From an uncultured Actinomycetes bacterium (GTDB taxonomy: Bacteria > Actinomycetota > Acidimicrobiia > Spongiisociales > ZC4RG35), in the NCBI GenBank assembly GCA_963730285.1, contig CAVSQY010000010.1:2721-66720 (forward strand): a stretch of DNA of 64,000 nt, written 5' to 3'. Below, piece by piece: positions 1-64,000 of this stretch. A model generated the notes under the pieces. That model did not search any database and had not been told where the DNA came from. It worked only from the letters and a program-made list of their open reading frames with translations. The translations under genes and the position numbers were made by a program. Within the stretch, counting starts at the first letter, position 1, and every line of letters starts with the position of its first letter.

Positions 1-4
1 GGGA

Positions 5-358
5 GTGTCGATGACCGAGGCTCTCGTCTTCAACAGGGAGGCACACAAAGGAAACGTCGGGAGTGTCGACCCGAGTAGTGACGCCATGGCAGTGAGTGCT
101 GGGAACGAGGGCACATACCGGGTCTGGGACCTCGCAAAGGGCGAGATGCTCTTCGAAGTGAGGGTGAACACCGATTCCGCTGCTGCGAGATTTACGCCCG
201 ACGGCAGCCAACTTGCGTATGAGGATGCGGGCGGTGTTATCAGATTCACACCAGTGGACAACGACGAAGTCATCGCTCAAGCTCGCGCCACAGTGACACG
301 CTCATTGACCGACGACGAGTGCCGCCAATACCTGCACACCGACGGATGCGAGGATTAG
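5..358 (+). CDS. WD40-repeat protein, C-terminal fragment (open at window edge)
   Basis: The ORF is open from the first bases of the window. It has WD-repeat-like blades (GTYRVWDL, FTPDGSQLAYED). At 117 aa it is too short for a propeller, so the 5' part must lie upstream. Confidence 0.55.
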   Translation: MSMTEALVFNREAHKGNVGSVDPSSDAMAVSAGNEGTYRVWDLAKGEMLFEVRVNTDSAAARFTPDGSQLAYEDAGGVIRFTPVDNDEVIAQARATVTRSLTDDECRQYLHTDGCED

Positions 359-411
359 GGCGATGCCGCTCGTGGGTCAAGTCGCCTGACCTGACGTGGG
401 GTTCCTCGGTT

Positions 412-459
412 GTGGGCGTTGACGGACTCGAACCGCCGACCCCTGCCTTGTAAGGGCAG
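412..459 (-). repeat. 48-bp exact copy of the 3' part of tRNA-Val (att-type direct repeat, distal island end)
   Basis: Identical 48/48 to 3573-3620 (gtgggcgttgacggactcgaaccgccgacccctgccttgtaagggcag). This covers the tRNA from the anticodon stem to the 3' end plus 1 nt. The 5' half is absent, so it is not a tRNA gene. Confidence 0.9.
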
Positions 460-621
460 ATCAGGGGATTTTCGCCAGCGGCCAGTTCGCCCAGAAATGA
501 GCTTTGACCTGGGGTTTTGGCGCTGGACGCTTGCCAGCGTTTCGCGGCGTTTCTCACCCTCTGACGGACAAATGACGGACAGTGGGAGCGCAAGATCGGT
601 CAGGGCCCCGGTACGAGCCCT

Positions 622-1497
622 TCACCGAGAGGATGAGTCACCGATGGTCGCTAGGTCCATGAGGAGACTGTTCGCCCAGTCGACGGCAGCTTGATGAGAC
701 TCGGCCACGGTTTCGGCGTGGGGTGATGTGGAGTCCATGCCTTCCCGTGCTGCCTGATACAGGTCGTTCCATGTGCTGGTCGGGTTGACGATGGCGGGCC
801 AGGGATGGGTCTGCCTAAAGGCGAACAGCCTCTTGGTGGTAACCGCCAGCCCGGTCAGGTCGACGGAGCGCGTCGAGTGCATGAGTTGGAGGTCGATCAA
901 ATCGTGGGCACGTTCGGAATCAGGGAGAGTGATGGCGTGAAGCTTTTGCGCCATCTGGTGGACGATCGGTACGAGCGGAACGGGTTCGGGCGCAGGTAAT
1001 CCGAGTGCTTCGAAGAGTTCGAGCGTGTCGGCTGAAATGTCGTATTCGGGAGATGCGGTCGAGTCGAGCTCATCTCGACTGAGTTCAAACGAGATGGAGT
1101 GCGGCCACTTCGACCCCTTGTACAAGAGGTTGATCGAGTAGGGCTGCAGGACATACTGCTCTGGGACTCCGTCGGGTTCGGCTCTTGGCCGTTCAGCGAC
1201 AGTGCCCGTGAAACCACCCCAACCCGCGACGAGCCGCTCTTGGAACGCCTGGTGGAACTCCTTGACCGCTAGTGCTTGTGAGACGTCGAGGTCGACAGAG
1301 AATCGGCTTGCGTCACCGTATCGGAAGTACATGGCCGCCCCACCTTTGACGGCGCCGGCCGGAAGCATCTGTCCAATGACGGTATTGGCGAGGTCTCTGT
1401 AGCGCCGCTGATTCTCCGGAGAACCCTCTTCCTTGACCCCAGTCAGTGCCCTGATCCGGTCGAGGATCGCCCTTGCGGTAGCCGGGGAATCAGGCAT
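622..1497 (-). CDS. abiEii: Nucleotidyltransferase AbiEii/AbiGii-family toxin (type IV TA)
   Basis: 291 aa. The N-terminal NTase region reads KGGAAMYFRYGDASRFSVDLDV. The start overlaps the upstream antitoxin stop (TGATG on the minus strand). Confidence 0.8.
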   Translation of the reverse strand: MPDSPATARAILDRIRALTGVKEEGSPENQRRYRDLANTVIGQMLPAGAVKGGAAMYFRYGDASRFSVDLDVSQALAVKEFHQAFQERLVAGWGGFTGTVAERPRAEPDGVPEQYVLQPYSINLLYKGSKWPHSISFELSRDELDSTASPEYDISADTLELFEALGLPAPEPVPLVPIVHQMAQKLHAITLPDSERAHDLIDLQLMHSTRSVDLTGLAVTTKRLFAFRQTHPWPAIVNPTSTWNDLYQAAREGMDSTSPHAETVAESHQAAVDWANSLLMDLATIGDSSSR

Positions 1498-2054
1498 CAG
1501 GCGTCCTCGCCTCCTTGGAGCGCGGCGAACAGTTCGTCACGATCCCGGGAGAGGACGAGGCCCTCGGCCGCTGCTCGATCAGCAGCTTCGAGGAGCCTCT
1601 CGGTCATAACTCTTGCCCGACAGTCCAGAAGAGCACGCTTCACAGTGACGGTAGGGATCGCCTCGAAAACGGTCAGATCCTCCACAGGGAGGCTGCGTTT
1701 AGCCACATGGAGCCACATTGGGTGATTGGCTCGAGTACGCCGCGGAGTACCCACCCACACCGACCTCGGATTCACCGAAGCCAGCTCATATAGGGCCAGG
1801 GTGGACTCCCCCATCAGATACGCATCCTCACCCACTCGAAGCACCGCCGCCATGAAGGCATCCCGGTCCGTAGTCGGAACGTCGTTCATCCGATACAGAC
1901 CGTACGCAACGTTGCTCAGCACACCCCGATGCGCCAGCTTTGCCAGTTCGACTACCGGAACGCCGATCTCCCTGGCTTGACGAGTGGTGACAAATCCATA
2001 CTGGTCGACAGCAAGTCGCCAGAGCTTTCGTTTGTAAGTAGCGACAGGTTCCAT
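1497..2054 (-). CDS. abiEi: AbiEi-family antitoxin / transcriptional regulator
   Basis: 185 aa. It has an N-terminal wHTH (YGFVTTRQAREIGVPVVELAKLAHRGVL) and a typical AbiEi C-terminal domain. It is coupled to abiEii. Confidence 0.8.
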   Translation of the reverse strand: MEPVATYKRKLWRLAVDQYGFVTTRQAREIGVPVVELAKLAHRGVLSNVAYGLYRMNDVPTTDRDAFMAAVLRVGEDAYLMGESTLALYELASVNPRSVWVGTPRRTRANHPMWLHVAKRSLPVEDLTVFEAIPTVTVKRALLDCRARVMTERLLEAADRAAAEGLVLSRDRDELFAALQGGEDA

Positions 2055-2115
2055 CGATGTGGCACAACACTACCATTTTTGGTATTGTTCCGCCGTCCTT
2101 CACCCGAACCCCGAG

Positions 2116-2400
2116 CGGGGTTTCTTCCGCGACGTGGTCGCGGATGGCGATCGCTCAAGACTACCCCTACAGGAACCTGAATCCGATCACGCCCGTATTG
2201 AGCAGTACCGGTGTCTCGAGCAATGGCCGTCGCCCGACGAAGGTCTGGTGTTCACCGCCCCAGGCGGAGGTGCACTCAGACGATCCTTCCGCCGCCGGTA
2301 CTGGAAGCCGGCTGTCCGAGATTCCGTTGGGGAACCGATGCGATTCCACGATCTGCGGCACAGCCACGTGGCCCACCTCATCGAACAGGGAATCCACCGA
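2116..2400 (+). pseudogene. Tyrosine recombinase remnant 1 (internal fragment)
   Basis: GLVFTAPGGGALRRSFRRRYWKPAVRDSVGEPMRFHDLRHSHVAHLIEQG matches the box II region of phage-type integrases. Homology stops after IEQGIH. There is no N-terminal domain and no catalytic Tyr segment. Confidence 0.7.
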
Positions 2401-2711
2401 GTGGGCGGCGGCTCTAGCATGTGCCGAGCCGAGCGCCCTTCGGGAGCGAGGGCTCTGGCTGCGTCTGACCATCAGAAATGAGGGCAGTGACGTCACTCTC
2501 TTGGGTGATGGTGTCATGAGCGCCATGATGAGTGAAGAAGTGTCGAAGGTCGGGGGGTTAGTACCTGTAGAGAACCTTGTCGTATTCGATGTCAATGGCC
2601 GACCGGCCGAGTTGGTCGTGGAAACCGGATTTGGATCCTTGCTGGACCTCGGGAAGCCTCCTCAACAGCCGTGATGTCCAGAAGCATCCCCACCCGAAAT
2701 CGTTAGCCCCA

Positions 2712-3113
2712 ATGTCACGTAGGACCCTTGCCGCGCTCGTTGACTCATCGCTAGGAATACTCATAGCAGGTGGACTCATGCTTGGGGTGTTCCCATGGAT
2801 TTCGACTGTCATGTATCAAGCGGTGGGGAGCGCAAGCCCTTGGGGCGTTGTTGCCAGACTGGTGGGGATCGTCGCGACGGGAGCAGCTCTTGCGGGTCTC
2901 ATACTGTGGACAAAGGTTCGTCCAATCGCCGTTGCCGTACCGGCCGTCGCCATCATTCTTCTCTACAGCGCCCTCCTACTCTGGCCGGGCCTCCCTTCGC
3001 GGGTATCAAACCTCCTGCGTCTCGTGTCTGGACTCGGTGCGATTCCATTCGTTGCCGCCGGGCTCCTCGGAGTCGGAGCCTTGTACAAGCGTGGGAAACT
3101 CCTGAATCGGTAA
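2712..3113 (+). CDS. Small integral membrane protein (about 4 TM), island cargo
   Basis: ATG at 2712 within ORF 2577-3113. The protein is a series of hydrophobic helices (LGILIAGGLMLGVFPWI, VARLVGIVATGAALAGLILW, AVAVPAVAIILLYSALLLW, LGAIPFVAAGLLGVGAL). I recognise no family. Confidence 0.5.
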   Translation: MSRRTLAALVDSSLGILIAGGLMLGVFPWISTVMYQAVGSASPWGVVARLVGIVATGAALAGLILWTKVRPIAVAVPAVAIILLYSALLLWPGLPSRVSNLLRLVSGLGAIPFVAAGLLGVGALYKRGKLLNR

Positions 3114-3236
3114 AGATCCGCGCCGGCCGGGGCTATGCGCTGTCCGGGTCACCAACTGCTGGAGACGATCACAAGAGTCCGGTCCATCATGCATTCATTA
3201 CACTTCATGGCCAATGCGTACTGCGCGCGAATGCCG

Positions 3237-3463
3237 TCAGTACGGATCAGCTACCAAGGGCGCGTGGTACATATCGCCGCTTCGGTCGGTGAGCCGTACC
3301 GGGTGCACGACCTGAGACACACTCACGCCGCATGGCTGATCGCCAACGGCGAGCATGCCAAGACCATCCAAAACTCGGCCATGCCTCGATAAGAACCACG
3401 CTCGACCGCTACGGGCACCTGATGCCGGGCCTCGATGCGGGCGCCGCAGACCGCCTCGATTAG
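3237..3463 (+). pseudogene. Tyrosine recombinase remnant 2 (C-terminus, frameshifted)
   Basis: VGEPYRVHDLRHTHAAWLIANGEHAKTIQ is in one frame. After the A-run near 3369-3373, KLGHASIRTTLDRYGHLMPGLD (catalytic Tyr motif) continues in another frame. It lies adjacent to the intact tRNA-Val. Confidence 0.8.
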
Positions 3464-3573
3464 CTAGCAGCCGGCCGTGGCAAGCACTCAGGAAGCACTC
3501 GCCGAGCTCCGAGTGTCTCTAAGCTTCCCACCTCAAAGGCCAGGAACTAGACCTGACCAGGGACTTCTCTTAG

Positions 3574-3647
3574 TGGGCGTTGACGGACTCGAACCGCCGA
3601 CCCCTGCCTTGTAAGGGCAGTGCTCTAGCCAACTGAGCTAAACGCCC
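3574..3647 (-). tRNA. tRNA-Val (anticodon TAC)
   Basis: The cloverleaf was read by hand: acceptor GGGCGTT/AACGCCC, D arm GCTC..GAGC, anticodon arm CTGCC-CTTACAA-GGCAG, T arm GGCGG-TTCGAGT-CCGTC, discriminator A. No CCA is encoded. Confidence 0.95.
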
Positions 3648-3782
3648 GTAGGTCAGAAAAGTCTAAGAGATATAGGTCGCTGTACCCATTCAACATCCTG
3701 GGGATAAATGTCGATACATCTCTAGACAAATCCCCAATGGCGGCCAGAGGCATTCCTACGCTGGCCCGAGGCTAGGAACGGT

Positions 3783-4715
<933 letters not shown>

Positions 4716-4723
4716 CCATTCGG

Positions 4724-5038
4724 TCAGGCGGTCTTGACCAGGTCCCAGAGCTCATCGGTGTTTGCCTCCAGGGGTAGTGCAGAGTCGCCCTGACTCGGAC
4801 GACCACGACCACGACGACGGTGGAAGGGCTGGCCATCCCAGAAGATGACGCCGCCCCACACGCCCCATTCGTGGCCATCGATCAACGCCACTTCCAGGCA
4901 TCTCACCCGCACCTGACATGAGGCGCAGATGCGCTGCGCCTCGGCCAGCTCGGCGGGATTGTCGGAGAAGAACAGCTCGTGGCTGCCCTCCTGGCTACAT
5001 CGACCTTCGTCCTGGAGTTGTCTCAGTTGTGAATTCAT
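4724..5038 (-). CDS. whiB: WhiB-family (Wbl) Fe-S transcription factor
   Basis: Four Cys (C..CASCQVRVRC), a GVWGG turn and a basic C-terminal tail RRRGRGRP. The SD AAAGGA lies 6 nt upstream of the ATG. Confidence 0.9.
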   Translation of the reverse strand: MNSQLRQLQDEGRCSQEGSHELFFSDNPAELAEAQRICASCQVRVRCLEVALIDGHEWGVWGGVIFWDGQPFHRRRGRGRPSQGDSALPLEANTDELWDLVKTA

Positions 5039-5069
5039 GTCGAGTCCTTTGTTCTGTTTCGGAGGCGGG

Positions 5070-5099
5070 AATAAAAAAGGCCGCCGGATCCCGGCGGCT
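5070..5099 (-). terminator. Rho-independent terminator (minus strand)
   Basis: The minus-strand RNA reads GCCGCCGG-GAU-CCGGCGGC (8-9 bp GC stem, 3-nt loop) followed by UUUUUUAUU. It lies 3' of the small ORF 5127-5243 and about 30 nt 5' of the whiB ATG. Confidence 0.8.
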
Positions 5100-5126
5100 T
5101 CTCAACAGAACGTTGATGGGGTCACA

Positions 5127-5243
5127 TCATGTGACGAGAGGCCGCCTCGGAGTGGTGTTGGGCACGGTGCCTTGCGCAGCGAGCGCGGACGCGCCAAAAC
5201 GCCCTGCCATTCCGGTGGGAATCATGAGTCGCTGCTTCACCAT
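5127..5243 (-). CDS. Candidate 38-aa small protein / leader ORF (unannotated)
   Basis: MVKQRLMIPTGMAGRFGASALAAQGTVPNTTPRRPLVT. The SD GAGAAAGAGG lies 7 nt upstream of the ATG. Third-codon positions are G/C-rich. It is followed by the intrinsic terminator and falls below the 60-aa cut-off of the ORF track. Confidence 0.35.
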   Translation of the reverse strand: MVKQRLMIPTGMAGRFGASALAAQGTVPNTTPRRPLVT

Positions 5244-5362
5244 TGACGTACCTCTTTCTCGACGGCGACAGAATGGCCGCTTCAAAACCATCCGTCAAGG
5301 CAATTAAGCCAAAGCCTCGGTCACGATTTCGTAACGGGCGTCGGATAGGGTTTCGGCAATCG

Positions 5363-6517
5363 ATGGATGACGGTCCCCCCTGGTGGAGTCATAGGTGGCT
5401 CTGGTGGTGCGTATTCGGCGTGTGCACGTCCGCGCTCCTCGGTTCACTGACAATGTCCGTTGCATCGGGCAATGTCGCCACCGCCTACATCGTGGCTTCG
5501 ACCGTTTGGGCTCCCCTCGGTCTCATCATCTGGTACCGAAAGCCAGAACATCCGATAGGCCCACTCATCACCCTGGTTGGGCTCTTGTCCCTTGCGGTAG
5601 TCCCGGGCTTCCTGATGGGCGCTGTCTTCACTCAGTTCGAGGCGACCATCACACCACAGGCATGGCCGATGATCATCGGTTCGGCGGTGAGTGGCGCCTA
5701 CACCTACCTCTTCCTCGTCGCCATTCTCCTCTTCCCGGATGGCAGAGCCCGACCGGGCCCGCAACTCTGGCTGACACGCCTCTTGTTTCTGGCGATGCTG
5801 ATCGCCACGGCGTCAGGGATACTGGCGGAGCCGCTCGGACCGGTCAGCCATCCGTTCGCCTCGCTGGGCCTAACGACAGCGGCTCGCTCGGTGTTCGAGG
5901 CGATGATCGAGATCTACGGATTCGGACTGCTGGCAGTCATCGTTTTCAAAGTCGTCGACTACCGGAGAAGTTACGCGGTTCGCCGGGCCCAGTTGAAATG
6001 GCTCGTGTATGTGCTCTACGTGTATCTCGTCTTCACCATCATCTCGTTCGGGATCATTGGGACCGCCGGCTTCGATCTCCTCGGCTTGATCCTCGACGCA
6101 ATGTTCACCGGTCTGATTCCTCTGGCCATGGCTCTAGCGATCCTCCGCTACCGCCTGTATGAGATCGATCGATTGATTTCGCGAACGGTCACCTATGGAG
6201 TCATGTTCTTGCTCGTGGCAGCTTTGTTTGCTCTACCGGTCCTGGTTCTCCCCACGATGCTTGGTCGAACCAGTGAGGTCGCCGTCGCCGGCACGACACT
6301 CGTCATCGCCGCGATCTTCGCACCCATTCGCTCACGTCTTCAGAGAAAGGTCGACATGAGATTCAATCGGGCCAAGTTCGACATCGAGCAAGAGATTGCG
6401 GAGCTGGCGAAGAGGATGAACCACACGCTGTCGACGGAAATGCTCACCGAGGAAACAGTTCAATTGGTCTCTCGCACGCTCCATCCTTCCTCCATAGGGC
6501 TATGGGTCAAAGGATGA
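5363..6517 (+). CDS. Polytopic membrane protein resembling the N-terminal sensor module of actinobacterial histidine kinases (no kinase domain)
   Basis: Multiple TM helices are followed by LRYRLYEIDRLISRTVTYGV ... RLQRKVDMRFNRAKFDIEQEIAELAKRM ... LHPSSIGLWVKG. The start is uncertain: ATG 5363 is chosen, with in-frame alternatives ATG 5273 and TTG 5243. Confidence 0.6.
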   Translation: MDDGPPWWSHRWLWWCVFGVCTSALLGSLTMSVASGNVATAYIVASTVWAPLGLIIWYRKPEHPIGPLITLVGLLSLAVVPGFLMGAVFTQFEATITPQAWPMIIGSAVSGAYTYLFLVAILLFPDGRARPGPQLWLTRLLFLAMLIATASGILAEPLGPVSHPFASLGLTTAARSVFEAMIEIYGFGLLAVIVFKVVDYRRSYAVRRAQLKWLVYVLYVYLVFTIISFGIIGTAGFDLLGLILDAMFTGLIPLAMALAILRYRLYEIDRLISRTVTYGVMFLLVAALFALPVLVLPTMLGRTSEVAVAGTTLVIAAIFAPIRSRLQRKVDMRFNRAKFDIEQEIAELAKRMNHTLSTEMLTEETVQLVSRTLHPSSIGLWVKG

Positions 6518-7119
6518 GCGAGTCGCTGGACTTGTGGGACTACCGGCGCCGTGTCCACGACATGTACCGGGAAGTCAGAGTCGGGGGTGCCGGCGAGACG
6601 ACATGGCGCAGTTGGATCGAGGCCCGTGACCATCTGTTTGCCACCCATCCTCAAACGGCTCTCGACGATCCATCCACTTTCACCGGGCTCCCCTATTTCG
6701 ATCACGATCCAGCCTGGCGTCTGGAGGGGAGATTCGAGCCGGTCGACGAGGAGCCGAGCCTGGTCGCACATTCGGGCGAAGGAGCGACGAGTTTTGTGAC
6801 CGTGGGCACGGTCACCTTCGATTCGCCTTCGGGCACTGGCCGACTCGATGTGCTCTGGCTCGATGCCTATGGCGGTGGCATCTTCATGCCGTTTCGTGAC
6901 AGCACTTCCGGCAGAGCTACCTACGGCGGGGGGAGATACCTCTTGGACACGGTCAAAGGTGCCGATCTGGGTCATCGGGGCAATCTCATCACCTTCGACT
7001 TCAACTATGCCTATCACCCGTCATGCGTCTACTCACCGCGATGGTCGTGCCCGCTGGCCCCACCCAACAACCAACTTTCCTTTGAGGTCGAGGCCGGTGA
7101 GCGTCTTGGGAGTCATTGA
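6514..7119 (+). CDS. DUF1684 domain-containing protein
   Basis: The characteristic C-terminal motif FDFNYAYHPSCVYSPRWSCPLAPPNNQL is present. ATG 6514 overlaps the upstream stop (ATGA). Confidence 0.8.
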   Translation: MSESLDLWDYRRRVHDMYREVRVGGAGETTWRSWIEARDHLFATHPQTALDDPSTFTGLPYFDHDPAWRLEGRFEPVDEEPSLVAHSGEGATSFVTVGTVTFDSPSGTGRLDVLWLDAYGGGIFMPFRDSTSGRATYGGGRYLLDTVKGADLGHRGNLITFDFNYAYHPSCVYSPRWSCPLAPPNNQLSFEVEAGERLGSH

Positions 7120-7133
7120 CGTAAGCTCGGATC

Positions 7134-7592
7134 GTGCTCAGATTCATCTTCAACCTGTTCAAATTCACGCTGTTCGCCCTCTTCGGAGTTGCCGTGGCTG
7201 CGAAGTTCCTTCTCCAGTCACATGCGTCTTCGCAAACCGAGGAGATCGACCTGGTCGCGATCTTCGGCGGTGAAGACCTGGCCTCGACGGCCGACCCCTT
7301 TTATGGGGGCAAGATCACCACGATGTTCGGGGGAACCAAGCTCGACCTGCGGCGAGCTACCCCCGCACCCACCGGTGTCTACCTGGACGTCCTCGCCATC
7401 GCCGGTGGGGTCGACCTCATAGTCCCCGATGGCTGGCGGGTCGAATTCGACGGAAACGTATACGCAGGCGGCTTTGCCGACGAGACCAACGCGACGGCCG
7501 ACCCTGACGCTCCGATCCTCCGGATCGACGGGATGGTGATGATGGCCGGCCTACGCGTCACCACTCGAGCCACCCTCGAGGTGGTTGTCTGA
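7134..7592 (+). CDS. LiaF-like (DUF2154) cell-envelope stress protein
   Basis: An N-terminal TM is followed by a beta-rich region: TMFGGTKLDLRRATPAPTGVYLDVLAIAGGVDLIVPDGWRVEFDGNVYAGGF. GTG start. Confidence 0.6.
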   Translation: MLRFIFNLFKFTLFALFGVAVAAKFLLQSHASSQTEEIDLVAIFGGEDLASTADPFYGGKITTMFGGTKLDLRRATPAPTGVYLDVLAIAGGVDLIVPDGWRVEFDGNVYAGGFADETNATADPDAPILRIDGMVMMAGLRVTTRATLEVVV

Positions 7593-8818
7593 TGCCCACC
7601 CGGATCGAAGCCGACCGCCTCGTCCCGGGTCGGGGCGAGGTGATCGAAGACGCCGTGGTCATTTTCGACGAGATCATCACCTACGCCGGCACGGTCACCA
7701 ATGCCCCGGCGACACCCGGAGCCGATACCGTCCGAGCCGATACCGTCATGCCGGGCATGTGGGAGTGCCACGGGCACTTCATCGGCACCTACACCGCGGC
7801 ATTGACCGAGGAACTTGCCACCACCCGGCCCCAGATGACCGCTATGCGCGTGACCGCCGACGCTCGGCGTGTGCTCATGGCCGGTTTCACCTCGGTGCGC
7901 GAGATGGGGGGCCTCGGCACCTTCTTGAGCCGCGTGATCGACGAGGGCCAGGTCGTCGGGCCAAACATCTACGCCAGCGGCTCCATGCTCTCGATGACAG
8001 CCGGTCACGGGGACACCCATGGGATGGACCTCGAGGACGCACACCGGTTGCTGGCCCACCACTGGGGTGAGAGCTCGATCTGCGACGGTCCCGACCAATG
8101 CCGGGCAGCGGTGCGCCGCATGCTCCGTCTCGGAGCGAAGGTGATCAAGGTTCATGCCTCCGGCGGCGTCATGAGCGAGCTAGACGATCCAAAACTGCCG
8201 CAGTTCTCCAAGCCCGAACTGGAGGCGATCGTCGATGAGGCCACCCGAATGGAACGTCTGGTCGGCGCCCACTGTCACGGCAAGAGAGGGATCATGGCCG
8301 CCCTCGAAGCCGGGGTTCGCACCATCGAGCACGGCACCTACCTCGACGAGGAGGCGGCCGATGCGATGTTGGAGACGGGGGCGATTCTCGTGCCGACCCG
8401 CTGGATCGTCGATTACCTGCTCACCGAGGGTGCCAACCGAGGGATGCCGGAATACGCCAAACGCAAGGCTGTCGTCGCCGCCGAGCATCACGCCAACGCC
8501 GTGGCCACGGCGGTGAGCAAGGGGGTCAGGATCGCCATGGGAACCGACATCTGGGGCACCGGGCTTTGGGGCAAGAACGCCGAGGAGCTGGGGTTCATGG
8601 TGGATGCGGGTATGACGCCCCTCCAAGCGATAGAGACCGCCACCGCAAATGGGCCGGGCACATTGGGACCACAAGCACCCAGATCGGGTCAGCTCGTCGA
8701 AGGATTCGATGCCGACGTGATATGCATCACCGGCAACCCCTCACGCGACGTCTCGATCCTGGCGGACCCCGGGAACATAACCCACGTCTGGAAGTCCGGG
8801 ACCAGAGTCAAAGGCTGA
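7592..8818 (+). CDS. Amidohydrolase-family metallo-hydrolase
   Basis: The HxH metal motif is present (PGMWECHGHF), with later GAHCHG and MGTDI segments. The start overlaps the upstream stop (TGATG). Confidence 0.8.
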   Translation: MPTRIEADRLVPGRGEVIEDAVVIFDEIITYAGTVTNAPATPGADTVRADTVMPGMWECHGHFIGTYTAALTEELATTRPQMTAMRVTADARRVLMAGFTSVREMGGLGTFLSRVIDEGQVVGPNIYASGSMLSMTAGHGDTHGMDLEDAHRLLAHHWGESSICDGPDQCRAAVRRMLRLGAKVIKVHASGGVMSELDDPKLPQFSKPELEAIVDEATRMERLVGAHCHGKRGIMAALEAGVRTIEHGTYLDEEAADAMLETGAILVPTRWIVDYLLTEGANRGMPEYAKRKAVVAAEHHANAVATAVSKGVRIAMGTDIWGTGLWGKNAEELGFMVDAGMTPLQAIETATANGPGTLGPQAPRSGQLVEGFDADVICITGNPSRDVSILADPGNITHVWKSGTRVKG

Positions 8819-8835
8819 ACGTCGTCGACCCCCCG

Positions 8836-9471
8836 TCAGACGATCCGCCGTTTGCTCGCCCAGCGCGCCAGCTCATGGCGGTTGGATAGCTGGAGCTTGC
8901 GGAGCACGGAGGAGACATGGGTCTCCACCGTCTTGATGGAGATGTTGAGCTTGCGGGCCACCTGTTTATAGGCGAACCCTCTGGCGATCAACCGCAAGAC
9001 ATCCTTCTCCCTCGTGGTCAGCCGATCCAGCTCGGGGTCATCTTCAGCCGGCATCGAGCCGGCGAACGCGTCCAGGACAAAACCGGCCAGACGGGGCGAG
9101 AAGACCGCATCGCCCGCCCGAATCCGACGGATGGCGTCGGCCAGGTCACCCCCCTCGATTGTCTTGGTGACATAGCCCCGGGCGCCGGCTCGGATCATGG
9201 CGATGACATCCTCTGCTTGATCCGAGACCGATAGCGCCAGGAACTTGACGTCGGGATTGGTCTGGGTGACACTTTCGACCACGACGATGCCGCCGCCATC
9301 GGGCATGTGAACATCCACGAGGACTACCTCCGGGTTCAAACCCCGTATCTCCTCTATGGCTGTATCGACGTCGTAGGCGGCACCCACGATGACGAATTCC
9401 TCGGAGAGCTCGGATCGCACACCGGCAAGGAAGAGCCGATGATCGTCGACCAGATAGACCCGCACGCTCAT
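8836..9471 (-). CDS. NarL/LuxR-family response regulator
   Basis: Receiver domain (VYLVDDH, VLVDVHMPDGGG) plus a LuxR HTH (LTTREKDVLRLIARGFAYKQVARKLNISIKTVETHVSSVLRKL). Confidence 0.9.
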   Translation of the reverse strand: MSVRVYLVDDHRLFLAGVRSELSEEFVIVGAAYDVDTAIEEIRGLNPEVVLVDVHMPDGGGIVVVESVTQTNPDVKFLALSVSDQAEDVIAMIRAGARGYVTKTIEGGDLADAIRRIRAGDAVFSPRLAGFVLDAFAGSMPAEDDPELDRLTTREKDVLRLIARGFAYKQVARKLNISIKTVETHVSSVLRKLQLSNRHELARWASKRRIV

Positions 9472-10634
9472 TGCTCCACCACCGGCATCCGCAGGATGAC
9501 CTCTGTCCCCTCACCCGGCTCACTCACGATCTGCGCTCCGCCACCGGCACGCTCCATCCGAGCGGTTATCGACTCGCTGATGCCCTTCCTGTCCGGCGGA
9601 ACGGTGTCAATGTCAAAGCCCTTGCCCTGGTCGGTGACGTAAACCACGAGCTCATTGTCGTCGGCCTCGAGGTAGAGCGATACCCTCTCGGTCTGGGAGT
9701 GTTTCGCCGCATTGACCATTGCCTCGCTGGCCGCTGCCACGAGCGGACGGGTGAAGGAGTCGAGGTGATGGTCACCAACCGTCACCACGTCAATCGGGAC
9801 CTGATGATCGGATTCGATGCGCTTGGCCACGCTTTTCAGGGCGGTAGAGAGGAGATCAACACCCTCCAGCGGGGCGTTGCCATAGAGCCAATCGCGCAGC
9901 TCGGACTCTTGGTGGCGGGCAAGCATCGACATGCGAGCCGGGTCATCGGCGCGTTGGATCAATGCGAGAGTCTGCAGCACCGAGTCATGGAGATGGGCCG
10001 CGACCTCGGCTCGCTCCTCCTGGCGGATTCGCTCACGACGCTCAGTCCCCAGGTCACGTGACAAACGGGCAACCCACGGCCCGAATGCAACAAGGATCCC
10101 GACGCCCGTGAGACCGACGGCCAACATCACCGGCCCGACATCGAGCAACGGGCCTACGTTCGATGCGAAGACGGCCAGGCCCCCGATCAGCAACGCCACT
10201 CCGATCAGCATCCGAACCCGGCCCGGCCGCTCGACGCTCGGATCGATCAGAGAAACGAGGGGACCTGGAGTGTCACGACCGGTAAGGGCGGCCACTCCGA
10301 AGGCGAGCGCCCCGACTGTGATCACCAGCCCGTTGGACGGCCACCATCCCACCACACCCAAAAGGAGCATCAGCCCGACAAAGGCAATGCCGAGACCGAA
10401 CGCCCTATGGGTCTCAACCCGGTCGGGATCGATGTCCTCGACACGGTCCAATGCCATCAGCCAAAGCCCGAGATAGAGCAAGACCCCAAGGCCCCAGACC
10501 ATGCTCAGGGTGACAAAAGCGGCCCGGACAAAGGCGTCGCTCACACCCAGCGTGTCGGCAAGGCCACCGGCCACTCCGGCCAGAACCCGGTCGGTACGCC
10601 GTCTTCGGAACTCGATAGGTCTCGCTGTTGTCAC
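9468..10634 (-). CDS. PspC-domain sensor histidine kinase (HisKA_3 type)
   Basis: N-terminal PspC domain (RVLAGVAGGLADTLGVSDAFVRAAFV), TM helices, H-box AAHLHDSVLQTL and ATPase motifs NAAKHS and VTDQGKGF. It overlaps the regulator gene by 4 nt. Confidence 0.85.
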   Translation of the reverse strand: MTTARPIEFRRRRTDRVLAGVAGGLADTLGVSDAFVRAAFVTLSMVWGLGVLLYLGLWLMALDRVEDIDPDRVETHRAFGLGIAFVGLMLLLGVVGWWPSNGLVITVGALAFGVAALTGRDTPGPLVSLIDPSVERPGRVRMLIGVALLIGGLAVFASNVGPLLDVGPVMLAVGLTGVGILVAFGPWVARLSRDLGTERRERIRQEERAEVAAHLHDSVLQTLALIQRADDPARMSMLARHQESELRDWLYGNAPLEGVDLLSTALKSVAKRIESDHQVPIDVVTVGDHHLDSFTRPLVAAASEAMVNAAKHSQTERVSLYLEADDNELVVYVTDQGKGFDIDTVPPDRKGISESITARMERAGGGAQIVSEPGEGTEVILRMPVVEQ

Positions 10635-10753
10635 AATGAGATGATCGCGGTCCTGGGCTCCGACCTCAATCAGGTGTTTCCCCGAGGGTCTCAGGGTTCA
10701 TTCAGGGTCGTTCCCGATTGATTCCGCCAGCCCGGCCGGGTCGAATCCCCTGT

Positions 10754-11944
10754 ATGGAACAAGACACCACAACCACCGAGACGTCGGAGTCCCGGGCGGT
10801 CGTCGAGGAGTTGGTCCGGCCCAGACAGGGCCGGATGCTCGGCGGAGTCGCTCAGGGCCTGGCCAATCGTTACAACCTGCCGGTGCTGCTGATGAGGGCG
10901 CTGTTCGTGATCCTCACCTTTGGTGGCGGACTCGGTCTCGCTCTCTATGCTGCCGGCTGGTTTTTGATCAGATCCGAAGACGAGCTTGAGACACCCGCCG
11001 CGAGGTTCTTCTCCCAAGCATCGACATCCCGGTCCTGGATAGGCATTGGCCTGGTATTCCTCGCCATCCTGATCCTTCTGGACAACTTCACCTTCCTTTC
11101 CGGGGGCGTCGTCTGGGCCGTGGGATTGCTGGTGGTCGGGATACTTCTCTACACCGGCGATCTCCCTCGTCTGGTGCGGGGCACCAACGACAAGGAGGGA
11201 GTTCAACAAATGACAACATCGACCACGGTGGTGCCGACCGGGACATCCTCTGTCGACGCCGGTGACGGATCGGCCTCCGGCCCCCCTCCCACCCCGTCGC
11301 CGACCCCACCCATACTCCCCCCCTCGGCCCGTGAGCCGCGCCCCAGGTCCTATCTGGGCCGAATCACGATCGGCGTCATGCTGATCGGCCTTGGGCTCCT
11401 CGCCGTCCTGGACAACATCCCCGACGTCGCCATCGCGGCCGAGCCCAGGCACTACATGGCCCTGGCGGTGACCATCCTCGGCGTCGGCCTCATGGTCGGT
11501 GGTTTCGTCGGACGGGCGCGCTGGCTGATCCTGGTCGCTGTGGTCCTCGTCCCGACAATGCTGTTCTCCCCTGTGTTCGAGTACAACTGGAACAGCCAGG
11601 ATTTTGACCAGACGGTCACACCAGCCACCTTCGCCGAGTTGGACGACGTGTACCAGATCGACGTCGGAAGTCTCTCCATCGATCTCACCCAGCTGCCCTG
11701 GGATGGTCAGGATGTCGACCTCGTCGCGCGAGTCGACGCCGGTGAGATCGACATCTGGGTCCCTGAGGACGTCGCCGTCGTCGGCAGCGCCCAAGCCGAC
11801 GTCGGCCACGTCGGCGGCTTTGGCCGGGAGTCATCCGGCCTGGGGAGCCCCAATCTGGCGTTCGACCACGCGGGCGCCGATGGAACCGTCCATCTGGATG
11901 CTTCGGTCGATGTGGGCGACATCCAGATCCACGTGGGTAGCTGA
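10754..11944 (+). CDS. PspC-domain membrane protein with LiaF-like C-terminal region
   Basis: PspC motif RMLGGVAQGLANRYNLPVLLMRALFVILT, multiple TM helices, a Pro/Ser/Thr linker and a C-terminal beta region. It is divergent from the PspC kinase. ATG 10754 is preferred over TTG 10718. Confidence 0.75.
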   Translation: MEQDTTTTETSESRAVVEELVRPRQGRMLGGVAQGLANRYNLPVLLMRALFVILTFGGGLGLALYAAGWFLIRSEDELETPAARFFSQASTSRSWIGIGLVFLAILILLDNFTFLSGGVVWAVGLLVVGILLYTGDLPRLVRGTNDKEGVQQMTTSTTVVPTGTSSVDAGDGSASGPPPTPSPTPPILPPSAREPRPRSYLGRITIGVMLIGLGLLAVLDNIPDVAIAAEPRHYMALAVTILGVGLMVGGFVGRARWLILVAVVLVPTMLFSPVFEYNWNSQDFDQTVTPATFAELDDVYQIDVGSLSIDLTQLPWDGQDVDLVARVDAGEIDIWVPEDVAVVGSAQADVGHVGGFGRESSGLGSPNLAFDHAGADGTVHLDASVDVGDIQIHVGS

Positions 11945-11955
11945 AGGAGCATCTC

Positions 11956-12174
11956 ATGAAAACACACCGATTCGACGCCATCTCCTTCGTGAGTGGCCTG
12001 ATCCTGGCCCTCCTGGGCCTCGCCTTTCTCATCCCGCAGACCCCGGTCGACGTCCTCGACGCCATCACCAACCTGGGAAGCTGGTTCTGGCCAGTCCTCC
12101 TGATGGTCATCGGCGTCGCAGTCCTGGTACCGGTATTCCTGCCCAAAGGTGACTCCGTGGACGAGGAGGTCTAG
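11956..12174 (+). CDS. Small two-TM membrane protein of the PspC locus
   Basis: 72 aa with two hydrophobic helices (ISFVSGLILALLGLAFLI, WFWPVLLMVIGVAVLVPVFL). It lies 11 nt downstream of the PspC membrane gene. Confidence 0.6.
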   Translation: MKTHRFDAISFVSGLILALLGLAFLIPQTPVDVLDAITNLGSWFWPVLLMVIGVAVLVPVFLPKGDSVDEEV

Positions 12175-13682
12175 AGGGTCTCCTCGATCAAACGGGCTTT
12201 CAACTCGGCAAGCCGCCTGGTCACGGACACGTGATAGACGTGTGGGTTGACCAGGCGCTTGACACCCGGATCCAATCTCTCAAGGTCGGCGATCCTGCGT
12301 TTCCTCGCCTCAGCAACGACCGCGGGATCGTCGGCCGGAGCCTCCAGCGCGGCGTCCACCAACAACTCCTCTACCGATGACACCCGATCGGCCTGGAGAG
12401 TCCGCCCAACCCCAGCCTCATGGTGGTGGTGAAGCTCGAGGGGGAAGCTCACCTCTTCATCATCGAGTGCCATCACATCAACCGTCGCCATCCCCCTGCG
12501 GTCGTAGAGCCGATGCACCTTCTTTCTCCCCGGGTTGACCACCTTGGCGGATGTGTCTGAGACCTTGATGGCCGGTCGCCAGCCGGATTCGTCACCAATC
12601 GCCACCAGCTTGTAGACCCCATCCAGATAAGGCCTTCCATGGGACGTAGCCATCTTGGTGCCGACGCCGTACATGAGCCGCCGGATGATCCCGTCGGCGT
12701 CGCCCCCATAGCGAGGTGCCTCGACTGCGATCTGGGCCAGGATCTGCGAAATGGTCAACTCGTCCAAGCCCGAAGACAGCACGATCTTGACCTCATCGAA
12801 CCCGGCTTCGTCGAGCAACAGCGAAGAACGAACGGCGAGGTGGGCCAGGTCCCCCGAGTCGAGACGTATGCCCACCGGCCGATGGCCGGCCCGTCTCAGC
12901 TCCTCGAACACGGTTATCGCATTGGGCACGCCTGAGTCGAGCGTGTCGACGGTGTCGACCAGCAAAATGCATTGGTCGGGGTACATCGCGGCAAAGGCGC
13001 GAAAGGCCTCGAGCTCCCCTTGTCCGAGAGCCATGAAGACCTGAACCATTGAGTGGGCGTGTGTCCCCTGCGGGAGGATCCCCATCTCGTGAGAGATCCC
13101 GACATTGGAAGATGCATCGGCCCCGCCGATCAAGGCGGCTCTGCTGGCGGCGATGCCGCCTTCATCGGGCGCCCGCCTGATCCCGAACTCCAGGACCGAC
13201 CCACCACGGGCGACCTCCACCACTCGGGAGGCCTTGGTGGCTATGAGGGTGTGGAAGTTGAGGTGATTCAACAAGGGCGTCTCTATCAGCTGAGCGGCCG
13301 CGAGCGGGCCTTCCACCACGGTCAGGGGCACATTGGGGTGGCAGACCCGGCCCTCCGGTATGGCCCGATATCGAAGTGAGTCCCAGCTCACCTCACCCAA
13401 CCATCGGATGAAGTCCTCCTCGAACAGCCGGTGCCCGTCGACCTCATGGCGCCTCAGGGCATCCTGTTCCTCCTTGCCAAAGCGGGCACGATCGGCCCAT
13501 CGGCCAAGCCATCCCCAACCGGCATTTATGGCGTAACCGGCCTGGTGCTCGCCATAGTCTGGGTATCCCCTGAAGAAGTGCTCGAAGCGGGCCTCGCTCT
13601 CATGAAGCCCATGGCGAAAGTAGAGCTGGGCCATGGTCAGCTGATACTGATCGTTGAGCAGAGCGCCCCTTGATATGGACAT
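12171..13682 (-). CDS. pncB: Nicotinate phosphoribosyltransferase
   Basis: Homology begins at MSISRGALLNDQYQLTMAQLYF. The longer ORF (to 13985) would run through the divergent pncA gene, so the ATG at 13682 is chosen. Confidence 0.85.
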   Translation of the reverse strand: MSISRGALLNDQYQLTMAQLYFRHGLHESEARFEHFFRGYPDYGEHQAGYAINAGWGWLGRWADRARFGKEEQDALRRHEVDGHRLFEEDFIRWLGEVSWDSLRYRAIPEGRVCHPNVPLTVVEGPLAAAQLIETPLLNHLNFHTLIATKASRVVEVARGGSVLEFGIRRAPDEGGIAASRAALIGGADASSNVGISHEMGILPQGTHAHSMVQVFMALGQGELEAFRAFAAMYPDQCILLVDTVDTLDSGVPNAITVFEELRRAGHRPVGIRLDSGDLAHLAVRSSLLLDEAGFDEVKIVLSSGLDELTISQILAQIAVEAPRYGGDADGIIRRLMYGVGTKMATSHGRPYLDGVYKLVAIGDESGWRPAIKVSDTSAKVVNPGRKKVHRLYDRRGMATVDVMALDDEEVSFPLELHHHHEAGVGRTLQADRVSSVEELLVDAALEAPADDPAVVAEARKRRIADLERLDPGVKRLVNPHVYHVSVTRRLAELKARLIEETL

Positions 13683-13718
13683 GAGGTCCAGCCTATTGGC
13701 GCCGGTACCCTCGGATGG

Positions 13719-14303
13719 ATGATCAGCTATGACCGCCGGACCGCCCTGGTGGTGGTCGACATGCAGAACGATTTCGCCGATCCAGCTGGCAGCCTCTACG
13801 TAACCAGAGGCGAACGGGTCGTCGCAGCTGTCAACGTCGAAGTCGACCGTGCCCTTCAGGGTGACGCCCTTGTGGTCTACACCCAGGACTGGCACCCGGA
13901 GTCCACTCCCCATTTCGCAAAGGACGGCGGGATCTGGCCGGTTCATTGTGTCATGGGTACCTGGGGGGCGGAGCTCCACCCACAACTCGAGGTCGATGGA
14001 CCTGTTGTCCGGAAGGGCTCCAATGGCGAAGACGGCTACTCGGGATTCACCATGCGTGACCCCGAAACGGGTGACGAGATCCCCACCGCGTTGCGTGGCA
14101 TGTTGGAGGAGAGGGACATCTCAGCGGTGGTGGTCGCCGGATTGGCCCTGGACTACTGCGTCAAGTCGACAGCACTCGATGCCGTCGGCGGATTCGACGT
14201 GACTCTGCTCGCCCATGCCACCGCATCGGTCGACCTCAGCGAGGGGGATGGCGCCATCGCACTCGAAGAGTTGAAGGCTGCGGGCGTCAGGATCGAGCGT
14301 TAG
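13719..14303 (+). CDS. pncA: Nicotinamidase / isochorismatase-family hydrolase
   Basis: ALVVVDMQNDFADPAGSLYV is present, and the catalytic Cys lies in LALDYCVKSTALDA. It is divergent from pncB. Confidence 0.85.
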   Translation: MISYDRRTALVVVDMQNDFADPAGSLYVTRGERVVAAVNVEVDRALQGDALVVYTQDWHPESTPHFAKDGGIWPVHCVMGTWGAELHPQLEVDGPVVRKGSNGEDGYSGFTMRDPETGDEIPTALRGMLEERDISAVVVAGLALDYCVKSTALDAVGGFDVTLLAHATASVDLSEGDGAIALEELKAAGVRIER

Positions 14304-15088
14304 GCGGGCTCCCGGGCCGCCGCCCCGTATGCCCGATAGAGCGTCCGCAACGCGACAAAGAGGACCAAACAGCCAAACGCTATGGAGAGGGTGCGATCAG
14401 CGGTGGCCAGGGCAAGCCGAGAGCCGATGATCGAGCCGACCACTCCGCCTGCGCCGGTGACAACGCCGTCCATGAGCCGGACACGCTCGTTGAGTCGGTT
14501 GACAATGGTCCCAGCGGACGCGGTGAGAAGGATGGCCACCAGTGAGGTGCCCTGGGCCTCGTGTTGCAGCAGGCCGAGGAAGAAGATGGTGGACGGCACG
14601 ATCACCACACCGCCTCCCACACCGGCAACTCCCGCAAAGAAGCCGGCAAAGAAGCCGATTCCCACCGAGACCACAGTCCGAGCGATCTCGCTCATGTCTC
14701 CCGAGCCGGGCAGCGGGTTACCACCGAAGAGCATTCGCAAAGAGGCCACCATCAAGACGACGCCGAAGACGAGGGACAGGTTCCTCGAGCTCATTCGATG
14801 CATCAGGGAAGCGCCAACCACAGACCCCAATACACCGCCGATTCCAATCGTTAGGCCAACACCGAGCTCGAGCTCGTCGGAGAGGCCAAAAGAGATGGAT
14901 CCTGCCGTGGCGGTCAGGACAATTGCAGCGAGTGAGGTGGCATGGGCCCGGTGTCGGTCCAAGCCAACCGCCACCAGTAATGGAACCAGGACGATGCCGC
15001 CGCCCACGCCGAACCCACCGCTCACCAAGCCAGCGGCAAGCCCGATGAGGACCAGCTTCCAAGGGTCGGCTGACATGGGGCGACTCAC
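14300..15088 (-). CDS. TauE/SafE-family sulfite/anion exporter
   Basis: 262 aa polytopic protein. It has an internal duplication with Gly-rich helices (GGFGVGGGIVLVPLL, GVAGVGGGVVIVPS). Confidence 0.75.
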   Translation of the reverse strand: MSRPMSADPWKLVLIGLAAGLVSGGFGVGGGIVLVPLLVAVGLDRHRAHATSLAAIVLTATAGSISFGLSDELELGVGLTIGIGGVLGSVVGASLMHRMSSRNLSLVFGVVLMVASLRMLFGGNPLPGSGDMSEIARTVVSVGIGFFAGFFAGVAGVGGGVVIVPSTIFFLGLLQHEAQGTSLVAILLTASAGTIVNRLNERVRLMDGVVTGAGGVVGSIIGSRLALATADRTLSIAFGCLVLFVALRTLYRAYGAAAREPA

Positions 15089-15102
15089 CTGGCCAGCCTA
15101 TT

Positions 15103-15124
15103 CGGTGACCCCCCAAGGTCACCG
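15103..15124 (-). terminator. Perfect 8-bp hairpin after the GH13 gene (no U-tract)
   Basis: CGGTGACC-N6-GGTCACCG sits between the GH13 stop (15139) and the tauE-like start (15088). No U-tract follows, so its terminator function is uncertain. Confidence 0.3.
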
Positions 15125-15138
15125 AGTCCCGTCCACAC

Positions 15139-16761
15139 TCAGCGAAGTGGCCTGATCCAAACAGCGGTGTCGGTCGGGACCTGGCCATCCACGAGCGGTC
15201 CCGACTCGATCAGGGCCTCGCCCTCAGGGGCCGGCACCGGGTCGTCGCCGAAGTTCACGAGGCAAACCAGTTCGTCCCCACTCTGAAAGCTGATCACCCC
15301 TGGTGCGGCGCCGAGCCATCGAACGCTCTCGTCGTCGTTGACCAGTCCGGACCGGATCGCCAAAGCCGACCGATACATCTCGAGTGTCGAGGCGGCGGCA
15401 CCGGTCTGGGATTCCACCGAGAATCGGCCCCATCCCTGCGGCTGAGGCAGCCAGGAGCCGTTGCTCCCGAATCCAAACGACTTTCCCGATTCCTTCCAAG
15501 GGATGGGGACTCTTGACCCATCCCTGCCTTTCAGTGTCCGACCGGATCTCTCCCACACAGGGTCTTGCAGGGCGCCGATTGGCAGGTCTATCACCTCCGG
15601 AAGCCCCAACTCCTCGCCTTGGAAGACATAGACAGACCCGGGGAGCGCCATGACCAGGAGAGTGGCGGCCCGCGCCCTTCGCAGCCCTACTTCGGGGTCG
15701 TAGATGGAGCGGTCACCATTGAGGAGCCATGACCGCGCATCTATTCCGGGCGGGAAGCACAACCTTGTGGCGTGACGGACCACGTCGTGGTTCGACAGGG
15801 TCCACGTTGGCACCGATCCCACTGCCGTGGCATGCCCAAGAGCGTCGACGATCGCTTGGCGAATCTCTAACGGCGCCCATGGCGTCTGGAGAAAGAGGAA
15901 GTCGAAGGCCTGATGGAATTCGCCCGGCCGCAGATATGCGCCGAGATGGTCCCATGAATCGACCCACGCCTCCGCAACCATGACCGACTCTGGGTACTCA
16001 TCGAGAACCGAGCGCCACTCACGGACGATGTCGTGAAGCTCGGGGCGATCCCAGAAGGGGTGATTTTCCCCATGATGTGTGGCGAGGAGGCCTTCTTTCC
16101 TCTCCCCGAGGTCCGGGTATCCCGGTGCCTTGGCCATCCCGTGTGCCACGTCGACCCGAAACCCGGCGACGCCACGATCCAGCCAGAATCTGAGGATGTT
16201 CTCGAACTCCTGATGCACCTCCGGATTTCGCCAGTTGAGATCGGGCTGCGTCTCGTCGAAGAGATGCAGGTACCACTCCCCATCGGCAACGCGGGTCCAG
16301 GCCGGCCCTCCAAAGACACTGGTCCAATCGTTGGGGGGCACGGCGCCGTCGGGGCCGCGTCCGGGAAGAAAGTGGTAGCGCTGTCGCTCCCAGCTTCCTG
16401 GACCCGCCTTCAACGCCTCGACGAACCATCGATGTCCAGAAGAAGTGTGATTGGGAACAAGATCCACCAGAACGCGGATACCTCGAGACCCGGCATCCCC
16501 GATGAATTCGACGGCCTCGTCGAGGGTTCCATAGCTCGGGTCGATGTCGCGGTAGTCCGCCACGTCGTAGCCACCGTCATGCATCGGCGATCGATACCAA
16601 GGGTTCACCCAGATGGCGTCTATGCCAAGGTCTTCGAGATAGGGAAGTCTCGATCGAAGTCCGGCGATGTCACCCGTGCCATCGCCGTTTCCATCGGCAA
16701 ACGATCTGAGATATACCTGATAGACGACGGCGTGACGCCACCAGTGGCGCTTCTCGAGCAT
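15139..16761 (-). CDS. GH13 alpha-glucosidase / oligo-1,6-glucosidase-like
   Basis: GH13 regions I-IV are present: VDLVPNHTS, GFRVDVAHGM, VAEAW, LSNHDVVRH. The ATG at 16761 (MLEKRHWWRHAVVYQVY) fits the family N-terminus and avoids overlap with the next gene. Confidence 0.85.
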   Translation of the reverse strand: MLEKRHWWRHAVVYQVYLRSFADGNGDGTGDIAGLRSRLPYLEDLGIDAIWVNPWYRSPMHDGGYDVADYRDIDPSYGTLDEAVEFIGDAGSRGIRVLVDLVPNHTSSGHRWFVEALKAGPGSWERQRYHFLPGRGPDGAVPPNDWTSVFGGPAWTRVADGEWYLHLFDETQPDLNWRNPEVHQEFENILRFWLDRGVAGFRVDVAHGMAKAPGYPDLGERKEGLLATHHGENHPFWDRPELHDIVREWRSVLDEYPESVMVAEAWVDSWDHLGAYLRPGEFHQAFDFLFLQTPWAPLEIRQAIVDALGHATAVGSVPTWTLSNHDVVRHATRLCFPPGIDARSWLLNGDRSIYDPEVGLRRARAATLLVMALPGSVYVFQGEELGLPEVIDLPIGALQDPVWERSGRTLKGRDGSRVPIPWKESGKSFGFGSNGSWLPQPQGWGRFSVESQTGAAASTLEMYRSALAIRSGLVNDDESVRWLGAAPGVISFQSGDELVCLVNFGDDPVPAPEGEALIESGPLVDGQVPTDTAVWIRPLR

Positions 16762-16849
16762 GCCGGGATTATGACGCAGGCGCAACGACCAAAAGCGAAT
16801 TCCGCGGCCAGGGGCCAACCTCCCGAACATGGCTTCGACCGGTCGGCGG

Positions 16850-17677
16850 TCAGACTTCGATAGTCGTTCCGATCTTCCCCGCCGAGACCTCGAGATCTGG
16901 TGCTCTCTCCTCGAGTTCCCGATGAAAGTCGTCGAGCATCTCATCGGAGTGAGACGGGTCATGATGAAAGGTCATCAACCGGCCGACTTCGGTGAGACGA
17001 GCGAAATCGATCAGGTGGGTGAACGAGGCGTGGCCCCAGCCAACCCGCTCGAGATACTCCTCATCGGTGTACTGGGCATCGTGAATGAGGAGGTCGGCGC
17101 CCAGAGCGAGCTGGTAGCCGGAGACCCACTCCGGGCTTTCTGTCAACCCGAGACCTCCGAGGGCCGGCTCGTGGTCGGGCATGTAGGTGAGCGCGGATCC
17201 CGACTCGGTGATCCTGAGCCCGAGCGTGGGCCCGGGGTGTGAGATCAGGTCGGCTGAGACCTCGACACCATCGAGACGGAACACACCGGGCGGAACATCA
17301 TGAAACTCGATGTTGGGCAGGTCCCTGATCCGGACCGGGAACAGAGGCGGCGAGAGATATCTTGCCAGCCGTTCACGTAATGACTCGGTGGTCGAGATGG
17401 GCCCCCAGAGATGGACCTCTATGCCCGGATCGAGCATCGGGGCGAAGAAGGGCAGGCCGGAGATGTGATCCATATGGAGATGTGAGAGAAGGATGTCCAC
17501 CCGAGTGAGATCCCCGAGACGACCCCCGATCGGACGGATCCCACTTCCCGCGTCCAGGATTAGCAGGCGCCCGGACTCCGTCCTGACCTCGATCGAGGCG
17601 GTGTCGCCACCGTATCGCGCAGTTTCGGGCCCACCAGTCGCCAGCGAGCCCCTGGTTCCCCAAAGGGTGATCTTCAA
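16850..17677 (-). CDS. MBL-fold metallo-hydrolase
   Basis: The HxHxDH motif is present (LLSHLHMDHISGLPFF). A TTG at 17677 overlaps the stop of the upstream PAS gene (TTGA). The maximal ORF extends to 17734. Confidence 0.75.
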   Translation of the reverse strand: MKITLWGTRGSLATGGPETARYGGDTASIEVRTESGRLLILDAGSGIRPIGGRLGDLTRVDILLSHLHMDHISGLPFFAPMLDPGIEVHLWGPISTTESLRERLARYLSPPLFPVRIRDLPNIEFHDVPPGVFRLDGVEVSADLISHPGPTLGLRITESGSALTYMPDHEPALGGLGLTESPEWVSGYQLALGADLLIHDAQYTDEEYLERVGWGHASFTHLIDFARLTEVGRLMTFHHDPSHSDEMLDDFHRELEERAPDLEVSAGKIGTTIEV

Positions 17678-18069
17678 TCTGGGGACTCCCAGAAAGCGGC
17701 AAAGGCCCCGACGAATCGGTTGCCTTGGCCCCACACCGGCATGGCGGTCACATCCACTTTGTGGGAGACACCGTCCAGGCCCCGATACCGGACCGCCTTG
17801 TGATGAGGAACTTGCTTCATCAGAGCGGTCAGCAACGGGAAGTCAGACTCGTCGATCGGGTTCCCGTCGAGGTCGGTGACTGTGAACATCTCGGAGAGCT
17901 GTTCCGCCTTGAGTGGCCCGGCGTCATCGAATCTGATACCCAACATCTCCTCAGCGGGCTCGTTGTAATAGAGGAGAGTCCCGGACTCGTCCATGATCCA
18001 AAACGGGACGGCCAGGTAGCTGGCGAGCTGACGTAGCAGGATGAGCTCGATCGGCTGCTGGTCGGGCAT
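17674..18069 (-). CDS. Stand-alone PAS-domain protein
   Basis: 131 aa with a PAS-like core (VPFWIMDESGTLLYYNEPAEEMLGIRFDDAG ... VDVTAMPVWGQGNRFVGAFAAF). No output domain. Confidence 0.65.
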   Translation of the reverse strand: MPDQQPIELILLRQLASYLAVPFWIMDESGTLLYYNEPAEEMLGIRFDDAGPLKAEQLSEMFTVTDLDGNPIDESDFPLLTALMKQVPHHKAVRYRGLDGVSHKVDVTAMPVWGQGNRFVGAFAAFWESPD

Positions 18070-18146
18070 AGATCGAGACTACGCGAGTCAAAGCTGCTTG
18101 CCCAGAATCCGATGGGCCCGATCTCCGGTAGGACGACGGCCCTCCG

Positions 18147-18560
18147 TCAGCCGGTCACCGTCAGCTTCGTCACCATGCCCATCGCATAGTGTCCGGGGAG
18201 GTTGCACATCATGATGTAGCTTCCCGGGCCCAATTCCAGGCTCAGTGTCGGTCGGCCGCCGGGGATGACGTCCTCGACCTCGTCGACCAACTCCATGTCG
18301 CTGGTGTCGGCAACACCATTTGATATCGGGAGATCGATCGTGTCGCCGGAGAAGACCTCGATCTCGTGCACGAGACTCCCCTCGTTCACCACATCCAACG
18401 TCACATCGCCAGCCGACACCGTCTCCTCGCTGAGAGTGATAGAGCCGTCTTCGACCACGGCGGAAACCACAGTCCCACCTTCTCGAGAGTCACCGCCGCC
18501 GCCACACGACGTCATGAGCAATGCCACGGCCGCGAAACCGACGACAGACAACCTGGTCAC
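18147..18560 (-). CDS. Cupredoxin-fold copper-binding lipoprotein
   Basis: Lipoprotein signal (LLMTSCGG). Type-1 copper ligand pattern at the C-terminus (MMCNLPGHYAMGM). It overlaps the upstream FTR1 gene by 4 nt. Confidence 0.75.
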   Translation of the reverse strand: MTRLSVVGFAAVALLMTSCGGGGDSREGGTVVSAVVEDGSITLSEETVSAGDVTLDVVNEGSLVHEIEVFSGDTIDLPISNGVADTSDMELVDEVEDVIPGGRPTLSLELGPGSYIMMCNLPGHYAMGMVTKLTVTG

Positions 18561-19402
18561 GAATTGAGCCTTTCTGATTCAGGTAGCAGAGGGCTCGTCG
18601 TGCGTCGTTGCGGTTTGAGCACATACCAGGCGGCAAAAGCGAAGAAGAGGAGCCAGCCGGCCAGTTCGGCGTATGTGGGCACCGGTTGCATCCCCAGGAA
18701 TGCGGTGAGAAGGCTGGCTCGAAGGCTCCCTGGAGCAACGATCCCACTCAGGTCCACGGCCGGGCCTTGCCCCCAGGCAAGAAGACCGGCTTCGGCGAAC
18801 GCGTGAATCGATGAAGCAACCAGGCCGGCGGCAACCAAGACAAGGACAAGCCCGGTCACCGTGAAAAAACGACGCAGGTTGATCCTGGCTCCGCCCTTGT
18901 AGATGGCGTATCCGAGACCAGCGGCCACCGCGATGCCCAGAACCGCCCCGGCAAGACCCAATGCCACACTCGCGTTCCCCCCGAGGATGGCAAGCAGGAA
19001 CACCGCAGTCTCCAGCCCTTCGCGGATCACAGCGACAAAGGCGAGGGCAACGAGAGCCTTGGTGGAGTTTTGGCTGAGAGCGGAGGCGGCCTTCACCTCG
19101 AGATCGGATTTCATATCGCGACTATGGCGACGCATCCAGACCAGCATGTAGGTCACACCGGCCACGGCAATCAGCGTGAAGGTCCCTTCCATCACCTCCT
19201 TGGCGACCAGTGGGAGGCGCTGACCCAGGACGCTCAGACCTACAGCTACGGCGATGCAAAGGGCAACGGCCAGCGCGACACCAGCCCACATCGCCCGGAG
19301 AGACCGACGATCGCTGTTCTTGAGGAGGAAAGCCCCCACGATCCCCACGATCAGCGCCGCTTCGAGCCCTTCGCGGAGACCAATTATGAATGTGGTGAGC
19401 AT
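18557..19402 (-). CDS. FTR1/EfeU-family high-affinity iron permease
   Basis: Two REGLE motifs (LREGLEAALIVG, IREGLETAVF) in a 7-TM-like protein. Confidence 0.85.
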   Translation of the reverse strand: MLTTFIIGLREGLEAALIVGIVGAFLLKNSDRRSLRAMWAGVALAVALCIAVAVGLSVLGQRLPLVAKEVMEGTFTLIAVAGVTYMLVWMRRHSRDMKSDLEVKAASALSQNSTKALVALAFVAVIREGLETAVFLLAILGGNASVALGLAGAVLGIAVAAGLGYAIYKGGARINLRRFFTVTGLVLVLVAAGLVASSIHAFAEAGLLAWGQGPAVDLSGIVAPGSLRASLLTAFLGMQPVPTYAELAGWLLFFAFAAWYVLKPQRRTTSPLLPESERLNS

Positions 19403-19444
19403 TGATGATTTCTCGACGTCGACCGAATATCGTTCGGTACCTAA

Positions 19445-19462
19445 ACACTACCGGCGTAGTGT
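19445..19462. promoter_or_regulatory. Candidate operator palindrome in the FTR1 / SRPBCC divergent intergenic region
   Basis: ACACTAC-CGGC-GTAGTGT is a perfect 7-bp inverted repeat. It is flanked by the AT-rich sequences taa/aaat. Confidence 0.35.
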
Positions 19463-19497
19463 AAATAGAGACAAGTCGAAGGGTAGCTTCCTCAACG

Positions 19498-20025
19498 GTG
19501 GTTCCTCCCTATCACTTCCTCACCTCCATAGAAGTCTCTGCCGACCCTCCCCGGGTGTGGGACGCACTGGCAGATGCTGAGACATGGCCGGTCTGGTGGC
19601 GCTGGCTCAGGAAGGCCGAGATCACGAAGGAAGGCGACGCCGATGGCCTTGGTCGCCGGGTCCGCAATACGGTGGTCTCCCCTCTTGGCTATGGGCTGAC
19701 CTACGAGGGTCTGGTGACCCGGGTCGATGAGCCACGTTTGGTCGAGTTCGAGGCGTCTGGCGATCTGATCGGCACGGGCCGATTCACGTTGCGAGGGGGT
19801 GAGCCCAGCGGAAGCCTCCTCGACTTCGACTGGGTGGTGGAGACACCGAAGCCTTGGATGAGAACGCTCGCTCCGCTGGCGCGTCCCGTTTTCATCTGGA
19901 GCCACCATCGACTGATGGATGACTTCGCCCGGGGGCTGGCAGAACACCTCGGAACGACACTCGTCAAGGTCGAGAATCGTCATCTGCCGCGCAGGGTCAG
20001 CGGGGATGGCCAGCCAGGAGACTAA
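19498..20025 (+). CDS. SRPBCC-family (polyketide cyclase/dehydrase-like) protein
   Basis: SIEVSADPPRVWDALADAETWPVWW is typical of SRPBCC/START-like N-termini. GTG start. Confidence 0.7.
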   Translation: MVPPYHFLTSIEVSADPPRVWDALADAETWPVWWRWLRKAEITKEGDADGLGRRVRNTVVSPLGYGLTYEGLVTRVDEPRLVEFEASGDLIGTGRFTLRGGEPSGSLLDFDWVVETPKPWMRTLAPLARPVFIWSHHRLMDDFARGLAEHLGTTLVKVENRHLPRRVSGDGQPGD

Positions 20026-20131
20026 ACGGTGTTTGGCGGCCAATCCGGTGCTCGAGATCGCCCGGGACATCAGGTCGTTGTCCTCTACCGGCTCATCGCG
20101 CGGCACTGCATCATGTCGGTAGGAGGTGCCT

Positions 20132-20488
20132 ATGAGTCAAACACTGACGCCGCATCGGCAGGTTGAGAGCAAGCCGAGAATTCGGCTTCATATCCCCCGT
20201 TGGCTGGCCGTCTCGGTGTGGTCGATGTTCATCGCATTGTGGATCGGCTTCTTTGCTCTCCAGTTGTTCACACCGGACACCCTGGACCGGATCTGGACCG
20301 GCATAGTCGATCAGCCGATGTTGATCGAAGCGGCCACATGGATTGCCTTCTTGCCCATCGTGGTGGCCCTGGCGGTCACGCACGCCGGTTGGGCCCTGTG
20401 GATTGAGCTGATAGTGATCGCGGCCTGTGTCATCTGGACGACCTTTGGGCTCCGCCCTGATCGGATCGCCAGTACGGACCAGCCCTAG
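20132..20488 (+). CDS. Small membrane protein (3 TM), unknown function
   Basis: The SD AGGAGG lies 5 nt upstream of ATG 20132. Hydrophobic helices (WLAVSVWSMFIALWIGFFAL, WIAFLPIVVALAV, LIVIAACVIWTTF). Confidence 0.6.
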   Translation: MSQTLTPHRQVESKPRIRLHIPRWLAVSVWSMFIALWIGFFALQLFTPDTLDRIWTGIVDQPMLIEAATWIAFLPIVVALAVTHAGWALWIELIVIAACVIWTTFGLRPDRIASTDQP

Positions 20489-21387
20489 GTCCCGGTGAGC
20501 GAGAAGTGCTGATAATCCTTGAGGCTGCTCCATCTGCCACCCCAACCCCACCCGATGGCATCGAACGCCTCGGTCACCACGCTCCCCTCTGTGATCATCC
20601 CAGGTAGCCGCCGGCCGCGATCCAGATAGGCCGATGCCAACTCGGGCAGGACCACGTCTCCCTTCACATAGGGGTTGTGGAAGGGATCGACGTCGATGGC
20701 GAGCCCGTACGCATGTTGGGACCAACCGGACCCACCGGTGACGGGCCGGCATACGAATGACTCGGTGTCGTTGCCGTCGCCGGTTGGTGGGGCCGACAAC
20801 TCCTGCTCGGTGGTGACGCGCATCTGTTCAATCGGGAACCGGGCATCGAACAGTTTCCCGAATACCTCGACGACGTCATCGGCCACCGTCTCATTGACGA
20901 TCATCTCACCGGTGTGGGGCTTTTGATCGAATCCCCAAAAGGTAATGGTGAGGTATCTCAGCTGATCCAATGTCACCGGGCAACCGGCGACCCATGTGGA
21001 TCTTTCCGTCACCTCCGGGACCATCACCGAGATGGTGCCGTGATAGTCGGCGTCGTCTGGTGGGGGGAGGAGGTCGACAGTGGCATACCGACGATCCACC
21101 ATCTCGGGTGGCGTTGGTTGGGGCGCAGCCACTCCGTTCTCATCGACCTGGAGAGGTCTGGTGCCAAGCCATGTCGGTGGCGCGGTGACACCCTCGGGCA
21201 ACGCGGTTGTCGTGGTCGTGGTCGGAGCTGAGCTAGATGTTGTGCTCGCTGTGGTGGTTGTGCGCTCCGAGGAGGTGATGGTGACCAAGGGCTCGGTGGT
21301 AGTCGGCTGTGATTCGGTGGTCCCGGCCGAAACCCCCGAACAAGCGGTGATGAGAACCATCACCAATATCGACACATGGCGACGCAT
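20485..21387 (-). CDS. M15-family (VanY/D-Ala-D-Ala carboxypeptidase-like) metallopeptidase lipoprotein
   Basis: Lipobox LITAC after MRRHVSILVMV, a Thr/Ser-rich linker and zinc ligands in SQHAYGLAIDVD and DYQHFS. Confidence 0.8.
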   Translation of the reverse strand: MRRHVSILVMVLITACSGVSAGTTESQPTTTEPLVTITSSERTTTTASTTSSSAPTTTTTTALPEGVTAPPTWLGTRPLQVDENGVAAPQPTPPEMVDRRYATVDLLPPPDDADYHGTISVMVPEVTERSTWVAGCPVTLDQLRYLTITFWGFDQKPHTGEMIVNETVADDVVEVFGKLFDARFPIEQMRVTTEQELSAPPTGDGNDTESFVCRPVTGGSGWSQHAYGLAIDVDPFHNPYVKGDVVLPELASAYLDRGRRLPGMITEGSVVTEAFDAIGWGWGGRWSSLKDYQHFSLTGT

Positions 21388-21580
21388 CGTGTGAGATTGC
21401 CACCAACCCGTTCCTAGCCATCGTTTCGAGCGCACCCGATTCGTACGTGCGACCGAGACGGAAGTGGATCTTCCTCGCCACCCGGACCATCGGGCGCCAA
21501 GCCATCTTGGTACCCGACCTCCTCAGGAGCGAGGAAGTGCCGCAAAGTATGCGTTGGAAGCTGGGACTATGTGAAGTTCC

Positions 21581-21844
21581 TTGAACGACGAAGAGTTCGA
21601 CCAGAAACTCCAACGACTTGCCGCCCTCCTCGGAGAGGACACGAGCGATCTGACTTGGACCGTGGGACAGAGATCCGAAGTGATCGAGAGGGCCCTCTCC
21701 ATGAGCAAAGTCGTCGAAGCAGACCTCTTGGCCAAAGGAAAGCTTGCAGCAGCCGACTACCTCGCGGAGCAGATCCACGACTGGGAGATGATGCGCGAGC
21801 AAATGCGATCGGAGATGGCCCTCGACAGCGTCGAGGAGGAGTAA
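21581..21844 (+). CDS. Hypothetical small acidic helical protein
   Basis: 87 codons from a TTG start, with coding-like GC3. I recognise no family. Confidence 0.4.
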   Translation: MNDEEFDQKLQRLAALLGEDTSDLTWTVGQRSEVIERALSMSKVVEADLLAKGKLAAADYLAEQIHDWEMMREQMRSEMALDSVEEE

Positions 21845-21930
21845 AACACCGGTTGCCGTCCCACCCATACGCCAGAACACAGAGTCGGGCGGGGGGATAC
21901 AAGGCGGGTCGACCCCCCTTGACAAATCAG

Positions 21931-22005
21931 TGGGCCCGGCAGGACTTGAACCTGCAACCAACGGATTATGAGTCCGCTGCTCTGACCGGATTGAGCTACG
22001 GGCCC
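21931..22005 (-). tRNA. tRNA with CAT anticodon (elongator Met or Ile2; not initiator)
   Basis: Acceptor GGGCCCG/CGGGCCC with a paired 1:72, anticodon arm GCGGA-CTCATAA-TCCGT, T arm GCAGG-TTCAAGT-CCTGC, discriminator A. Confidence 0.9.
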
Positions 22006-22042
22006 CCGGAACAGCTCAGGGTAATGCCACCCTGCTTGGTGG

Positions 22043-22603
22043 TCACGCCTGAGCAGCGTCACCCGATTGCAGCCACGTCACGATCTCGATGAGGACCCGA
22101 GTGAACTCAATTCCATGAGCTCCGGCAATGGTGTGTGCCGCCTCATGCGCCAAGATCCAAGCCGTGATCGGGCGCTCCACCCGGATAGTCCGAGTGGCCG
22201 GCTCGTAGAGGCCGGCCGTGCGCCCGCCTAGATCATCCACGACCTCGAATCGAACTGGTGACCGTCCGAGATGCGCCACCAGGATCTGAACGAATCCGGC
22301 AGCCTCTTGGTCGTTGAGGAACGTGTTGGCCAAGACGCTCATCTCGCTCCCCAACCCGGCATCCCTCACTGCGTCCTGAATTACGCAGTAGTCGTAGTCG
22401 CATATCTCCAATCCGTTCTCGGCGCGGGGCCGATTGGTCACGTCGATCAGGCTGTAGAAGGGCAACATCAGCATGGCCAGCACCGCGACCACCGTCACCA
22501 CCGGGATCACCCGCCTTCTCCATGGTGATGGCGTCCAGTCCTGAGGCGACTCATCCCAATCTCCGTCGAACTCCGCCTCTGGATAGGGATCGGACGTCAC
22601 CAT
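22043..22603 (-). CDS. Membrane-anchored hypothetical protein with HExxH motif
   Basis: An acidic N-terminus and one TM (VIPVVTVVAVLAMLMLPF) are followed by a C-terminal ILAHEAAHTIAGAHG, a putative zinc-protease-like site. Confidence 0.55.
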   Translation of the reverse strand: MVTSDPYPEAEFDGDWDESPQDWTPSPWRRRVIPVVTVVAVLAMLMLPFYSLIDVTNRPRAENGLEICDYDYCVIQDAVRDAGLGSEMSVLANTFLNDQEAAGFVQILVAHLGRSPVRFEVVDDLGGRTAGLYEPATRTIRVERPITAWILAHEAAHTIAGAHGIEFTRVLIEIVTWLQSGDAAQA

Positions 22604-22612
22604 GGAGGCTGT

Positions 22613-23350
22613 TCAGTGGGTCTCTGGCGGAACGCGGACGATCACCTGCTCTGGTGGGGTCGGCCCAAATACCCACTCGGCAATGTGACGGGCCACCCAT
22701 GAAGGGCTGTTCATGGCACCCGTGGCGCTCATCTCGCGAAACATCTCGATGTCGGGAAGCACGTCCTGATTCTGGTCGCGAAGAGCTTGCTGCATCGGTG
22801 TCTCGACCACTCCCGGTGACACGGCCAAAGCCATCCTCAATCGCTCACCGTCTTCGATGGCCGAGATCTCGGTCATCCGATCGACCCCGGCCTTGCCGAC
22901 CGAGTAGGCGGTCACTCCCCCGCGGCCTCGCTGAGCCAGGCCGGAAGTGATGTTCACCAACGCACCACGATGCCCATCGGCCTCCAGCTGCTCCACGAAC
23001 GCCCGGGTCCCGTTGAGGACTCCACCTACGTTGACTTCGAGGTGGGACATCAGGTCGGCCACTGACAGCTCTCGCTGCGGGGCGATGGGATCGAGGACGG
23101 CTGCGTTGTTGACCCACAGATCGATGGGTCCAAGTTGACCGGACACATCGTGGGCGAATGCCCGGAGAGCGTCGAGGCCCCTCACGTCGACCGACGTCGA
23201 GACAACGGCGTCACCCTGCAGTTCGGGTCTTCGCCTGGCGCACAGACCTAGTGATGCTCCCCTGTCCGCAAACCACTCTGCCATGCCATAGCCGAGCCCT
23301 GAACTGGCCCCGGTGATGACGATCACGCTTCCCTTCAACTCCATCAACAT
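22613..23350 (-). CDS. SDR-family oxidoreductase
   Basis: ITGASSGLGYGMA (TGxxxGxG) and YSVGKAG (YxxxK) are present. The start is placed at MLMELKGSVIVITG; the upstream extension shows no homology. Confidence 0.8.
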   Translation of the reverse strand: MLMELKGSVIVITGASSGLGYGMAEWFADRGASLGLCARRRPELQGDAVVSTSVDVRGLDALRAFAHDVSGQLGPIDLWVNNAAVLDPIAPQRELSVADLMSHLEVNVGGVLNGTRAFVEQLEADGHRGALVNITSGLAQRGRGGVTAYSVGKAGVDRMTEISAIEDGERLRMALAVSPGVVETPMQQALRDQNQDVLPDIEMFREMSATGAMNSPSWVARHIAEWVFGPTPPEQVIVRVPPETH

Positions 23351-23489
23351 CTCCCAACGGTCAACACATTCGACGATATCCAGCTTGGCTGCTGAGGCGA
23401 TGCCCTGAGATGAAAGCGTCCTCTGGACGTCACGACCGATGCAAGTTTGATATGTTCCGAACGTCGACCCTGACATGAAAGGACCAGAT

Positions 23490-23990
23490 ATGAGAGTGTC
23501 CATGAGCGTCAATGGGAGCCAGGTGAGTGGCGATGTCGAGCCACGCGACCTCCTGGTCCACTTCATCAGGGAGAACCTTCACCTGACCGGTACCCATGTC
23601 GGCTGTGAGACCGGCTATTGCGGTGCATGCACCGTCCATCTGGACGGCAAGCCAATCAAGTCATGCACCATGTTCGCCGTTCAGGCGGATGGAGCGACCA
23701 TCACCACCATCGAGGGCCTGGCCGATGGCGACCAACTACATCCGGTTCAGGAGGGATTCTGGGAGCGTCACGGTCTCCAGTGTGGGTTCTGCACACCTGG
23801 GATGATCATGAGCGCGGCGGCCCTGCTGGAGGAGAACGACGATCCGTCCGAGGACGAGATCCGCCACGGTATCGAGGGCAATCTCTGCCGATGCACCGGC
23901 TACCACAACATCGTCAGGGCCGTGGAATACGCCGGCGCCCGTATTCGTGGCGAAGAGCCGCCGGCACCTGATTGGGAAGGAGGTCTCTGA
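23490..23990 (+). CDS. coxS: (2Fe-2S)-binding small subunit of a xanthine dehydrogenase/CoxS family enzyme
   Basis: [11 protein letters not shown] and [17 protein letters not shown] cysteine clusters are present. The SD AAAGGA precedes ATG 23490. Confidence 0.85.
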
Positions 23991-26365
23991 TGGCCACCAC
24001 TAGCGTCATGGGAGGATCGGTTAGGCGACGGGAAGATCCCGCGCTGATCAGAGGAACCGGCCTCTTCACCGACGACGTCCAGCCGACCGGTGTCCTCCAC
24101 GTCAAATTCGCCCGGTCGCCCGTCGCTCGGGCCAAGATCACCAGACTGGATACCTCGAAGGCAAAGGGCATGCCCGGTGTCGTTGCCGTATTCACCCACG
24201 AGGACGTGGCCGATCTCGGCCCGCTTGTGGCACAGGTCCCGATAGGCAAGCTCCGTCCGCTGCTCGCAGACGGCGAGGTGAACCACGCCGGCGAGGCCGT
24301 GGCCATGGTCATCGCAGCCAATCGGTCCCAAGCAGAAGATGCCGCCGAGGCCATCGAGGTCGACTACGACACCATGCCCGCGATCATCGATCTCAAGAAG
24401 GCCGCCTCCGACGAGATCAAGGTTCACGACGATCTCGACTCGAACGTGATCCTCACCTGGACATACCACGGTTACTGGCCGGCCCTCGGGCTCGAGGACC
24501 AGACACCACAAGTCGATGAGGCAATGGAACGTGACGATGCAGTGGTGGTCAGCCTGGAAATGACCAACCAACGTCTGATCCCGGTGGCAATCGAGCCCCG
24601 CTCGGTCGTGGCCGAGTACAACCCGGGATACGCGCGCTTCACGGTTCACAGCTCGACTCAGGTCCCGCATGCCCTATCCGGCGCGATCGCGACCCAGTTG
24701 GGCGTTTCGGCTAGCGACGTCAGGGTCATCGCCCCCGAGGTCGGGGGCGGGTTCGGAGCGAAGCTGAATGTCTACAACGACGAGATCCTGGTCGCGTGGG
24801 CATCCAAGCAGCTGGGTCATCCTGTCAAATGGACCGAGACCAGGCGTGAAGCAGCCGGGTCGACGATTCACGGGCGTGGCTGGGTCGGCACCGCCACCCT
24901 CGTCGGCACCAAGGATGGCCAGTTCCTGGGCTACAAATTGGACGCAATCGCCGACATGGGCGCCTACACCCAGAACTTCACGGTGGCCATCCCGCTGTTG
25001 GGGCTTTGGATCGCGTCCGGTCAATACAAGATGCCGATCGGCTGGAAAGTCGACTGCGTAGTAACCAACACGATGACCACCGACGCATATCGCGGGGCCG
25101 GCAGGCCAGAGGCGATCTACTACCTGGAACGAATTATCGACGCCTACGCCCATGAGATCGGCATGGACCCATTCGAGGTGCGCGCCAAGAACTTCTGGCA
25201 GCCCGATGAGTTCCCGGCCACGATGGGGTGTGGCTTCTCGCTCGACTCGGGCAACTACCAGGCTGCGGTCGACCGTCTCATCGAGGTCAGCGACTATCAC
25301 GACATGCGTCGTCGCCAGGAGGAGGCGCGGGCCGAAGGTCGCCTCGTCGGGATCGGTGTCGGATCATACGTCGAGGTGTGCGGGTTCGGGCCGGCGGTGC
25401 TTGCAGATATCGGGTTCTCCTGGGCTGCCTATGGGCTGCCCGCATCGTTCAATGGCTCCGGCCTGGTCCGCGTGAACCCGGACGGGACGGCGACGGTAAT
25501 CATCGGAACCGGCCCCACCGGCCAAGGTCACGAGACCACCTGGGCCCAGATCGTCAGCGACCAACTCGGGATCGAGGTGGACAACGTCAGGGTCTATCAC
25601 GGTGACACCCTTGATGCCCCGATGGGGATCGGCACTTTTGGGAGCCGTTCCCTATCAGTCGACGGCTCGGCCACATTCGGCGCCACACAGGAGATCAAAG
25701 AGAAAGCGGCCAAGATCGCCGCGCACCTTCTCGAGGCATCAGCGGAGGACATCGTCCTCGCCGATGGGGGCGCCCACGTTGCTGGATCACCCGACAAACG
25801 CGTGGAGTGGTCGGCGATAGCAAAGTCGGCCTATCAGGCCCATACCCTCCCCGAGGGCATGGAGTCGGGTCTTGAGGCCGAGTCGACCTTCAGCCCGGGC
25901 AATGCCACTTGGCCGTTCGGGACCCATCTCGCCATGGTCGAGGTCGATCCGGAGACCGGGTATGTGAAACTCCTCGAATATCACGCCGTCGATGACTGCG
26001 GCAACGTGATCAACCCAATGATCGTGGCGGGTCAGGTGCATGGTGGGATCACGCAAGGCATCGGCCAGGCAATGTTTGAGGATGCCATCTACGACGCCTC
26101 GGGCAACATGCTCGCCGGGTCCCTGCTCGATTATCCGCTGCCGACAGCGGCAGATCTCCCCTCCTATGACCTCCATCGAACGGTGACACCGACCGATGTG
26201 AACCCCATGGGTGTGAAGGGCATCGGGGAGGCGGGGACCATCGGGTCGGCGCACACCATCGTGAACGCCGTGGTCGACGCCCTGTCACCGATGGGTGTCA
26301 AACATATCGATATGCCGGTTAGGCCAAGACGTGTCTGGCAGGCGATGCAGGAAGCGAGGGTTTGA
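23990..26365 (+). CDS. coxL: Molybdopterin-binding large subunit, form II CoxL-like
   Basis: The active-site loop reads TDAYRGAGRPEA (the form II AYRGAGR signature, not the form I VAYRCSFR). The SD GGGAAGGAGG is present, and the ATG overlaps the coxS stop (TGATG). Confidence 0.85.
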   Translation: MATTSVMGGSVRRREDPALIRGTGLFTDDVQPTGVLHVKFARSPVARAKITRLDTSKAKGMPGVVAVFTHEDVADLGPLVAQVPIGKLRPLLADGEVNHAGEAVAMVIAANRSQAEDAAEAIEVDYDTMPAIIDLKKAASDEIKVHDDLDSNVILTWTYHGYWPALGLEDQTPQVDEAMERDDAVVVSLEMTNQRLIPVAIEPRSVVAEYNPGYARFTVHSSTQVPHALSGAIATQLGVSASDVRVIAPEVGGGFGAKLNVYNDEILVAWASKQLGHPVKWTETRREAAGSTIHGRGWVGTATLVGTKDGQFLGYKLDAIADMGAYTQNFTVAIPLLGLWIASGQYKMPIGWKVDCVVTNTMTTDAYRGAGRPEAIYYLERIIDAYAHEIGMDPFEVRAKNFWQPDEFPATMGCGFSLDSGNYQAAVDRLIEVSDYHDMRRRQEEARAEGRLVGIGVGSYVEVCGFGPAVLADIGFSWAAYGLPASFNGSGLVRVNPDGTATVIIGTGPTGQGHETTWAQIVSDQLGIEVDNVRVYHGDTLDAPMGIGTFGSRSLSVDGSATFGATQEIKEKAAKIAAHLLEASAEDIVLADGGAHVAGSPDKRVEWSAIAKSAYQAHTLPEGMESGLEAESTFSPGNATWPFGTHLAMVEVDPETGYVKLLEYHAVDDCGNVINPMIVAGQVHGGITQGIGQAMFEDAIYDASGNMLAGSLLDYPLPTAADLPSYDLHRTVTPTDVNPMGVKGIGEAGTIGSAHTIVNAVVDALSPMGVKHIDMPVRPRRVWQAMQEARV

Positions 26366-26366
26366 C

Positions 26367-27224
26367 GTGTACCCGAGACAATTCGACTATCTGGCGCCCT
26401 CGACACTGGAGGAGGCCCTGGCGGCGTTGGGTGACGGTTCCAAGGTGATGGCCGGAGGCATGAGTCTCATCCCACTCATGAAGATGCGCCTCTTCTCCCC
26501 ATCGGTGGTCGTGGATATCGGAAAGATCCCCGGGCTCGACATGGTCGAGGACAAAGGCGATCACATCGCCATCGGAGCCCTCGTCCGTCACGCCGTCACT
26601 GCATCCGATTCCACCATTGCGGCCAATGCGGCAGCACTGGCACAGGCGGCGTCTCTTACGGGAGATGTCCAGGTGCGAAATCGGGGCACGACGTGTGGAT
26701 CATTGGCCCACTCCGATGTTGCCGCCGATCAACCTGCTGCGGTGATCGCGCTGGGTGCCACCATGGTGGCTCGCTCCGCGGCGGCGACACGTGAGATCGC
26801 TGCTGCGGACTTCTGCGTCGACGCCCTCACCTCCGCCCTGACGCCAGACGAGATCCTGACCGAAATCCGCATCCCGAAGGCGGGCCCGGGAGAAGGGTCC
26901 GCCTATGACAAGCTCGGTCGCCGAGGGGGGCACAGTGACTATGCGGTCGCCGGCGCGGCTGCCTGGGTGAAAAAGAGCAACGGATCGATCGAGGACGCCA
27001 GGGTCGGCATAACCGGTGTCGGCACGAGGCCGAGCCTGTTGGCTTCCGTGGGCGAGGCGATCATCGGGACCGACGGGTCGGATCAGGCTATAGAGGCGGC
27101 CGCAGAGCACGCCCTCGACGATCTGACCCTCCTCGAGGACCTTTACGGGTCGGAGGAGTACAAAGGGCACCTGGCCAAGGTGTATGTCAGGCGGGCGCTG
27201 AGACAAGCCATCGCCGCGATCTAA
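26367..27224 (+). CDS. coxM: FAD-binding medium subunit (CoxM-like)
   Basis: FDYLAPSTLEEALAAL...MAGGMSLIPLMKMR is present. A GTG start lies 1 nt after the coxL stop. Confidence 0.8.
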   Translation: MYPRQFDYLAPSTLEEALAALGDGSKVMAGGMSLIPLMKMRLFSPSVVVDIGKIPGLDMVEDKGDHIAIGALVRHAVTASDSTIAANAAALAQAASLTGDVQVRNRGTTCGSLAHSDVAADQPAAVIALGATMVARSAAATREIAAADFCVDALTSALTPDEILTEIRIPKAGPGEGSAYDKLGRRGGHSDYAVAGAAAWVKKSNGSIEDARVGITGVGTRPSLLASVGEAIIGTDGSDQAIEAAAEHALDDLTLLEDLYGSEEYKGHLAKVYVRRALRQAIAAI

Positions 27225-27317
27225 TCTCATCCAGTAATCGGACCTCAATTCTCGGGAGGTTCGTTGACCACGCCCGGGATGTGCCTGGTCGAGCTGGAAA
27301 GAGAGTGGAAGAGGGCG

Positions 27318-27587
27318 ATGCCGGACATGAGTCAACTTTGCGAGCACTTCGAAGACTTGGTGGAAGTGGCGCCGACCTCGAGCGTTTGTGACCAATGCGT
27401 CGCCATCGGTGATCGGTGGGTGCACCTGCGAGCCTGCCTCCAATGCGGCCAGGTGGGCTGTTGTGACAATTCGAAGAATCGCCACGCTCGCAAGCATTGG
27501 CAGGGACAGGGTCATCCGTTGATCCGTTCCATGGAGCCGGGCGAGACTTGGCGATTCTGCTTCGCTGATGGTGTGGTGGCGCGATGA
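27318..27587 (+). CDS. UBP-type zinc-finger protein
   Basis: CDQCVAIGDRWVHLRACLQCGQVGCCDNSKNRHARKHWQGQGHPLIRSMEPGETWRFC is present. The SD GGAAGAGGG precedes ATG 27318. The stop overlaps the next start (ATGA). Confidence 0.75.
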   Translation: MPDMSQLCEHFEDLVEVAPTSSVCDQCVAIGDRWVHLRACLQCGQVGCCDNSKNRHARKHWQGQGHPLIRSMEPGETWRFCFADGVVAR

Positions 27588-29239
27588 GTGACGCCAAGCC
27601 GGTCATAATCGCAGTCGACGACGAGCCCGAGGTCGTCCAGGCCATCCAGCGCGACCTGCGATCCCGCTATGCCAAGGATTACAGGGTGGTGTGGGCCAAT
27701 GACGGCCGGGAGGCGATCGAGACGTTGAAGACCCTCGCCATGCAGAACGACCCGGTCGCACTGATCCTGGTCGATCAGAGGATGCCCGGTGTCACCGGGA
27801 TCGACGTGTTGAAGGAGACCTTGGACCTCCATCCGGATGCCAAACGAGCCCTGCTCACCGCATACGCCGACACCGATGCGGCGATCAGCGCGATCAACGA
27901 GGTCGACCTGGACCACTACATCATGAAGCCGTGGGACCCGCCGGAGGATCGGCTCTATCCAATCCTGGACGACCTGCTCGAGGACTGGGCCGCCGGGTAT
28001 AGGCCTTCCTACGAGGGGCTGCGGGTCGTTGCCCAGCAATGGTCTCGCGAGGCACATGCGTTGAAGGCCTTCCTCGCCCGCAACCAGATTCCCTATCTCT
28101 CGCTCGACATCGACAACGACCCAAAGGCGGCTGTCCTTGCCGACGAGGCGGGGGCCGGGCCCGATCAGATGCCGATGGTGCTATTCCCGGAGGGGCCACC
28201 TCTGCTGCACCCGACGGCCACCGAGGTAGCCGAACGTGTCGGTCTCCGTGTGCATGCAACGGCCGACATATATGACGTCGTGATCGTCGGCGGTGGCCCG
28301 GCCGGCCTGGCGGCGGCGGTCTATGGCTCTAGCGAGGGGCTCAAGACATTGCTCATCGAGGAAGAGGCACCGGGAGGGCAAGCCGGGCAGAGCTCCCTCA
28401 TCGAGAACTACCTGGGTTTCCCGCGCGGGTTGAGCGGAGCAGACCTGGCTCGGCGTGCCACCTCCCAGGCGAAGCGACTTGGTGCCGAGATCCTGGTGCC
28501 CGGCACCGTTGCCGGAGTCACCAGGAAAGACCCGTACAAGCTGCTCGAGATGGCAGATGGCTCGGAGATCAGCTGCAAGTCACTCATCGTGGCCAGTGGA
28601 GTCTCTTATCGCCGACTGAACGCGGACGGGCTCGACGATCTCCTTGGGACCGGTGTCTACTATGGAACTTCGACCATCGAGGCCTCGACACACCGGGACC
28701 AGTCGATGTTCGTGGTTGGGGGAGGCAACTCGGCGGGGCAGGCATCGTTGTTCCTCTCCCGTTTCACCGATGCGGTCACCATCCTCATCAGGGGCCATGA
28801 CCTCACCGACTCGATGTCGAAGTACCTCATCGACAACCTCGAAGCCAACCCTGCCGTATCGGTGCGCCCCCGTTCCCAGGTCGTGTCTGGATTCGGCCAC
28901 GAGCGACTCGAAGCGCTGGTGATCAAAGACCTCGAAACCGACGTGGAGGAGAAGGTCGAGGCGGGCGCGGTGTTCATCTTCATCGGCCAGAAGGCACACA
29001 CCGACTGGCTCGGCCAGCTGGTGGCGCTCGACGATCGCAACTTCATCCTGACCGGGGAGGACATCGGCCAGGTCAAAGGATGGAACGTGGAGCGAGACCC
29101 GCTTCCACTTGAGACGAGCGTGCCCGGGATCTTCGCCGCCGGCGACGTCCGACATGGATCGATCAAGAGAGTGGCAGGAGCCGTGGGAGAGGGAGCCACC
29201 GCCATCAGGTTCGTGCACCAACACCTCGCTTCTCTGTGA
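27584..29239 (+). CDS. Response-regulator receiver fused to a thioredoxin-reductase-like flavoprotein (CxxC lost)
   Basis: REC domain (IIAVDDE, LILVDQRMPGVTG, MKPW), a thioredoxin-fold-like middle region and FAD/NAD(P) folds (VVIVGGGPAGLAAA, VVGGGNSAGQ, AAGDVR). The TrxB CATCDG position reads GTSTIE, and the whole protein has only one Cys. Confidence 0.85.
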   Translation: MSDAKPVIIAVDDEPEVVQAIQRDLRSRYAKDYRVVWANDGREAIETLKTLAMQNDPVALILVDQRMPGVTGIDVLKETLDLHPDAKRALLTAYADTDAAISAINEVDLDHYIMKPWDPPEDRLYPILDDLLEDWAAGYRPSYEGLRVVAQQWSREAHALKAFLARNQIPYLSLDIDNDPKAAVLADEAGAGPDQMPMVLFPEGPPLLHPTATEVAERVGLRVHATADIYDVVIVGGGPAGLAAAVYGSSEGLKTLLIEEEAPGGQAGQSSLIENYLGFPRGLSGADLARRATSQAKRLGAEILVPGTVAGVTRKDPYKLLEMADGSEISCKSLIVASGVSYRRLNADGLDDLLGTGVYYGTSTIEASTHRDQSMFVVGGGNSAGQASLFLSRFTDAVTILIRGHDLTDSMSKYLIDNLEANPAVSVRPRSQVVSGFGHERLEALVIKDLETDVEEKVEAGAVFIFIGQKAHTDWLGQLVALDDRNFILTGEDIGQVKGWNVERDPLPLETSVPGIFAAGDVRHGSIKRVAGAVGEGATAIRFVHQHLASL

Positions 29240-30582
29240 GCGCCATCTCGGAGGTGCTGAGGAGCCTCCCCTACTTCGCCGACCTCCCGGATTCCCTGCT
29301 GGACCAGGTATGTGAGCAATCCGAGGAGCTGAGTCTTCCACCGGGCAAGGTCATCATCCAAGAAGGATCCCACTCAGAGGACATGTTCGTGGTGGTCGAG
29401 GGAGAGCTTCGAGTGACCAAGGCGGGCTCCGATCGCGAGGTCGTGTTGGCCACACTCGGCCCTGGCGAGGTGGTTGGGGAGATTGCACTGCTCGATCGCG
29501 CACCACGAACCGCGAGCGTTACCACCGCGTCGCCGGCGAAGCTGATTCGGATCCCGGCAGGGGCATTCGAGACCTTGCTGGAGGACTCCCGGGTGGTCAG
29601 ACGCATGTTTGGCACCGTCACTTCACGACTTCGTGGCATCGAGGAGACACTTCGCCATGAGGAGCGAATGGCCGCCCTGGGCCGGATGGCCGCCCAGTTG
29701 ATGCACGAGCTCAACAATCCGGCGGCGGCGCTCAGCCGGACCATGGCAAGGACCCGAGAGGTCTACGAGGCGTTGGGCGAAGCGGCCTTCCGGTTGGCAG
29801 CCAGTGGTGAGGCCGGCGCCCTCGACGTGCCTTCGGCAAACCCACAACAGCTCGGCCCTCTCCAACGATCGGAGCAAGAGGACCAAGTCGGCACCTGGCT
29901 CGAGGATCTCGGCGTCGAGGATTGGTTCGAGTTGGCCTCGGCGCTCGTAGCCGACGGTTTCGAAGTCACCCAGCTGGAGGCAGCGGTCAAGGACCTGAAA
30001 CCTGACACAAGACGAGACTTCGCTCGCTGGCTGGGTTTGCGTTGTCTGGCGGCTCAGCTCCTCGACGAGGCGCGAATTGCCGTGGGGAGGATCTCCGAGC
30101 TGGTCCGAGTGGTCAAGAACTACTCGTTCCTCGACCAGGCGCCAATACAAGAGATCGACCCAACCGAAGGGATCAACGACACCCTCGTCCTGCTCAAGCA
30201 CAAGTTGCGCGGGATAGATGTCGTCCTCGACTTCGAGCCCGACCTGCCTCGGATCGAAGCTTCAGGCCGCGACCTGAATCAGGTGTGGACAAACCTCTTC
30301 GACAACGCAGGCGATGCCATGGACGGAAACGGAACGCTCACGATCTCTGCGGCCGCCGAAGAGGACAAAGTGGTCATCGAGGTCTCCGATACCGGGCCCG
30401 GCATGGACGAGACCACCCGACAAAAGGCATTCGACCCCTTCTTCACCACCAAGGAACCAGGCAAGGGCACCGGGCTCGGCCTCCACACTGTGCACACGAT
30501 CGTCAATCGCGCCGGTGGCACGATCGACATCGACTCCGATCCCTCGGGCACCACCTTCACCCTGGTCTTCCCCCGCTCCTGA
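29236..30582 (+). CDS. Cyclic-nucleotide-binding-domain histidine kinase
   Basis: N-terminal cNMP-binding fold (GEVVGEIALLDRAPRTASV), H-box LMHELNNPAAA and ATPase motifs NLFDNAGDAM, DTGPGM and GKGTGLGL. The GTG start overlaps the upstream stop (GTGA). Confidence 0.85.
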   Translation: MSAISEVLRSLPYFADLPDSLLDQVCEQSEELSLPPGKVIIQEGSHSEDMFVVVEGELRVTKAGSDREVVLATLGPGEVVGEIALLDRAPRTASVTTASPAKLIRIPAGAFETLLEDSRVVRRMFGTVTSRLRGIEETLRHEERMAALGRMAAQLMHELNNPAAALSRTMARTREVYEALGEAAFRLAASGEAGALDVPSANPQQLGPLQRSEQEDQVGTWLEDLGVEDWFELASALVADGFEVTQLEAAVKDLKPDTRRDFARWLGLRCLAAQLLDEARIAVGRISELVRVVKNYSFLDQAPIQEIDPTEGINDTLVLLKHKLRGIDVVLDFEPDLPRIEASGRDLNQVWTNLFDNAGDAMDGNGTLTISAAAEEDKVVIEVSDTGPGMDETTRQKAFDPFFTTKEPGKGTGLGLHTVHTIVNRAGGTIDIDSDPSGTTFTLVFPRS

Positions 30583-30647
30583 CGGTTAACCGTGAGGGGG
30601 GAATTCGGAAATTCCGTTTCCCTGACGGGGCGAAAAGGAGAACCGGG

Positions 30648-31502
30648 TTAGGGGCGGCGGAAGGCGGTCCCAGCTCGGGCCACGAGCACGTCAGATGGCG
30701 CTTCGGTGACCAGACCTTCCGCCACGGTTCCGAGGAGAACCATTCGGGTCGAAGTCGCGCCCCGACTCGAAACTGTTACCAGGTCGGCGCCACGTCTCCG
30801 AACCGCCTCTTCGATCGTCTTGGCGGGCGGCCCATCCACCACCAGTGTCCCAACCTTGCCTGCCCAATGTTGGGCAAACTCCTCCATTCGCTCCACCGCT
30901 TTTGCCAGTCGCACCTCGCGTGATGCCTCGATCTCTTCCTCGAACAGGCCTGCGTCGGCCAGTATCGGGTCGAATCGGGATGGCAATGAGTAGAGCGCCG
31001 TGACCTCGGCGTCGGGGAAGAGCTCGAGCGACCGATCGACGGCAACTCTCGACTGCTCGGAGAAGTCAGTGGCGGCGACGATGCGCCGGTACGGGACCCG
31101 TGGTTGCCGCCTCACGACCAGGGTGTCGGTGGTGGCCTTGCGCGCCACTCGTTTTGCGACAGGGCCGACCGAAAAGGCATCGATGGATGATGAGCCGACC
31201 ACCACCAGGTCGGCCTTCTTGCCACGTGCCGCCAGCTCCCACGATGGAGAGCCTTTGACCACGTCGAGCACCACCTCGATGTTCGTCCGCTCCTGCACCC
31301 ATGCAGCCAGCTTCTCGGCCTGCTCACTCTGGTGCTGTCGAAGAAGCCTGGCCAGTGGCGGCTCGATCATCGCCTCAGCGACCGGCTCGAGCACATGGAT
31401 CAAATTGAGCGTGGCGCCAGACGACTCCGCCATGATCCGGGCTCGGTCTGCGACCCGCCGACCCATGGCAGTTAGATCGACTCCGGCAACGACGACCTGC
31501 AA
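30648..31502 (-). CDS. Tandem universal stress protein (UspA family)
   Basis: Two Usp repeats are present. The C-terminal nucleotide-binding-like segment reads LVTVSSRGATSTRMVLLGTVAEGL. Confidence 0.8.
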   Translation of the reverse strand: MQVVVAGVDLTAMGRRVADRARIMAESSGATLNLIHVLEPVAEAMIEPPLARLLRQHQSEQAEKLAAWVQERTNIEVVLDVVKGSPSWELAARGKKADLVVVGSSSIDAFSVGPVAKRVARKATTDTLVVRRQPRVPYRRIVAATDFSEQSRVAVDRSLELFPDAEVTALYSLPSRFDPILADAGLFEEEIEASREVRLAKAVERMEEFAQHWAGKVGTLVVDGPPAKTIEEAVRRRGADLVTVSSRGATSTRMVLLGTVAEGLVTEAPSDVLVARAGTAFRRP

Positions 31503-31531
31503 ACAGCTCCTCCAGAGACCTGTCGGCGACT

Positions 31532-32209
31532 CTACAAGCTGGGCTCGGGTGCCGCGTCGCGAAAGGGATCGGGGCCTTCGAGGGCCATTTCCAGACGTTC
31601 CATATAGGCGTCACGGCCGACCACCACCGCACCGAGGGACTCGAGGTGTGGCGTTTGCCACTGGACGTCGATCATCCTCCCGCCGCCCTCACTGAGCACC
31701 ACGACCAGATGCACCAGCGCCACTTTGGATGCATCCCGGGAGAGATGGAACATCGACTCGCCGGCAAACAACCCGCCGATCGACACCCCATAGAGCCCAC
31801 CTGCCAGTTCCCCCTCGTCATCCCATACCTCGAATGAGTGTGCCCATCCCAGACGGTGGAGCTTCAGGTAAGCCTCGATGAATTCGTCGGTGATCCAGCC
31901 TTCCTCGCGGCTTGGATCGGCACAGGCCCTGATCACACCCTCGAAGTCGGAGTCGATGGAAACCTGGTAGCGCCGTGTCGATTGCCGGAGTGACCTGGTT
32001 ATGCGGAGCCGACTCATAGGGAGAATCGCCCGGTCCACCGGCGACCACCATCCGAGGTGTCCGTCGGGCAACTCCATGGGGAAGAGACCCTTCCTGTACG
32101 CCTGCAGCAAGGTGCCTGGCTCGAGGTCAGCACCCACGGCCACGACGTCACCGTCCCCAGGCTGTGGATCCGGCAGCGTCCATGCAGAGGGCTCGGGCTC
32201 AATGCTCAC
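31532..32209 (-). CDS. aat: Leucyl/phenylalanyl-tRNA--protein transferase
   Basis: LLQAYRKGLFPM, GWWSP, WITDEFIEAYLKLHRLGWAHSFEVW and GGLFAGESMFH are present. Confidence 0.85.
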   Translation of the reverse strand: MSIEPEPSAWTLPDPQPGDGDVVAVGADLEPGTLLQAYRKGLFPMELPDGHLGWWSPVDRAILPMSRLRITRSLRQSTRRYQVSIDSDFEGVIRACADPSREEGWITDEFIEAYLKLHRLGWAHSFEVWDDEGELAGGLYGVSIGGLFAGESMFHLSRDASKVALVHLVVVLSEGGGRMIDVQWQTPHLESLGAVVVGRDAYMERLEMALEGPDPFRDAAPEPSL

Positions 32210-32258
32210 GCCCCGATTGTGTCAGGGAGGACGCAACCGTGCCCGTAGTCTGGAGCGG

Positions 32259-33230
32259 ATGCGAGCTGTGATCTGTGATCGTTACCAGGGAATCGACGCC
32301 CTCCGGGTCGGCGATGCCCCCGAACCGGAGCCAGCAAGAGACGAAGTGCTGGTGGAGGTTGGAGCCGCAACGGTCAACTTCGCCGACACTCTGATGGTGG
32401 CGGGCGAATACCAGGTCAAGCCTGAACTGCCGTTCGTTCCCGGAAGCGAGTTCGCCGGGACTGTCATACGGCCCGATGCCGAGAGCCGCTTCCGCCAGGG
32501 CGAAAGGGTTATCGGCTTCGTCGGCTTTGGCGCCATGGCAGAGCGAGTTGTGGCCCACCCAAACCATCTCATGACACTGCCTGACGCGGTCTCGCTCGAA
32601 ACCGGGGCGTGCTTGCCCGTCGCCTATGGCACCGCCTACCACGCACTCGTCGACCGAGCGCGATTGGTGGAAGGCGAGAGCCTTCTCGTCCTGGGTGCCG
32701 CGGGTGGTGTTGGGATCGCCGCCACGGAGATCGGGAAGAAGCTGGGCGCCCGAGTCATCGCCGCGGTGTCCTCGGAGGAAAAGGAGGCGGCGGTGCGGAT
32801 GGCCGGAGCGGACGGCGTGATCCGCTACGACATGACACCGCTGAGAGAAGGGATCCAGACCCACATCGGCGGCTCTGGAGTGGATGTGGTGTTTGATCCG
32901 GTCGGAGGCGCCACGACTGAGCAGGCTCTCCGATCGACCGGGTGGAATGGGCGGCTGCTGGTGATCGGCTTCGCCTCGGGTCAGATCCCCTCCATCCCCC
33001 TCAACCTCAGTCTGGTCAAGGGGAATTCGATTGTCGGCGTGTTCTGGGGACGCTTCAACCTGGAGCAGCCGGAAAAGAGTACGGCCAACAACGAGAAGAT
33101 CATGGCCTGGATCGCCGATGGGTCGCTGAGCCCGATCGTGCAGAGGACCTTCCCGCTCGACGAAGCAGCCAACGCCCTGCGATGGGTCGCCGAGCGGAAC
33201 GTGGTTGGACGCGTGCTGATCGAGCCATGA
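32259..33230 (+). CDS. NADPH:quinone oxidoreductase / zeta-crystallin-family MDR
   Basis: The protein starts MRAVICDRY..LVEVGAATVNFADTLMVAGEYQ. The cofactor motif VLGAAGGVGIAATEIGKKLGARVIA is present. The upstream part of the ORF overlaps aat on the other strand. Confidence 0.8.
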   Translation: MRAVICDRYQGIDALRVGDAPEPEPARDEVLVEVGAATVNFADTLMVAGEYQVKPELPFVPGSEFAGTVIRPDAESRFRQGERVIGFVGFGAMAERVVAHPNHLMTLPDAVSLETGACLPVAYGTAYHALVDRARLVEGESLLVLGAAGGVGIAATEIGKKLGARVIAAVSSEEKEAAVRMAGADGVIRYDMTPLREGIQTHIGGSGVDVVFDPVGGATTEQALRSTGWNGRLLVIGFASGQIPSIPLNLSLVKGNSIVGVFWGRFNLEQPEKSTANNEKIMAWIADGSLSPIVQRTFPLDEAANALRWVAERNVVGRVLIEP

Positions 33231-34339
33231 GCCACTTCGTCGTAATCGGCGGAGGCATGGCGGGCGTCTCCGCAGCCGCTCACCTCGCGCCACATGGGTC
33301 GGTGACCCTCCTCGAGATGGAGTCGACCCTGGCCGCACACACCACTGGTCGCTCGGCCGCGCTGTTCGTCGTCAACTACGGAGGCCAAGCCTCCCGACCT
33401 CTGGCTGTGGCCAGCGAGGCATTCTTGAGAGACCCTCCCGTGGGCGCGGCCGATGGCCCGCTCGTGTCGCCAAGAGGCGCCTTGTGGGTCGCCGAGGACG
33501 ACCAGCAGGAGCACCTCAGCCGGATCGCCGCCGAGGGCCAAGCCTCGGGTGCCGGCTCGGAGCTCATCGATCCAGACGCCGTCTTGAGTCTTGTTCCCGT
33601 GATGCGATCGGAGACGTTGGCTGGGGGCCTCTATGAGCCGACTGCCATGGACATCGATGTGGCAGCGTTGCATCAGGCCTTTGTCCGACTGTCCCGCCGC
33701 AACGGAGCCGAGATCCGGACAAATGCACCCGTTGTCTCGTTGACCCGACGCGCGTCCGGGTGGAGCGTGTCGACCGCCGACGAATCGATCGACTGCGACG
33801 TCGTCGTCAATGCATCGGGCGCCTGGGGCGATGTGGTTGCGGGAATGGCCGGCATCAAGCCGATCGGGCTGGAGCCAAGGCGGCGCACCGCCTTCATGGT
33901 CCCTGGTGCTCAGACCTACTCGTCTTGGCCCATGGTGGTGGACGTAGACCATCGCTACTACTTCAAGCCCGATGGGTCCCAAATTCTGTGCTCACTCAGC
34001 GAGGAGGAGCCGGACCAGCCGGGCGACCCACGACCACGCATCGAAGATGTCGCTTTGGCCATCGAACGCATCAACCAGGCCACCATCCTGGACATCCGCA
34101 CGGTCAACTCACAGTGGACCGGTCTCCGCACCTTTGCACCAGACGGCGATCTGGTCATCGGTGAGGAGGCCACGGCATCGGGGTTCTTTTGGCTGGTGGG
34201 ACAAGGAGGAACCGGCATCATGACCGCACCGGGGTATGGATCTCTGCTCGCCGCCCTGATCGTGGGATCGGGACTCCCGGTCGAATGTGAGCGAGCCGGC
34301 GTCGACCCCGCTCTCACAGACCCCGGGCGGTTTCGATAA
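33227..34339 (+). CDS. FAD-dependent oxidoreductase (DAO family)
   Basis: MSHFVVIGGGMAGVSAAAHL (GxGxxG) is present. ATG 33227 overlaps the upstream stop (ATGA). Confidence 0.8.
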   Translation: MSHFVVIGGGMAGVSAAAHLAPHGSVTLLEMESTLAAHTTGRSAALFVVNYGGQASRPLAVASEAFLRDPPVGAADGPLVSPRGALWVAEDDQQEHLSRIAAEGQASGAGSELIDPDAVLSLVPVMRSETLAGGLYEPTAMDIDVAALHQAFVRLSRRNGAEIRTNAPVVSLTRRASGWSVSTADESIDCDVVVNASGAWGDVVAGMAGIKPIGLEPRRRTAFMVPGAQTYSSWPMVVDVDHRYYFKPDGSQILCSLSEEEPDQPGDPRPRIEDVALAIERINQATILDIRTVNSQWTGLRTFAPDGDLVIGEEATASGFFWLVGQGGTGIMTAPGYGSLLAALIVGSGLPVECERAGVDPALTDPGRFR

Positions 34340-35360
34340 TCCTGCGCACTCCGATCCGGCCACATGCCACACTCGGAGGGTGGAAGACCCTGTATCGGTG
34401 AACGGCCTCAGCAAGACCTTCAAGGTCCCCGTGAGGGACACCGGGCTCAGAGAGTCGGTGCGGAGCCTGTTCAACCGGCAGTTCAAGGACGTAAAAGCGG
34501 TCCGCGAGATCTCTTTCAGCCTCGAGACAGACGAGATCGTCGGGTTTCTCGGTCCCAATGGGGCCGGGAAGACCACCACCATAAAGATGCTCACCGGCCT
34601 GCTCTTCCCGAGTGAAGGCGACGCCCGGGTCCTCGGCCACCAGCCTTGGAAACGCGAGAGAGAGCTTCTTCGGAGGATCTCACTTGTGATGGGGCAGCGG
34701 AACAATCTGGCATGGGATCTGCCCGCGGTCGACTCATTTGAGCTCAATCGAGCCATCTACGGAATCCCGGATAGAGAGTTTCGCCAGCGGGTCGATGAGT
34801 ACGTGGAGCGTCTCGACGTCCAGGACCTCCTGACCAAGCCGGTGCGCAATCTCTCCCTGGGGGAGCGAATGAAGATGGAAATCGTGGCGGCGCTGCTCCA
34901 CGGGCCCGAAGTCCTCTTTCTGGACGAGCCGACCATTGGCCTCGATGTCACCATGCAGCGAAAGCTCCGCCAATTCATCCTCGACTACAACAAGGAATAC
35001 GGGGCGACTGTGCTCCTGACCAGCCACTACATGGCCGACGTCTCCGCCATGGCCGAGCGAGTCGTGGTGATCGATCATGGCTCCATCCTCTATGACGGGG
35101 CGCTCACCGGTCTGGCAGAGAAGTTCACCACCCACAAGACCATCCGGATCGAAGCCATCGACCTCCCCGCCGACCTGGCCCAACTGGGGACCATCACGGA
35201 GAGCGCGCCGGGTCGGGTGACTCTGGAAGTCGAGCGCGATCGAGTGTCGGCGGTTGCATCGCGGCTCCTATCCGAGGCGACTGTCACCGACCTCGCCATC
35301 GAGGAGGTTCCGCTCGAGGATGTGATCGATCGAGTCTTCTCCGAGGCGCATGGGGAATGA
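34287..35360 (+). CDS. ABC transporter ATP-binding protein (ABC-2 type trio)
   Basis: Walker A GPNGAGKTTT, signature LSLGERMKMEI and Walker B LFLDEPTIGLD are present. The start is uncertain: 34287 overlaps the upstream gene by 53 nt, and in-frame GTGs at 34380 and 34398 are alternatives. Confidence 0.8.
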   Translation: MSEPASTPLSQTPGGFDNPAHSDPATCHTRRVEDPVSVNGLSKTFKVPVRDTGLRESVRSLFNRQFKDVKAVREISFSLETDEIVGFLGPNGAGKTTTIKMLTGLLFPSEGDARVLGHQPWKRERELLRRISLVMGQRNNLAWDLPAVDSFELNRAIYGIPDREFRQRVDEYVERLDVQDLLTKPVRNLSLGERMKMEIVAALLHGPEVLFLDEPTIGLDVTMQRKLRQFILDYNKEYGATVLLTSHYMADVSAMAERVVVIDHGSILYDGALTGLAEKFTTHKTIRIEAIDLPADLAQLGTITESAPGRVTLEVERDRVSAVASRLLSEATVTDLAIEEVPLEDVIDRVFSEAHGE

Positions 35361-36178
35361 CCAGACCTCGGACAGAGTTCAGTCTCCCCCGCTACTACCT
35401 CGCCGGGGCCCGATTCGGCTTCCAACGCGAGATCCAATACCGCGGTGCGACCCTGATGATGCTCGTCGGTTTTCTCGTCGAGCCAGTGGTGTACCTCGCC
35501 GTGTGGACGAGCGTCTCCCGCGCCCAGGGAGGCTCGATATCCGGCTACACCACCGGGGCCCTGGCCGCCTACTACATCGTCTGGACACTGGTCCGCGTCT
35601 TCAACCTCGCATTCGACCCGAACGCCTGGGAATGGCGGATCCGTCGCGGTCGGATGAACGACTTCCTGAGCCAGCCCATTCATCCCTTCCACCGCGACGC
35701 GAGCTTCTTCGCCGGCTCGAAGTTCGTCTGGACCGCCCTCTGGATCCCGGTCGCGCTGGTCCTCACCGTGGCTTTCAGACCGGAGATCGAATGGCACGTG
35801 ATCAACGTGGTTGCCTTCGTGGTGGCCATCTGGGGCGGTTTCGTCGTGCGATTCATCCTTCTCTACCTGATGGGGATGGTGAACTTCTGGACGACGCGGG
35901 GTGCGGCCGTGTTCGGGATCATCGTGGCGGCTGAGCTCATGCTGTCCGGGCGCCTGGTGCCTCTCGACCTGATGCCGGAATGGGTAGCAAATCTCGCCAA
36001 TTGGTTCCCTTTCAAATGGACCTTCCAATTCCCCATAGAGGTGTTCATCGGCCGGCTCACCCCCGGCGAGATCGGGACGGGACTGCTCGCCCAAGTTCTG
36101 TGGGCACTCGGAATGGGTGTCGTCCTGGCATGGGTGTGGCGCCACGCCATCAAGCGCTATGCGGCGGTGGGCAATTGA
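35357..36178 (+). CDS. ABC-2 family permease
   Basis: Polytopic 273-aa protein coupled to the ATPase gene by an ATGA overlap. Confidence 0.7.
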   Translation: MTRPRTEFSLPRYYLAGARFGFQREIQYRGATLMMLVGFLVEPVVYLAVWTSVSRAQGGSISGYTTGALAAYYIVWTLVRVFNLAFDPNAWEWRIRRGRMNDFLSQPIHPFHRDASFFAGSKFVWTALWIPVALVLTVAFRPEIEWHVINVVAFVVAIWGGFVVRFILLYLMGMVNFWTTRGAAVFGIIVAAELMLSGRLVPLDLMPEWVANLANWFPFKWTFQFPIEVFIGRLTPGEIGTGLLAQVLWALGMGVVLAWVWRHAIKRYAAVGN

Positions 36179-36972
36179 CCGGCCCCGCCGGCCCTATCCG
36201 GCTCGCGGCGCTCCATTTGAAGCTGGGGGCCTTGAACGAGCTGCAGTATCGGGCCAACTTCTGGGTGCAATTGCTGAATTCGGTGATCGGCCTCGGGACC
36301 GGGATCCTCGCCATCGCCATCGTCTACAGCCAGACGGACACGCTCGGTGGCTGGTCGGCCGACGAGCTCCTCGCCGTGATGGGGGTTCACCTCATGGTGG
36401 GTGGCTTTCTCAGAGCTCTGGTCCAGCCCAACATGTGGCAGCTCCTCGAGGACGTTCGCGAGGGGACGCTGGACTACACGCTCACCCGACCGGCGGATTC
36501 CCAGCTATTGGTGAGCGTCCGCCAATTCTCACTCTGGAGCCTCGTGGATGTCGTCCTCGGCCTTGGAGTTGTCGTGTGGTCGGTGACCAGGATCAGCTCG
36601 ACCGTGGGCTGGCTCAACGGCGCAGGGTTCGTGCTGGCCCTGATCTGCGGGACGATCATCGTCTACTCGATATGGATCTCGGCGGCGACCCTCGCCTTCA
36701 AGGTCGTCCAGATAGACAACCTGATGCAGCTGATGAGCGGTATATACGAGGCGGGCCGTTGGCCGGTTGGCATCTATCCGGGATGGCTCCGAGGCGCCCT
36801 CACCTTTTTGATTCCCTTGGCCTTCGCCGTCACGGTGCCCGCAGAAGCGCTCAGTGCACGGATCGAATGGTCGTGGCTCGCCCTGGCGGTTGGCGTGGCG
36901 ATCGTGACCATGGTCGGCTCCCGCGCAGTTTGGCGCTGGGGCATTCGCAACTACTCGGGCGCTTCGGCCTGA
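36175..36972 (+). CDS. ABC-2 family permease (second subunit)
   Basis: An in-frame TTG at 36175 overlaps the upstream stop (TTGA). The product is polytopic (LNELQYRANFWVQLLNSVIGLGTGILAIAIVY...). Confidence 0.65.
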   Translation: MTGPAGPIRLAALHLKLGALNELQYRANFWVQLLNSVIGLGTGILAIAIVYSQTDTLGGWSADELLAVMGVHLMVGGFLRALVQPNMWQLLEDVREGTLDYTLTRPADSQLLVSVRQFSLWSLVDVVLGLGVVVWSVTRISSTVGWLNGAGFVLALICGTIIVYSIWISAATLAFKVVQIDNLMQLMSGIYEAGRWPVGIYPGWLRGALTFLIPLAFAVTVPAEALSARIEWSWLALAVGVAIVTMVGSRAVWRWGIRNYSGASA

Positions 36973-37027
36973 GGATGTCGCCCTCCCCCACAGGTCAAGG
37001 ACGGCGACGACCGCAATCTCTCGTCGA

Positions 37028-38017
37028 CTAGCTCAGATCCGCACGACGATCGAGATAAGCGGCCAGGGGGCCGGGCATGCGGACGGTGCGACTCCCCCAG
37101 TCGTAGACAACGGTCGTCCCCGCGAAATGATCGTGCCAGGCCCTCCGCTCCCGGCCGAACACCACCCCACCGAGCCCCAAGAACAAGGCGGCGAAACTCA
37201 CCGGGTAGGTCAAAGCCCGAACCAGGGCTTGGCGCCCACGCACCACGATCGAGCCATCACTCGAAACGACGCGTATCCCGAGGAGTGCCTTGCCGACCGT
37301 TTTGCCGTACACCGCCACAGACAGCCACGTGTAGACGAAGATCCAGCTCACCAGGGCCACCACGTACCAAATACCTCGACTCCCAGTCGGCTCAAAGCCG
37401 TCTCCCAGGATCAGCTGAAGAAGAAACACCGCACCGGCGACGATCAAGGTGAATCCCGAGGTCACAACGAGGGCGTCTATGAGGAAGGCGAGGAAGCGAG
37501 ACACGGCTCCGGCATATCGGCCTGTCATGACACGGGGCTTCTCCTCGGTCATGTTCTCGTCGACCCAGTGCATCAAGTCGGCAGGGCCGGTGGGCAAATG
37601 GGCCGGATCCTTCCCAATCAACCGATTGAAAGAGCGGAATGCGATCTCGTCGAGCCCTACCACCGGCCTCCGGAATAGATCGAGCGCCGAGCCCGTCAGG
37701 TGCGTCGTGCTCTCTGCCACGATCTCAGGGATCCCGGCTCTGTCGACGATGGCGCGAACGTCCACCCGCTCCATCAGCACATCGATGTCTGCCCTCTTCA
37801 GGAGCCGATCCACGTCAACTCGATCCAATAGCCGATCGACATCGACCCGGTCGAGCAATGTGTTCACGTCGACCCGATCGAGAAGGGCATTCACGTCGAC
37901 ATGATCGAGAACCATGTCCGGGCCGACGATGTCGAAGACGCGCTCGCTAGCCCCCCGAGCCGCCTTTCGAAATAGGCCCCTTCTGGTCGCTCCGGTCGAT
38001 GAGTCGAGACCCGCCAC
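37028..38017 (-). CDS. RDD-family membrane protein with N-terminal 9-residue tandem repeats
   Basis: The C-terminal RDD domain reads RYAGAVSRFLAFLIDALVV ... GKTVGKALLGIRVVSSDG. The N-terminal repeat block is listed separately. Confidence 0.75.
   Translation of the reverse strand: MAGLDSSTGATRRGLFRKAARGASERVFDIVGPDMVLDHVDVNALLDRVDVNTLLDRVDVDRLLDRVDVDRLLKRADIDVLMERVDVRAIVDRAGIPEIVAESTTHLTGSALDLFRRPVVGLDEIAFRSFNRLIGKDPAHLPTGPADLMHWVDENMTEEKPRVMTGRYAGAVSRFLAFLIDALVVTSGFTLIVAGAVFLLQLILGDGFEPTGSRGIWYVVALVSWIFVYTWLSVAVYGKTVGKALLGIRVVSSDGSIVVRGRQALVRALTYPVSFAALFLGLGGVVFGRERRAWHDHFAGTTVVYDWGSRTVRMPGPLAAYLDRRADLS
37718..37909 (-). repeat. Seven tandem 27-nt (9-aa) coding repeats
   Basis: LDHVDVNAL / LDRVDVNTL / LDRVDVDRL / LDRVDVDRL / LKRADIDVL / MERVDVRAI / VDRAGIPEI. 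These lie inside the RDD-family CDS. Confidence 0.8.
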
Positions 38018-38062
38018 AGAGAGAAGCTACCCCCTCGGGTGGCTTCCGCACCGACTTCCGTT

Positions 38063-39736
38063 CTAGTTGGTCACCGCGCCCGACTCGGCAGAGCCCACCA
38101 GTTGTGCGTACTTTCCCAAGGCCCCGGTCGGGTATCGAGCCGGGTGAGGCTGCCAACGCTTCGCCCTCGCCTCCAATGCATCCGGATCGACGATCACATC
38201 GAGCCGCCGCCCTGGCAGGTCGACCCGCACCCGATCCCCCTCCTCAACCAGGCCGATGGGGCCGCCAACCTCGCTCTCGGGGGCCACATGCCCGATGCAC
38301 AGGCCGGTCGTGCCGCCGGAGAAGCGGCCGTCGGTGATCAACAAGACGTCTTTGCCTAGACCGGCGCCCTTGATCGCGGCCGTGATCTGCAACATCTCCC
38401 TCATCCCGGGCCCACCTTTGGGGCCTTCGGTCCGGATCACGACAACGTCTCCCGGAGAGATCTGATGGGCGAAAAGCGCCTCCAGGGCCCCCTGCTCGCC
38501 GTCGAAGACGCGGGCCGGTCCTTCGAAGATGTCCAACTCGATCCCGGCGACTTTGACCACGGCACCGCCAGGAGCCAGGTTCCCACGCAACACGGCGATC
38601 CCGCCCTCTCGCGCAAGTGGCGCGGATAGCGGAGCAATGACGTCCTGATCTTGCGGGACGACGACGTCCTCGAGGTTTTCGGCCATGGTCTTGCCGGTGA
38701 CAGTGAGGGCATCGCCAGCGATCAACCCCTCATCGAGGAGGGCGCGAAGCACCACCGGGACGCCCCCAATGCGATCAAGGTCCACCATGTGATAGCGGCC
38801 GAAAGGCTTGAGATCGCCAATGTGCGGGGTCCGCCGCGATATCCGATCGAAGTCCTCCAACTCCAACTCGACATCGGCTTCATGAGCGATGGCGAGCAGA
38901 TGCAAAACGGCATTGGTCGACCCACCGAGGGCCATCACAACGGTGATCGCATTCTCGAAGGCGGGACGGGTCATGATGTCCCTCGGGCGAATCCCCTTGT
39001 CCAGGAGATTCATCACCGCCTCGCCGGATCGCCTCGCATAGTCGCGCAGCCTTGGATCAATCGCCGGAACCGCGGCGGATCCAGGAAGGGACATGCCTAT
39101 CGCCTCTCCAACTGACGCCATGGTGTTGGCCGTGAACATCCCAGCGCATGACCCGGCCCCGGGACAAGCGGCCTTCTCGATGGCGATCAACTCCTCGATG
39201 GTGATCTTGCCGTCGGACTCGGCCCCAATCCCCTCGAAGACGTCGACAATCGAGATGTCCCGGCCCGCATAGTGCCCGGGCAGGCTGGAACCGCCATAGA
39301 GGAAGACGGCGGGAAGGTCGAGGCGCGCTGCCGCCATCAGCATCCCCGGTAGCGACTTGTCGCACCCGGCGATGGCAACCAGCGCATCGAATCGCTCGGC
39401 ATGCATGACCAGTTCGACCGAGTCGGCGATCACCTCCCGCGAGACAAGCGATGCCCTCATCCCCTCGTGACCCATCGAGATCCCGTCCGAGACCGCGATC
39501 GTGGAGAAGACGAGACCGACACCGCCACTGTCTGCGACGCCCGCCTTGGCGTGTTCGGATAGCTCGGGGCCGGTCAGGTTGCACGGAGTGACCTCGTTGC
39601 CCGCGGAGACCACCCCTACCTGCACCTTGTCGAAGTCGTCGTCGGTGAGCCCGACGGCCCGTAACATGGCCCTGGCGCCTGCCTTGGCCGGGCCGCTCGT
39701 GACATCTTGGGATCTGATCTTGTTTGCCATCGCCAC
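38063..39736 (-). CDS. ilvD: Dihydroxy-acid dehydratase
   Basis: [16 protein letters not shown] and [19 protein letters not shown] are present, with full-length family collinearity. Confidence 0.95.
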
Positions 39737-39790
39737 ACGATCCTAAGCCCTGGGTTTCGCCTCGGCGCCAAAGCGACCACAATCCCGATC

Positions 39791-40795
39791 ATGGCAACCA
39801 TCTACTACGACTCAGACGCAGACCCCGACCTGATCAAGAACCGGAAGGTGGCGATCATCGGTTACGGGAGTCAAGGGCACGCCCATGCCCTCAATCTGAA
39901 GGAGTCCGGAGGCGACGTCGTCGTCGGGCTGCGAGAGGGCTCCTCCAGCCGCGCCGAGGCCGAGTCGGCCGGCCTGACTGTCATGTCGCCCGATGAAGCC
40001 GCGGCGTGGGCAGACGTGATCATGATGCTGGTCCCGGACCAGTTGATGGGACCCATTTATGCCGAGTCGATAGCCCCCCATCTCGAGAGTGGGAACGCCC
40101 TCCTTTTCGCACACGGGTTCAACATCCATTTCGGAGAGATCGTGGCGCCAGAAGACGTCGACGTGGTGATGATCGCCCCGAAAGGCCCGGGCCATCTGGT
40201 CCGCCGCACCTATCAGGAAGGATCGGGTGTCCCATGCCTGTTGGCCGTCCATCAGGATGCGACCGGAAATGCGCATGCTCTCGGGATGTCGTACGCATCC
40301 GCCATCGGCGGTGGCCGAGCCGGCGTCCTCGAAACCACCTTCAAGGAGGAGACCGAGACCGACCTGTTCGGTGAGCAAGTGATCCTATGTGGTGGCGTCT
40401 CCGAGCTGATAAAGGCCTCGTTCGAGACATTGGTGGAAGCCGGCTACCAAGCAGAGTCGGCCTATTTCGAAACGCTGCACGAGCTCAAGCTGATAGTCGA
40501 CCTCCTCTACGAGGGCGGGCTGTCATGGATGCGTTACTCGGTGTCCGACACGGCCGAGTACGGCGACTACACCCGGGGCAGGCGGATCATCACCGACGAG
40601 ACCCGGCAAGCGATGCGTGACACTCTTGCTGAGATCCAATCCGGTGCTTTCGCCAACGAATGGCTGGCCCAGGCACGTGAAGGGGCGCCGTTCCTCCATG
40701 AGCAGCGGGCGATCAACCGAAATCTACAGATCGAGTCGGTGGGCAAGGAGTTGAGGAAGATGATGCCCTTCCTCGACCCCAAGACGGCGCCCTGA
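39791..40795 (+). CDS. ilvC: Ketol-acid reductoisomerase
   Basis: [40 protein letters not shown] is present. It is divergent from ilvD. Confidence 0.95.
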
Positions 40796-40802
40796 GGATG
40801 GT

Positions 40803-41222
40803 TCAGCCGAGCTGACCGATCGTCAGCACAGGTGGGTCCTGGTGAACGGCCCCCTCGGTGATGCGGAGCCCGAACGGGGTGAAGGCGAGCCGGGCGAACT
40901 TGACGTTTGCCACCGCGAACGGGATTCCGACAATGCTGACGAAGAAGACCAGCGCTATGGCTAGATGCGCCAGAGCCAGCCACCAACCCCCGATCAGTAT
41001 CCAGATGACGTTGCCCACCAGTGACCAGAAATCGGACGTCCCCTCGCGACGCACCACCGAGCGACCGAATGGCCACAGCACGTAGTTCGACATCTTGAAC
41101 GCCTGGAATCCGAACGGGATGGTGATGATGAAGATCATGGCCACTACGCCGGCCACGAAGTAGACGACAGACATCCAAATTCCGCACAACACCAGCCAGA
41201 GCACGTTTCCCAGAGTCTTCAC
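40803..41222 (-). CDS. yccF: YccF-domain inner membrane protein
   Basis: Duplicated YccF motif (NVLWLVLCGIWMSVVYFVAG...ITIPFGFQAFKM and NVIWILIGGWWLALAHLAIAL...VGIPFAVANVKFA). Confidence 0.85.
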   Translation of the reverse strand: MKTLGNVLWLVLCGIWMSVVYFVAGVVAMIFIITIPFGFQAFKMSNYVLWPFGRSVVRREGTSDFWSLVGNVIWILIGGWWLALAHLAIALVFFVSIVGIPFAVANVKFARLAFTPFGLRITEGAVHQDPPVLTIGQLG

Positions 41223-41257
41223 ACATCACTCCCGGCTGGGAACCTAACCGCCTGAGC

Positions 41258-42277
41258 TCAGCCCGTGATGGCGAGCTCATCGCTGATCCAGCGATCGATC
41301 TCGGCCCAGACGTCGTACAACCATGCCTCTTGATGATCTGGGCCGGGGATGTCCTCTGCTCGGAAGTGCCACACCTTGACCTCGACCGAGGTGTCCATTG
41401 GCATGGCTCTCCAGATGTCACCGGCGGTTATGAAGGCCTCCAAACCTGCATGCCCAACGAAGAAGACATCCGACTCGGGCGCAGCCGCCAATGCAGTCAT
41501 CACTCCCTTGGTCCTCGGAGGGAGGGTCCGTTTGAGGTCTTTTGCCCTCTCCGCCAGGTCGGGACGGCCGATCTCTCTCAGTTTCTGGATCGCCCTCTCC
41601 CTCCGCTTCTCGGTGTAGTTGGCCCCCTCGGGGAAGATCACAAACGCGTCATCGATGTCCATGGTGCGAGCCAGATCTCCGATCGCCTCGATCAGCTGCT
41701 CTCCTCCCTTCCGCCCCATCGGCACGAATGACGTCGGAAGTCGGTTGAGGATCACATCGACGGCAGGATCCCATTGGAGGAACTCCTTCAGCACGATCCG
41801 TGGGTTGCGGTGGTAATCGTTGACCAGGCCGTTCATGAGGAGGAAGGAATCGCCGGGCCCGGCGTGGCGCGAGAAGACCAGGACCGACCGAGCCCTGCCC
41901 AGGTCCGAAGTGGCGGGTCTTTGACCGCCTCGGATCACGTCCAACTTGAAAGTGACCTCGGCGGACTTGATCACCGTCCGGAGCATCCAGGCCAGGATCA
42001 GGTAGTGGACTCGAGTGAAATACGGAGACCTCGTCTTCCACCCCATCCCCGAGCCCAGCCAGGTGAGGAACAGGGCGATCAGCCCGAATCCCTCGACCCC
42101 CAAGTAGAGGAACAGGAACCAGGCAAGCCGGAGGATCCTCCAATTGCCGGGCACATACCGGGAGACGAATGCGGCCACGATCACCCAGATTGGCAACGAG
42201 ACCAACGCAAGAACCACAAGAAGAACGATCGCCGGGTCGATGAGCAACCGACGTACCAGGCGCGGAGGGAGCCTCAC
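41258..42277 (-). CDS. Membrane-bound lysophospholipid acyltransferase (PlsC family)
   Basis: N-terminal TM helices, an HX4D motif in FSRHAGPGDS and VIFPEGANYT are present. Confidence 0.75.
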   Translation of the reverse strand: MRLPPRLVRRLLIDPAIVLLVVLALVSLPIWVIVAAFVSRYVPGNWRILRLAWFLFLYLGVEGFGLIALFLTWLGSGMGWKTRSPYFTRVHYLILAWMLRTVIKSAEVTFKLDVIRGGQRPATSDLGRARSVLVFSRHAGPGDSFLLMNGLVNDYHRNPRIVLKEFLQWDPAVDVILNRLPTSFVPMGRKGGEQLIEAIGDLARTMDIDDAFVIFPEGANYTEKRRERAIQKLREIGRPDLAERAKDLKRTLPPRTKGVMTALAAAPESDVFFVGHAGLEAFITAGDIWRAMPMDTSVEVKVWHFRAEDIPGPDHQEAWLYDVWAEIDRWISDELAITG

Positions 42278-42281
42278 CGCC

Positions 42282-43102
42282 TCAACCGACTTTCAGGTAC
42301 TCGCTGGCGGCTTGGTATGCGCCTTCGATGAGATCCTCAGTGGCGCTGACGTCCCTCCACTTGAACTGCCTTGAATCATCGAACGCAACGGGATTGCCCG
42401 ATGGCAGTAGGTGGAGATCGATGCCCGCAGGCAGGTTCTCCACCGCCGAGGTGAAACGATGACGTCTGGCGATCTCGAATGAGATCAATGCGGCCTCGTA
42501 GAGGCGCTCGGGAGGCCGCAGGCTCGATTCAACCCGGCCAACCTGGAGCACATAGATCACGTCTGCGCCGAGCTCGACCGCACCGCGAGCGGGACCGAGT
42601 TCACCAACCCCCCGTCGTAGAAATGCTCGCCATCGATCTCAACCGGCGGAAAGAGGGCCGGCACCGCCGATGACGCGAGCAGGGCCTCCAATAGTGGGCC
42701 TTCTGTGAACCAGTGCTCGGCCGCCCGCTCGATCGAGGCGGCTACGCATTGGAAGGGGATCGATAGCTGCTCGATGCGCATTCCCGGGTCATGCACCCTT
42801 TCCAATAGCTGTCTCAGCTCGGAGGTGTCGTGTAGGGCAGGCTGCAGCGTCGCCACATTCTTGAGCCGGTCGAACCGGCTTCCCTGAAGCAGCCCGGACC
42901 TCCCGATCTCCCCCCATAGTTTGGTGAGCCTGGCTACGCCTTCGGCCCCGGGGCGGTCGGCCACCACCGACCCGTTGAAGGCCCCGATCGAAGTTCCCAG
43001 GACCAGATCCGGGCGGATTCCGGCGTCTTCCAGCGCCCGGAGCATGCCCACCTCGACGGCTCCCCAACGTCCGCCGCCCCCGAGGACGAAGGCGACGGTC
43101 AC
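42282..43102 (-). pseudogene. Patatin-like phospholipase, split by a frameshift
   Basis: ORF 42557-43102 has GGGGRWG, GTSIGA and YDGGLVNSVPLA. Family collinearity (AVELGADVIYVLQVGRVE...) then continues in ORF 42282-42560 in another frame. A 1-nt shift lies within about 42575-42590. Confidence 0.7.
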
Positions 43103-43124
43103 AACACCCGCGGCCCCCGGGCCA

Positions 43125-44879
43125 TCACGCCCCCTCCTCGATGTACCACTCGGTGAAGTCGCGGCAGAGGCCAGACTCGTCGAATCGTATGACGAAGAGG
43201 TTCCGGTATTTGATCTCCGGCTCGTAGTACTTCGTGTTTCCGATGATCACCGCCAGGTCGTCGCTCTCAACGAGCGGGATCCACTCGAAGTCCCAGTTGT
43301 TGGGCTCGTCATCTATGTCGAGCCACCAATCGACGATCTGCTCTCTCCCGTGAATCTCACCGTCCGAGGTCTGCGCGTCGTATACCGCCTCTTCGGTGAA
43401 GAGGGCTCCGACCGCATCGGGGTTGTTGGACGTCCAAGCCGTGACATATCCATCCATCCAGGACTCGAGGCGTTTTGAGATATCCAGACCGCCGGTCGGC
43501 GGCCTGGACGGGACAATCGGCGTCTCCATCTCGTCACGGTCGACGAGGGAGAGGCCGCCATTGGCGATCACATCCCCATACCAGTGGAAGCTGCGCTTGG
43601 GCACCCTTTCGAAAGTCTGGTGGTCGACCCAAACCAGGCCGAACCGCTGTGCGAAGCCGTGGGTCCACTCGAGGTTGTCGAGGAGGCTCCATACGAAGTA
43701 GCCGTCGACCGGCACACCGGCTTCGATCGCCTTCTCCACCGCCGCGATGTGCCGGGCCAGATACGAGACTCTTCGCCGATCGTCGACGACGCCGCTCCGA
43801 TCGGGACCATCGGAGTAGCTAGCCCCATTCTCGGTGATCAATATCGATGGTGGGTCGTAGGTCTGGTAGAGATGCACCAGGTAGTCGGTCAGACCCTGAG
43901 GGTCGATCCTCCAGCCCATCTCGGTGTACCCGGGCGGCGGCTCATGGCTCGGCTCGACGTCGGAGCCCTCATACTCCTCTGCACCGACCCCGACTTCGAC
44001 GGTTGTGTAGTAGTTCAATCCCAGGAAGTCGATGGGGGCGGCGATCTCCTCCAGGTCCGAATCGTGAAACAAGCCATCGGGAACACGGCCCTTCGACTCA
44101 TGGGCCCCCAGCACGTCGAAGGGGTAGCCGCGCCCGAAAACCGGGTCGAAGAACCAGCGATTCCTGAAGCCGTCGAAATGAGTCGCCGCCGCAATGTCTT
44201 CATCCGATCTGGATGCCGGCCGCACCGGGCGGCAATCGAGAACGATTCCGACCCGGGCATCCGTGACCCGCTCCCGGATAACCGGCACGCTGCGCCCATG
44301 TGACAGCATGATGTGATGGGCGGCCGCAATGGCACTCGGCCAATCCTGGACTCCAGGAGCAAAGACCCCGTCCTTGTGGCCCAACATCGAGGCAACCCAC
44401 GGCTCGTTGTGGGTGATCCATTCCTTCACCTCATCGCCGAGGGCCTCAGCCACAACCTCGGCATAGCGAACGAAGGCATCGACCGTATCCCGCGACCCCC
44501 ATCCGCCACTGTCCTGGAGGGCCTGAGGAAGATCCCAGTGATACAGGGTGAGGTAGGGGGCAATTCCGCGGTCCCTCATCCCCTGGACCATCCGCCGGTA
44601 GTAGTCGAGCCCTTTTCGGTTCAGGTCGCCGTCGCCGTCCGGAAAGACACGGGTCCAGGCCACCGAGAAGCGGTAGCCCACCGCCCCGAGATCCTCGAGG
44701 AGATCCAGGTCCTCCTTCCAGCGGTGATACGAGTCACAGGCATCATCACCTGAGTCCTGAGTCCGACCCAGGTCGGAAAAGGTATCCCAAATCGATTTGC
44801 CCTTCCCGTCCTCGTCACGCCCACCCTCGATCTGATAGGCGGACGTGGCGGCACCCCAGATGAAGGAATCAGGGATCAT
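43125..44879 (-). CDS. GH1 beta-glucosidase fused to a C-terminal NTF2/SnoaL-like domain
   Basis: GH1 motifs: SAYQIEGG, TLYHWDLPQAL, ITHNEPW (acid/base) and ILITENGAS (nucleophile). An extra tail of about 130 aa follows: WMDGYVTAWTSNNPDAVGALFTEEAVYD...NLFVIRFDESGLCRDFTEWY. Confidence 0.85.
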   Translation of the reverse strand: MIPDSFIWGAATSAYQIEGGRDEDGKGKSIWDTFSDLGRTQDSGDDACDSYHRWKEDLDLLEDLGAVGYRFSVAWTRVFPDGDGDLNRKGLDYYRRMVQGMRDRGIAPYLTLYHWDLPQALQDSGGWGSRDTVDAFVRYAEVVAEALGDEVKEWITHNEPWVASMLGHKDGVFAPGVQDWPSAIAAAHHIMLSHGRSVPVIRERVTDARVGIVLDCRPVRPASRSDEDIAAATHFDGFRNRWFFDPVFGRGYPFDVLGAHESKGRVPDGLFHDSDLEEIAAPIDFLGLNYYTTVEVGVGAEEYEGSDVEPSHEPPPGYTEMGWRIDPQGLTDYLVHLYQTYDPPSILITENGASYSDGPDRSGVVDDRRRVSYLARHIAAVEKAIEAGVPVDGYFVWSLLDNLEWTHGFAQRFGLVWVDHQTFERVPKRSFHWYGDVIANGGLSLVDRDEMETPIVPSRPPTGGLDISKRLESWMDGYVTAWTSNNPDAVGALFTEEAVYDAQTSDGEIHGREQIVDWWLDIDDEPNNWDFEWIPLVESDDLAVIIGNTKYYEPEIKYRNLFVIRFDESGLCRDFTEWYIEEGA

Positions 44880-44903
44880 CGATTGGGCCTGTTGTCGTCC
44901 GGC

Positions 44904-46133
<1,230 letters not shown>

Positions 46134-46211
46134 CGCTCAACTCCCAAGTCGCAAACTTGACGCGATTGAACCTAGCGCATCTTCAATACGCGTGTGAGGG
46201 CAAGACCCACT

Positions 46212-47831
46212 TCAAACGTGACTGACCACGACACCCTCCAGAGCGTCCAGACGGAGACCGTCACACGTGGGATCGGAACGTTCGGGATCGGCGGTGGACA
46301 ACACCACGGTGCCGGGCCCCAGGGAAAACGACCGGGCCCTTTCGGAGAAATTGAGGGCGATCGTCATCGTCTCGCCGTCGGACTCCCGGCGGTAGACCAG
46401 CAGATCGTCCGTCGAAGCCGGATGGGAGAGAAAGGACCCGAGCCGGAGTGCCGGCGAGTCCTGGCGAAGCCTGAGAAGGCGGCGATAGAGGTTGAGCAAC
46501 GAGCCGGGCTGCGCCAGCTCGTTCTCGACGTTGACATCACCAGCATCGTCACCGACCGGCAGCCATGGCGCTTTTGAGCCCTCGGGAGAGAACCCCGCGC
46601 TCGAGGTTCGGTCCCATTGCATGGGAGTTCGGGCGCCGTCGCGGCACAGATAATCGACACTGTGTCCCCAAGGGTCGCGACGATCCTCCGGGCTGATCGT
46701 TGCCTCACTCATGCCGATCTCATCTCCGTAGTAGAGAAACGGTGTGCCGCGCAGTGTCAGGAGCAGCAGGGCGGCCAGCCCGGCACGCTCTCGCCCGAGT
46801 CTCGTGGCGAGTCGGATCTCGTCGTGGTTGCCCAATGTCCAGTTGGCCCACCCGCCGACCGGGACATTCCACAGGACGCTCTCGATGGTCGCCCTCAGCG
46901 AAGAGGCATCCCACGTCGAAGCCATGAGATGGAAATTGAACGGCATGTGGAGCTCATCGAGGACGCCGTAGTATGAGGCCCACTCGGGGAGGTCGAAGAT
47001 GTGGACCTCGCCGACACTCATCGGGCCCTGGGCGTAGCCATCCAGCACCTTCCTGAACATCCGGTGCGCTTCGTGCACGTCGGGGTGCCCGTAGTCGTAG
47101 AGATGCAAGTGGTTGTCATACTCCCCCATTTCCTTCCATGGTCTCAGATGGTTCTCGGGAACGGGCGGGTTGTCGCGCTCGAGCGGGTCCTTCATCATCT
47201 GATGCGCTGCATCCACCCTGAAACCGTCGACGCCCCGGTCGAGCCAGAATCTGGCGACATCGAGCATTGCCTCGATCACGTCCGGGTTCCTCCAGTTGAG
47301 ATCAGGTTGGTTGGGGAGGAACGTGTGCCGGTAATACTGGCCGGTGGCGTCGTCGTAGGTCCATGCCGGGCCACTGAAGACGCTGACCCAGTTGTTGGGC
47401 GGCGAGCCGTCGGGCTTCGGATCCCTCCACACATACCAGTCTCGTCTCGGGTCGTCCCGCGACGACTTCGAATCCAGGAACCAACGGTGGCGATCCGAGG
47501 TGTGATTCATCACATAGTCGACGATCACCCGGAGCCCCCGGTCGTGCGCCTCTTCGATGAGTTGCTCGGCGGTCGCCAAATCCCCAAACAGTGGGTCGAC
47601 TGAGGTGTGGTCAGAGACGTCGTAGCCCCAATCGGCCATTGGGCTCTCGAAGAAGGGAGAGAGCCACAGGGCGTCCACCCCAAGGGTTTCGCTCAGATAG
47701 TCGAGATGGCCGATGATCCCTTTCAGATCCCCATACCCGTCACCATCAGAGTCGGCGAAACTGAGGGGGTAGATCTGATAGAAGACCGCCTCCCGCCACC
47801 ACGGTTGTCTGCCATCCCAACCTAAAGCCAT
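46212..47831 (-). CDS. GH13 alpha-glucosidase / oligo-1,6-glucosidase-like (second paralogue)
   Basis: VDYVMNHTS, GFRVDAAHQM, VGEVH and LGNHDEIRL are present. The ATG at 47831 (MALGWDGRQPWWREAVFYQIY) fits the family N-terminus. Confidence 0.85.
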   Translation of the reverse strand: MALGWDGRQPWWREAVFYQIYPLSFADSDGDGYGDLKGIIGHLDYLSETLGVDALWLSPFFESPMADWGYDVSDHTSVDPLFGDLATAEQLIEEAHDRGLRVIVDYVMNHTSDRHRWFLDSKSSRDDPRRDWYVWRDPKPDGSPPNNWVSVFSGPAWTYDDATGQYYRHTFLPNQPDLNWRNPDVIEAMLDVARFWLDRGVDGFRVDAAHQMMKDPLERDNPPVPENHLRPWKEMGEYDNHLHLYDYGHPDVHEAHRMFRKVLDGYAQGPMSVGEVHIFDLPEWASYYGVLDELHMPFNFHLMASTWDASSLRATIESVLWNVPVGGWANWTLGNHDEIRLATRLGRERAGLAALLLLTLRGTPFLYYGDEIGMSEATISPEDRRDPWGHSVDYLCRDGARTPMQWDRTSSAGFSPEGSKAPWLPVGDDAGDVNVENELAQPGSLLNLYRRLLRLRQDSPALRLGSFLSHPASTDDLLVYRRESDGETMTIALNFSERARSFSLGPGTVVLSTADPERSDPTCDGLRLDALEGVVVSHV

Positions 47832-47974
47832 TCGATTCAGGCTAGATCGGAGGCATCGGCTCATCGGGCCATTGGGGCTTCCGGCTGGCACCAAGCCACG
47901 AGAACTCGATAGGGTATGTGTGTCGGACTTCGCCCAGTCTTCGGGCGAAGCAGACCAACGGAGGAGATACATAT

Positions 47975-49369
47975 ATGAATCGAATGCATAGGCTGATGGC
48001 CATGCTCGCTGTCCTGGCGATGGTTCTTGCCGCTTGCGGTGGGAGCAGCGGGGGCAACGAGACCACCACCACAGCAGGTGGTGATCAGGGAGGCACCAGC
48101 TTCACCGACGTCGACGTCTCTGGCACCGAGGTTTCCGTATGGGGAGCCCCGACCGGTGATGAGGGTCAGTCCATCCAGAACACCTTCAACGTCTACGCCA
48201 CGGCCGAGGACGCCACAGTCAACTGGCTGGGCAGCGACTCGTTCGAGCAGGACCTGAGGATCGCGGTCGATGGTGGCTCACCACCCGACATCGCAATCAC
48301 CCCTCAGCCGGGCTCGATTTGTGAGTTCGCCGACAAGGGCAACCTGGTATCGCTCGAGGACATGGGATTCGACATCTCAGCGCTAGAGGCCGCACACGGT
48401 GCGTACTTCATCGGTCTCGGTGCGTGCGCCGACGGCAACCACTATGCCGTCCCGACCAACGCCAACTACAAGAGCATCATCTGGTACAACAAGCCTGCCT
48501 TCGAGGCTGCGGGATATGAGATCCCGACCACCTGGGATGAGCTTGTCGCCCTGTCCCAGCAGATTCAGGACGACGGGACCACGCCTTGGTGCATCGGTCT
48601 CGGTTCCGAGGCCGCGACTGGCTGGCCGGGCACGGACTGGGTCGAGGACGTCATGGTCCGCACCGCGGGCGCCGACGTCTACAACCAGTGGGTGAACCAC
48701 GAGATCCCGTTCAACGATCCGGCGGTGAAGACGGCCCTCGACACTATTGCCGAGATCTGGTTCCACGACGGTTGGGTGCTCGGTGGGATCGACGGCGTCT
48801 CCGCCATCGACTTCCGCGATGCGCCAGACCCGATGTTCAACGACCCGCCAAGCTGCATGCTGCACAGGCAGGCATCGTTCATCGCCAACTTCTTCCCCGA
48901 AGGGGTTGTCGCTGGAACGGATGCCGACTTCTTCGACTTCCCGGCTGTTGACACCAGCCTGCCCCCCGCCGCCATGGGTGGTGGTGAGCTGGCCATCGTG
49001 TTCAACAATCGGCCAGAAGTCGTTGCGTTCCTGCAGGCCTACGCAGGGCCTGACCTGCAATGTGTCCAGGCATCTCCAACCGGTGACGGCACGAATGGCA
49101 ACGGGACCGCCGATCTCGCGGCACCGATCGAGAGAATCTCGGCCAACGCCAACACCCCTACCGACTGTTATGAGTCGGACACGGTGAAGAGGCAGGCAGC
49201 TGCTGTCGCAGCGGCTTTGGGCGCGAACGGATTCGTCTTCGACGCATCCGACCTCATGGTTCCCGCTGTCGGTCAGGGCTCCTTCTGGACCGGAATGGTC
49301 GATTGGACCCGTGGCACATCGACAGACGACGTGCTCAACACAATCGAGGACAGCTGGCCCGCCACCTGA
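47975..49369 (+). CDS. Sugar ABC transporter substrate-binding lipoprotein
   Basis: The SD GGAGGAG precedes ATG 47975. The lipoprotein signal is MNRMHRLMAMLAVLAMVLAACGG. It is divergent from the GH13 gene. Confidence 0.85.
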   Translation: MNRMHRLMAMLAVLAMVLAACGGSSGGNETTTTAGGDQGGTSFTDVDVSGTEVSVWGAPTGDEGQSIQNTFNVYATAEDATVNWLGSDSFEQDLRIAVDGGSPPDIAITPQPGSICEFADKGNLVSLEDMGFDISALEAAHGAYFIGLGACADGNHYAVPTNANYKSIIWYNKPAFEAAGYEIPTTWDELVALSQQIQDDGTTPWCIGLGSEAATGWPGTDWVEDVMVRTAGADVYNQWVNHEIPFNDPAVKTALDTIAEIWFHDGWVLGGIDGVSAIDFRDAPDPMFNDPPSCMLHRQASFIANFFPEGVVAGTDADFFDFPAVDTSLPPAAMGGGELAIVFNNRPEVVAFLQAYAGPDLQCVQASPTGDGTNGNGTADLAAPIERISANANTPTDCYESDTVKRQAAAVAAALGANGFVFDASDLMVPAVGQGSFWTGMVDWTRGTSTDDVLNTIEDSWPAT

Positions 49370-49395
49370 CGGACTGCTGAAGATCGAAAACAATG

Positions 49396-49430
49396 GGAGG
49401 GTGGTCGATCGGCCACCCTCCTTCTCTTTT
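49396..49430 (+). terminator. Intrinsic terminator/attenuating hairpin after the binding-protein gene
   Basis: GGAGGGTGG-N8-CCACCCTCC (9-bp perfect stem) is followed by TTCTCTTTT. Confidence 0.6.
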
Positions 49431-49472
49431 GGCTAGAGTCGATTTCCGACCTATCGGAGGAGCGAGCAGAGA

Positions 49473-50630
49473 GTGAGCGTTTCAGGCGAAACCGACATCA
49501 AGCCCCAGCCTCCCGTCGACAGTGGCCCGGGCGGGAATGGCGGTCGGGGCGGGCTGTCTCTGAACCTGCTGCGGATCGGGGTGTCACTGGTGGTCCCGAT
49601 CCTGGCCATCCTGGGCCTCTACTACGCCGGCACCGTCCTGCTCGATGCCGACGCCAACCGCGCCCTCGTGGTGCTGATGGCACTGATAGTCGGTGTGCTC
49701 GGTGTGTTCGGGCTCTACTACGGGATGGACTGGGTCATCCACAAGATGCCGGAGCAATATCGCGACCGGGTGCGGCCTTTTGCCTTCGTCGGCCCGGCCG
49801 TGGTCATCCTGGCCATCTTCCTCCTGTACCCGACCTTCAACACCATCGTCCTCAGCTTCAAGGACAAGGCGGGCGAGGGCTGGGTCGGTTTGGACAACTA
49901 CATCAACGTGTTCACCAGCTCGGACACGCTGATTGCGTTGAGAAACTCGGTGGTCTGGGTAATCGTCGTGCCGCTGTTCTCGGTGGTGATTGGTCTCGGA
50001 TTCGCCGTCCTGTCCGACAAACTTGGACGCCGGAGCGAGTCGCTTTCCAAAACATTCATATTCATGCCGATGGCGATCTCTTTTGTCGGCGCATCGATCG
50101 TCTGGCGCTTCGTGTACAACTTCCGCCCCGAAGGGTTTGGAGCGCAGATCGGTCTCCTCAACGGGCTCCTCACCGGCGTCGGAGGGTCCCCGGTCGCTTG
50201 GCTGCTCCAGGAGCCGTGGAACAACTTCTATCTGATGGTGATCCTCATCTGGCTGCAGACGGGATTCGCCATGGTGATCCTGTCCGCGGCGATCAAATCG
50301 GTGCCGGAGGACATCATCGAGGCGGCGAGGATCGACGGCGCCTCCGAGTTCCAGGTATTCCGCAGTGTCACGATTCCCTCGATCGCCTCCACGATCGTGG
50401 TGGTCTCGACCACGGTGATCATCACTGTGTGGAAGGTGTTTGACATCGTGTTCGTGATGACTGGTGGCAAGTTCGGTACCTCGGTGGTTGCCGAGCGAAT
50501 GGTCACCGAGTTCTTCACGTTCCGTAACAGCGGAAGCGGCGCGACACTTGCGGTGGTGCTCTTGGTAGCCATCATCCCGCTGATGATCGCCAACGTGAAA
50601 CGGTTTAGGGAGCAGGAGGAGACCCGATGA
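49473..50630 (+). CDS. Sugar ABC transporter permease (MalF-like)
   Basis: Polytopic protein with EAA-loop IEAARIDGASEFQVFRSVTIP. GTG start. Confidence 0.85.
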   Translation: MSVSGETDIKPQPPVDSGPGGNGGRGGLSLNLLRIGVSLVVPILAILGLYYAGTVLLDADANRALVVLMALIVGVLGVFGLYYGMDWVIHKMPEQYRDRVRPFAFVGPAVVILAIFLLYPTFNTIVLSFKDKAGEGWVGLDNYINVFTSSDTLIALRNSVVWVIVVPLFSVVIGLGFAVLSDKLGRRSESLSKTFIFMPMAISFVGASIVWRFVYNFRPEGFGAQIGLLNGLLTGVGGSPVAWLLQEPWNNFYLMVILIWLQTGFAMVILSAAIKSVPEDIIEAARIDGASEFQVFRSVTIPSIASTIVVVSTTVIITVWKVFDIVFVMTGGKFGTSVVAERMVTEFFTFRNSGSGATLAVVLLVAIIPLMIANVKRFREQEETR

Positions 50631-51532
50631 CAGCCACCACCGCACCAACCCGGGTTGAATCCGCATCGAACGAGGGGCCGTCCTTCTGGGGCCGGGTCTT
50701 CGCACGCTGGCCGATCAAGCTGGCCATCCTGATCATCGTCATCATCTGGGTCGTCCCGACACTCGGCGTCCTGATCAGCTCGTTCCGCTCACCAGGCGAT
50801 GTCAATGCGACCGGATGGTGGACCGTGTTCACCAACCCGGGCGCAACGACGTGGACGTTCGACAACTACAACCAGGTGCTCAACTCGGTCGGGTTCGGGA
50901 ATGCCTTCCTGAACAGCCTGTCGGTGACCATCCCGGCGACGGTGATACCGATCACCATCGCCGCATTCGCTGCATATGCCTTCGCCTGGATGGATTTCCC
51001 GGGGCGTCAGTGGATCTTCATCACTGTGGTGGCGCTGTTGGTGGTCCCGTTGCAGATGGCGCTGATACCTCTTCTGCGGCTCTACGTGAACTTCGACCTC
51101 AATGGGACCTTCCCCGCCGTCTGGCTGGCACACACCGGCTTCGGGTTACCGCTGGCCATATACCTGTTGCGCAACTACATAGGGTCACTGCCTTCTTCGA
51201 TGATGGAATCGGCCACGATCGACGGCGCCACTCATTTCGAGATCTTCACCAAGCTGGTGGTCCCGCTATCGGTGCCGGTTCTGGCCTCGTTCGCCATATT
51301 CCAGTTCCTGTGGGTCTGGAACGACCTGCTGGTGGCCCTGGTCTTCCTGGGCGGCGAGCCCAAGGTCCGGGTAGTCACTCTGGCCCTGAGGGACTTGAAC
51401 GGGTCGAGGGGCGAGGCGTGGCATCTGCTCACCGCCGGCGCCTTCATCACCATGGCGCTTCCCATAATCGTGTTCCTGAGTCTCCAGCGATACTTCGTGC
51501 GGGGTCTGACGGCAGGTTCGGTCAAGGGCTGA
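50627..51532 (+). CDS. Sugar ABC transporter permease (MalG-like)
   Basis: EAA-loop MESATIDGATHFEIFTKLVVP is present. It overlaps the upstream gene by 4 nt. Confidence 0.85.
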   Translation: MTATTAPTRVESASNEGPSFWGRVFARWPIKLAILIIVIIWVVPTLGVLISSFRSPGDVNATGWWTVFTNPGATTWTFDNYNQVLNSVGFGNAFLNSLSVTIPATVIPITIAAFAAYAFAWMDFPGRQWIFITVVALLVVPLQMALIPLLRLYVNFDLNGTFPAVWLAHTGFGLPLAIYLLRNYIGSLPSSMMESATIDGATHFEIFTKLVVPLSVPVLASFAIFQFLWVWNDLLVALVFLGGEPKVRVVTLALRDLNGSRGEAWHLLTAGAFITMALPIIVFLSLQRYFVRGLTAGSVKG

Positions 51533-51560
51533 CGGGCACCGTCACCCTTGACCCAAATCG

Positions 51561-52088
51561 ATGACTGATATCCGGCGCGCCCCGGTCCCGATGTGGCGCA
51601 CCTGGCTGGCCATCGCTGTGGGCACAGTCATCCAGATCGTCAGCTTCGGGTCCATCCTGGTCGGAGCGCTCGCCTCGACAGGCGACCAGCAGGTCGCAGC
51701 GGGGCCCGCCTATGCGCTTGGCTTCGGCCTGGTTCCGGTCGTCTTCGTCCTCGTTGCCTTCGTGTCCTCCGTACAGGGCGCCCCCCTGGCGATCCTCAAG
51801 GCCATGGGGCTCTGGCTCATCCTGGCACTGCCGCTTGGTTTGGTGAATCCGGTGGTTGGCCTGTGCGCCGGGTTCTCGGCCGGGGCCACAGTCACATTGC
51901 GAAGACCCGAGGAGCCCAAGAAATGGGCCCGGGCGATCGCCGCGGCGGTGACCGTCGTCTATGTGACCGTCCTGGTGCTGATACTCCCTCAAGCCGGCAT
52001 CTTCGCCGGAGCGGTGACGCCCTTGCTGGCGATGAGAGTCGCCGACGGCTACTCGGATAACAAGACTTCGACCTCGGACGCCGACTGA
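51561..52088 (+). CDS. Hypothetical polytopic membrane protein
   Basis: 175 aa with 5 predicted hydrophobic helices. I recognise no family. Confidence 0.5.
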   Translation: MTDIRRAPVPMWRTWLAIAVGTVIQIVSFGSILVGALASTGDQQVAAGPAYALGFGLVPVVFVLVAFVSSVQGAPLAILKAMGLWLILALPLGLVNPVVGLCAGFSAGATVTLRRPEEPKKWARAIAAAVTVVYVTVLVLILPQAGIFAGAVTPLLAMRVADGYSDNKTSTSDAD

Positions 52089-53290
52089 CCCTCCTCCAGG
52101 TCGAAGCCCGGCGTCCCGGCCTCCACCCAGTCCTCGAAGGCCTCGTCGTTGTCCACGTCACGCTGCTTGTCGCTGGCCAGACGAAATCGGTGTGCAAGAA
52201 AGTCGCAGTAGGCCTGGATCGGGTCGCCATCTCTAATCTCGCTGACCCTCTCGACGATCGGCTCGAAGGAGTTGGTCAACCACTTGAACACACCGACACT
52301 CTTGCCTGACTGCGTGGTGAAGTCTTTCTTGGCCAGGTAGTAGTTCAGATCACTCAGGATGGTACGAGCCTGGTTCTCGGAGGCGTCGATGCCGCTCATC
52401 TGACGCAAGCGCTCCGAATGAAATGTGCGACCGGCGACATGGGCATTCATCCTGACCACGTTGCCCCTCCCGGTCGGGTCGAGGAAGACGTCGTCGACTG
52501 AGAACCCGAGGTCGTTGAGCCTGCCGATCCGCTCCCGGATTTTGTAACCCTCGTTGGTTCCGATCACCAGTTCTTCGGTCAACTCGGCCCATAGACCGTG
52601 ATAGCGATGGGAAATGTCTTCTCCCAGGCCGAGATCGGCGGCGTCGAGCTCTACGCCATTCATGGCGGCGATGTCTGCCATCTCACCGGCGACGTTCATC
52701 TCCATGATCTCGAGATCCTCGTGACGCTGCCCATCGCTGAGTGATGGCCACAAACGCGATGTTTCCCCGTCGATCATGATCGCCTCGATCGCCTCGGCGT
52801 CGTAGCGGTAGAGCACGTTCGAGAGCGAGCAATCGCCCCAGAAGCACCCGGCGAGATGCAACTCGACCAACATCCCGGCCAGGGCATCGAGCATCTGAGT
52901 TCGGCGTCGGCCAAAGCCGGCACCGGACACCAGGTTTCGATAGGGAAAGGAGTGTTCGACATATCGGGTGATCACCGCTGCGGCCTGCTCCTCGTGGGGA
53001 TCGAGCCAAACTCGCTCCACCAACCCGACTGGCTCGGCGGTTCGAGTCGTTGTCTCCTCGAGCTCCCGCAAAATGTGATACTCGTTGTGAGCCAGCCGCT
53101 GAGGCAGCTCTTTGACCACGAAGATGCCCTCGTCATAGGCCACGAAAGTCACCGGGTGACGGTGTATCCCGGTAGGGACTTCGACCTGACGCGGGTGGTC
53201 CCACACCTCGATCGGCGTCTCCCAGGGAAGATCGAGGAAATCCGGGTAGGTGGGCCGGATCTGGAGATGCGGTATGCCCATTGCCCACAT
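52049..53290 (-). CDS. DUF4032 domain-containing protein (kinase-fold-like)
   Basis: It is collinear with DUF4032 as I remember the family (HPVTFVAYDEGIFVVKELP...LAGCFWGDCSLSNVLY...IMIDGETS). Its 3' end overlaps the convergent membrane gene by 40 nt. Confidence 0.65.
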   Translation of the reverse strand: MWAMGIPHLQIRPTYPDFLDLPWETPIEVWDHPRQVEVPTGIHRHPVTFVAYDEGIFVVKELPQRLAHNEYHILRELEETTTRTAEPVGLVERVWLDPHEEQAAAVITRYVEHSFPYRNLVSGAGFGRRRTQMLDALAGMLVELHLAGCFWGDCSLSNVLYRYDAEAIEAIMIDGETSRLWPSLSDGQRHEDLEIMEMNVAGEMADIAAMNGVELDAADLGLGEDISHRYHGLWAELTEELVIGTNEGYKIRERIGRLNDLGFSVDDVFLDPTGRGNVVRMNAHVAGRTFHSERLRQMSGIDASENQARTILSDLNYYLAKKDFTTQSGKSVGVFKWLTNSFEPIVERVSEIRDGDPIQAYCDFLAHRFRLASDKQRDVDNDEAFEDWVEAGTPGFDLEEGQSASEVEVLLSE

Positions 53291-53336
53291 GTAAGTCGAT
53301 CATGAGCCTGTCGATCGGTCGGGAACTCGAGCCTCG

Positions 53337-54215
53337 CTATCCGGCAGACTCGAGGACGGCCAGTGCGAGGCCCCCCGCCAAGCCCGAAAGGTCACCGAGA
53401 CCCGGCGTGGCAAGGAGATCGCCTTGATGCTCGGGCAAGCCCGGATACCCCGCCAGTTGGCGGGGGACTTCGCTGACCAAGGCATCGAAGAGCCCGTCGA
53501 GGTTCATCACCCCTCCTCCAATGATGATCCGCGAGGGGGCAATGGCATAGACGATGTCACGCATCAGCTGCGACAGATAGAAGGCCTCGAGGCGGATGGC
53601 CTCGGCCAGGTGCCCCCCATCCAACGAGGCACCCGGCATGCCGAATCGCTCCTCTATCGCAGTCCCCGAAGCCAGGCCCTCTATACAATCGCCGTGGAAT
53701 GGGCAGGTGCCGGCGAAAGGGTCGCGGGAGTCCCTGACCGCGATCATGTGCCCCATCTCGGGATGCCCGAGACCATGGTGGGGCCGCCCCCCGATCACCA
53801 ACCCACCGCCGATCCCGGTTCCCACGGTCACATAGACGACCGGGTCGTGACCCATGCCCGCCCCCCATGTGAGCTCGCCGAGCGCGGCGGTGTTGACATC
53901 GGTGTCGAAAGCGACGGGAACCCGGAGGCCGTCCAACAGAGCTCCTACCACATCCGCCCCCGACCAACCCGGCTTCGGGGTTCGGGTCACATGCCCGTAC
54001 TCGGGGTGATCGGGCCGGAGCTCCACCGGGCCGAAACAGGCAACTCCAACTGTCTGGATCGGATAGGCCTGGAGATGCGCGATGATGCCACCAAGTGTGA
54101 TCTCAGGTTCTTCGGTCGGGATCGTCAGTACATCCGAGATCTCACCGGACTCCTCGCCCACGGCACACCTGGTCTTCGTCCCACCGAGCTCGACCGTCCC
54201 ATACAGCGCTGTCAC
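53337..54215 (-). CDS. ROK-family sugar kinase (fructokinase/glucokinase-like)
   Basis: ELGGTKTRCAV, GTGIGGGLV and the Zn/sugar motif GHMIAVRDSRDPFAGTCPFHGDCIEGLASG are present. The start is uncertain (GTG 54215 chosen; the ORF extends to 54272). Confidence 0.8.
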   Translation of the reverse strand: MTALYGTVELGGTKTRCAVGEESGEISDVLTIPTEEPEITLGGIIAHLQAYPIQTVGVACFGPVELRPDHPEYGHVTRTPKPGWSGADVVGALLDGLRVPVAFDTDVNTAALGELTWGAGMGHDPVVYVTVGTGIGGGLVIGGRPHHGLGHPEMGHMIAVRDSRDPFAGTCPFHGDCIEGLASGTAIEERFGMPGASLDGGHLAEAIRLEAFYLSQLMRDIVYAIAPSRIIIGGGVMNLDGLFDALVSEVPRQLAGYPGLPEHQGDLLATPGLGDLSGLAGGLALAVLESAG

Positions 54216-54251
54216 GAGGTGCAATCTAGATGCCGGCCCACGGCGGCCACC

Positions 54252-54280
54252 TTGACATGGCCCCGGACACATTGTTTACT
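54252..54280 (+). promoter_or_regulatory. Sigma-70-type promoter of the ilvB leader
   Basis: TTGACA - 17 nt - TTTACT. The -10 ends 10 nt before the leader-peptide ATG, so the transcript is leaderless or nearly leaderless. Confidence 0.55.
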
Positions 54281-54290
54281 TGAACAGCCA

Positions 54291-54338
54291 ATGAAGCGAC
54301 CCATCAACCCCTCCCAAGTACTCCTGCTTATCGAATAG
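54291..54338 (+). CDS. ilvB leader peptide (15 aa, BCAA-rich)
   Basis: MKRPINPSQVLLLIE has five consecutive Val/Leu/Ile codons just before the stop. It sits between the promoter and the hairpin/terminator pair. Confidence 0.6.
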   Translation: MKRPINPSQVLLLIE

Positions 54339-54365
54339 CGCGCGCAAAGAACCTTGCGTGCGCTC

Positions 54366-54392
54366 AACCCTCCCCTCGGAGGGTTTTTTGTT
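54366..54392 (+). terminator. ilvB attenuator terminator
   Basis: AACCCUCC-CCUC-GGAGGGUU (8-bp stem) is followed by UUUUGUU. It ends 7 nt before the ilvB ATG. It is preceded by an 11-bp hairpin at 54337-54364. Confidence 0.7.
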
Positions 54393-54398
54393 ACCCAC

Positions 54399-56117
54399 AT
54401 GACAGACACGAAATACACCGGATCACACTCACTGATAGAGAGCCTCGAGCACGAAGGCGTCGAGCTGATGTTTGGTGTGCCCGGAGGCGCCATCCTTCCC
54501 GCCTATGACCCCCTCCTGGACAGTCCCATACGGCACGTCCTGGCCCGGCATGAACAGGGCGCCGGGCACATGGCCGAGGGCTATGCCCAAGCCACCGGAC
54601 GTGTGGGCGTGGTCATGGCCACCTCCGGGCCCGGGGCCACCAACCTGATAACCCCACTCCAAAACGCCCTGATGGACTCCACTCCGATCGTGGCGATCAC
54701 GGGCCAGGTGGCCACCAGCTCGATCGGAAGCGATGCATTCCAGGAGGCTTACACCACGGGCCTGGCCATGCATTGCACCAAGCACGCCTACATGGTCACC
54801 GATGCGGCGGATATCCCGAACGTCATCCACGAGGCCTTCCATCTGGCGTCCACCGGCCGGCCGGGCCCGGTGTTGGTCGACATTCCCAAGGACGTCCTCA
54901 ACCAGGAGACGACGTGGAGCGAGCCCACGCTGGACAACCTCCCCGGATACAAACCGACCCAGTCGGGACATCCGATGCAAATCAGGGCCGCCGTCAAGTT
55001 GATCGAGTCAGCAGAGCGGCCCGTGTTGTACGTCGGAGGCGGTGTCCTGAAGGCAAACGCCGCCAGTGAGCTGCTCGCGTTTGCCGAAGCGGCGAACGCC
55101 CCAGTGGTCACGACGCTCATGGCCAGGGGAGCCTTCCCCGACGGTCATCGTCTGGCTCTGGGGATGCCCGGCATGCACGGCGTCTACACGGCCACCACCG
55201 CCATCCAGAAATGTGATGTCCTCGTGAGCGTGGCCGCCCGTTTCGACGATCGGGTCACTGGTGACCCCAATGCCTTCGCCCCCGACGCCGCGGTCATACA
55301 CATCGACGTCGACCCCGCCGAGATCGGAAAGGTCCGGACGGCGGAGGTTCCCATAGTCGGCGATGCCCGCTCGGTCCTGGCCGATCTCCTCTCCGCTCTC
55401 GAGAAGTCCCGTGGCGACAAGCCCGCCCCGGAGAGAACGGCCTGGTTCGACCAGCTCACGGTCTGGAAACGCGACTACCCGCTGTCCTATGAACAGGACC
55501 CAGACGGGCCGATCAAGGTCCAGCATTTCATCGAGCGGCTGTATGCCGCCACGGGTGGTGAGGCTGTGATCGCTGCCGGCGTGGGTCAGCATCAGATGTG
55601 GGCTTCGCAGTTCTGGGGCTTCTCCGCCCCCCGCAGCTGGATCAACTCCGGAGGGCTGGGGACGATGGGGTTTGCCGTCCCCGCTGCCGTCGGCGCCAAG
55701 GCAGCGCGTCCCGATGACCTGGTGATCGCTCTGGACGGCGACGGCTGCTTCCAGATGACCCTCCAGGAGCTGATCACCGCCGCCACCGAGAACATCCCGG
55801 TCAAGATCGTCGTGTTCAACAACGGCGGTTACGGCATGGTGAAGCAATGGCAGAACCTCTTCTATGGCGGTCGACTCTCGGCCACCGACCTCGGAACCAC
55901 CATCCCTGACTATCCGAAGCTGGCCGAGGCTATGGGGTGTGTCGGGATCAAGATCGACCACCCCACCGAGATCGACGCCGCCATCGAGAAGGTCCTGGCC
56001 ATAGTGGACCGGCCGGTCGTGCTCGAAGTGGTGGTCGATCCCGACGAGATGTGCTTCCCGATGGTGCCGGCGGGCGGATCCAACGATCGCGTCGTGATGA
56101 AGTTGGAAGATCTCTGA
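54399..56117 (+). CDS. ilvB: Acetolactate synthase large subunit
   Basis: MTDTKYTGSHSLIESLEHEGVELMFGVPGGAILPAYD is present, with the TPP motif GLGTMGFAVPAAVGAK...DGDGCFQMTLQEL...NNGGYGMV. Confidence 0.95.
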   Translation: MTDTKYTGSHSLIESLEHEGVELMFGVPGGAILPAYDPLLDSPIRHVLARHEQGAGHMAEGYAQATGRVGVVMATSGPGATNLITPLQNALMDSTPIVAITGQVATSSIGSDAFQEAYTTGLAMHCTKHAYMVTDAADIPNVIHEAFHLASTGRPGPVLVDIPKDVLNQETTWSEPTLDNLPGYKPTQSGHPMQIRAAVKLIESAERPVLYVGGGVLKANAASELLAFAEAANAPVVTTLMARGAFPDGHRLALGMPGMHGVYTATTAIQKCDVLVSVAARFDDRVTGDPNAFAPDAAVIHIDVDPAEIGKVRTAEVPIVGDARSVLADLLSALEKSRGDKPAPERTAWFDQLTVWKRDYPLSYEQDPDGPIKVQHFIERLYAATGGEAVIAAGVGQHQMWASQFWGFSAPRSWINSGGLGTMGFAVPAAVGAKAARPDDLVIALDGDGCFQMTLQELITAATENIPVKIVVFNNGGYGMVKQWQNLFYGGRLSATDLGTTIPDYPKLAEAMGCVGIKIDHPTEIDAAIEKVLAIVDRPVVLEVVVDPDEMCFPMVPAGGSNDRVVMKLEDL

Positions 56118-56626
56118 TGCAGCACACACTGACCGTCCTCGTCGAGGACAAGGCCGGCGTGTTGGCCCGGGTATCCGCCATGTTCTCCAATCGCGGTTTC
56201 AACATCCACTCCCTTGCCGTGGGGCCCACCCATCAGGAGGGAAGGTCCCGCATCACTCTCGTGGTCGACGCCCCTGAGCTCGAGCAACTGAAGAAACAGC
56301 TCAACAAGCTGGTCAACGTGATCAAGGTCCAGGAGATGGAATCTGCAGAGGCACTGGAGCGCGAGGTCATGATCGTGCGGATCAGCGCCCCGCCGTCCAG
56401 CCGGGGCGAGGTCCGCGACACCGCCTCTCTCTTCGACGCACGGATCATCGACATCTCCAGCAGCGCCATGACCTTCGAGGTGGCCGGGACGCCCCAGCAC
56501 CTCCAGGCTTTTCTCGAGCACCTCTCGCCCTATGGGGTCATCGACCTGGTCAAGTCGGGCCGGATCGCCATGCGCCGCGAGTCCGAGCTGACACCATCGT
56601 CGATGGTGTCAGGAGCGGGGAAATGA
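56117..56626 (+). CDS. ilvN: Acetolactate synthase small (regulatory) subunit
   Basis: The ACT domain HTLTVLVEDKAGVLARVSAMFSNRGFNIHSLAV is present. The ATG overlaps the ilvB stop (TGATG). Confidence 0.9.
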   Translation: MQHTLTVLVEDKAGVLARVSAMFSNRGFNIHSLAVGPTHQEGRSRITLVVDAPELEQLKKQLNKLVNVIKVQEMESAEALEREVMIVRISAPPSSRGEVRDTASLFDARIIDISSSAMTFEVAGTPQHLQAFLEHLSPYGVIDLVKSGRIAMRRESELTPSSMVSGAGK

Positions 56627-56750
56627 CTCTTTCGACACCGCTCACGACCATCGGCGGGATACATCTGGGCCTCGCCCTTATCTAGCCGGTCGGCCCCGAC
56701 TCGGGCAGATCGGCGCTCGCATCCCGACGCACTTCAAAAGGAGCAGGACC

Positions 56751-57947
56751 ATGACTGAACATGTGAGGATTTTCGACAGCACGCTGAGAGACGGGGAACA
56801 GGCCCCCGGGATCGCACTCGACCCCGACGCCAAGGTGACGATCGCAACCCAACTGGAGCGGCTCGGCGTTGACATAATCGAGGCCGGGTTCCCGGTCTCT
56901 TCGCCCGGTGACTTCGAGGCGGTGACTCGCATCGCCCGCGAGGTGCGGGGACCGACCATCGCCGCCCTGGCCAGGGCCCAGGCAGACGACGTCGAACGAG
57001 CATGGGAAGCCATCCGCGACGCAACCGATCCCAGGATTCACGTCTTCCTCGCCACCTCTCCCATCCACATGCAGCACAAGTTGAGGATGAGCGAGGAGGA
57101 AGTCCTCGCCGCGGTGAAGGCCAATGTGGCCCGAGCCCGGGACCACACCGAGAACGTGGAGTACTCACCTGAGGACGCCACCAGATCCGAGCCCGACTTC
57201 GTGGTAGCCGTTTGTCGGACTGCGGTCGAGGCCGGGGCGACCACCATCAACATCCCCGACACCGTTGGCTATGCCACGCCGGCCGATTACGGGGCCTTGA
57301 TCGGCCGAATCGTGACAGAAGTCAAGGGTGGTCGTGACGGGATCGTGATCTCCACTCACTGTCACAACGATCTCGGGCTGGCCGTGGCCAACTCGCTGGC
57401 AGCAGTGAGCGCCGGGGCGAGACAGGTGGAGGGTGCCATCAACGGGATTGGAGAGCGCGCCGGGAACACCTCGATCGAGGAGGTAGTCATGGCCCTGCGA
57501 GTGCGCGAGGACGCCTTCGGGGTGGGGATTTCGGTCTCATCGGAGGAGATCTTCGAGACCTCCCGGCTGGTGTCGGAGAAGACCGGCTACCCGATTCAGT
57601 ACAACAAGGCCGTGGTGGGCCGCAACGCCTTCGCCCATGAGTCGGGCATCCATCAGCACGGCGTGCTCCGAGAAAGAACGACCTATGAGATCATGACTCC
57701 GGCATCTGTCGGGATGGGAGAGTCGATGATCGTGATGGGAAAGCACTCAGGCCGGGCCGCGTTCAAGCACTCTCTGGGGAAGATAGGTGTGACTTTGAGT
57801 GGTCAGTCCTTTGAGACGGCATTCGCCCGCATGAAGGAGACCGCCGATCGGTTCGGCGAGGTGTCCTTGCATCAGATCCGGCTTATCGTCGATGATGTCG
57901 TCTCCGACATGGAGGTATTGGACGGCGTGGCCGCCTCATTCAGATGA
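56751..57947 (+). CDS. 2-isopropylmalate synthase / citramalate synthase family enzyme lacking the C-terminal regulatory domain
   Basis: IFDSTLRDGEQAPG, HCHNDLGLAVANSL and HESGIHQHGVL are present. The protein is 398 aa and ends after subdomain II, with no LeuA_dimer/R-domain segment. The SD is AAAAGGAG. Confidence 0.8.
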   Translation: MTEHVRIFDSTLRDGEQAPGIALDPDAKVTIATQLERLGVDIIEAGFPVSSPGDFEAVTRIAREVRGPTIAALARAQADDVERAWEAIRDATDPRIHVFLATSPIHMQHKLRMSEEEVLAAVKANVARARDHTENVEYSPEDATRSEPDFVVAVCRTAVEAGATTINIPDTVGYATPADYGALIGRIVTEVKGGRDGIVISTHCHNDLGLAVANSLAAVSAGARQVEGAINGIGERAGNTSIEEVVMALRVREDAFGVGISVSSEEIFETSRLVSEKTGYPIQYNKAVVGRNAFAHESGIHQHGVLRERTTYEIMTPASVGMGESMIVMGKHSGRAAFKHSLGKIGVTLSGQSFETAFARMKETADRFGEVSLHQIRLIVDDVVSDMEVLDGVAASFR

Positions 57948-59023
57948 GCAACTATTCGATCGCAGTGGTTCCCGGAGATGGGACCGGCCCCGAGGTCGTC
58001 GCCGAGGCGATGAAGGTTCTCGCGGTCGCCTCGCCCTTGTTCGACATCACGCTCGATTACGTCGAGATGGACCTGGGCGGGGAGCGATACCTGCGCACCG
58101 GCGAGACACTCACCGGCTCCGACCTCGAGACGTTGGGAAATGCCAACGCGATCCTCTTTGGCGCAGTTGGCCATCCCGATGTGACACCGGGCATCCTCGA
58201 GCAGCAGATCTTGCTCAGGATGCGCCGCGAGCTGGATCAGTTCATCAATCTTCGACCGGTCAAGCTCTACCCCGGCGTCACCGGCCCGCTTCGTGATGTG
58301 GATGCCGAGGACATCGACTTCGTGGTGGTTCGAGAGAACAGCGAAGGCCTCTACGTGGGCCAGGGCGAGTTCACCGCCAAAGGCTCGCCCTTCGAGGTGG
58401 CCGTGCAACAGTCGGTGAACAGCCGGTTCGCGGTGGAGAGATGCATTCGATATGCCTTCGAGCTCGCCTCCAACCGACCCCGCCATCACCTCACCATGTG
58501 TGGAAAGACGAATGTCCTGACCTACGCCTGGGACCTCTGGGCTCGAGTGTTCGACGAGGTTGCCAGCGAGTATCCCCAGGTGACGACGTCATATGCCCAT
58601 GTAGACGCAGCGTGCCTGTGGATGGTCGAGGACCCGTCACGATTCGACGTCATCGTCACCGACAACATGTTTGGCGACATCATCACCGATCTCGGCGCCG
58701 CCATCCAGGGTGGGTTGGGTATCGCCTCCGGTGCGAACATCAACCCAAACGGCGTCTCGATGTTCGAGCCCATCGGGGGCACCGCCCCCGGGTTCGAAGG
58801 CACCGGGTTGATCAACCCCCTGGCCGCGATTGGCGCCGCAAGCATGATGCTCGATGTACTCGGTCAACCCGGGGCGGGCCACGCAATCGAACAGGCAGTT
58901 GGCTCCGTTGCCGGGTCACTGCCGTCGTTGAGGGCCGGTGAGATGGGTATCAGCACGTCGGAAGTGGGCGACATGGTGGCCGGAATCGTCGCCGAGTCGA
59001 GCCCGGCCGGGGTGGCCCGATGA
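57944..59023 (+). CDS. leuB: 3-isopropylmalate dehydrogenase
   Basis: [13 protein letters not shown] and [19 protein letters not shown] are present. ATGA overlap with the upstream gene. Confidence 0.9.
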
Positions 59024-60486
59024 GCAAGACTCTCTTCGAGAAGATATGGGAAGAACATGTCGTCGACAGCCCCCGACAGGAGGCGGCTCGTCTGGAGGCC
59101 CTCGCTGAAGCTGGGCTCACCGACCACGGAGAGCTGCTGGGAGAGCACCAGGATCTCATTTACATCGACCTCCATCTGATACATGAGGTGACCTCGCCCC
59201 AGGCCTTCGAAGGGTTACGTCGGGCAAGAAGGACCGTCCGCCGACCCGAGCTCACTCTGGGAACCGTCGATCACAACGTCCCCACCATCGGAAGAGACCT
59301 CCCCAATCCCGATCCATTGTCCGGGCAGCAGATCGAGCTGATGCGCCGCAACGCGGAGGAGTTCGGGGTGACGCTCTACGACATGTTCGACGTGCGCCAG
59401 GGCATCGTCCACATCATCGGGCCGGAGCAGGGGTTCACGCAGCCGGGGATGACCATCGTATGCGGGGACAGCCATACTTCCACCCACGGCGCCTTCGGCG
59501 CGCTCGCCTTCGGCATCGGCACATCGGAGGTCGAGCACGTCCTGGCCACCCAGACTCTCCGCCAGTCAAAGCCCAAGACGATGTCGATCGAGGTCACGGG
59601 TGAGCTGGCACCGGGCGTAACCGCCAAGGACGTCATCCTGGCCATCATCAACGCGATAGGAGTCCACGGAGGCATCGGCCACGTCATCGAATACAGGGGA
59701 AGTGTTATTCGCCGGCTATCGATGGAAGGCCGGATGACCATATGCAACATGTCCATCGAGGCCGGGGCCAGGGCTGGGCTCATCGCCCCCGACGAGACGA
59801 CCTTCGAGTACATGAAGGGCCGGCCACATGCACCCAAAGGAGAGGACTGGGATAGGGCGGTGGAGCGCTGGCGGCGACTCACTACCGACGACGATGCCGG
59901 CTTCGATCGCGAGGTGGTGCTCGACGGTGCTGAGATTCGCCCCTTCGTCACTTGGGGGACCAACCCCTCCCAGAGTGTTCAGGTGGATGGCAGTGTCCCC
60001 GCTCCCGAGGATTTCCCGGAACCACAAAGGGAATCAGTGAGGCGGGCGCTCACTTACATGAACCTGACGCCCGGTACACCGATGAGCGAGATCTCGATCG
60101 ATCGAGTTTTCATCGGGTCGTGCACCAACGGGCGTATCGAGGATCTCAGGGCCGCATCGAAGGTGGTCGACGGGAAGAAGGTCGCCGAGGGGGTGACCGC
60201 CATGGTGGTGCCGGGCTCGGGTCTGGTGAAACGTCAGGCCGAGGACGAGGGTATCGCCGACGTCTTCATCGCCGCTGGTTTCGAATGGCGCGATGCCGGC
60301 TGCTCGATGTGTCTCGGGATGAACCCCGACATCCTTCTTCCAGGTCAGCGCAGCGCTTCGACCTCGAATCGAAACTTTGAAGGTCGACAGGGGCCGGGGG
60401 GTCGCACTCATCTACTCAGCCCGGAGATGGCCGCGGCGGCAGCAATCGCCGGGCATCTCATCGATGTCCGGGAGGTTTTCGCATGA
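59020..60486 (+). CDS. leuC: 3-isopropylmalate dehydratase large subunit
   Basis: [46 protein letters not shown] and GCSMCLGMN are present. ATGA overlap. Confidence 0.95.
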
Positions 60487-61076
60487 GAGCCGTTTCCGTC
60501 GTTCGAGGCAAGGCGATCCCCATGGACAGAGCCAACGTCGACACCGACCAGATCATCCCCGCCAAATACCTCAAGCGGGTCGAGCGCACCGGTTACGGGC
60601 CATATTGCTTCGATGCCTGGCGCCAAGATCCGGACTTTGTGTTGAACAACCCGGCCTACGGCGGTGCCACGATCATGCTGACCCGGGAGAACTTCGGCTC
60701 TGGATCGAGCCGTGAGCACGCGGTCTGGGCCTTGGAGGGATTCGGGATCGAGGCCCTGATCGGGGTCAGCTTTGCCGACATCTTCAAGAGCAACTGCTTC
60801 CAGGGCGGGATGATCACGGTCGAGCTGCCCGCAGAGGACATCGATTACCTCATGGACCTGAGCACGGCCAGTCCTGAGACGGAGATCGAAGTCGACCTCG
60901 AAGCCCAAGAAGTTCGTGCCGGGGACTGGATACGCGGCTTCGACATCGATCCGTTCCGCAAGTATCGGCTCCAGCGCGGTCTGGACGACATCGCCATGAC
61001 GCTGGCTTACAGCGCCGACATCGACACGTTCGAGACAGCGAGAGGGCTGAGCCTTCCCAGCACCTCGGAACGCTGA
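60483..61076 (+). CDS. leuD: 3-isopropylmalate dehydratase small subunit
   Basis: [14 protein letters not shown] and [16 protein letters not shown] are present. ATGA overlap. Confidence 0.95.
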
Positions 61077-61090
61077 CGCCTGCAACGTCG

Positions 61091-63127
61091 CTACCGGCCT
61101 CGCCCAATGCCCAGGGCTCCCAGCAGATCCTCGAATTGATCGAAACGGAGTGACTGCGGCCCGTCACTGAGAGCATTATCCGGGTCGGGATGGATCTCCA
61201 CCATGATCCCGTGTGCGCCGATGGCCTGCGCTGCCAACGCCAGGGGTGCGACCAGATCGCGATTGCCGGCAGCATGAGAGGGGTCGACGATCACCGGCAG
61301 GTGGCTGCGCTGCCTCAACACCGGGACGGCACTCAGATCGAGCGTGTTCCGGGTCGAGGTCTCGAAAGTGCGGATCCCGCGCTCACAGAGGAAGACCTGC
61401 TGGTTGCCTTCGGACAATATGTATTCGGCAGCCTGGAGTAGCTCGTCGAGCGACGAGCTCATCCCCCGCTTGAGCATCACCGGCCGATGCGCCCGACCCA
61501 CCGCAGAAAGAAGCGAGAAGTTCTGCATGTTTCGGGTGCCGATCTGGAGAATGTCAGCAGTCCTCGCCACCTGCTCCACATCCTCCGGCGAGACGACCTC
61601 GGTCACGACAGGCAAGCCATAGGCCTTCCCGGCCTCAACCAGCATCTCCAGACCTTCATAGCCCAGACCCTGGAACGAGTAAGGCGAGGTCCTGGGCTTG
61701 AAGCATCCGCCTCGGAGGATCGACCCACCGGCCCGTTTGACGATCTTGGCCGTAGCCATCACCTGGTCCCACGACTCGACCGCACAAGGTCCGGCGATCA
61801 TCACCAGCTCGTCCCCACCGATCTTCACTCCGGAGATTTCAATCACGGTGTTTTGAGACTTGTGACCTCTGCTCCCCAGCTTGTAGCCCTTCGGCTTGTC
61901 CAAGGGCGTGTCGAGCTGGGTAAGAGCAGCGCGTCCCTCGGGGTCGACGTTCCCGACACCTCGCTCCACAGGCTTGGGCCTCAAATCCCGGGAGGGGTAA
62001 CTGCCCAGCACCCGGAGGAAGCGAACCTGTCTGGTCAGCTCCTCGAGAACGGCCTGCACCTCCGGATCGGATGCGTTGCCGTCGAAGTCGAGATAGAAGA
62101 GCTCCTCCCGAGGATTGTGCGGGATCGGCCGTGACTCGAGCATCACGAGGTTGATGTCCGCCTCGTGGAAAACGGCAAGCGCATCCATGAGGGCGCCCGG
62201 GTGGTTCCCAACAGCCATCACGATCGAGGTCTTGGAGGCAACCCCGTCCGGGACTTGGGCAGGCTCTCGGGCCACCACCACGAACCGGGTGTAGTTCTCA
62301 TCGCGGTTGGCGACGGCCGATTGCAGAATATCGAGACCGAACAGCCGCGCTGCTTGCTCACTGGCGATGGCGGCAACGGAGGGGTCGTTGAGCTCCTTGA
62401 TCCGCTTGCCCGAGAGCGCGGTGTCGGAGAAGTAGACCACCTCCACATTGTCGAGCCGAGCCAGGAACTCCGAGCACTGAGCCACCGCCTGGGGATGACC
62501 GTAGATCCGCTTCAGACCGGCCACGGTGGCGCCCTCCAAGCCGAGAAGGCAATGTCTCACACGGAACCTGACGTCCCCGACGAAATGGAGCTGACTGTTC
62601 AGGAGAAGGTCGTAGACCTCTGAGATCGCACCGGATGTCGTGTTCTCGATGGGGAGAACAGCCACCCCGGCCTCGCCCTTCTGCACCTCTTCGATGGCGT
62701 CACTGAACGTCGACGAGCGGATGTAGGTGACCGGTATCCCCTTGGAGTCGAAGAACTGTTGCGAGGCGAGTTGGCTGTATGAGCCTTCGATGCCTTGTAT
62801 GGCGACCGTGATGGGACCCCCGGCATTCTCCGAGCGACCCAACAACTCCTGTTGGATCCTGACCGAGTCGTTGACGATCTCCCGCCACACACGATTGACC
62901 AGTCCGGCATCGAGATCGTGGTCCATGCCGGCGGCGATGCGATCGGCGATCAAGTCCTCTTCTCGCAGCTGATCGCGTGAGGGGCGATCCTGGGCGTCCT
63001 TCTCCTTGGCGATGCGAAGGCTGTGTGCCTTGCGCTCCGCCATCAGCTTCAAGATCTCGTTGTCGATCCGATCGATGTCGTCTCTTATTCGGTTGATGTC
63101 GTTCGAGTTCAATTCATTGTTGGTCAT
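61091..63127 (-). CDS. Trifunctional fusion: chorismate mutase (AroQ) - prephenate dehydratase - ACT - DAHP synthase (type I-beta)
   Basis: aa 8-96 are CM-like ([23 protein letters not shown]). aa 106-285 are PDT ([22 protein letters not shown]). aa 298-378 are ACT (MLESRPI). aa 426-678 are DAHPS I-beta ([24 protein letters not shown]). This is one uninterrupted 678-codon frame. Confidence 0.85.
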
Positions 63128-63193
63128 GGGTATGCCTCGGCGCGTCTAAGTGGGCAGGGAGGGAAGAACAGCGGGGGTGGGGGTGGATCGGCG

Positions 63194-63268
63194 CTACGCG
63201 CCGAAATAGACGAACCCGAAGAAGCGCCCGGAACCGGCAGCGACGCTCGAGGATGGGTTCGTGGCCAT
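63194..63268 (-). CDS. Phe/Tyr-rich leader peptide (24 aa) upstream of the CM-PDT-DAHPS gene
   Basis: MATNPSSSVAAGSGRFFGFVYFGA has 4 Phe and 1 Tyr in the last 9 codons. The ATG lies 9 nt after the -10 hexamer. It is below the ORF-track size cut-off. Confidence 0.6.
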   Translation of the reverse strand: MATNPSSSVAAGSGRFFGFVYFGA

Positions 63269-63277
63269 GCGGGACAG

Positions 63278-63306
63278 ATTATCCGCATGTGCGACTTCCG
63301 TGTCAA
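63278..63306 (-). promoter_or_regulatory. Sigma-70-type promoter of the Phe leader / fusion gene
   Basis: The minus strand reads TTGACA - 17 nt - GATAAT. Confidence 0.6.
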
Positions 63307-63333
63307 CCCGGGGCCTCCAGTAGCTTCTGGAGG

Positions 63334-63519
63334 ATGAGCCGTCTCAACTATGCCGTGGGGATCCTTCTGCTGTTGGCAGGCGCCATCTGGGTGCTGCAGG
63401 GTTTCAACGTGGCGTTTGCCCCGGAGAGCTTCATGACGGACGACCCGATGTGGATCATCTGGGGAGCGGTTGCGATCCTGGTCGGCTGTGGCCTGATCTG
63501 GCGTGCCCGCATTCGTTGA
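63334..63519 (+). CDS. Small two-TM membrane protein
   Basis: MSRLNYAVGILLLLAGAIWVLQGF...WIIWGAVAILVGCGLIW. An internal ATG of ORF 63253-63519 is chosen. Confidence 0.5.
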   Translation: MSRLNYAVGILLLLAGAIWVLQGFNVAFAPESFMTDDPMWIIWGAVAILVGCGLIWRARIR

Positions 63520-63564
63520 GCCAGCGGCCATGGCTCAACCGCAATACAATCGACTGGAATCGAC

Positions 63565-63924
63565 ATGAGCGATCTACCGAGCATTCCCGAGAAGGCTCTG
63601 GCCCCCGAAGAGCTACAACGCTTCATGTACGCCTGCTCTCACGAGCGCCGCTCCCCCACCACACAGCGTCTCATCGACGCTTCTTCATATGGCTGGGTGC
63701 ATTTCTTCATACGAAGTCATGGCGAAGACGCCACCGAGACTTCCCGCCCGGATGATTGGCTGGAGCCCCACGACGCAAACCCCGCCAAGCTCTCCGACTT
63801 CTTTGGAAGGGTTGCAATCCGACTGCGGGACACCGGCGCTCACGACTACGCGAAAATCGTTGGAGCAGTACTTCGAGCAACTCGCCGAAGAGCGGCAGCC
63901 CTGGCTGTATCGCTGATCCGCTGA
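63565..63924 (+). CDS. Hypothetical protein
   Basis: 119-aa ORF with coding-like composition. I recognise no family. Confidence 0.4.
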   Translation: MSDLPSIPEKALAPEELQRFMYACSHERRSPTTQRLIDASSYGWVHFFIRSHGEDATETSRPDDWLEPHDANPAKLSDFFGRVAIRLRDTGAHDYAKIVGAVLRATRRRAAALAVSLIR

Positions 63925-63949
63925 ACCAACCTCGTCTTTTTGTCACGGG

Positions 63950-63965
63950 TCGAACGTATGTTCGA
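63950..63965. promoter_or_regulatory. LexA (SOS) box, actinobacterial type
   Basis: TCGAAC-GTAT-GTTCGA is a perfect match to the TCGAAC-N4-GTTCGA palindrome. It overlaps a possible -10 (TATGTT) 7 nt upstream of the ATG at 63970. Confidence 0.7.
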
Positions 63966-63969
63966 GAGT

Positions 63970-64000
63970 ATGAACTGGGAGAGTCTCAGCGAAGACCAGC
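63970..64000 (+). CDS. 5' end of an SOS-box-preceded gene (truncated by window end)
   Basis: ATG AAC TGG GAG AGT CTC AGC GAA GAC CAG encodes MNWESLSEDQ. Only 10 codons are visible, so the identity is unknown. Confidence 0.3.
   Translation, partial: MNWESLSEDQ

Follow-up and report, generated by a model that had tools for sequence, protein, structure and literature searches.

A response regulator carrying a thioredoxin-reductase-like flavoprotein without redox cysteines, encoded between a zf-UBP mini-protein and a soluble histidine kinase

What a two-component system could achieve through an output module that resembles thioredoxin reductase (TrxR) and retains none of its redox cysteines is the question raised by three genes within a 64,000-nucleotide stretch of DNA from an uncultured Actinomycetes bacterium, hereafter the window:

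27318..27587, + strand: zf-UBP mini-protein gene (Pfam PF02148), 89 aa, its stop overlapping the regulator start
27584..29239, + strand: response regulator gene, 551 aa, encoding a receiver (REC), then a glutaredoxin-like fold and then a TrxR-like FAD/NAD(P)H flavoprotein, both without redox cysteines
29236..30582, + strand: soluble histidine kinase gene, 448 aa, with a GTG start that overlaps the regulator stop

An earlier note on this DNA had described the three genes as coupled by ATGA/GTGA overlaps, and the open reading frames were found at the same positions, with an ATGA overlap at the zf-UBP/regulator junction (...GCGCGATGAGTGAC...) and a GTGA overlap at the regulator/kinase junction (...TCTCTGTGAGCGCC...). 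The 89-aa start of the zf-UBP protein was preferred over a TTG at 27264 because a purine-rich GGAAGAGGG lies immediately 5' of the ATG at 27318 and because homologs are 86-88 aa long. No hydrophobic segments were found in the zf-UBP, regulator or kinase proteins of the window.

That the three genes act as a functional unit is supported by their conservation. At least 580 stretches matched the regulator family in a collection with one genome per species; from these the best 80 loci, which span about eight phyla, were taken for the receiver-type counts. Within these best 80 of at least 580, an orthologous kinase adjoins the regulator in 73, on the same strand in 71, and a cNMP_binding domain is present in 63 of 72 adjacent orthologous kinases. 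Kinase-regulator pairs occur in Cyanobacteria, Chloroflexota, Acidobacteriota, Gemmatimonadota, Bacteroidota, Actinomycetota and Planctomycetota, and also in Burkholderiales. The whole trio, zf-UBP included, is intact in all 10 Acidimicrobiia loci. The zf-UBP gene tracks the flavoprotein module: it is adjacent, in variable gene order, in 17 of the best 80 (of at least 580) receiver-type loci and in 21 of 80 loci where the module is fused to a cNMP-like domain and which have neither REC nor kinase. Among the matches listed, about a quarter of the loci outside Acidimicrobiia contain a zf-UBP gene, and the flavoprotein is therefore not strictly dependent on it. Hsp20, Dps and thioredoxin genes are found near the cNMP-fused paralogs.

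The surroundings of the trio in the window are as follows:

about 23490..23990: CoxS
23972..26365: CoxL-like, with the form-II motif AYRGAGR
26295..27224: CoxM-like, by profile match
30648..31502, - strand: tandem Usp

The redox- and stress-related neighbours noticed earlier, form II CoxSLM upstream and Usp downstream, are thus present here, but neither linkage is general across loci, since in the locus comparison the CoxSLM linkage was seen only in Acidimicrobiia and the Usp adjacency only in Acidimicrobiia loci syntenic with the window.

The regulator itself is divided into the following parts:

27605..27943, + strand: receiver domain, residues 8-120 (Pfam Response_reg PF00072)
27773-27775, + strand: codon of the predicted phospho-acceptor Asp64 in the receiver active site
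28019..28237, + strand: glutaredoxin/mycoredoxin-like fold, residues 146-218 (TIGR02200 and AlphaFold2 secondary structure)
28268..29236, + strand: TrxR-like two-dinucleotide-fold flavoprotein, residues 229-551 (Pyr_redox_2 and TrxR structures)
28658..28684, + strand: Y359-Y360-G361-T-S-T-I-E366-A367, in place of the TrxR CATCDG redox centre (by alignment to 4gcm and 7jyp)

The flavoprotein resembles TrxR in sequence and fold: Pyr_redox_2 matches residues 230-537 (E 2e-36, Pfam), solved TrxRs match at E 1e-41 (HMMER), and TrxB proteins share about 30% identity over 320 residues together with the two-dinucleotide fold and the FAD and NAD(P)H glycine motifs. Both motifs, GGGPAG at 236-241 and GGGNSAG at 379-385, are invariant across the family, and G236/G238/P239/G241, G264-G265-Q266, G379/N382-Q386, R403 and G520-D521 are each at least 97% conserved in 81 orthologs. 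Of the three TrxR arginines at the NADPH 2'-phosphate site (HRRxxxR), the regulator retains only R403, which leaves the identity of the pyridine nucleotide uncertain. The regulator differs further from TrxB in an insertion of about 15 residues with invariant W500, R504 and P506, in the receiver and glutaredoxin-like fold fused N-terminally, and in the absence of both redox cysteines throughout the family. In HMMER alignments to solved TrxRs, the two redox cysteines pair with G361 and I365 and the acid-base Asp with E366, one residue being inserted; this is the same GTSTIE site that had been picked out before. At this position every one of the 105 representatives and 81 orthologs shows V[YF]YGAxx[ST]EA; Y359, Y360, G361 and E366 are each conserved in at least 97% of the orthologs, and in neither set was a Cys found at either CATC position. 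The 551-aa protein has, as claimed, a single Cys (C331), and a redox disulfide conserved elsewhere was looked for by alignment: no Cys column is conserved anywhere in the protein among the 105 representatives or the 81 orthologs. The regulator also scores 219.9 bits against TIGR01292, under its cut-off of 343.45, and the conclusion of the earlier note that it is no canonical thioredoxin reductase is upheld.

The evidence is weaker for the thioredoxin-fold segment proposed between receiver and flavoprotein. The mycoredoxin model TIGR02200 matches residues 148-219 at E 1.7e-7, below its own cut-off, and Pfam Glutaredoxin only at E 0.27; the AlphaFold2 model of the regulator (pLDDT 91.5, pTM 0.85) has a beta-alpha-beta-alpha-beta-alpha pattern over residues 146-218 with a pLDDT of about 90. 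The CxxC position of this fold reads W153-S154-R-E-A157, with S154 present in 76 of 81 orthologs and a cis-Pro-like P197 conserved in at least 97% of them. The regulator resembles AhpF, which likewise places an N-terminal thioredoxin-fold region ahead of a TrxR-like flavoprotein in a single chain; 512-558 columns of AhpF could be aligned to the regulator model with Foldseek. However, each of the two parts of AhpF has a CxxC centre and the enzyme reduces AhpC, whereas both centres are absent here, the first N-terminal unit is a receiver rather than a second thioredoxin fold, and the AhpF model TIGR03140 gives 147.9 bits against a cut-off of 502.9.

The receiver is recognized at E 5e-16 over residues 8-120 (59.3 bits; cut-off 30.2), and D12, D13, D64, T92 and K115 are all present and each at least 97% conserved in 81 orthologs. 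Among the 105 representatives, the phospho-acceptor Asp is gone from many distant members of the family, and regulation by phosphorylation is therefore not universal. The kinase features are these:

29329..29586, + strand: cNMP-binding domain, residues 32-117 (Pfam PF00027), with the cassette GEIALLDRAPRTAS
29704..29706, + strand: codon of His157, the predicted autophosphorylation site, in the H-box LMHELNNPAAAL (from conservation and a weak HisKA match)
30268..30576, + strand: HATPase_c catalytic domain, residues 345-447 (Pfam PF02518, E 8e-24)

Although the HisKA match at His157 is weak (E 0.083, Pfam), H157, E158, N161 and P162 of the H157-E-L-N-N-P motif are invariant in 73 aligned kinases, and the protein has both the H-box His and an ATPase domain with N and G boxes that define kinases of the HisKA-type DHp plus HATPase_c kind. 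The cNMP_binding match is clear (E 2e-22, 79.2 bits; cut-off 27.5), and the cassette follows the canonical phosphate-binding pattern G-E-x-A-L...P-R-[ST]-A with its Glu and Arg present, for which reason the cAMP or cGMP input suggested by the earlier note is plausible for the window kinase, as judged from this motif. It does not extend to the family: only a minority of the kinases, the window kinase among them, have a canonical cassette, most orthologs carry non-canonical versions (G.LP[FY]SRM or FFGEIPVLT..P.PVT), and the cassette Arg is absent from most orthologous kinases and from all cNMP-fused paralogs examined, so a cyclic nucleotide is not the general signal. A 'HisK' family of CNB domains, in which the cNMP-binding domain lies N-terminal to a HisK-type ATPase, has been described (Kannan et al., 2007; PMC2246266), and its cassette consensus GELSLLTGGPRSATVRA resembles GEIALLDRAPRTASVTT of the window kinase. 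Most kinases paired with this regulator differ from that family in their non-canonical cassette, and the paired kinases also have a conserved insertion of about 120 residues, without a Pfam match, between H-box and ATPase.

The architecture had been catalogued before. The relevant passages of published censuses (PMC5847659, PMC9953108, PMC2246266) already record both regulators that join REC to a thioredoxin reductase and histidine kinases with a cNMP domain, and the window regulator, with REC followed by Pyr_redox_2 in one protein, fits the class of REC plus pyridine nucleotide-disulfide oxidoreductase regulators that Galperin and co-workers named 'TrxB' (PMC9953108) and described (PMC5847659). 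The census passages on this class note the architecture and are silent on the cysteine loss, the glutaredoxin-like linker domain, the conserved cNMP-kinase partner and the zf-UBP partner. No functional or biochemical study of any member of the regulator family was found in the literature searched.

On balance, we consider it probable that kinase and regulator form a cytoplasmic two-component system with an enzymatic output. The soluble kinase would sense a ligand through its N-terminal cNMP-binding domain, here probably cAMP or cGMP, autophosphorylate at His157 and hand the phosphate to Asp64 of the regulator. The effector, a putative FAD- and NAD(P)H-binding flavoprotein from the TrxR/AhpF lineage placed after the glutaredoxin-like fold, could not carry out dithiol-disulfide exchange, since the redox cysteines are lost in both parts; it would most likely move electrons from NAD(P)H through FAD to a non-disulfide acceptor, which could be a small molecule, O2 or a partner protein. 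Phosphorylation of the receiver may gate this electron transfer; a plausible route would be a change in how the NAD(P)H domain rotates, as it does in TrxR, with the invariant YYG...E segment standing in for the disulfide loop during that movement. This gating idea draws on structural knowledge of TrxRs and on one predicted conformation, which superposes best on Lactococcus lactis TrxR in the flavin-reducing (FR) conformation (TM 0.95). Elsewhere the glutaredoxin-like/TrxR-like module is also fused directly to N-terminal cNMP-like, EF-hand or SnoaL domains, which argues that it is a regulated effector. An enzyme-like flavoprotein output in place of a DNA-binding domain is supported, in line with the earlier note, which had named a flavoenzyme or a flavin sensor.

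An unlikely alternative is that the flavoprotein is itself a sensor, in which the redox state of FAD or NAD(P)H modulates receiver phosphorylation or a protein-protein interaction, so that the regulator merges the cellular redox state with the kinase signal and relays the result, perhaps via the zinc finger as a downstream effector. An operon without an obvious substrate gene, the stress and redox genes nearby (Usp and CoxSLM here, and those beside the cNMP-fused paralogs) and the retention of the flavoprotein in many distant members with degenerate receivers would all suit a sensor. However, the module follows REC, cNMP or EF-hand sensor domains at the C-terminal end, where effectors usually sit, and the near-invariance of both dinucleotide sites and of about 100 further positions is what would be expected of a catalyst.

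We think it very unlikely that the effector is instead a TrxR-like ferredoxin/flavodoxin-NADP+ reductase (FNR) of the YumC or Chlorobaculum type placed under two-component control. FNRs of that group are also devoid of CxxC, solved YumC-type FNRs match the regulator at E 3e-16 to 1e-11, and the predicted conformation would permit hydride transfer from NAD(P)H to FAD. Nevertheless, alignment against both groups places the regulator much nearer to genuine TrxRs (146 bits, versus about 62 bits for FNRs). In TRLF FNRs a C-terminal extension lies against the flavin; the regulator chain, as modelled, stops with the last TrxR helix at residue 551 and lacks it. A ferredoxin or flavodoxin gene was not found as a conserved neighbour in the recurrent-neighbour survey.

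A further proposal, that flavoprotein and zinc finger serve ergothioneine chemistry switched on under stress by the two-component system, is in our judgement just as doubtful. It is suggested by egtB and egtD, which directly adjoin the cluster in the same orientation in 7 of the 17 receiver-type loci that have a zf-UBP gene, in two phyla and four gene orders, and which were confirmed by NCBIfam (TIGR03440, 519-541 bits, cut-off 360; TIGR03438, 297 bits, cut-off 290.9). One option would be that the flavin reduces ergothioneine sulfenic acid or disulfide directly, and NADH peroxidase is a precedent for direct reduction of a sulfenic acid by flavin. Such chemistry is speculative, however, and egt genes are absent from the 64-kb window and from most loci, with none found beside the cNMP-fused paralogs.

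The zf-UBP mini-protein is probably a dedicated partner of the flavoprotein module, whether as substrate, electron acceptor or adaptor, rather than a reader of Gly-Gly tails. It matches PF02148 at E 5e-13 (49.5 bits; cut-off 22.7) and the bacterial homolog structure 2IDA at E 9e-24 over 83 residues, and it is a three-zinc finger whose Cys, His and Asp ligands at the three sites are invariant in 19 orthologs (C8, H10, C24, C27, W34, H36, L37, R38, C40, C43, C48, C49, D50, S52, H56, H60, H66, C81 and D84 being invariant in all). With eukaryotic ZnF-UBP domains (USP5, HDAC6) and 2IDA it thus shares the fold family and all three zinc sites. It differs from this group in being a stand-alone protein of 86-89 aa encoded beside a flavoprotein, and its family is marked by one further invariant Cys (CC) and by an inserted, likewise invariant H-L-R. 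Also missing is the Arg through which USP5 (R221) and HDAC6 (R1155) bind the ubiquitin C-terminus (PMC3988567): its position is N51 in the window protein, inside an invariant CCD-x-S, and D, N, S or A in the orthologs. The speculation that the finger recognises a free C-terminus of the Gly-Gly or Pup-like kind and links the system to protein tagging, which had Pfam membership and the alignment of the aromatic residues W34 and W78 with HDAC6 pocket residues in its favour, is therefore extremely improbable, given this replacement, the lack of any Pup or ubiquitin-like gene among the recurrent neighbours, and the pairing of zf-UBP with the flavoprotein in Bacteroidota, Acidobacteriota and Cyanobacteria. 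Pupylation is not known from these phyla. A structure of a bacterial ZnF-UBP has been solved, and the protein is an orphan in function.

More speculatively, and in our view quite unlikely, the glutaredoxin-like/TrxR-like module and zf-UBP could be a previously unrecognised signal-gated flavin redox device, in which the flavin acts directly on a sulfur or metal centre and dithiol chemistry has been replaced. Candidate reactions would be the ergothioneine reductions named above or redox/zinc control of the Cys-rich finger, with inputs that differ by lineage: a phosphorelay, a cNMP-like ligand, or Ca2+ via EF-hands.

In summary, a kinase/regulator/zinc-finger set that recurs in many bacterial phyla, and whose components appear in the relevant passages of gene censuses, is here distinguished by family-wide cysteine loss, conserved kinase pairing and a zf-UBP gene tied to the flavoprotein module. 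The family is routinely annotated "thioredoxin reductase (NADPH)", which is wrong because the cysteines are missing. Enzymatic two-component outputs are understood mostly for nucleotide second-messenger enzymes and methylesterases, and a phosphorylation-controlled flavoenzyme, if the proposal is true, would be a different kind of output. The recurrent pairing with zf-UBP, joined in some lineages by ergothioneine genes, opens two orphan protein families at once.

The three genes of the trio overlap at ATGA and then GTGA junctions, as read from the sequence. Together with the ORF coordinates and Pfam, these junctions bear out the architecture described in the earlier note, which had proposed a UBP-type zinc finger, a receiver fused to a flavoprotein and a histidine kinase with a cyclic-nucleotide-binding domain. 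The genes, with two that are convergent with the kinase gene, are as follows:

27318..27587, plus strand: zf-UBP mini-protein gene, 89 aa (zf-UBP domain, Pfam E 5e-13)
27584..29239, plus strand: regulator gene, 551 aa (Response_reg, residues 8-120, Pfam E 5e-16; Pyr_redox_2, residues 230-537, Pfam E 2e-36)
29236..30582, plus strand: kinase gene, 448 aa (cNMP_binding, residues 32-117, Pfam E 2e-22; HATPase_c, residues 345-447, Pfam E 8e-24)
30648-31502, minus strand: tandem Usp, convergent with the kinase gene
31532-32209, minus strand: Leu/Phe-tRNA protein transferase (N-degron pathway), convergent with the kinase gene

The 89-aa start of the zinc-finger protein is preferred over an upstream TTG because the ATG at 27318 is preceded by the purine-rich stretch GGAAGAGGG and homologs are 86-88 aa long. 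Hydrophobic segments were found in none of the three proteins, and a promoter and terminator scan of positions 26900-31000 gave nothing above the shuffled expectation. The thioredoxin-fold-like segment claimed between receiver and flavoprotein is a reasonable assignment, yet the weakest among the domains: the mycoredoxin model TIGR02200 matches it under the model's cut-off (E 1.7e-7) and in an AlphaFold2 model its secondary structure runs beta-alpha-beta-alpha-beta-alpha, but Pfam Glutaredoxin alone did not match it significantly.

The sole cysteine of the 551-aa regulator is C331, in agreement with the earlier count of one. In HMMER alignments with solved thioredoxin reductases (TrxRs), the redox cysteines face G361 and I365, and the catalytic Asp faces E366. 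Among 1.84 billion representatives, searched exhaustively for the family, 3205 proteins matched at E <= 1e-30. When 105 near-full-length representatives were aligned, every one had V[YF]YGAxx[ST]EA, free of cysteine, at the CATC position, which upholds the claim that the protein cannot be a thioredoxin reductase. A second redox disulfide was sought elsewhere in the flavoprotein using 81 orthologs (~50% identity), and neither a conserved Cys column nor a Cys pair was found, the most frequent columns being 370 (54/81; the window has His there) and 331 (46/81). The Grx-like fold has W-S-x-x-[AS] at its CxxC position, with Ser in 76 of the 81 orthologs. Conservation in the same alignment reaches at least 97% at 105 positions, among them the FAD motifs (G236/G238/P239/G241, G264-G265-Q266 and G520-D521), G379/N382-Q386 of the NAD(P)H loop together with R403, the residues Y359-Y360-G361 and E366, and W500, R504 and P506 within an insertion. 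Because the FAD and NAD(P)H motifs are kept whereas the Cys columns are not, the Grx-like/TrxR-like module keeps the appearance of a functional two-nucleotide flavoprotein, one predicted to be incapable of dithiol-disulfide exchange, and the alignments argue that Cys loss is the family-defining trait.

The structural comparison places the regulator close to TrxR. Its AlphaFold2 model (pLDDT 91.5, pTM 0.85) superposes best on Lactococcus lactis TrxR in the flavin-reducing conformation (TM 0.95, rmsd 1.7 Å), whereas flavin-oxidising TrxR structures superpose at rmsd ~7 Å, and AhpF aligns with the model over 512-558 columns. True TrxRs are much nearer (146 bits) than the TrxR-like ferredoxin-NADP reductases (~62 bits). 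With the TrxR model the regulator scores 219.9 bits against a cut-off of 343.45.

The module, with the same Cys-less motifs, is also found behind an N-terminal cNMP-like domain that replaces the receiver (~20 representative clusters), with C-terminal EF-hands in the representative protein P0219 and with an N-terminal SnoaL domain in P0132. Many distant members have lost the phospho-acceptor Asp from their receiver-like fold, and the cassette Arg is missing in the cNMP-fused paralogs as well. Exchange of sensor domains in front of a constant catalytic module is what one would expect if the module were the output enzyme of a signalling system, and it would accordingly be a regulated effector. 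A further protein, P0125, has a degenerate receiver, the module and a C-terminal canonical cNMP domain whose cassette is near-identical to that of the window kinase; it was set aside as a single-chain 'Rosetta stone' of receiver, flavoprotein and cNMP domain, as it may be a regulator-kinase read-through or a truncated ORF.

Pairing of regulator and kinase was followed in a one-genome-per-species collection. Scanning it with 36 aligned sequences as query gave at least 580 confirmed matching stretches, several per species being possible; neighbourhood counts rest on the best 80. These are full-length, share 47-55% identity and are spread over Cyanobacteria, Chloroflexota, Acidobacteriota, Gemmatimonadota, Bacteroidota, Burkholderiales, Actinomycetota and Planctomycetota. 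In 73 of these best 80 loci the regulator gene has an ortholog of the window kinase core (E 1e-28 to 1e-79) as its neighbour, co-oriented in 71 and situated downstream in 47 and upstream in 26, and Pfam recognises cNMP_binding in 63 of 72 adjoining kinases and PAS in 3. Receiver residues D12, D13, D64, T92 and K115 are each at least 97% conserved among the 81 orthologs, and H157-E-L-N-N-P is invariant among the aligned kinases. Adjacency, receiver residues and H-box together are strong comparative evidence that the two proteins form a cognate pair, between which phosphotransfer would occur. As for the whole trio, co-occurrence in other genomes held for kinase and regulator, but the zinc-finger gene is present in only 17 of the 80. 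The kinase family also has a conserved insertion of ~120 residues between H-box and ATPase domain (window 29743-30135, residues about 170-300; consensus SD.ED....WL...G....W.LA..L...G, with no Pfam match); across kinase residues 120-345 Pfam gave only a weak HisKA match and assigned no domain to the insertion.

The earlier note had presumed cAMP or cGMP to be the input. In CRP and PKA-type domains the Glu and Arg of the phosphate-binding cassette hold the cyclic phosphate, and the window kinase has both in a canonical cassette, GEIALLDRAPRTAS. This cassette resembles the consensus of the 'HisK' CNB family of Kannan et al. (PMC2246266). It is common to a minority of orthologous kinases (L004, L021, L033, L037, L047 and partly L034), however; in alignment A2 most kinases of the receiver-type loci (L003-L082) have G.LP[FY]SRM in its place, and the cyanobacterial ones FFGEIPVLT..P.PVT. 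For the window kinase cAMP or cGMP is thus a plausible input, while the restricted distribution of the cassette argues that these nucleotides are not the system-wide signal. On one Acidimicrobiia contig a large class III nucleotide cyclase (L089:1-2654; Guanylate_cyc, AAA_16, TPR) lies on the opposite strand 3.3 kb upstream of the trio, and is a possible source of a cNMP signal.

In the 17 receiver-type loci that have it, the zf-UBP ortholog (E 1e-22 to 1e-33) is always on the same strand, whether before the regulator, between regulator and kinase or behind the kinase, and it abuts the regulator start in 10/10 Acidimicrobiia loci. Three of these genes are present in the DNA and missing from public gene calls (L088:5744-6001, L089:5741-6001 and L090:4751-4993), and one Gemmatimonadaceae locus has an opposite-strand zf-UBP between the regulator and kinase genes. 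The gene also lies within 700 bp of the cNMP-fused paralog in 21/80 metagenomic loci (14/54 of those with flank on both sides), where there is no receiver and no kinase. The most economical reading is that the zinc finger belongs with the flavoprotein, as direct partner or substrate. A role in reading Gly-Gly or Pup-like tails, which the earlier note raised as pure speculation, is unsupported. The gene is found together with the flavoprotein in, for example, Bacteroidota, Acidobacteriota and Cyanobacteria, phyla in which pupylation is not known to occur. Moreover, the Arg that makes a hydrogen bond to ubiquitin Gly75 (USP5 R221, HDAC6 R1155; PMC3988567) aligns with N51, inside an invariant CCD-x-S. 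All ligands of the three zinc sites are invariant, and among solved structures the bacterial orphan 2IDA is nearest (E 9e-24). The name 'CPA2 family monovalent cation:H+ antiporter-2', which several JGI records give to zf-UBP mini-proteins, looks as if it had been carried over from the annotation of a fusion protein.

The redox and stress neighbours named in the earlier note are as good as confined to Acidimicrobiia. CoxSLM, Usp and Leu/Phe-transferase genes were absent from the 80 cross-phylum loci bar one weak CoxM match. In Acidimicrobiia a CoxS/CoxL/CoxM-like molybdenum hydroxylase cluster (window 23490-27224; CoxL with the form-II motif AYRGAGR) lies upstream of the trio in the window, L001, L084, L088 and L090 and downstream in L086, L087 and L089, and its persistence beside the trio in two arrangements hints at a lineage-specific functional link. 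Usp and the Leu/Phe-tRNA transferase are syntenic, in the window gene order, in L001, L084, L085, L088 and L090 and absent from the rearranged L086, L087 and L089. In seven loci, all containing zf-UBP, egtB-egtD (identities backed by NCBIfam) is contiguous and co-oriented with the cluster in four gene orders: L032, L038, L044 and L064 in Acidobacteriota, and L020, L046 (3151-5359) and L055 (6439-8627) in Bacteroidota. L050 has an EgtB-like gene immediately behind the regulator; the window has no egt genes. Near the cNMP-fused paralogs (L091-L170), thioredoxin, Hsp20, Dps and SDR genes each occur in 5-7 loci, which points to a stress or dormancy setting. The thioredoxin is of Zn-ribbon type, and example coordinates of such neighbours are L133:2368-2946, L133:5849-6403 and L141:142-744.

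A working mechanism can be proposed. Ligand on the cNMP domain would govern kinase autophosphorylation at His157, from which phosphate would pass to Asp64, and the phosphorylated receiver would alter how active a homodimeric TrxR-like flavoenzyme is. By way of FAD, this enzyme would carry electrons from NAD(P)H to an acceptor other than a disulfide. Since the invariant YYG...E segment occupies the place of the disulfide loop, rotation of the NAD(P)H domain, by analogy with TrxR structures, would let that segment shield the flavin and uncover it by turns; biased by the receiver and Grx-like domains, the rotation could act as a natural switch. Several kinds of acceptor are candidates. First in preference come the zinc-finger protein and small sulfur compounds, oxidised ergothioneine for example; second, O2 or quinones; and finally, ferredoxin or flavodoxin.

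The regulator architecture is already catalogued: a cyanobacterial census has a response regulator class 'TrxB' in a strain that also has its single cNMP-binding kinase (PMC9953108), and CNB-HisK and CNB-Pyr_redox are among the families given by Kannan et al. (PMC2246266). Full-text literature searches returned census mentions only, with no functional study of any member and no mention of the missing cysteines, the pairing with a cNMP kinase or the zinc-finger partner. The window locus is thus a typical member of a widespread, catalogued and functionally uncharacterised system. What is new here is the recognition of its 'thioredoxin reductase' as a Cys-less variant with a dedicated ZnF-UBP partner.

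What the first reader, a model, noticed from the sequence alone, without database searches (positions are those of the whole stretch)
61091..63127. One polypeptide fuses chorismate mutase, prephenate dehydratase, ACT and DAHP synthase
The 678-codon frame runs without interruption through four recognisable modules:
- AroQ-type chorismate mutase (about aa 8-96, nt 63106-62840).
- Prephenate dehydratase with the TRF motif (aa 106-285, nt 62812-62273).
- ACT domain with ESRP (aa 298-378, nt 62236-61994).
- After a 45-aa linker, a type I-beta DAHP synthase with GPCAVES, KPRTS and DPSH (aa 426-678, nt 61852-61094).

The characterised relatives I know are bifunctional: the E. coli P-protein (CM-PDT-ACT) and B. 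subtilis AroA (CM-DAHPS). Here the first committed step of the shikimate pathway is physically joined to the two Phe-branch steps. The Phe-sensing ACT domain sits between them. This arrangement could put DAHPS under direct Phe control. I am not aware of a characterised enzyme with this architecture.
Basis: partly seen in the sequence, partly recalled or inferred. Interest (0 to 1): 0.8.

Follow-up and report, generated by a model that had tools for sequence, protein, structure and literature searches.

The report
Three-enzyme phenylalanine/shikimate fusion protein
One gene really does join the entry enzyme of aromatic amino-acid synthesis (DAHP synthase) to the two phenylalanine-branch enzymes and their phenylalanine sensor; this fusion is widespread in several mostly uncultured bacterial groups, I found no biochemical study of it, and in this lineage it sits behind a conserved Phe/Tyr-rich leader peptide.

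Summary
Window 61091..63127 (-) is one uninterrupted 678-codon ORF. HMMs and solved structures support chorismate mutase, prephenate dehydratase, ACT and type I-beta DAHP synthase, and every catalytic or ligand residue I checked is intact. It is not an assembly artefact: at least 119 species-representative genomes encode a relative. These are labelled Acidimicrobiia, Ignavibacteriota (including the named species Stygiobacter electus), Planctomycetota and Acidobacteriota. The true linker is about 25 residues, variable and predicted disordered, not 45. I found no paper characterising the enzyme. Databases name it as only bifunctional.

Three further findings:
1. Many relatives keep the same four-domain order but have lost the DAHPS catalytic ligands (Shewanella, Agarivorans, Myxococcota). 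A 2005 paper called the Shewanella case a "bizarre" pseudogene fusion.
2. PDT has probably been fused to DAHPS several separate times, in different orders.
3. In Acidimicrobiia the gene is preceded by a conserved promoter, a probably leaderless uORF ending ...RFFGFVYFGA*, a GC hairpin over its stop codon and a C-rich tract. This looks like a Phe/Tyr attenuator.

Phe control of DAHPS through the ACT domain is plausible by analogy but untested. Verdict: real, an uncharacterised variant of known kinds, moderately interesting.

The parts
61091..63127 (-). Whole ORF, 678 aa plus stop: CM-PDT-ACT-linker-DAHPS
   Evidence: HMMs; PDB matches
62834..63106 (-). AroQ chorismate mutase module (aa 8-98). 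R15, R32, K43, D52, R55, E56, S88, Q92 correspond to EcCM R11, R28, K39, D48, R51, E52, S84, Q88
   Evidence: Pfam CM_2; alignment to 1ecm; residues 98.6-100 % conserved in 72 full-length fusions
62258..62812 (-). Prephenate dehydratase catalytic module (aa 106-290) with TRF motif at 280-282
   Evidence: Pfam PDT 185 bits; 2qmx, 7alz, 6vh5 alignments
61970..62236 (-). PheA-type ACT regulatory module (aa 298-386) with GALM 311-314 and ESRP 331-334
   Evidence: [quoted passage not shown]
61898..61969 (-). Inter-module tether (aa ~387-410): Pro/Lys/Ala/Glu-rich and the least conserved stretch of the protein
   Evidence: identity to query 0.19-0.26 at aa 391-410; length varies between clades; AF2 pLDDT 52-56, below 50 at aa 388-394
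61112..61897 (-). Type I-beta DAHP synthase barrel (aa 411-672). Metal ligands C448, H618, E644, D655; KPRT at K477-T480
   Evidence: PRK08673 433 bits and TIGR01361 392 bits, both above cutoff; alignments to 1vs1, 1rzm, 4grs; ligands invariant in 72 sequences; Foldseek 1vs1 rmsd 1.4 A, TM 0.94
63278..63306 (-). Sigma-70-like promoter TTGACA-17-GATAAT (11 of 12)
   Evidence: 1 site found, 0.4 expected; a TTGACA/GATAAT-like pair lies at the same place in most of the 51 loci printed
63194..63268 (-). 24-codon upstream ORF MATNPSSSVAAGSGRFFGFVYFGA*. Its ATG is ~10 nt after the -10 box, so it is probably leaderless. Candidate Phe/Tyr-sensing leader peptide
   Evidence: read; conserved C-terminal F/Y run with variable N-terminus in 51 Acidimicrobiia-type loci; synonymous TTC/TTT and TAT/TAC variation
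63189..63203 (-). 6-bp GC hairpin CGGCGC-GUA-GCGCCG with the leader stop codon in or at the loop
   Evidence: nearly invariant in 31 aligned sequences; closing pair CG 25, UG 3, UA 2; motif occurs once in the window with 0 expected and once per locus in 46 loci
63140..63188 (-). C-rich, G-poor spacer (52 % C, 16 % G over 63128-63189, which includes this spacer): candidate Rho-loading (rut-like) tract. GAGG Shine-Dalgarno follows at 63135-63138
   Evidence: mean 49 % C and 15 % G in 51 loci, against 32 % and 32 % in the downstream CDS

Best explanation
The gene encodes a genuine trifunctional enzyme. It is a complete P-protein (AroQ chorismate mutase + prephenate dehydratase + Phe-binding ACT domain) joined by a ~25-residue flexible tether to a catalytically competent type I-beta DAHP synthase.

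Shown here:
- All four modules are present and intact.
- They are under purifying selection across several phyla.

Inferred mechanism:
- The DAHPS barrels form the usual I-beta tetramer core.
- The N-terminal P-protein parts pair up, because AroQ CM, PDT and ACT are all obligate dimers. They would sit on either face of the core, as the N-terminal CM dimers do in Geobacillus DAH7PS and the ACT dimers do in T. maritima DAH7PS.
- Phe binding at the ACT dimer interface shuts PDT, as in known PDTs.
- Because the ACT is tethered directly upstream of the barrel, Phe binding also restricts access to the DAHPS active site. Pathway entry and the Phe branch would then be throttled together.

A second control layer in the Acidimicrobiia lineage, also inferred: transcription starts at a conserved promoter and reads a probably leaderless 19-27-codon uORF whose last ten codons are rich in Phe and Tyr. 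Ribosome stalling there when Phe/Tyr-tRNA is scarce would increase read-through into the enzyme gene. The likely route is interference with the stop-codon hairpin and/or Rho loading on the C-rich tract.
For: Identity and integrity:
- HMM and PDB matches for every module.
- CM, DAHPS metal and KPR residues conserved in 98.6-100 % of 72 full-length genomic copies (six of eight CM and all six DAHPS positions invariant).
- 113 of 119 further homologues, including Stygiobacter electus P0359, keep the DAHPS ligand set (C-K-R-T/S-H-E-D).

Reality of the fusion:
- One continuous frame in 76 of 80 loci from independent assemblies, including a 2.6-Mb chromosome-level MAG.
- Host GC content ranges from 36 % to 69 %.

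Evidence that the fusion matters beyond co-expression:
- On a rough NJ tree and from domain order, PDT was joined to DAHPS at least three times in different orders: CM-PDT-ACT-DAHPS, FXD-DAHPS-PDT-ACT, PDT-DAHPS-CM.
- Many lineages keep an in-frame barrel after its catalytic ligands are lost.

Plausibility of ACT gating:
- Foldseek's best hits to the whole model are full-length TmaDAH7PS (1rzm, 1vr6) and the engineered ACT-on-Pfu-barrel chimera 4grs. Their alignments run ~380 columns, which suggests coverage of both ACT and barrel.
- From my own knowledge, 4grs showed that grafting an ACT domain onto an unregulated I-beta barrel is enough to create Tyr inhibition (Cross et al., PNAS 2013).
- The N-terminal CM and ACT gating mechanisms are described in PMC8408635 and PMC5493349.

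Leader:
-.
- In metagenomes, all 20 F/Y leaders that have enough downstream sequence precede this gene.
Against: - No direct evidence of ACT-barrel communication. AF2 pTM is 0.56, the tether is disordered and variable, and the modelled ACT orientation differs from T. maritima by 11-15 A rmsd.
- The tether is ~25-35 aa, longer than my estimate of the short linkers in TmaDAH7PS and GspDAH7PS.
- The ACT is PheA-type. It does not match the DAHP_snth_FXD family that decorates T. maritima-type enzymes (compare P0140).
- A DAHPS inhibited by Phe alone would starve Tyr and Trp synthesis unless inhibition is partial or another isozyme exists. I could not scan whole genomes for one.
- For the leader, RNAalifold finds no terminator/antiterminator alternation. 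The window leader is no more stable than shuffled sequence (z = -0.22). The hairpin is almost invariant, so covariation support is one pair only.
Confidence: 0.5

Rival explanations
1. Trifunctional but uncoupled. The fusion only guarantees equimolar co-expression and co-localisation, or stabilises the subunits. DAHPS is unregulated or regulated in some other way, and the ACT domain controls PDT only.
For: The tether is long, variable and disordered, and AF2 finds no confident inter-module packing. Undecorated, unregulated I-beta barrels exist (P. furiosus and A. pernix, the closest structural matches). Gene-level control by the leader peptide could be sufficient.
Against: Catalytically dead barrels are retained in frame across genera, which co-expression of enzymes cannot explain. 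PDT-DAHPS fusions recur in different orders. In every characterised decorated I-beta DAH7PS the appended domain is regulatory (PMC8408635).
Confidence: 0.25
2. The barrel serves the P-protein. As in the M. tuberculosis DAH7PS-CM complex and Prevotella DAH7PS-CM, the main benefit is that the barrel acts as an oligomerisation scaffold or allosteric activator of CM and PDT. Regulation of DAHPS itself is secondary.
For: About 30 of 41 four-domain representatives at 50 % clustering have lost the DAHPS ligands but keep perfect CM, TRF and GAL./ESRP motifs. These include cultured Agarivorans and Shewanella. Reciprocal activation and interdependence are documented for Pni and Mtu enzymes.
Against: In the window protein and its whole clade the barrel is fully intact and is the best-conserved module (80-90 % against 68-83 % identity for the P-protein part). 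So catalysis is under selection here. This explanation can also hold together with the best explanation.
Confidence: 0.3
3. CM-centred control as in B. subtilis AroA. The N-terminal AroQ domain is the DAHPS regulator (prephenate or chorismate sensing), and PDT-ACT is an insertion into an ancestral CM-DAHPS.
For: NCBIfam PRK12595 (bifunctional DAHPS/CM) matches above cutoff in two stretches. On the rough NJ tree several N-terminal-CM DAHPS (P0170, P0177, P0180, P0193, P0203) are interspersed among the intact four-domain barrels.
Against: The CM is separated from the barrel by ~320 residues. Its best matches are P-protein CMs (1ecm E = 6e-13, against Bsu, Lmo and Gsp CM domains at E = 1e-3 to 1e-2). 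The NJ tree is only indicative.
Confidence: 0.15
4. Artefact or pseudogene: a missed stop, a frameshift or a chimeric assembly join between pheA and an adjacent DAHPS gene.
For: Two of 80 loci (L044, L058) do show frame breaks.
Against: There is a continuous frame in the window and in 76 of 80 independent loci. The junction is conserved ([12 protein letters not shown]...KGYKLGSR). More than 120 near-identical-length clusters come from NCBI, JGI, ENA and Logan assemblies.
Confidence: 0.01

Closest known systems
E. coli P-protein PheA (CM-PDT-ACT)
   Same: The N-terminal 386 aa are collinear with it (PRK10622 match 8-383; 1ecm alignment). All eight CM catalytic residues, TRF, GAL(V/M) and ESRP are present.
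   Different: It scores 329 bits against the equivalog cutoff of 577, so it is a distant relative. It also carries ~290 extra C-terminal residues forming an active DAHPS.
B. subtilis AroA(G), Geobacillus and Listeria DAH7PS (N-terminal AroQ CM on an I-beta barrel; 5j6f, 3nvt)
   Same: An I-beta barrel with an N-terminal AroQ CM on the same chain. The PRK12595 and TIGR01361 models match above cutoff. The barrel is 51 % identical at 1.5-2 A rmsd.
   Different: Here a full PDT-ACT (~290 aa) lies between the CM and the barrel. In those enzymes the CM is essentially a prephenate-sensing regulatory module (PMC8408635).
T. maritima DAH7PS (ACT/ferredoxin-like domain on an I-beta barrel; 1rzm, 3pg9) and the engineered chimera 4grs
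   Same: An ACT-fold domain lies immediately N-terminal to the barrel. These are the best Foldseek hits to the whole model, with alignments long enough to cover ACT and barrel. PRK08673 matches above cutoff.
   Different: The ACT here is PheA-type with no PF18152 FXD match. The tether is ~25 aa longer. The ACT also belongs to an upstream enzyme.
Shewanella oneidensis aroQ-pheA fused to an 'aroA I-beta pseudogene' (Song et al. 2005, PMC1173090)
   Same: The same four-domain order. My degenerate class includes a Shewanella protein (P0192) and Agarivorans proteins (P0134 cluster).
   Different: In those proteins the DAHPS ligands are lost. In the window protein all are intact, so it is presumably the active ancestral-type form.
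Prevotella nigrescens / Porphyromonas gingivalis DAH7PS-CM, and the M. tuberculosis DAH7PS-CM complex
   Same: They physically couple pathway entry and the branch point, with reciprocal allostery.
   Different: The domain order and partners differ, neither has PDT or ACT, and the Mtu enzyme is type II and non-covalent.
Archaeoglobus fulgidus TyrA-AroQ-PheA-ACT four-domain fusion (PMC1173090)
   Same: A multi-enzyme aromatic-branch fusion that contains AroQ-PheA-ACT.
   Different: Its extra enzyme is prephenate dehydrogenase, not DAHPS.
E. coli pheL-type leader-peptide attenuators
   Same: A short uORF with a run of Phe codons upstream of a pheA-containing gene.
   Different: There is no Rfam Phe_leader match. 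The uORF is probably leaderless, mixes Phe and Tyr codons, shows no detectable terminator/antiterminator pair, and has a C-rich tract that suggests Rho instead.

Membership tests
Type I-beta DAHP synthase (AroA I-beta / DAHP_synth_1) | Sequence membership above curated cutoffs | tested here: met
   PF00793 272 bits (cutoff 25.5); NF006421 433.5 (cutoff 335); TIGR01361 391.6 (cutoff 267.75)..
Type I-beta DAHP synthase (AroA I-beta / DAHP_synth_1) | Metal ligands Cys/His/Glu/Asp and the KPRT(S) PEP/E4P motif | tested here: met
   C448, H618, E644, D655, K477, R479 align with Tma C102, H272, E298, D309, K131, R133 (Tma numbering from my own knowledge). Invariant in 72 homologues.
Type I-beta DAHP synthase (AroA I-beta / DAHP_synth_1) | TIM-barrel fold | tested here: met
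   AF2 pLDDT ~90-97 over the barrel. Foldseek 1vs1 TM 0.94-0.95, rmsd 1.4 A.
Type I-beta DAHP synthase (AroA I-beta / DAHP_synth_1) | DAHP synthase activity and homotetramer | not testable with these tools
   Needs an enzyme assay and SEC-MALS, SAXS or cryo-EM.
P-protein (bifunctional CM/PDT with ACT) | AroQ CM with the eight catalytic residues | tested here: met
   Alignment to 1ecm. Conserved in 98.6-100 % of sequences.
P-protein (bifunctional CM/PDT with ACT) | PDT domain with the TRF motif | tested here: met
   PF00800 185 bits; T280-R281-F282.
P-protein (bifunctional CM/PDT with ACT) | C-terminal ACT with GALV-like and ESRP Phe-binding motifs | tested here: met
   GALM 311-314 and ESRP 331-334; aligned to Phe-bound PDTs. 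The Pfam ACT score of 25.1 is just below the gathering score of 27.
P-protein (bifunctional CM/PDT with ACT) | NCBIfam equivalog score (PRK10622) | tested here: not met
   328.8 bits against the cutoff of 577. It has the same architecture but is not an E. coli-type equivalog.
P-protein (bifunctional CM/PDT with ACT) | Feedback inhibition of PDT by Phe | not testable with these tools
   Needs kinetics with and without Phe.
B. subtilis-type bifunctional CM-DAHPS (AroA(G)) | Model PRK12595 above cutoff | tested here: met
   399.4 bits against the cutoff of 279, in two stretches. This is why NCBI names relatives 'bifunctional DAHPS/CM'.
B. subtilis-type bifunctional CM-DAHPS (AroA(G)) | CM joined directly (~10-aa linker) to the barrel | tested here: not met
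   ~320 residues (PDT-ACT-tether) separate the CM and the barrel.
T. maritima-type ACT/FXD-regulated DAH7PS | N-terminal DAHP_snth_FXD (PF18152) domain | tested here: not met
   No PF18152 hit at E <= 0.01. It is found in P0140.
T. maritima-type ACT/FXD-regulated DAH7PS | ACT-fold domain immediately N-terminal to the barrel | tested here: met
   AF2 secondary structure. The ~380-column Foldseek alignments to 1rzm and 4grs are consistent with this but were not inspected residue by residue.
T. maritima-type ACT/FXD-regulated DAH7PS | Amino-acid-induced ACT dimerisation that occludes the active site | not testable with these tools
   Only a monomer model was possible, and its pTM of 0.56 gives no packing information.
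Leader-peptide transcription attenuator (pheL/trpL type) | Short uORF enriched in codons of the regulating amino acid, conserved upstream of the regulated gene | tested here: met
   51 loci; typically 4 Phe plus 1-2 Tyr within the last ~10 codons; variable N-terminus. Background: about 8 of ~3,270 other short ORFs have such tails.
Leader-peptide transcription attenuator (pheL/trpL type) | Mutually exclusive terminator and antiterminator hairpins | tested here: not met
   RNAalifold finds only one 6-bp hairpin. MFE z-score is -0.22. No T-tract terminator.
Leader-peptide transcription attenuator (pheL/trpL type) | Match to a curated Rfam leader family | tested here: not met
   The E-value scan of 60500-64000 gave no leader family.

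The most novel reading that the evidence does not exclude
The four-domain protein is a new class of allosteric machine in two respects.

1. A PheA-type ACT dimer simultaneously switches off PDT and gates an I-beta DAHPS tetramer. The barrel in turn is needed for P-protein assembly or activity. That second role would explain why many lineages (Shewanella, Agarivorans, Myxococcota) keep it as a dead pseudoenzyme domain.
2. In Acidimicrobiia the gene is additionally governed by a previously undescribed, leaderless Phe/Tyr leader-peptide attenuator. It would work through Rho loading on a C-rich tract rather than through a terminator/antiterminator switch.
Probability: 0.3. Interest if true: 0.7.

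Novelty: new variant of a known kind. Interest (0 to 1): 0.5.

Why it matters
DAHP synthase regulation is a textbook case of allostery built by bolting modules onto one barrel. In every decoration characterised so far the appended part is a small sensor (ACT-like or CM).

Here the decoration is an entire downstream bifunctional enzyme with its own sensor. [quoted passage not shown] If coupling is shown, it would extend the catalogue of DAH7PS control mechanisms and offer a natural template for engineering Phe-responsive flux control.

The dead-barrel relatives would be a clean example of an enzyme domain retained as a pseudoenzyme. They are also currently mis-annotated. Some are named '3-deoxy-7-phosphoheptulonate synthase' although they lack the catalytic ligands, which could mislead metabolic reconstructions of Agarivorans, Shewanella and many MAGs. 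Conversely, JGI names the intact form only 'CM/PDT', which hides a DAHPS.

The leader peptide gives a testable regulatory element for a mostly uncultured actinobacterial class.

Tried and rejected
- **Assembly artefact or missed stop:** rejected.
- **Riboswitch or known RNA leader upstream:** the Rfam E-value scan of 60500-64000 found only a chance snoRNA hit inside the CDS.
- **Classical terminator/antiterminator attenuator:** not found.
- **Aro operon or biosynthetic-cluster context:** none.
  - Only convergent leuDCB is conserved, and only within Acidimicrobiia.
  - Neighbours in Ignavibacteria, Planctomycetes and Acidobacteria are unrelated genes, such as a GH127 glycosidase, an amine oxidase, an SDR and panB.
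- **Second CM, PDT or DAHPS copy:** none in the window or in any of the 80 flanks. Whole genomes could not be scanned.
- **Leader regulon:**
  - The bare 18-nt palindrome is unspecific in metagenomes (79 unrelated hits).
  - True F/Y leaders precede only this gene.
- **AF2 inter-domain geometry:** the full-chain model gave confident modules but no usable packing (pTM 0.56).
- **Sequence link between the PheA ACT and the T. maritima FXD domain:** neither my ACT HMM nor Pfam links them.
- **Profile search with the degenerate class:** it returned mostly intact Ignavibacteriota proteins rather than degenerate ones.
- **Naming the degenerate class:** the first cluster look-up gave almost no organism names. 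The second gave Agarivorans and Shewanella.
- **Literature:** ten full-text searches found no characterisation of the fusion. The library covers open-access papers only, so this absence is not proof.
Full report
**1. Observation**

Window 61091..63127 (minus strand) is one uninterrupted 678-codon ORF.

Pfam finds four modules:
- CM_2 at aa 14-93, 55.6 bits.
- PDT at 108-289, 185 bits.
- ACT at 302-364, 25.1 bits, just under the gathering score of 27.
- DAHP_synth_1 at 428-668, 272 bits.

NCBIfam matches the E. coli-type P-protein model over aa 8-383 in one stretch. It also matches two I-beta DAHPS models above their curated cutoffs: PRK08673 at 433 bits and TIGR01361 at 392 bits.

PDB sequence search finds I-beta DAH7PS structures at E ~1e-90 to 1e-97 (A. 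pernix 1vs1, T. maritima 1rzm, P. furiosus 1zco, Listeria 3nvt, Geobacillus 5j6f). It also finds PDT-ACT structures (2qmx, 7alz, 6vh5, 3mwb) and E. coli CM 1ecm.

One correction is needed. The barrel's N-terminal segment (KGYKLGSR...) already aligns with T. maritima residue 66 and A. pernix residue 9. The DAHPS core therefore begins near aa 411, and the real linker is about aa 387-410 (~25 aa), not 45.

**2. Catalytic competence**

Residue-by-residue alignments map the following (EcCM and Tma residue numbers are from my own knowledge):
- CM: R15, R32, K43, D52, R55, E56, S88, Q92 correspond to EcCM R11, R28, K39, D48, R51, E52, S84, Q88.
- DAHPS: C448, H618, E644, D655 correspond to the T. maritima metal ligands C102, H272, E298, D309. 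K477 and R479 correspond to the KPR motif.
- TRF (280-282), GALM (311-314) and ESRP (331-334) are present.

In 72 full-length genomic homologues these CM and DAHPS positions are conserved in 98.6-100 % of sequences. Six of the eight CM positions and all six DAHPS positions are invariant.

**3. Real and widespread**

- A protein search returned more than 120 clusters at 71-100 % identity. All are 676-690 aa with the same Pfam set and come from NCBI, JGI, ENA and Logan assemblies.
- A scan of one genome per GTDB species found 119 genomes encoding a relative. Of the best 80 loci, 76 have one continuous CM-to-DAHPS frame. L044 and L058 look frameshifted; several others are cut by contig ends.
- Record titles are Acidimicrobiia at 58-92 % identity. 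At 47-53 % they are Ignavibacteria/Melioribacteraceae, Planctomycetes/Phycisphaerae, Vicinamibacteria and Thermoanaerobaculia.
- Locus GC content ranges from 36 % to 69 %, so these are genuinely different genomes.
- The window itself is most like Acidimicrobiia MAGs (92 % to P0006 and L001).
- A later profile search added 113 more proteins with the intact ligand set, mainly Melioribacteraceae. They include the named species Stygiobacter electus.
- An exhaustive search of 50 %-identity representatives showed 63 four-domain clusters among the top 150 hits, reaching ~30 % identity.

**4. Annotation and literature**

- NCBI calls relatives 'bifunctional 3-deoxy-7-phosphoheptulonate synthase/chorismate mutase', because PRK12595 matches in two stretches. 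JGI calls them 'chorismate mutase/prephenate dehydratase'. Each name misses part of the protein.
- Ten full-text searches found no characterisation.
- Parker-lab papers list N-terminal CM, C-terminal CM, N-terminal ACT and undecorated forms only.
- The one relevant prior remark is Song et al. [quoted passage not shown]

**5. An intact class and a degenerate class**

I aligned 56 four-domain proteins (A1).
- *Intact class.* The window clade and about 10 deeper representatives keep all DAHPS ligands.
- *Degenerate class.* About 30 representatives have lost them while CM, TRF and GAL./ESRP remain perfect.
- *Direct reading confirms it.* In P0125, GPCAVES has become GPAFIRS, KPRTS has become YLPAE and DPSH has become DPSR. 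Pfam still scores DAHP_synth_1 at 100-162 bits in these proteins.
- *Named members.* They include Agarivorans species (P0134 cluster, complete genomes, named '3-deoxy-7-phosphoheptulonate synthase' by NCBI), an uncultured Shewanella (P0192) and Myxococcales/Myxococcota MAGs.
- *Interpretation.* The 2005 'pseudogene' therefore belongs to a large class that is maintained in frame. This argues that the barrel has a non-catalytic role in the fusion, as a scaffold or an allosteric partner.

**6. Other arrangements**

Domain HMMs and Pfam show several further orders:
- FXD-DAHPS-PDT-ACT (P0140 and five others).
- PDT-ACT-DAHPS without CM.
- CM-PDT-DAHPS without ACT.
- PDT-DAHPS-CM.
- PDT-ACT-DAHPS-CM.

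A rough NJ tree of 144 barrels places the FXD-first forms among T. maritima-type enzymes and PDT-DAHPS-CM among Prevotella-type DAHPS-CM enzymes. The intact four-domain barrels sit in their own region, interspersed with a few N-terminal-CM DAHPS. This suggests at least three independent PDT-DAHPS fusions. The tree is only indicative: it is NJ, midpoint-rooted, and the dead barrels sit on long branches.

**7. Structure**

- AF2 with alignment A1 gives mean pLDDT 87.3 but pTM 0.56.
- Only aa 1-6 and the tether are poorly predicted. The two ten-residue blocks spanning 381-400 average pLDDT 56 and 52, and 388-394 is below 50.
- The tether is also the least conserved stretch. It is Pro/Lys/Ala/Glu-rich and varies in length between clades.
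- Foldseek's best hits to the whole model are full-length TmaDAH7PS (1rzm, 1vr6) and the ACT-Pfu chimera 4grs. Their alignments run 375-382 columns at rmsd 11-15 A.
- I read those long alignments as the ACT-tether-barrel segment being collinear with T. maritima DAH7PS but modelled in a different orientation. Barrel-only hits superpose at 1.4 A.
- No Pfam FXD match exists, so the resemblance is architectural, not family membership.

**8. Mechanism**

*Shown:* four intact modules on one chain, under selection.

*Inferred from established knowledge of the families:*
- I-beta barrels tetramerise, and AroQ CM, PDT and ACT all dimerise. A tetramer with two P-protein dimers, one on each face, is the natural assembly. 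It mirrors Geobacillus (CM dimers) and T. maritima (ACT dimers).
- Phe binding at the ACT dimer interface is known to close PDT.
- Being tethered to the barrel, the same movement could gate DAHPS.
- From my own knowledge, the 4grs chimera work showed that grafting an ACT onto an unregulated barrel is enough for inhibition.

*Against:* the tether is long and floppy, no packing is predicted, and Phe-only inhibition of a sole DAHPS would starve Tyr and Trp synthesis. I could not check whether a second DAHPS exists. None occurs in the window or in the locus flanks.

I put 0.9 on 'genuine trifunctional enzyme' and about 0.45 on Phe gating of DAHPS. Rival explanations are listed separately.

**9. 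Upstream control element (outside the given coordinates)**

- *Promoter.* A sigma-70-like promoter, TTGACA-17-GATAAT, lies at 63306..63278.
- *uORF.* It is followed about 10 nt later by ATG 63268, which opens a 24-codon uORF: MATNPSSSVAAGSGRFFGFVYFGA* (stop at 63194).
- *Conservation.* Promoter and uORF are conserved upstream of the fusion in 51 Acidimicrobiia-type loci. The N-terminal half varies. The C-terminal motifs are conserved: RFFGFVYFGA*, FGFAYFYFGA*, FFRGYFGA*. Phe and Tyr codons vary synonymously.
- *Hairpin.* The last codons and the stop lie in a nearly invariant 6-bp GC hairpin, with one compensated closing pair.
- *Spacer.* Next comes a spacer of 49 % C and 15 % G, against 32 % and 32 % in the CDS. 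The GAGG Shine-Dalgarno follows.
- *What is absent.* There is no terminator/antiterminator pair, no T-tract and no Rfam family.
- *Specificity.* The motif occurs once in the window with 0 expected. In metagenomes every F/Y leader with enough downstream sequence (20 of 20) precedes this gene.
- *Reading.* I take it to be a Phe/Tyr-sensing leader peptide, possibly acting through Rho. It fits a gene whose product feeds both Phe and Tyr. It is absent from the Ignavibacteria, Planctomycetes and Acidobacteria loci.

**10. Verdict**

The protein is an uncharacterised but common variant built from well-known modules. The degenerate form of the same architecture was noted in 2005. The mechanistic idea is reasonable and testable but unproven.

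Interest is moderate (0.5). It is an attractive allostery target, made more attractive by the dead-barrel relatives and the new leader, but it does not overturn anything.

Limits of this work:
- The structure is a monomer model only.
- The tree is NJ only.
- The literature search covers open-access papers only.
- No whole-genome paralogue scan was possible.

Noticed in passing
window 63140-63306 (-); also L001-L054 and similar loci, ~60-115 nt upstream of the fusion gene: A conserved promoter, then a probably leaderless 19-27-codon uORF ending in a Phe/Tyr run (...RFFGFVYFGA*), a GC hairpin over its stop codon and a C-rich, G-poor spacer. This is a candidate Phe/Tyr leader-peptide attenuator. 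It is not in Rfam and has no terminator/antiterminator pair.
   Followed up: yes
P0123, P0125, P0126, P0128, P0131, P0133-P0135, P0147, P0150...; P0134 = Agarivorans spp., P0192 = Shewanella sp., P0160/P0291 = Myxococcota: A large class of CM-PDT-ACT-DAHPS proteins whose barrel has lost the metal and PEP ligands while CM, PDT and ACT stay intact. This is a retained pseudoenzyme domain and matches the Shewanella 'pseudogene' fusion of Song et al. 2005.
   Followed up: partly
P0140, P0146, P0149, P0153, P0166, P0197; P0171, P0178; P0218, P0250; P0256; P0144, P0148, P0154: Other natural PDT-DAHPS fusions in different orders: FXD-DAHPS-PDT-ACT, CM-PDT-DAHPS without ACT, PDT-DAHPS-CM, PDT-ACT-DAHPS-CM, and PDT-ACT-DAHPS without CM. 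They probably arose as independent fusion events.
   Followed up: partly
database names: Annotation is inconsistent. Intact four-domain proteins are named 'bifunctional DAHPS/chorismate mutase' (NCBI) or 'chorismate mutase/prephenate dehydratase' (JGI). Agarivorans proteins with degenerate barrels are named '3-deoxy-7-phosphoheptulonate synthase'.
   Followed up: partly
L001, L008-L012, L015, L016, L025-L027, L044, L058, L080: Microflora-Danica-type MAG records titled 'uncultured Acidobacteriota bacterium' carry fusion genes 74-92 % identical to those of Acidimicrobiia MAGs and the same Acidimicrobiia-type leader. The submitter taxonomy labels look unreliable.
   Followed up: no
window 57944-61076 (+); about 30 related loci: leuB, leuC and leuD run convergently into the 3' end of the fusion gene, with only 14 nt between the two stop codons. 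No terminator-like hairpin was detected between them. The arrangement is conserved within Acidimicrobiia only.
   Followed up: partly
L058 5818-7144 and L044 ~7380-8040: Two species-representative genomes have the fusion split by an apparent frameshift. These are either sequencing errors or recent pseudogenisation.
   Followed up: no
L071 (Phycisphaeraceae MAG), ~60-90 nt upstream of its fusion gene: An open reading stretch containing ...DRRFFFGYFTAGGRSAMV* lies upstream of a distantly related (47 % identity) fusion gene. It may be an independent or very divergent Phe/Tyr leader.
   Followed up: no

Follow-up and report, generated by a model that had tools for sequence, protein, structure and literature searches.

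A putatively leaderless Phe/Tyr-rich leader peptide and a possible Rho-dependent attenuator upstream of a chorismate mutase-prephenate dehydratase-DAHP synthase fusion gene in Acidimicrobiia

The gene for a fused chorismate mutase (CM), prephenate dehydratase (PDT) and DAHP synthase (DAHPS) in an acidimicrobiial contig is preceded by a short open reading frame (sORF) packed with Phe and Tyr codons. As this arrangement upstream of a fused Phe-pathway gene is conserved class-wide, the sORF almost certainly is an amino-acid-sensing leader peptide of Acidimicrobiia in general. The element is probably best read as a leaderless hungry-codon sensor with a Rho-dependent output. Its sensor part, translation of a leaderless sORF and ribosome stalling on the aromatic codons when Phe or Tyr is scarce, is well supported and in our estimation very likely; its output part, control of Rho loading by the stalled ribosome, is put forward tentatively. 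It is accordingly as a possibility that we describe the complete element as an attenuator that acts on the CM-PDT-DAHPS gene through the ribosome and senses charged tRNA-Phe and tRNA-Tyr via a leaderless leader peptide.

All features lie on the minus strand of the window, i.e. the whole stretch of 64,000 nucleotides that was analyzed (Table 1), and the coordinates given by the first-pass annotation for promoter, ATG, 24-codon sORF, stop codon and segments A, B and C are correct to the base. With 11 of 12 positions matched, the promoter TTGACA-17-GATAAT is the sole match in 800 nt, where 0.2 would be expected. Since the sORF ATG (63268-63266) follows GATAAT by 9 nt (7 nt in the alternative register), no space remains for a Shine-Dalgarno (SD) sequence, and from this promoter geometry the mRNA appears to be leaderless or nearly so. 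Five of the seven codons 16-22 specify Phe or Tyr, an enrichment with P ~8e-6 per position against a background of 5.4% F+Y in the long ORFs of the window. Besides this Phe/Tyr leader, no leaderless sORFs were found within the window. The domains of the downstream fusion protein correspond to Pfam CM_2, PDT, ACT and DAHP_synth_1 and to NCBIfam PRK08673 and PRK10622-like models. Across the divergent intergenic region lies a gene for a 61-aa membrane protein, syntenic in many relatives.

Table 1 Features of the leader region and the regulated gene in the window
Feature	Position	Strand	Remark
-35 hexamer TTGACA	63301..63306	-	read from sequence, promoter scan
-10 hexamer GATAAT	63278..63283	-	17-nt spacer from -35
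Alternative -10 register TAATCT	63281-63276	-	
Leader ORF MATNPSSSVAAGSGRFFGFVYFGA	63194..63268	-	24 codons + TAG (63196-63194)
Aromatic codon cluster F16 F17 (G) F19 (V) Y21 F22	63203..63223	-	presumed hungry-codon stall sites
Segment A, UUUCGGCGCG	63206-63197	-	
Segment B, GCGCCG	63194-63189	-	
Stop-codon hairpin A:B, UCGGCGC-GUA-GCGCCGA	63188..63204	-	7 bp; U and A of UAG in loop
C-rich, G-poor, unstructured spacer, candidate rut site	63145..63187	-	composition
Conserved C-tract CCACCCCCACCCCCGC	63171..63186	-	
ACGCGCC motif + SD GAGG (segment C region)	63135..63145	-	
Segment C, CGCGCCGAGG	63144-63135	-	includes SD GAGG, 7 nt before gene ATG
Regulated gene, chorismate mutase - prephenate dehydratase - ACT - DAHP synthase (type I-beta) fusion	61091..63127	-	678 aa

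Conservation was assessed in 55 Acidimicrobiia loci with sufficient upstream DNA, whose enzymes share identities down to 58%. The earlier reading of this region as a Phe/Tyr-rich, leaderless-type leader in front of a Phe-pathway gene is borne out in all of them: promoter geometry, ATG, reading frame and aromatic C-terminus are kept in 55/55 loci, with TTGAC at a constant distance from the sORF ATG and a -10-like hexamer 6-10 nt upstream of it, and none has an SD. Indels within the sORF are multiples of three and the ATG is invariant. Majority fractions of the peptide show an N-terminus that varies (0.59) and a conserved C-terminus (0.79-0.94), the latter rich in F/Y and ending in ...(Y/F)FG(A/V)-stop in every case. 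Aromatic clusters of the relatives comprise 3-7 F/Y codons, with F<->Y swaps and insertions of YF/F codons, and the final Phe codon invariably lies exactly two codons ahead of the stop, its U and C belonging to a hairpin stem. About 50 metagenome contigs carry the leader with the same conserved features, and the fusion gene comes next in every copy with enough downstream sequence. The leader tracks the fusion gene, not the divergent neighbour, and is still present in at least 13 loci without the divergent gene. Beyond the class, an RRFFFGYF leader stands in front of a Phycisphaeraceae homologue of the fusion gene, and this leader has a classical terminator.

RNAalifold yields just one consensus structure for the 55 leaders, a 6-7-bp hairpin that represents the pairing of A with B across the stop codon that had been predicted from the window, where it spans 7 bp. 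It is paired in 98.7% across the 55 sequences, its score is reached by 0/500 shuffles, and its stem contains two pairs with compensatory changes, four U.G wobbles and one G.U wobble. In the window its folding energy is -12.2 kcal/mol (z = -2.8), and the leader as a whole folds no better than shuffles (z = -0.05); thus, the local hairpin alone stands out. GGC is invariant among the leaders and the third base of the last sORF codon is free, and the stem explains the conserved G-A-stop at the RNA level. A -1 frameshift signal was rejected on reading the sequence, as a slippery heptamer is absent before the hairpin.

Attenuation by leader peptides is textbook knowledge, and its defining feature is a switch between terminator and antiterminator. 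Mutually exclusive 2:3 antiterminator and 3:4 terminator hairpins were not found in the leaders; there is one consensus hairpin, and the spacer is too G-poor to provide such pairing. In agreement with the initial impression that a classical terminator is lacking, no terminator-like site is present in the window between sORF and fusion gene. Lax matches occur in 4/55 leaders, none consisting of a stem with an unbroken U run: in three of them a short stem precedes the Phe codons themselves, and the remaining one (locus L079) consists of the A:B hairpin and, after it, an interrupted UUCUCUCU tail. Across the 55 leaders, the A:B hairpin is followed by C's, with a mean of 1.3 U in the next 8 nt. 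Window scan and 55-leader survey together rule out an intrinsic terminator, U-poor types included. Canonical hairpin+U terminators occur elsewhere in the same genome, and in a related MAG one follows a poly-Cys leader. An Rfam cmscan of 62800-63700 on both strands (E<=10) gave 0 matches.

Downstream of the hairpin the leaders share a C-tract with the consensus CACCCCACCCCCGC. Its majority fraction is 0.92, C96, C98 and G97 are (nearly) invariant, and changes are mostly C<->U. The spacer that contains it had been described as C-rich and G-poor, which is confirmed in the window (58% C, 11% G) and conserved (mean 52% C, 13% G in 55 leaders), and the RNAalifold consensus predicts no structure in it. 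The 45-nt stretch 3' of the hairpin has a (C-G)/L of 0.44, placing it in the top 0.03% of window 45-mers on both strands (35/127,912), and within the window only a Pro-rich coding segment exceeds the C-over-G skew of the spacer. By C-over-G skew the spacer ranks within the top 1% in 49/49 loci, with a median C/G over 78 nt of 2.47. Judged by composition only, a candidate rut site thereby lies directly after the presumed uORF stall site. Two other roles of these bases were discarded: C-runs of a template-strand G-quadruplex are lost in relatives having CCUCACCUCC, and the two sides of a second helix, formed by CGCGU(U) at the C-tract end and (A)ACGCG before the SD, vary independently and lack covariation. 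A search with an approximate E. coli Rho sequence as query found no rho gene in the window or in the relatives' loci.

Rho-dependent attenuation, the alternative already raised in the first-pass annotation, is the output that fits these conserved features best, as far as sequence comparison can tell. Transcription would start at the AUG or within ~3 nt of it, and a 70S ribosome would translate the sORF. With a good supply of Phe and Tyr the ribosome would reach the UAG and leave, the 7-bp hairpin across the stop would form, and the C-tract together with the ~45-nt C-rich, G-poor spacer would stay naked, allowing Rho to load and to end transcription ahead of the enzyme gene or in its early part. 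Scarcity of Phe or Tyr would instead stall the ribosome at the aromatic codons that end the sORF. A stall at Y21/F22 would lie two or three codons from the stop and hold the 5' arm of the hairpin inside the mRNA channel, so that the hairpin could not form; the stalled ribosome would abut the start of the C-tract and deny Rho its loading site, and RNA polymerase would therefore read through. The shielding logic would be that of tnaC, but driven by hungry codons and serving a biosynthetic gene, the logic of which calls for hungry-codon stalling, so that ligand-dependent nascent-peptide arrest is not expected. The most specific version, a class-wide terminator-less biosynthetic attenuator in which the stall melts the stop-codon hairpin and sterically blocks Rho from the C-tract, is offered with slightly more reserve than the attenuator as such. 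Several observations sit uneasily with the Rho model. A ribosome stalled at F22 would cover the RNA to about the first bases of B, leaving 40-50 nt of C-rich RNA free, and shielding would therefore need steric exclusion or a strict requirement for the proximal C-tract. A ribosome held at F16-F19 would leave the hairpin intact and fall short of the C-tract. The model assigns the hairpin no indispensable role, and the exact sequence conservation of the C-tract exceeds generic rut needs.

The main rival to the Rho output is translational attenuation, in which part of the sORF pairs with the SD region and hides it until stalled or queued ribosomes free it; Rho polarity could follow secondarily. 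The pairing could involve segment A or N-terminal codons, or else the Arg/Phe-Gly codons CGGCGC-UUCUUCGGG. We regard this output as unlikely, though it has an experimental precedent in the leaderless polycysteine sORF Ms5788A of M. smegmatis, whose Cys codons pair with the SD region, as proven by compensatory mutants (Canestrari et al., bioRxiv 10.1101/834739). Both elements have an sORF, leaderless in Ms5788A and apparently so here, as first cistron in an actinobacterial host, regulatory codons near its 3' end and no intrinsic terminator. They differ in that the predicted SD accessibility of the acidimicrobiial leader is independent of the sORF in the window and most relatives, and in that its conserved hairpin does not touch the SD.

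A translational switch among A, B and C, with the 3' end of the sORF hiding the SD, had been suggested for the window. The complementarity of A to C over 10 positions is present there, and A:C makes up 0.25 of the predicted ensemble compared with 0.75 for A:B. Alignment of the upstream regions of the relatives upholds the aromatic codons and the A:B hairpin and reveals no covariation for A:C, which is paired in 78% of alignment cells, no better than shuffles (444/500), and holds a mean ensemble share of 0.03 against 0.95 for A:B. B adjoins A and is transcribed earlier than C, hence it should win kinetically as well. Mean accessibility of the ribosome binding site (RBS) is 0.50 in naked RNA; stalled-ribosome masks give 0.49-0.52, and a mask over the entire sORF gives 0.58. 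Masking of A by a stalled ribosome leaves it unchanged (0.50 vs 0.49). Folding under a stalled-ribosome mask thus does not open the RBS on average, and the proposed switch is not supported, given A:C pairing at the level of shuffles and an RBS indifferent to the masking of A.

Pairing between sORF and RBS is nevertheless pronounced in some clades. Duplexes reach p<=0.05 in 12/55 loci. Strong examples are an 11-bp pairing between CGCCUCGGCGC, from codons 12-15, and GCGCCGAGGCG in L008-L017/L054 and one of 13 bp in L048. Stability is 1.8 kcal/mol greater for cognate than for non-cognate sORF-RBS pairs (p ~0.005-0.013, uncorrected for phylogeny), and in strong-duplex clades masking of the F16 stall site opens the RBS, e.g. 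from 0.19 to 0.43 or from 0.35 to 0.63. The ACGCG..CC columns just 5' of the SD are 0.81 conserved, which translational attenuation would account for and which is otherwise unexplained. The duplex of the window itself, however, does not exceed shuffles (p = 0.37) or non-cognate partners, sequestration of the SD by the regulatory-codon region is seen only in some clades (L008-L017, L003/L019, L048-52), and the clade L029/31/32/35 lacks the ACGCG motif yet keeps hairpin and C-tract. Translational attenuation moreover leaves these two best-conserved elements without a role. Further sORF:RBS duplexes, and a nested A0:C helix between the Arg codons CGGCGC and GCGCCG, were likewise set aside: they hold in particular clades, lack generality and reach no significance in the window.

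We consider it improbable that a trans-acting factor, either a Phe/Tyr-sensing RNA-binding protein or a small RNA, binds hairpin and C-tract and that the leader peptide is an accessory or independent input. Such binding would explain why sequence conservation of the C-tract goes beyond compositional need, why the tract keeps a fixed distance from the conserved hairpin and why it has no partner in cis, the spacer being G-poor. Against it, C<->U substitutions are those expected of a pyrimidine-content signal, the invariant placement of the aromatic codons relative to the hairpin argues for the ribosome as effector, and no candidate factor was identified. A metagenome scan for a regulon sharing the hairpin+C-tract module returned only this leader and ~10 distinct chance matches.

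That the locus is no regulator of the enzyme at all, the sORF encoding a functional small hydrophobic peptide or the elements serving a divergent promoter or DNA operator, is very improbable: the conserved C-terminal peptide ...RFFGFVYFGA and the divergent intergenic region with its syntenic gene would fit, but the N-terminal two thirds of the peptide vary freely, the invariant GGC and free last third base suit an RNA stem and loop rather than a peptide, F/Y codons are again linked to a Phe-pathway gene in another phylum, there together with a classical terminator, and strand-specific U.G and G.U wobbles, which indicate RNA and not a DNA palindrome, together with leaders kept without a divergent gene, rule out the DNA operator or divergent-promoter element.

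Among known systems, E. coli pheL-pheA likewise has Phe codons clustered before the leader stop (here ...RFFGFVYFGA*), a chorismate mutase-prephenate dehydratase as target and a hairpin spanning the leader ORF end, comparable to 1:2. The acidimicrobiial element differs from it by having neither a 2:3/3:4 alternative nor an intrinsic terminator nor an Rfam match, by an apparently leaderless instead of SD-led mRNA, by Tyr codons mixed in and by a target additionally fused to DAHP synthase. Also actinobacterial is the Corynebacterium glutamicum aroR-aroF leader, reportedly treated by Neshat et al. in 2014. According to the summary in PMC11802643, a Phe-Tyr-Phe leader upstream of a DAHP synthase gene there causes ribosome stalling upon Phe limitation. 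Compared at the level of that description, both are actinobacterial aromatic-codon leaders before a DAHP synthase gene, in different phylogenetic classes and with different target architectures; aroR is described there as transcription attenuation, whereas the acidimicrobiial element is terminator-less, with a stop-codon hairpin and a C-tract.

For the proposed Rho-dependent output, the relevant precedents are E. coli tnaC, along with speFL and cruR, in which shielding of a uORF-adjacent rut site is an established mechanism (PMC12360218). The layout of a short uORF with a C-rich, rut-like spacer of ~60 nt directly after it, ahead of the structural gene, is shared with them, and, as in tnaC-tnaAB, a ribosome held at the uORF end would shield the spacer. 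In those systems the stall takes place at the stop codon, depends on a small molecule and the nascent peptide, and governs catabolic or transport genes; the stall proposed here would occur at hungry Phe/Tyr codons 2-3 before the stop and turn on a biosynthetic gene. Many actinobacterial leader peptides lack a terminator/antiterminator switch; terminator-less ones have been noted since a comparative survey of 2005 (PMC1262725), and Rho has been proposed for them (PMC1262725; bioRxiv 10.1101/2022.06.01.494293). The same survey reported no RNA element for Phe or Tyr genes in Actinobacteria (PMC1262725).

If the Rho-dependent reading is true, tna-type rut shielding would be used in amino-acid starvation control, and terminator-less actinobacterial leader peptides would gain a first defined expression platform. 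With >100 natural variants, one small stop-codon hairpin, one C-tract and an invariant spacing of the last sensing codon to both, the element is a clean study case that makes terminator-less ribosome signalling directly testable with few reporters. The leader also annotates the regulation of a widespread CM/PDT/DAHP synthase fusion in an abundant uncultured soil lineage, the same fusion gene standing under a classical attenuator in another phylum. In classical attenuators the 1:2 hairpin pauses RNA polymerase, and the A:B hairpin may resemble it, holding the polymerase until a ribosome loads at the 5' end.

Re-reading positions 64000-62000 on the minus strand, we found the promoter, the 24-codon short ORF (sORF) and three pairing segments exactly where the first-pass annotation had placed them: A at the sORF 3' end, B just past its stop codon, and C, which holds the Shine-Dalgarno sequence (SD) of the downstream enzyme gene. 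The promoter agrees with the consensus at 11 of 12 positions and is the sole match in 800 nt (0.2 expected). Five aromatic codons in seven have a per-site probability of ~8e-6, given 5.4% Phe plus Tyr in the window's long ORFs. No Rfam family matched the leader region, even at E<=10. The encoded fusion protein also matches the NCBIfam models for Bacillus-type DAHP synthase and P-protein, and its domain matches assign it three activities: chorismate mutase, prephenate dehydratase with ACT domain, and type I-beta DAHP synthase. Full-length homologues of this enzyme occur in MAGs of Acidimicrobiia, Ignavibacteria, Planctomycetota, Vicinamibacteria and Thermoanaerobaculia.

Features of the leader region and its flanking genes
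Feature	Position	Strand	Basis or remark
Promoter -35, TTGACA	63306-63301	minus	sequence read
Promoter -10, GATAAT	63283-63278	minus	17-nt spacer from -35
sORF MATNPSSSVAAGSGRFFGFVYFGA, 24 codons	ATG 63268, 9 nt past -10; TAG 63196-63194	minus	sequence read and ORF listing
Segment A, UUUCGGCGCG	63206-63197	minus	sequence read
Segment B, GCGCCG	63194-63189	minus	sequence read
Segment C, CGCGCCGAGG	63144-63135	minus	its GAGG lies 7 nt ahead of ATG 63127
Fusion gene, 678 codons	61091-63127	minus	Pfam CM_2, PDT, ACT, DAHP_synth_1
Divergent 61-aa hydrophobic (membrane) protein, MSRLNYAVGILLLLAGAIWVLQGF...	63334-63519	plus	SD GGAGG

One genome per species was scanned with the fusion protein, yielding 80 loci (L-numbers below), mostly from Acidimicrobiia MAGs; the leaders of the 55 Acidimicrobiia-type loci with 150 nt or more of DNA upstream (enzyme identity 92%-58%) were aligned. 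The suggested test of conservation of the Phe-rich sORF came out positive throughout: all 55 loci carry an sORF of 20-27 codons that ends 57-86 nt ahead of the enzyme start, its C-terminus being a variant of ...RFFGFVYFGA (e.g. FGFAYFYFGA, FGFTYFFYFGA, FYFRGYFGA, FFRGYFGV). Its ATG is invariant and all indels have lengths divisible by three. Over the N-terminal two thirds, residues are free to change (majority fraction 0.59), and conservation rises to 0.79 in the aromatic part and 0.94 in the last four codons. In every locus, TTGAC lies ~17-19 nt ahead of a -10-like hexamer that is followed after 6-10 nt by the ATG, and a purine-rich SD for the sORF is absent from all 55. From this conserved promoter-ATG geometry and the lack of an SD, we infer a leaderless or near-leaderless sORF transcript across the loci. 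The divergent gene, whose product has no Pfam or NCBIfam match, has homologues in 37 of 54 related loci, in 35 of which the distance to the leader ATG is ~65-240 nt, and is absent beside at least 13 leaders. Since these loci keep the leader without it, the comparison indicates that the leader belongs to the enzyme gene and not to the divergent neighbor.

RNAalifold predicts a single helix for the 55 leaders, the A:B hairpin across the stop codon that had been proposed from the window alone; it is 98.7% paired over seven pairs. Two pairs show a full C-G to U-A exchange, one in L041 and L079 and the other in L046, alongside four U.G wobbles and one G.U; none of 500 shuffles reached the observed score. 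As wobbles are strand-specific, the pattern argues for a sense-strand RNA stem rather than a DNA palindrome. By itself, the hairpin folds with -10.4 to -12.2 kcal/mol in five sequences, the window's and those of four divergent relatives, with the stop codon's U and A in its loop. GGC is invariant in the leaders, the last codon takes any of the four bases at its third position, and the stop is UAG in 50 of 55, versus UGA ending 25 of the window's 33 long ORFs; this codon-level pattern fits an RNA constraint.

Directly 3' of the hairpin lies a conserved C-tract, CACCCCACCCCCGC (majority fraction 0.92, changes mainly C<->U), beyond which the spacer is variable in sequence and always pyrimidine-rich. 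The C-rich, G-poor character noted for this spacer is found in the window and its relatives alike, with a mean composition between hairpin and SD of 52% C and 13% G, compared with 31% C and 30% G in the enzyme gene. By C-over-G skew, the window spacer falls among the highest 0.03% of the window's 45-mers, exceeded only in a proline-rich coding stretch (..GSASGPPPTPSPTPPILPPSAREPRP.., 11265-11345, plus strand), and the relatives' spacers rank in the top 1% in 49 of 49 loci, where the C/G ratio over the 78 nt past the stop never falls below 1.75 (median 2.47). A metagenome scan queried with hairpin and C-tract only, without the peptide, recovered 75 stretches. About 50 encode an F/Y peptide of this kind, and wherever enough downstream sequence is present, the fusion gene comes next; the remainder are ~10 distinct chance matches without sORF context.

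Strong comparative evidence, together with the established leader biology of pheL and C. glutamicum aroR (PMC11802643), makes it very likely that ribosomes slow at the sORF Phe/Tyr codons upon shortage of charged tRNA. For the output, whose steps we infer throughout, Rho-dependent attenuation with ribosome shielding is our tentative preference. A released ribosome would let the hairpin close and leave the rut site naked (OFF), whereas one parked on Y21/F22 would hold the hairpin open and abut the C-tract (ON); the hairpin may also pause RNA polymerase until a 70S ribosome loads on the 5' end. We favor shielding because only two features are kept throughout: a hairpin, which a ribosome occupying the final two aromatic codons would have to melt, and an unstructured stretch, C-rich and G-poor, that begins 3-4 nt past the hairpin and matches a rut site in length and composition. 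Further reasons are that the last Phe codon, itself in the stem, always lies exactly two codons from the stop, that lineage-specific aromatic insertions (YF, FYF) fall precisely in the stop-proximal zone, that rut shielding beside the end of a uORF is proven at tnaC, speFL and cruR (PMC12360218), and that Rho has long been proposed for actinobacterial leaders lacking a terminator (PMC1262725; bioRxiv 10.1101/2022.06.01.494293; PMC8079986). However, one ribosome would cover the rut incompletely, stalls at F16-F19 are left without a role, and the C-tract is over-conserved for this function. Interest in the element, at present moderate, would be higher if a Rho-shielding platform were confirmed.

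Translational attenuation, in which the sORF would sequester the SD by pairing, is the main rival and less likely. The first-pass annotation had envisaged A, B and C as a switch; the window does have the A:C complementarity, yet as a regulatory helix A:C lacks covariation, has low occupancy and leaves the RBS unaffected. A:C is paired in 78% of alignment cells, no better than chance (444 of 500 shuffles reach the same), shows no excess covariation, and its outer pairs fail in about half of the sequences. Partition-function folds of full leaders give mean probabilities of 0.95 for A:B and 0.03 for A:C; the window, at 0.75 versus 0.25, is the most A:C-favorable among close relatives. A:B should also win kinetically, because B adjoins A, is transcribed ~45 nt ahead of C, and no state leaves A free while B is occupied. 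Nor did the suggested folding with a stalled ribosome alter mean RBS accessibility (0.50 naked; 0.52, 0.49 and 0.49 with masks at F16, F22 and the stop), and masking the whole sORF raised it only to 0.58. Sequestration nevertheless draws support from a motif just 5' of the SD (ACGCG..CC, 0.81 conserved), from strong duplexes between sORF and SD region in some clades (better than 95% of shuffles in 12 of 55 leaders), and from a mean stability gain of 1.8 kcal/mol for cognate over non-cognate sORF:RBS pairs. In the window, however, no duplex test is significant (p = 0.37 against shuffles; non-cognate rank 0.25-0.31), and hairpin and C-tract persist in the clade L029/31/32/35 despite loss of its ACGCG motif. 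Codons 12-15 (Thr-Pro-Arg-Arg, before the Phe run) form a perfect 11-bp complement, CGCCUCGGCGC:GCGCCGAGGCG, at the enzyme SD in L008-L017 and L054 by one account, or L008-L012, L015, L017, L054 and L080 as itemized; codons 7-11 match the pre-SD region over 13 bp in L048 and nearly so in L049, and L003 and L019 share the duplex GGGUUCGUCU:AGGCGAACCC. The 11-bp and 13-bp duplexes may represent clade-specific translational attenuation; the Rho and SD models can coexist, and both probably operate in some clades.

In one Acidimicrobiia subgroup (L013, L014, L016, L018, L022, L025-L027, L039, L044, L058), the enzyme AUG has no evident SD and overlaps the UGA of a 2-4-codon mini-ORF, AUG(N3)AGAUGA in most members and with a UUG start in L026. 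This AUGA junction suggests termination-reinitiation coupling.

A trans-acting factor setting the output is improbable, and a non-regulatory explanation highly so; the remaining probability falls to mechanisms outside those considered.

Rho shielding would also accommodate a leader without a canonical terminator after the sORF, as had been stated for the window and is the case there and, by standard criteria, in all 55 leaders. No terminator-like site was found in the 800 nt scanned around the window's leader, and a lax scan matched four of the 55: in three, a short stem precedes the Phe codons themselves, and in L079 the A:B hairpin has an interrupted UUCUCUCU tail. Elsewhere in the 64-kb window, the only clear canonical hairpin and U-tract terminators lie at 49395-49422 (both strands), 54366-54385 (plus) and 5098-5080 (minus), among six sites detected versus 1.5 in shuffles, two of the six being weak; by sequence, intrinsic terminators exist in the source genome but are rare. 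An Acidimicrobiaceae MAG of the same MAG group (L048:7021-6850, minus) carries a leaderless poly-Cys sORF, MTGHPTRNVCICACACAAARGR, behind the promoter TTGACG-16-TACCAT, then GCCCGaggCGGGC-UUUUU and a PLP-dependent cysteine-synthase-like gene, an arrangement that resembles a terminator-type, Cys-sensing leader within this lineage.

In a Phycisphaeraceae MAG (L071:2804-3000, plus), a fusion-gene homologue follows a leaderless-type promoter (TTGACT-17-AATGAT), an sORF MLLWNAFITDRRFFFGYFTAGGRSAMV containing RRFFFGYF, and a textbook intrinsic terminator, AACGCCGGC...GCCGGCGTT, with a 9-bp stem and seven U's (leader fold z = -3.0). Promoter, sORF and terminator thus place the same gene under a predicted classical Phe attenuator in another phylum; by comparison, the Acidimicrobiia version appears to have the terminator module replaced by the stop-codon hairpin and C-tract. 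The Acidimicrobiia leader is a functional analogue of pheL and aroR, but has neither alternative hairpins nor an intrinsic terminator, two defining features of the classical attenuator family. It has the leaderless sORF layout in common with mycobacterial polycysteine attenuators (bioRxiv 10.1101/834739), but not the SD pairing demonstrated there; tnaC is similar in layout and differs in the cause of stalling and the kind of gene controlled. No RNA element was reported for Phe or Tyr genes when Actinobacteria were surveyed in 2005 (PMC1262725), and we found no published description of this Phe/Tyr leader in the literature searched. In Vicinamibacteria (L070, L072, L074, L075, L076), a conserved leaderless-type sORF, MN(I/V)AKSRGRFVFT(C/S)S(H/Q/W)GAGGG.., lies ~66-140 nt upstream of the fusion-gene homologue; it has just two Phe codons, and its peptide sequence is conserved.
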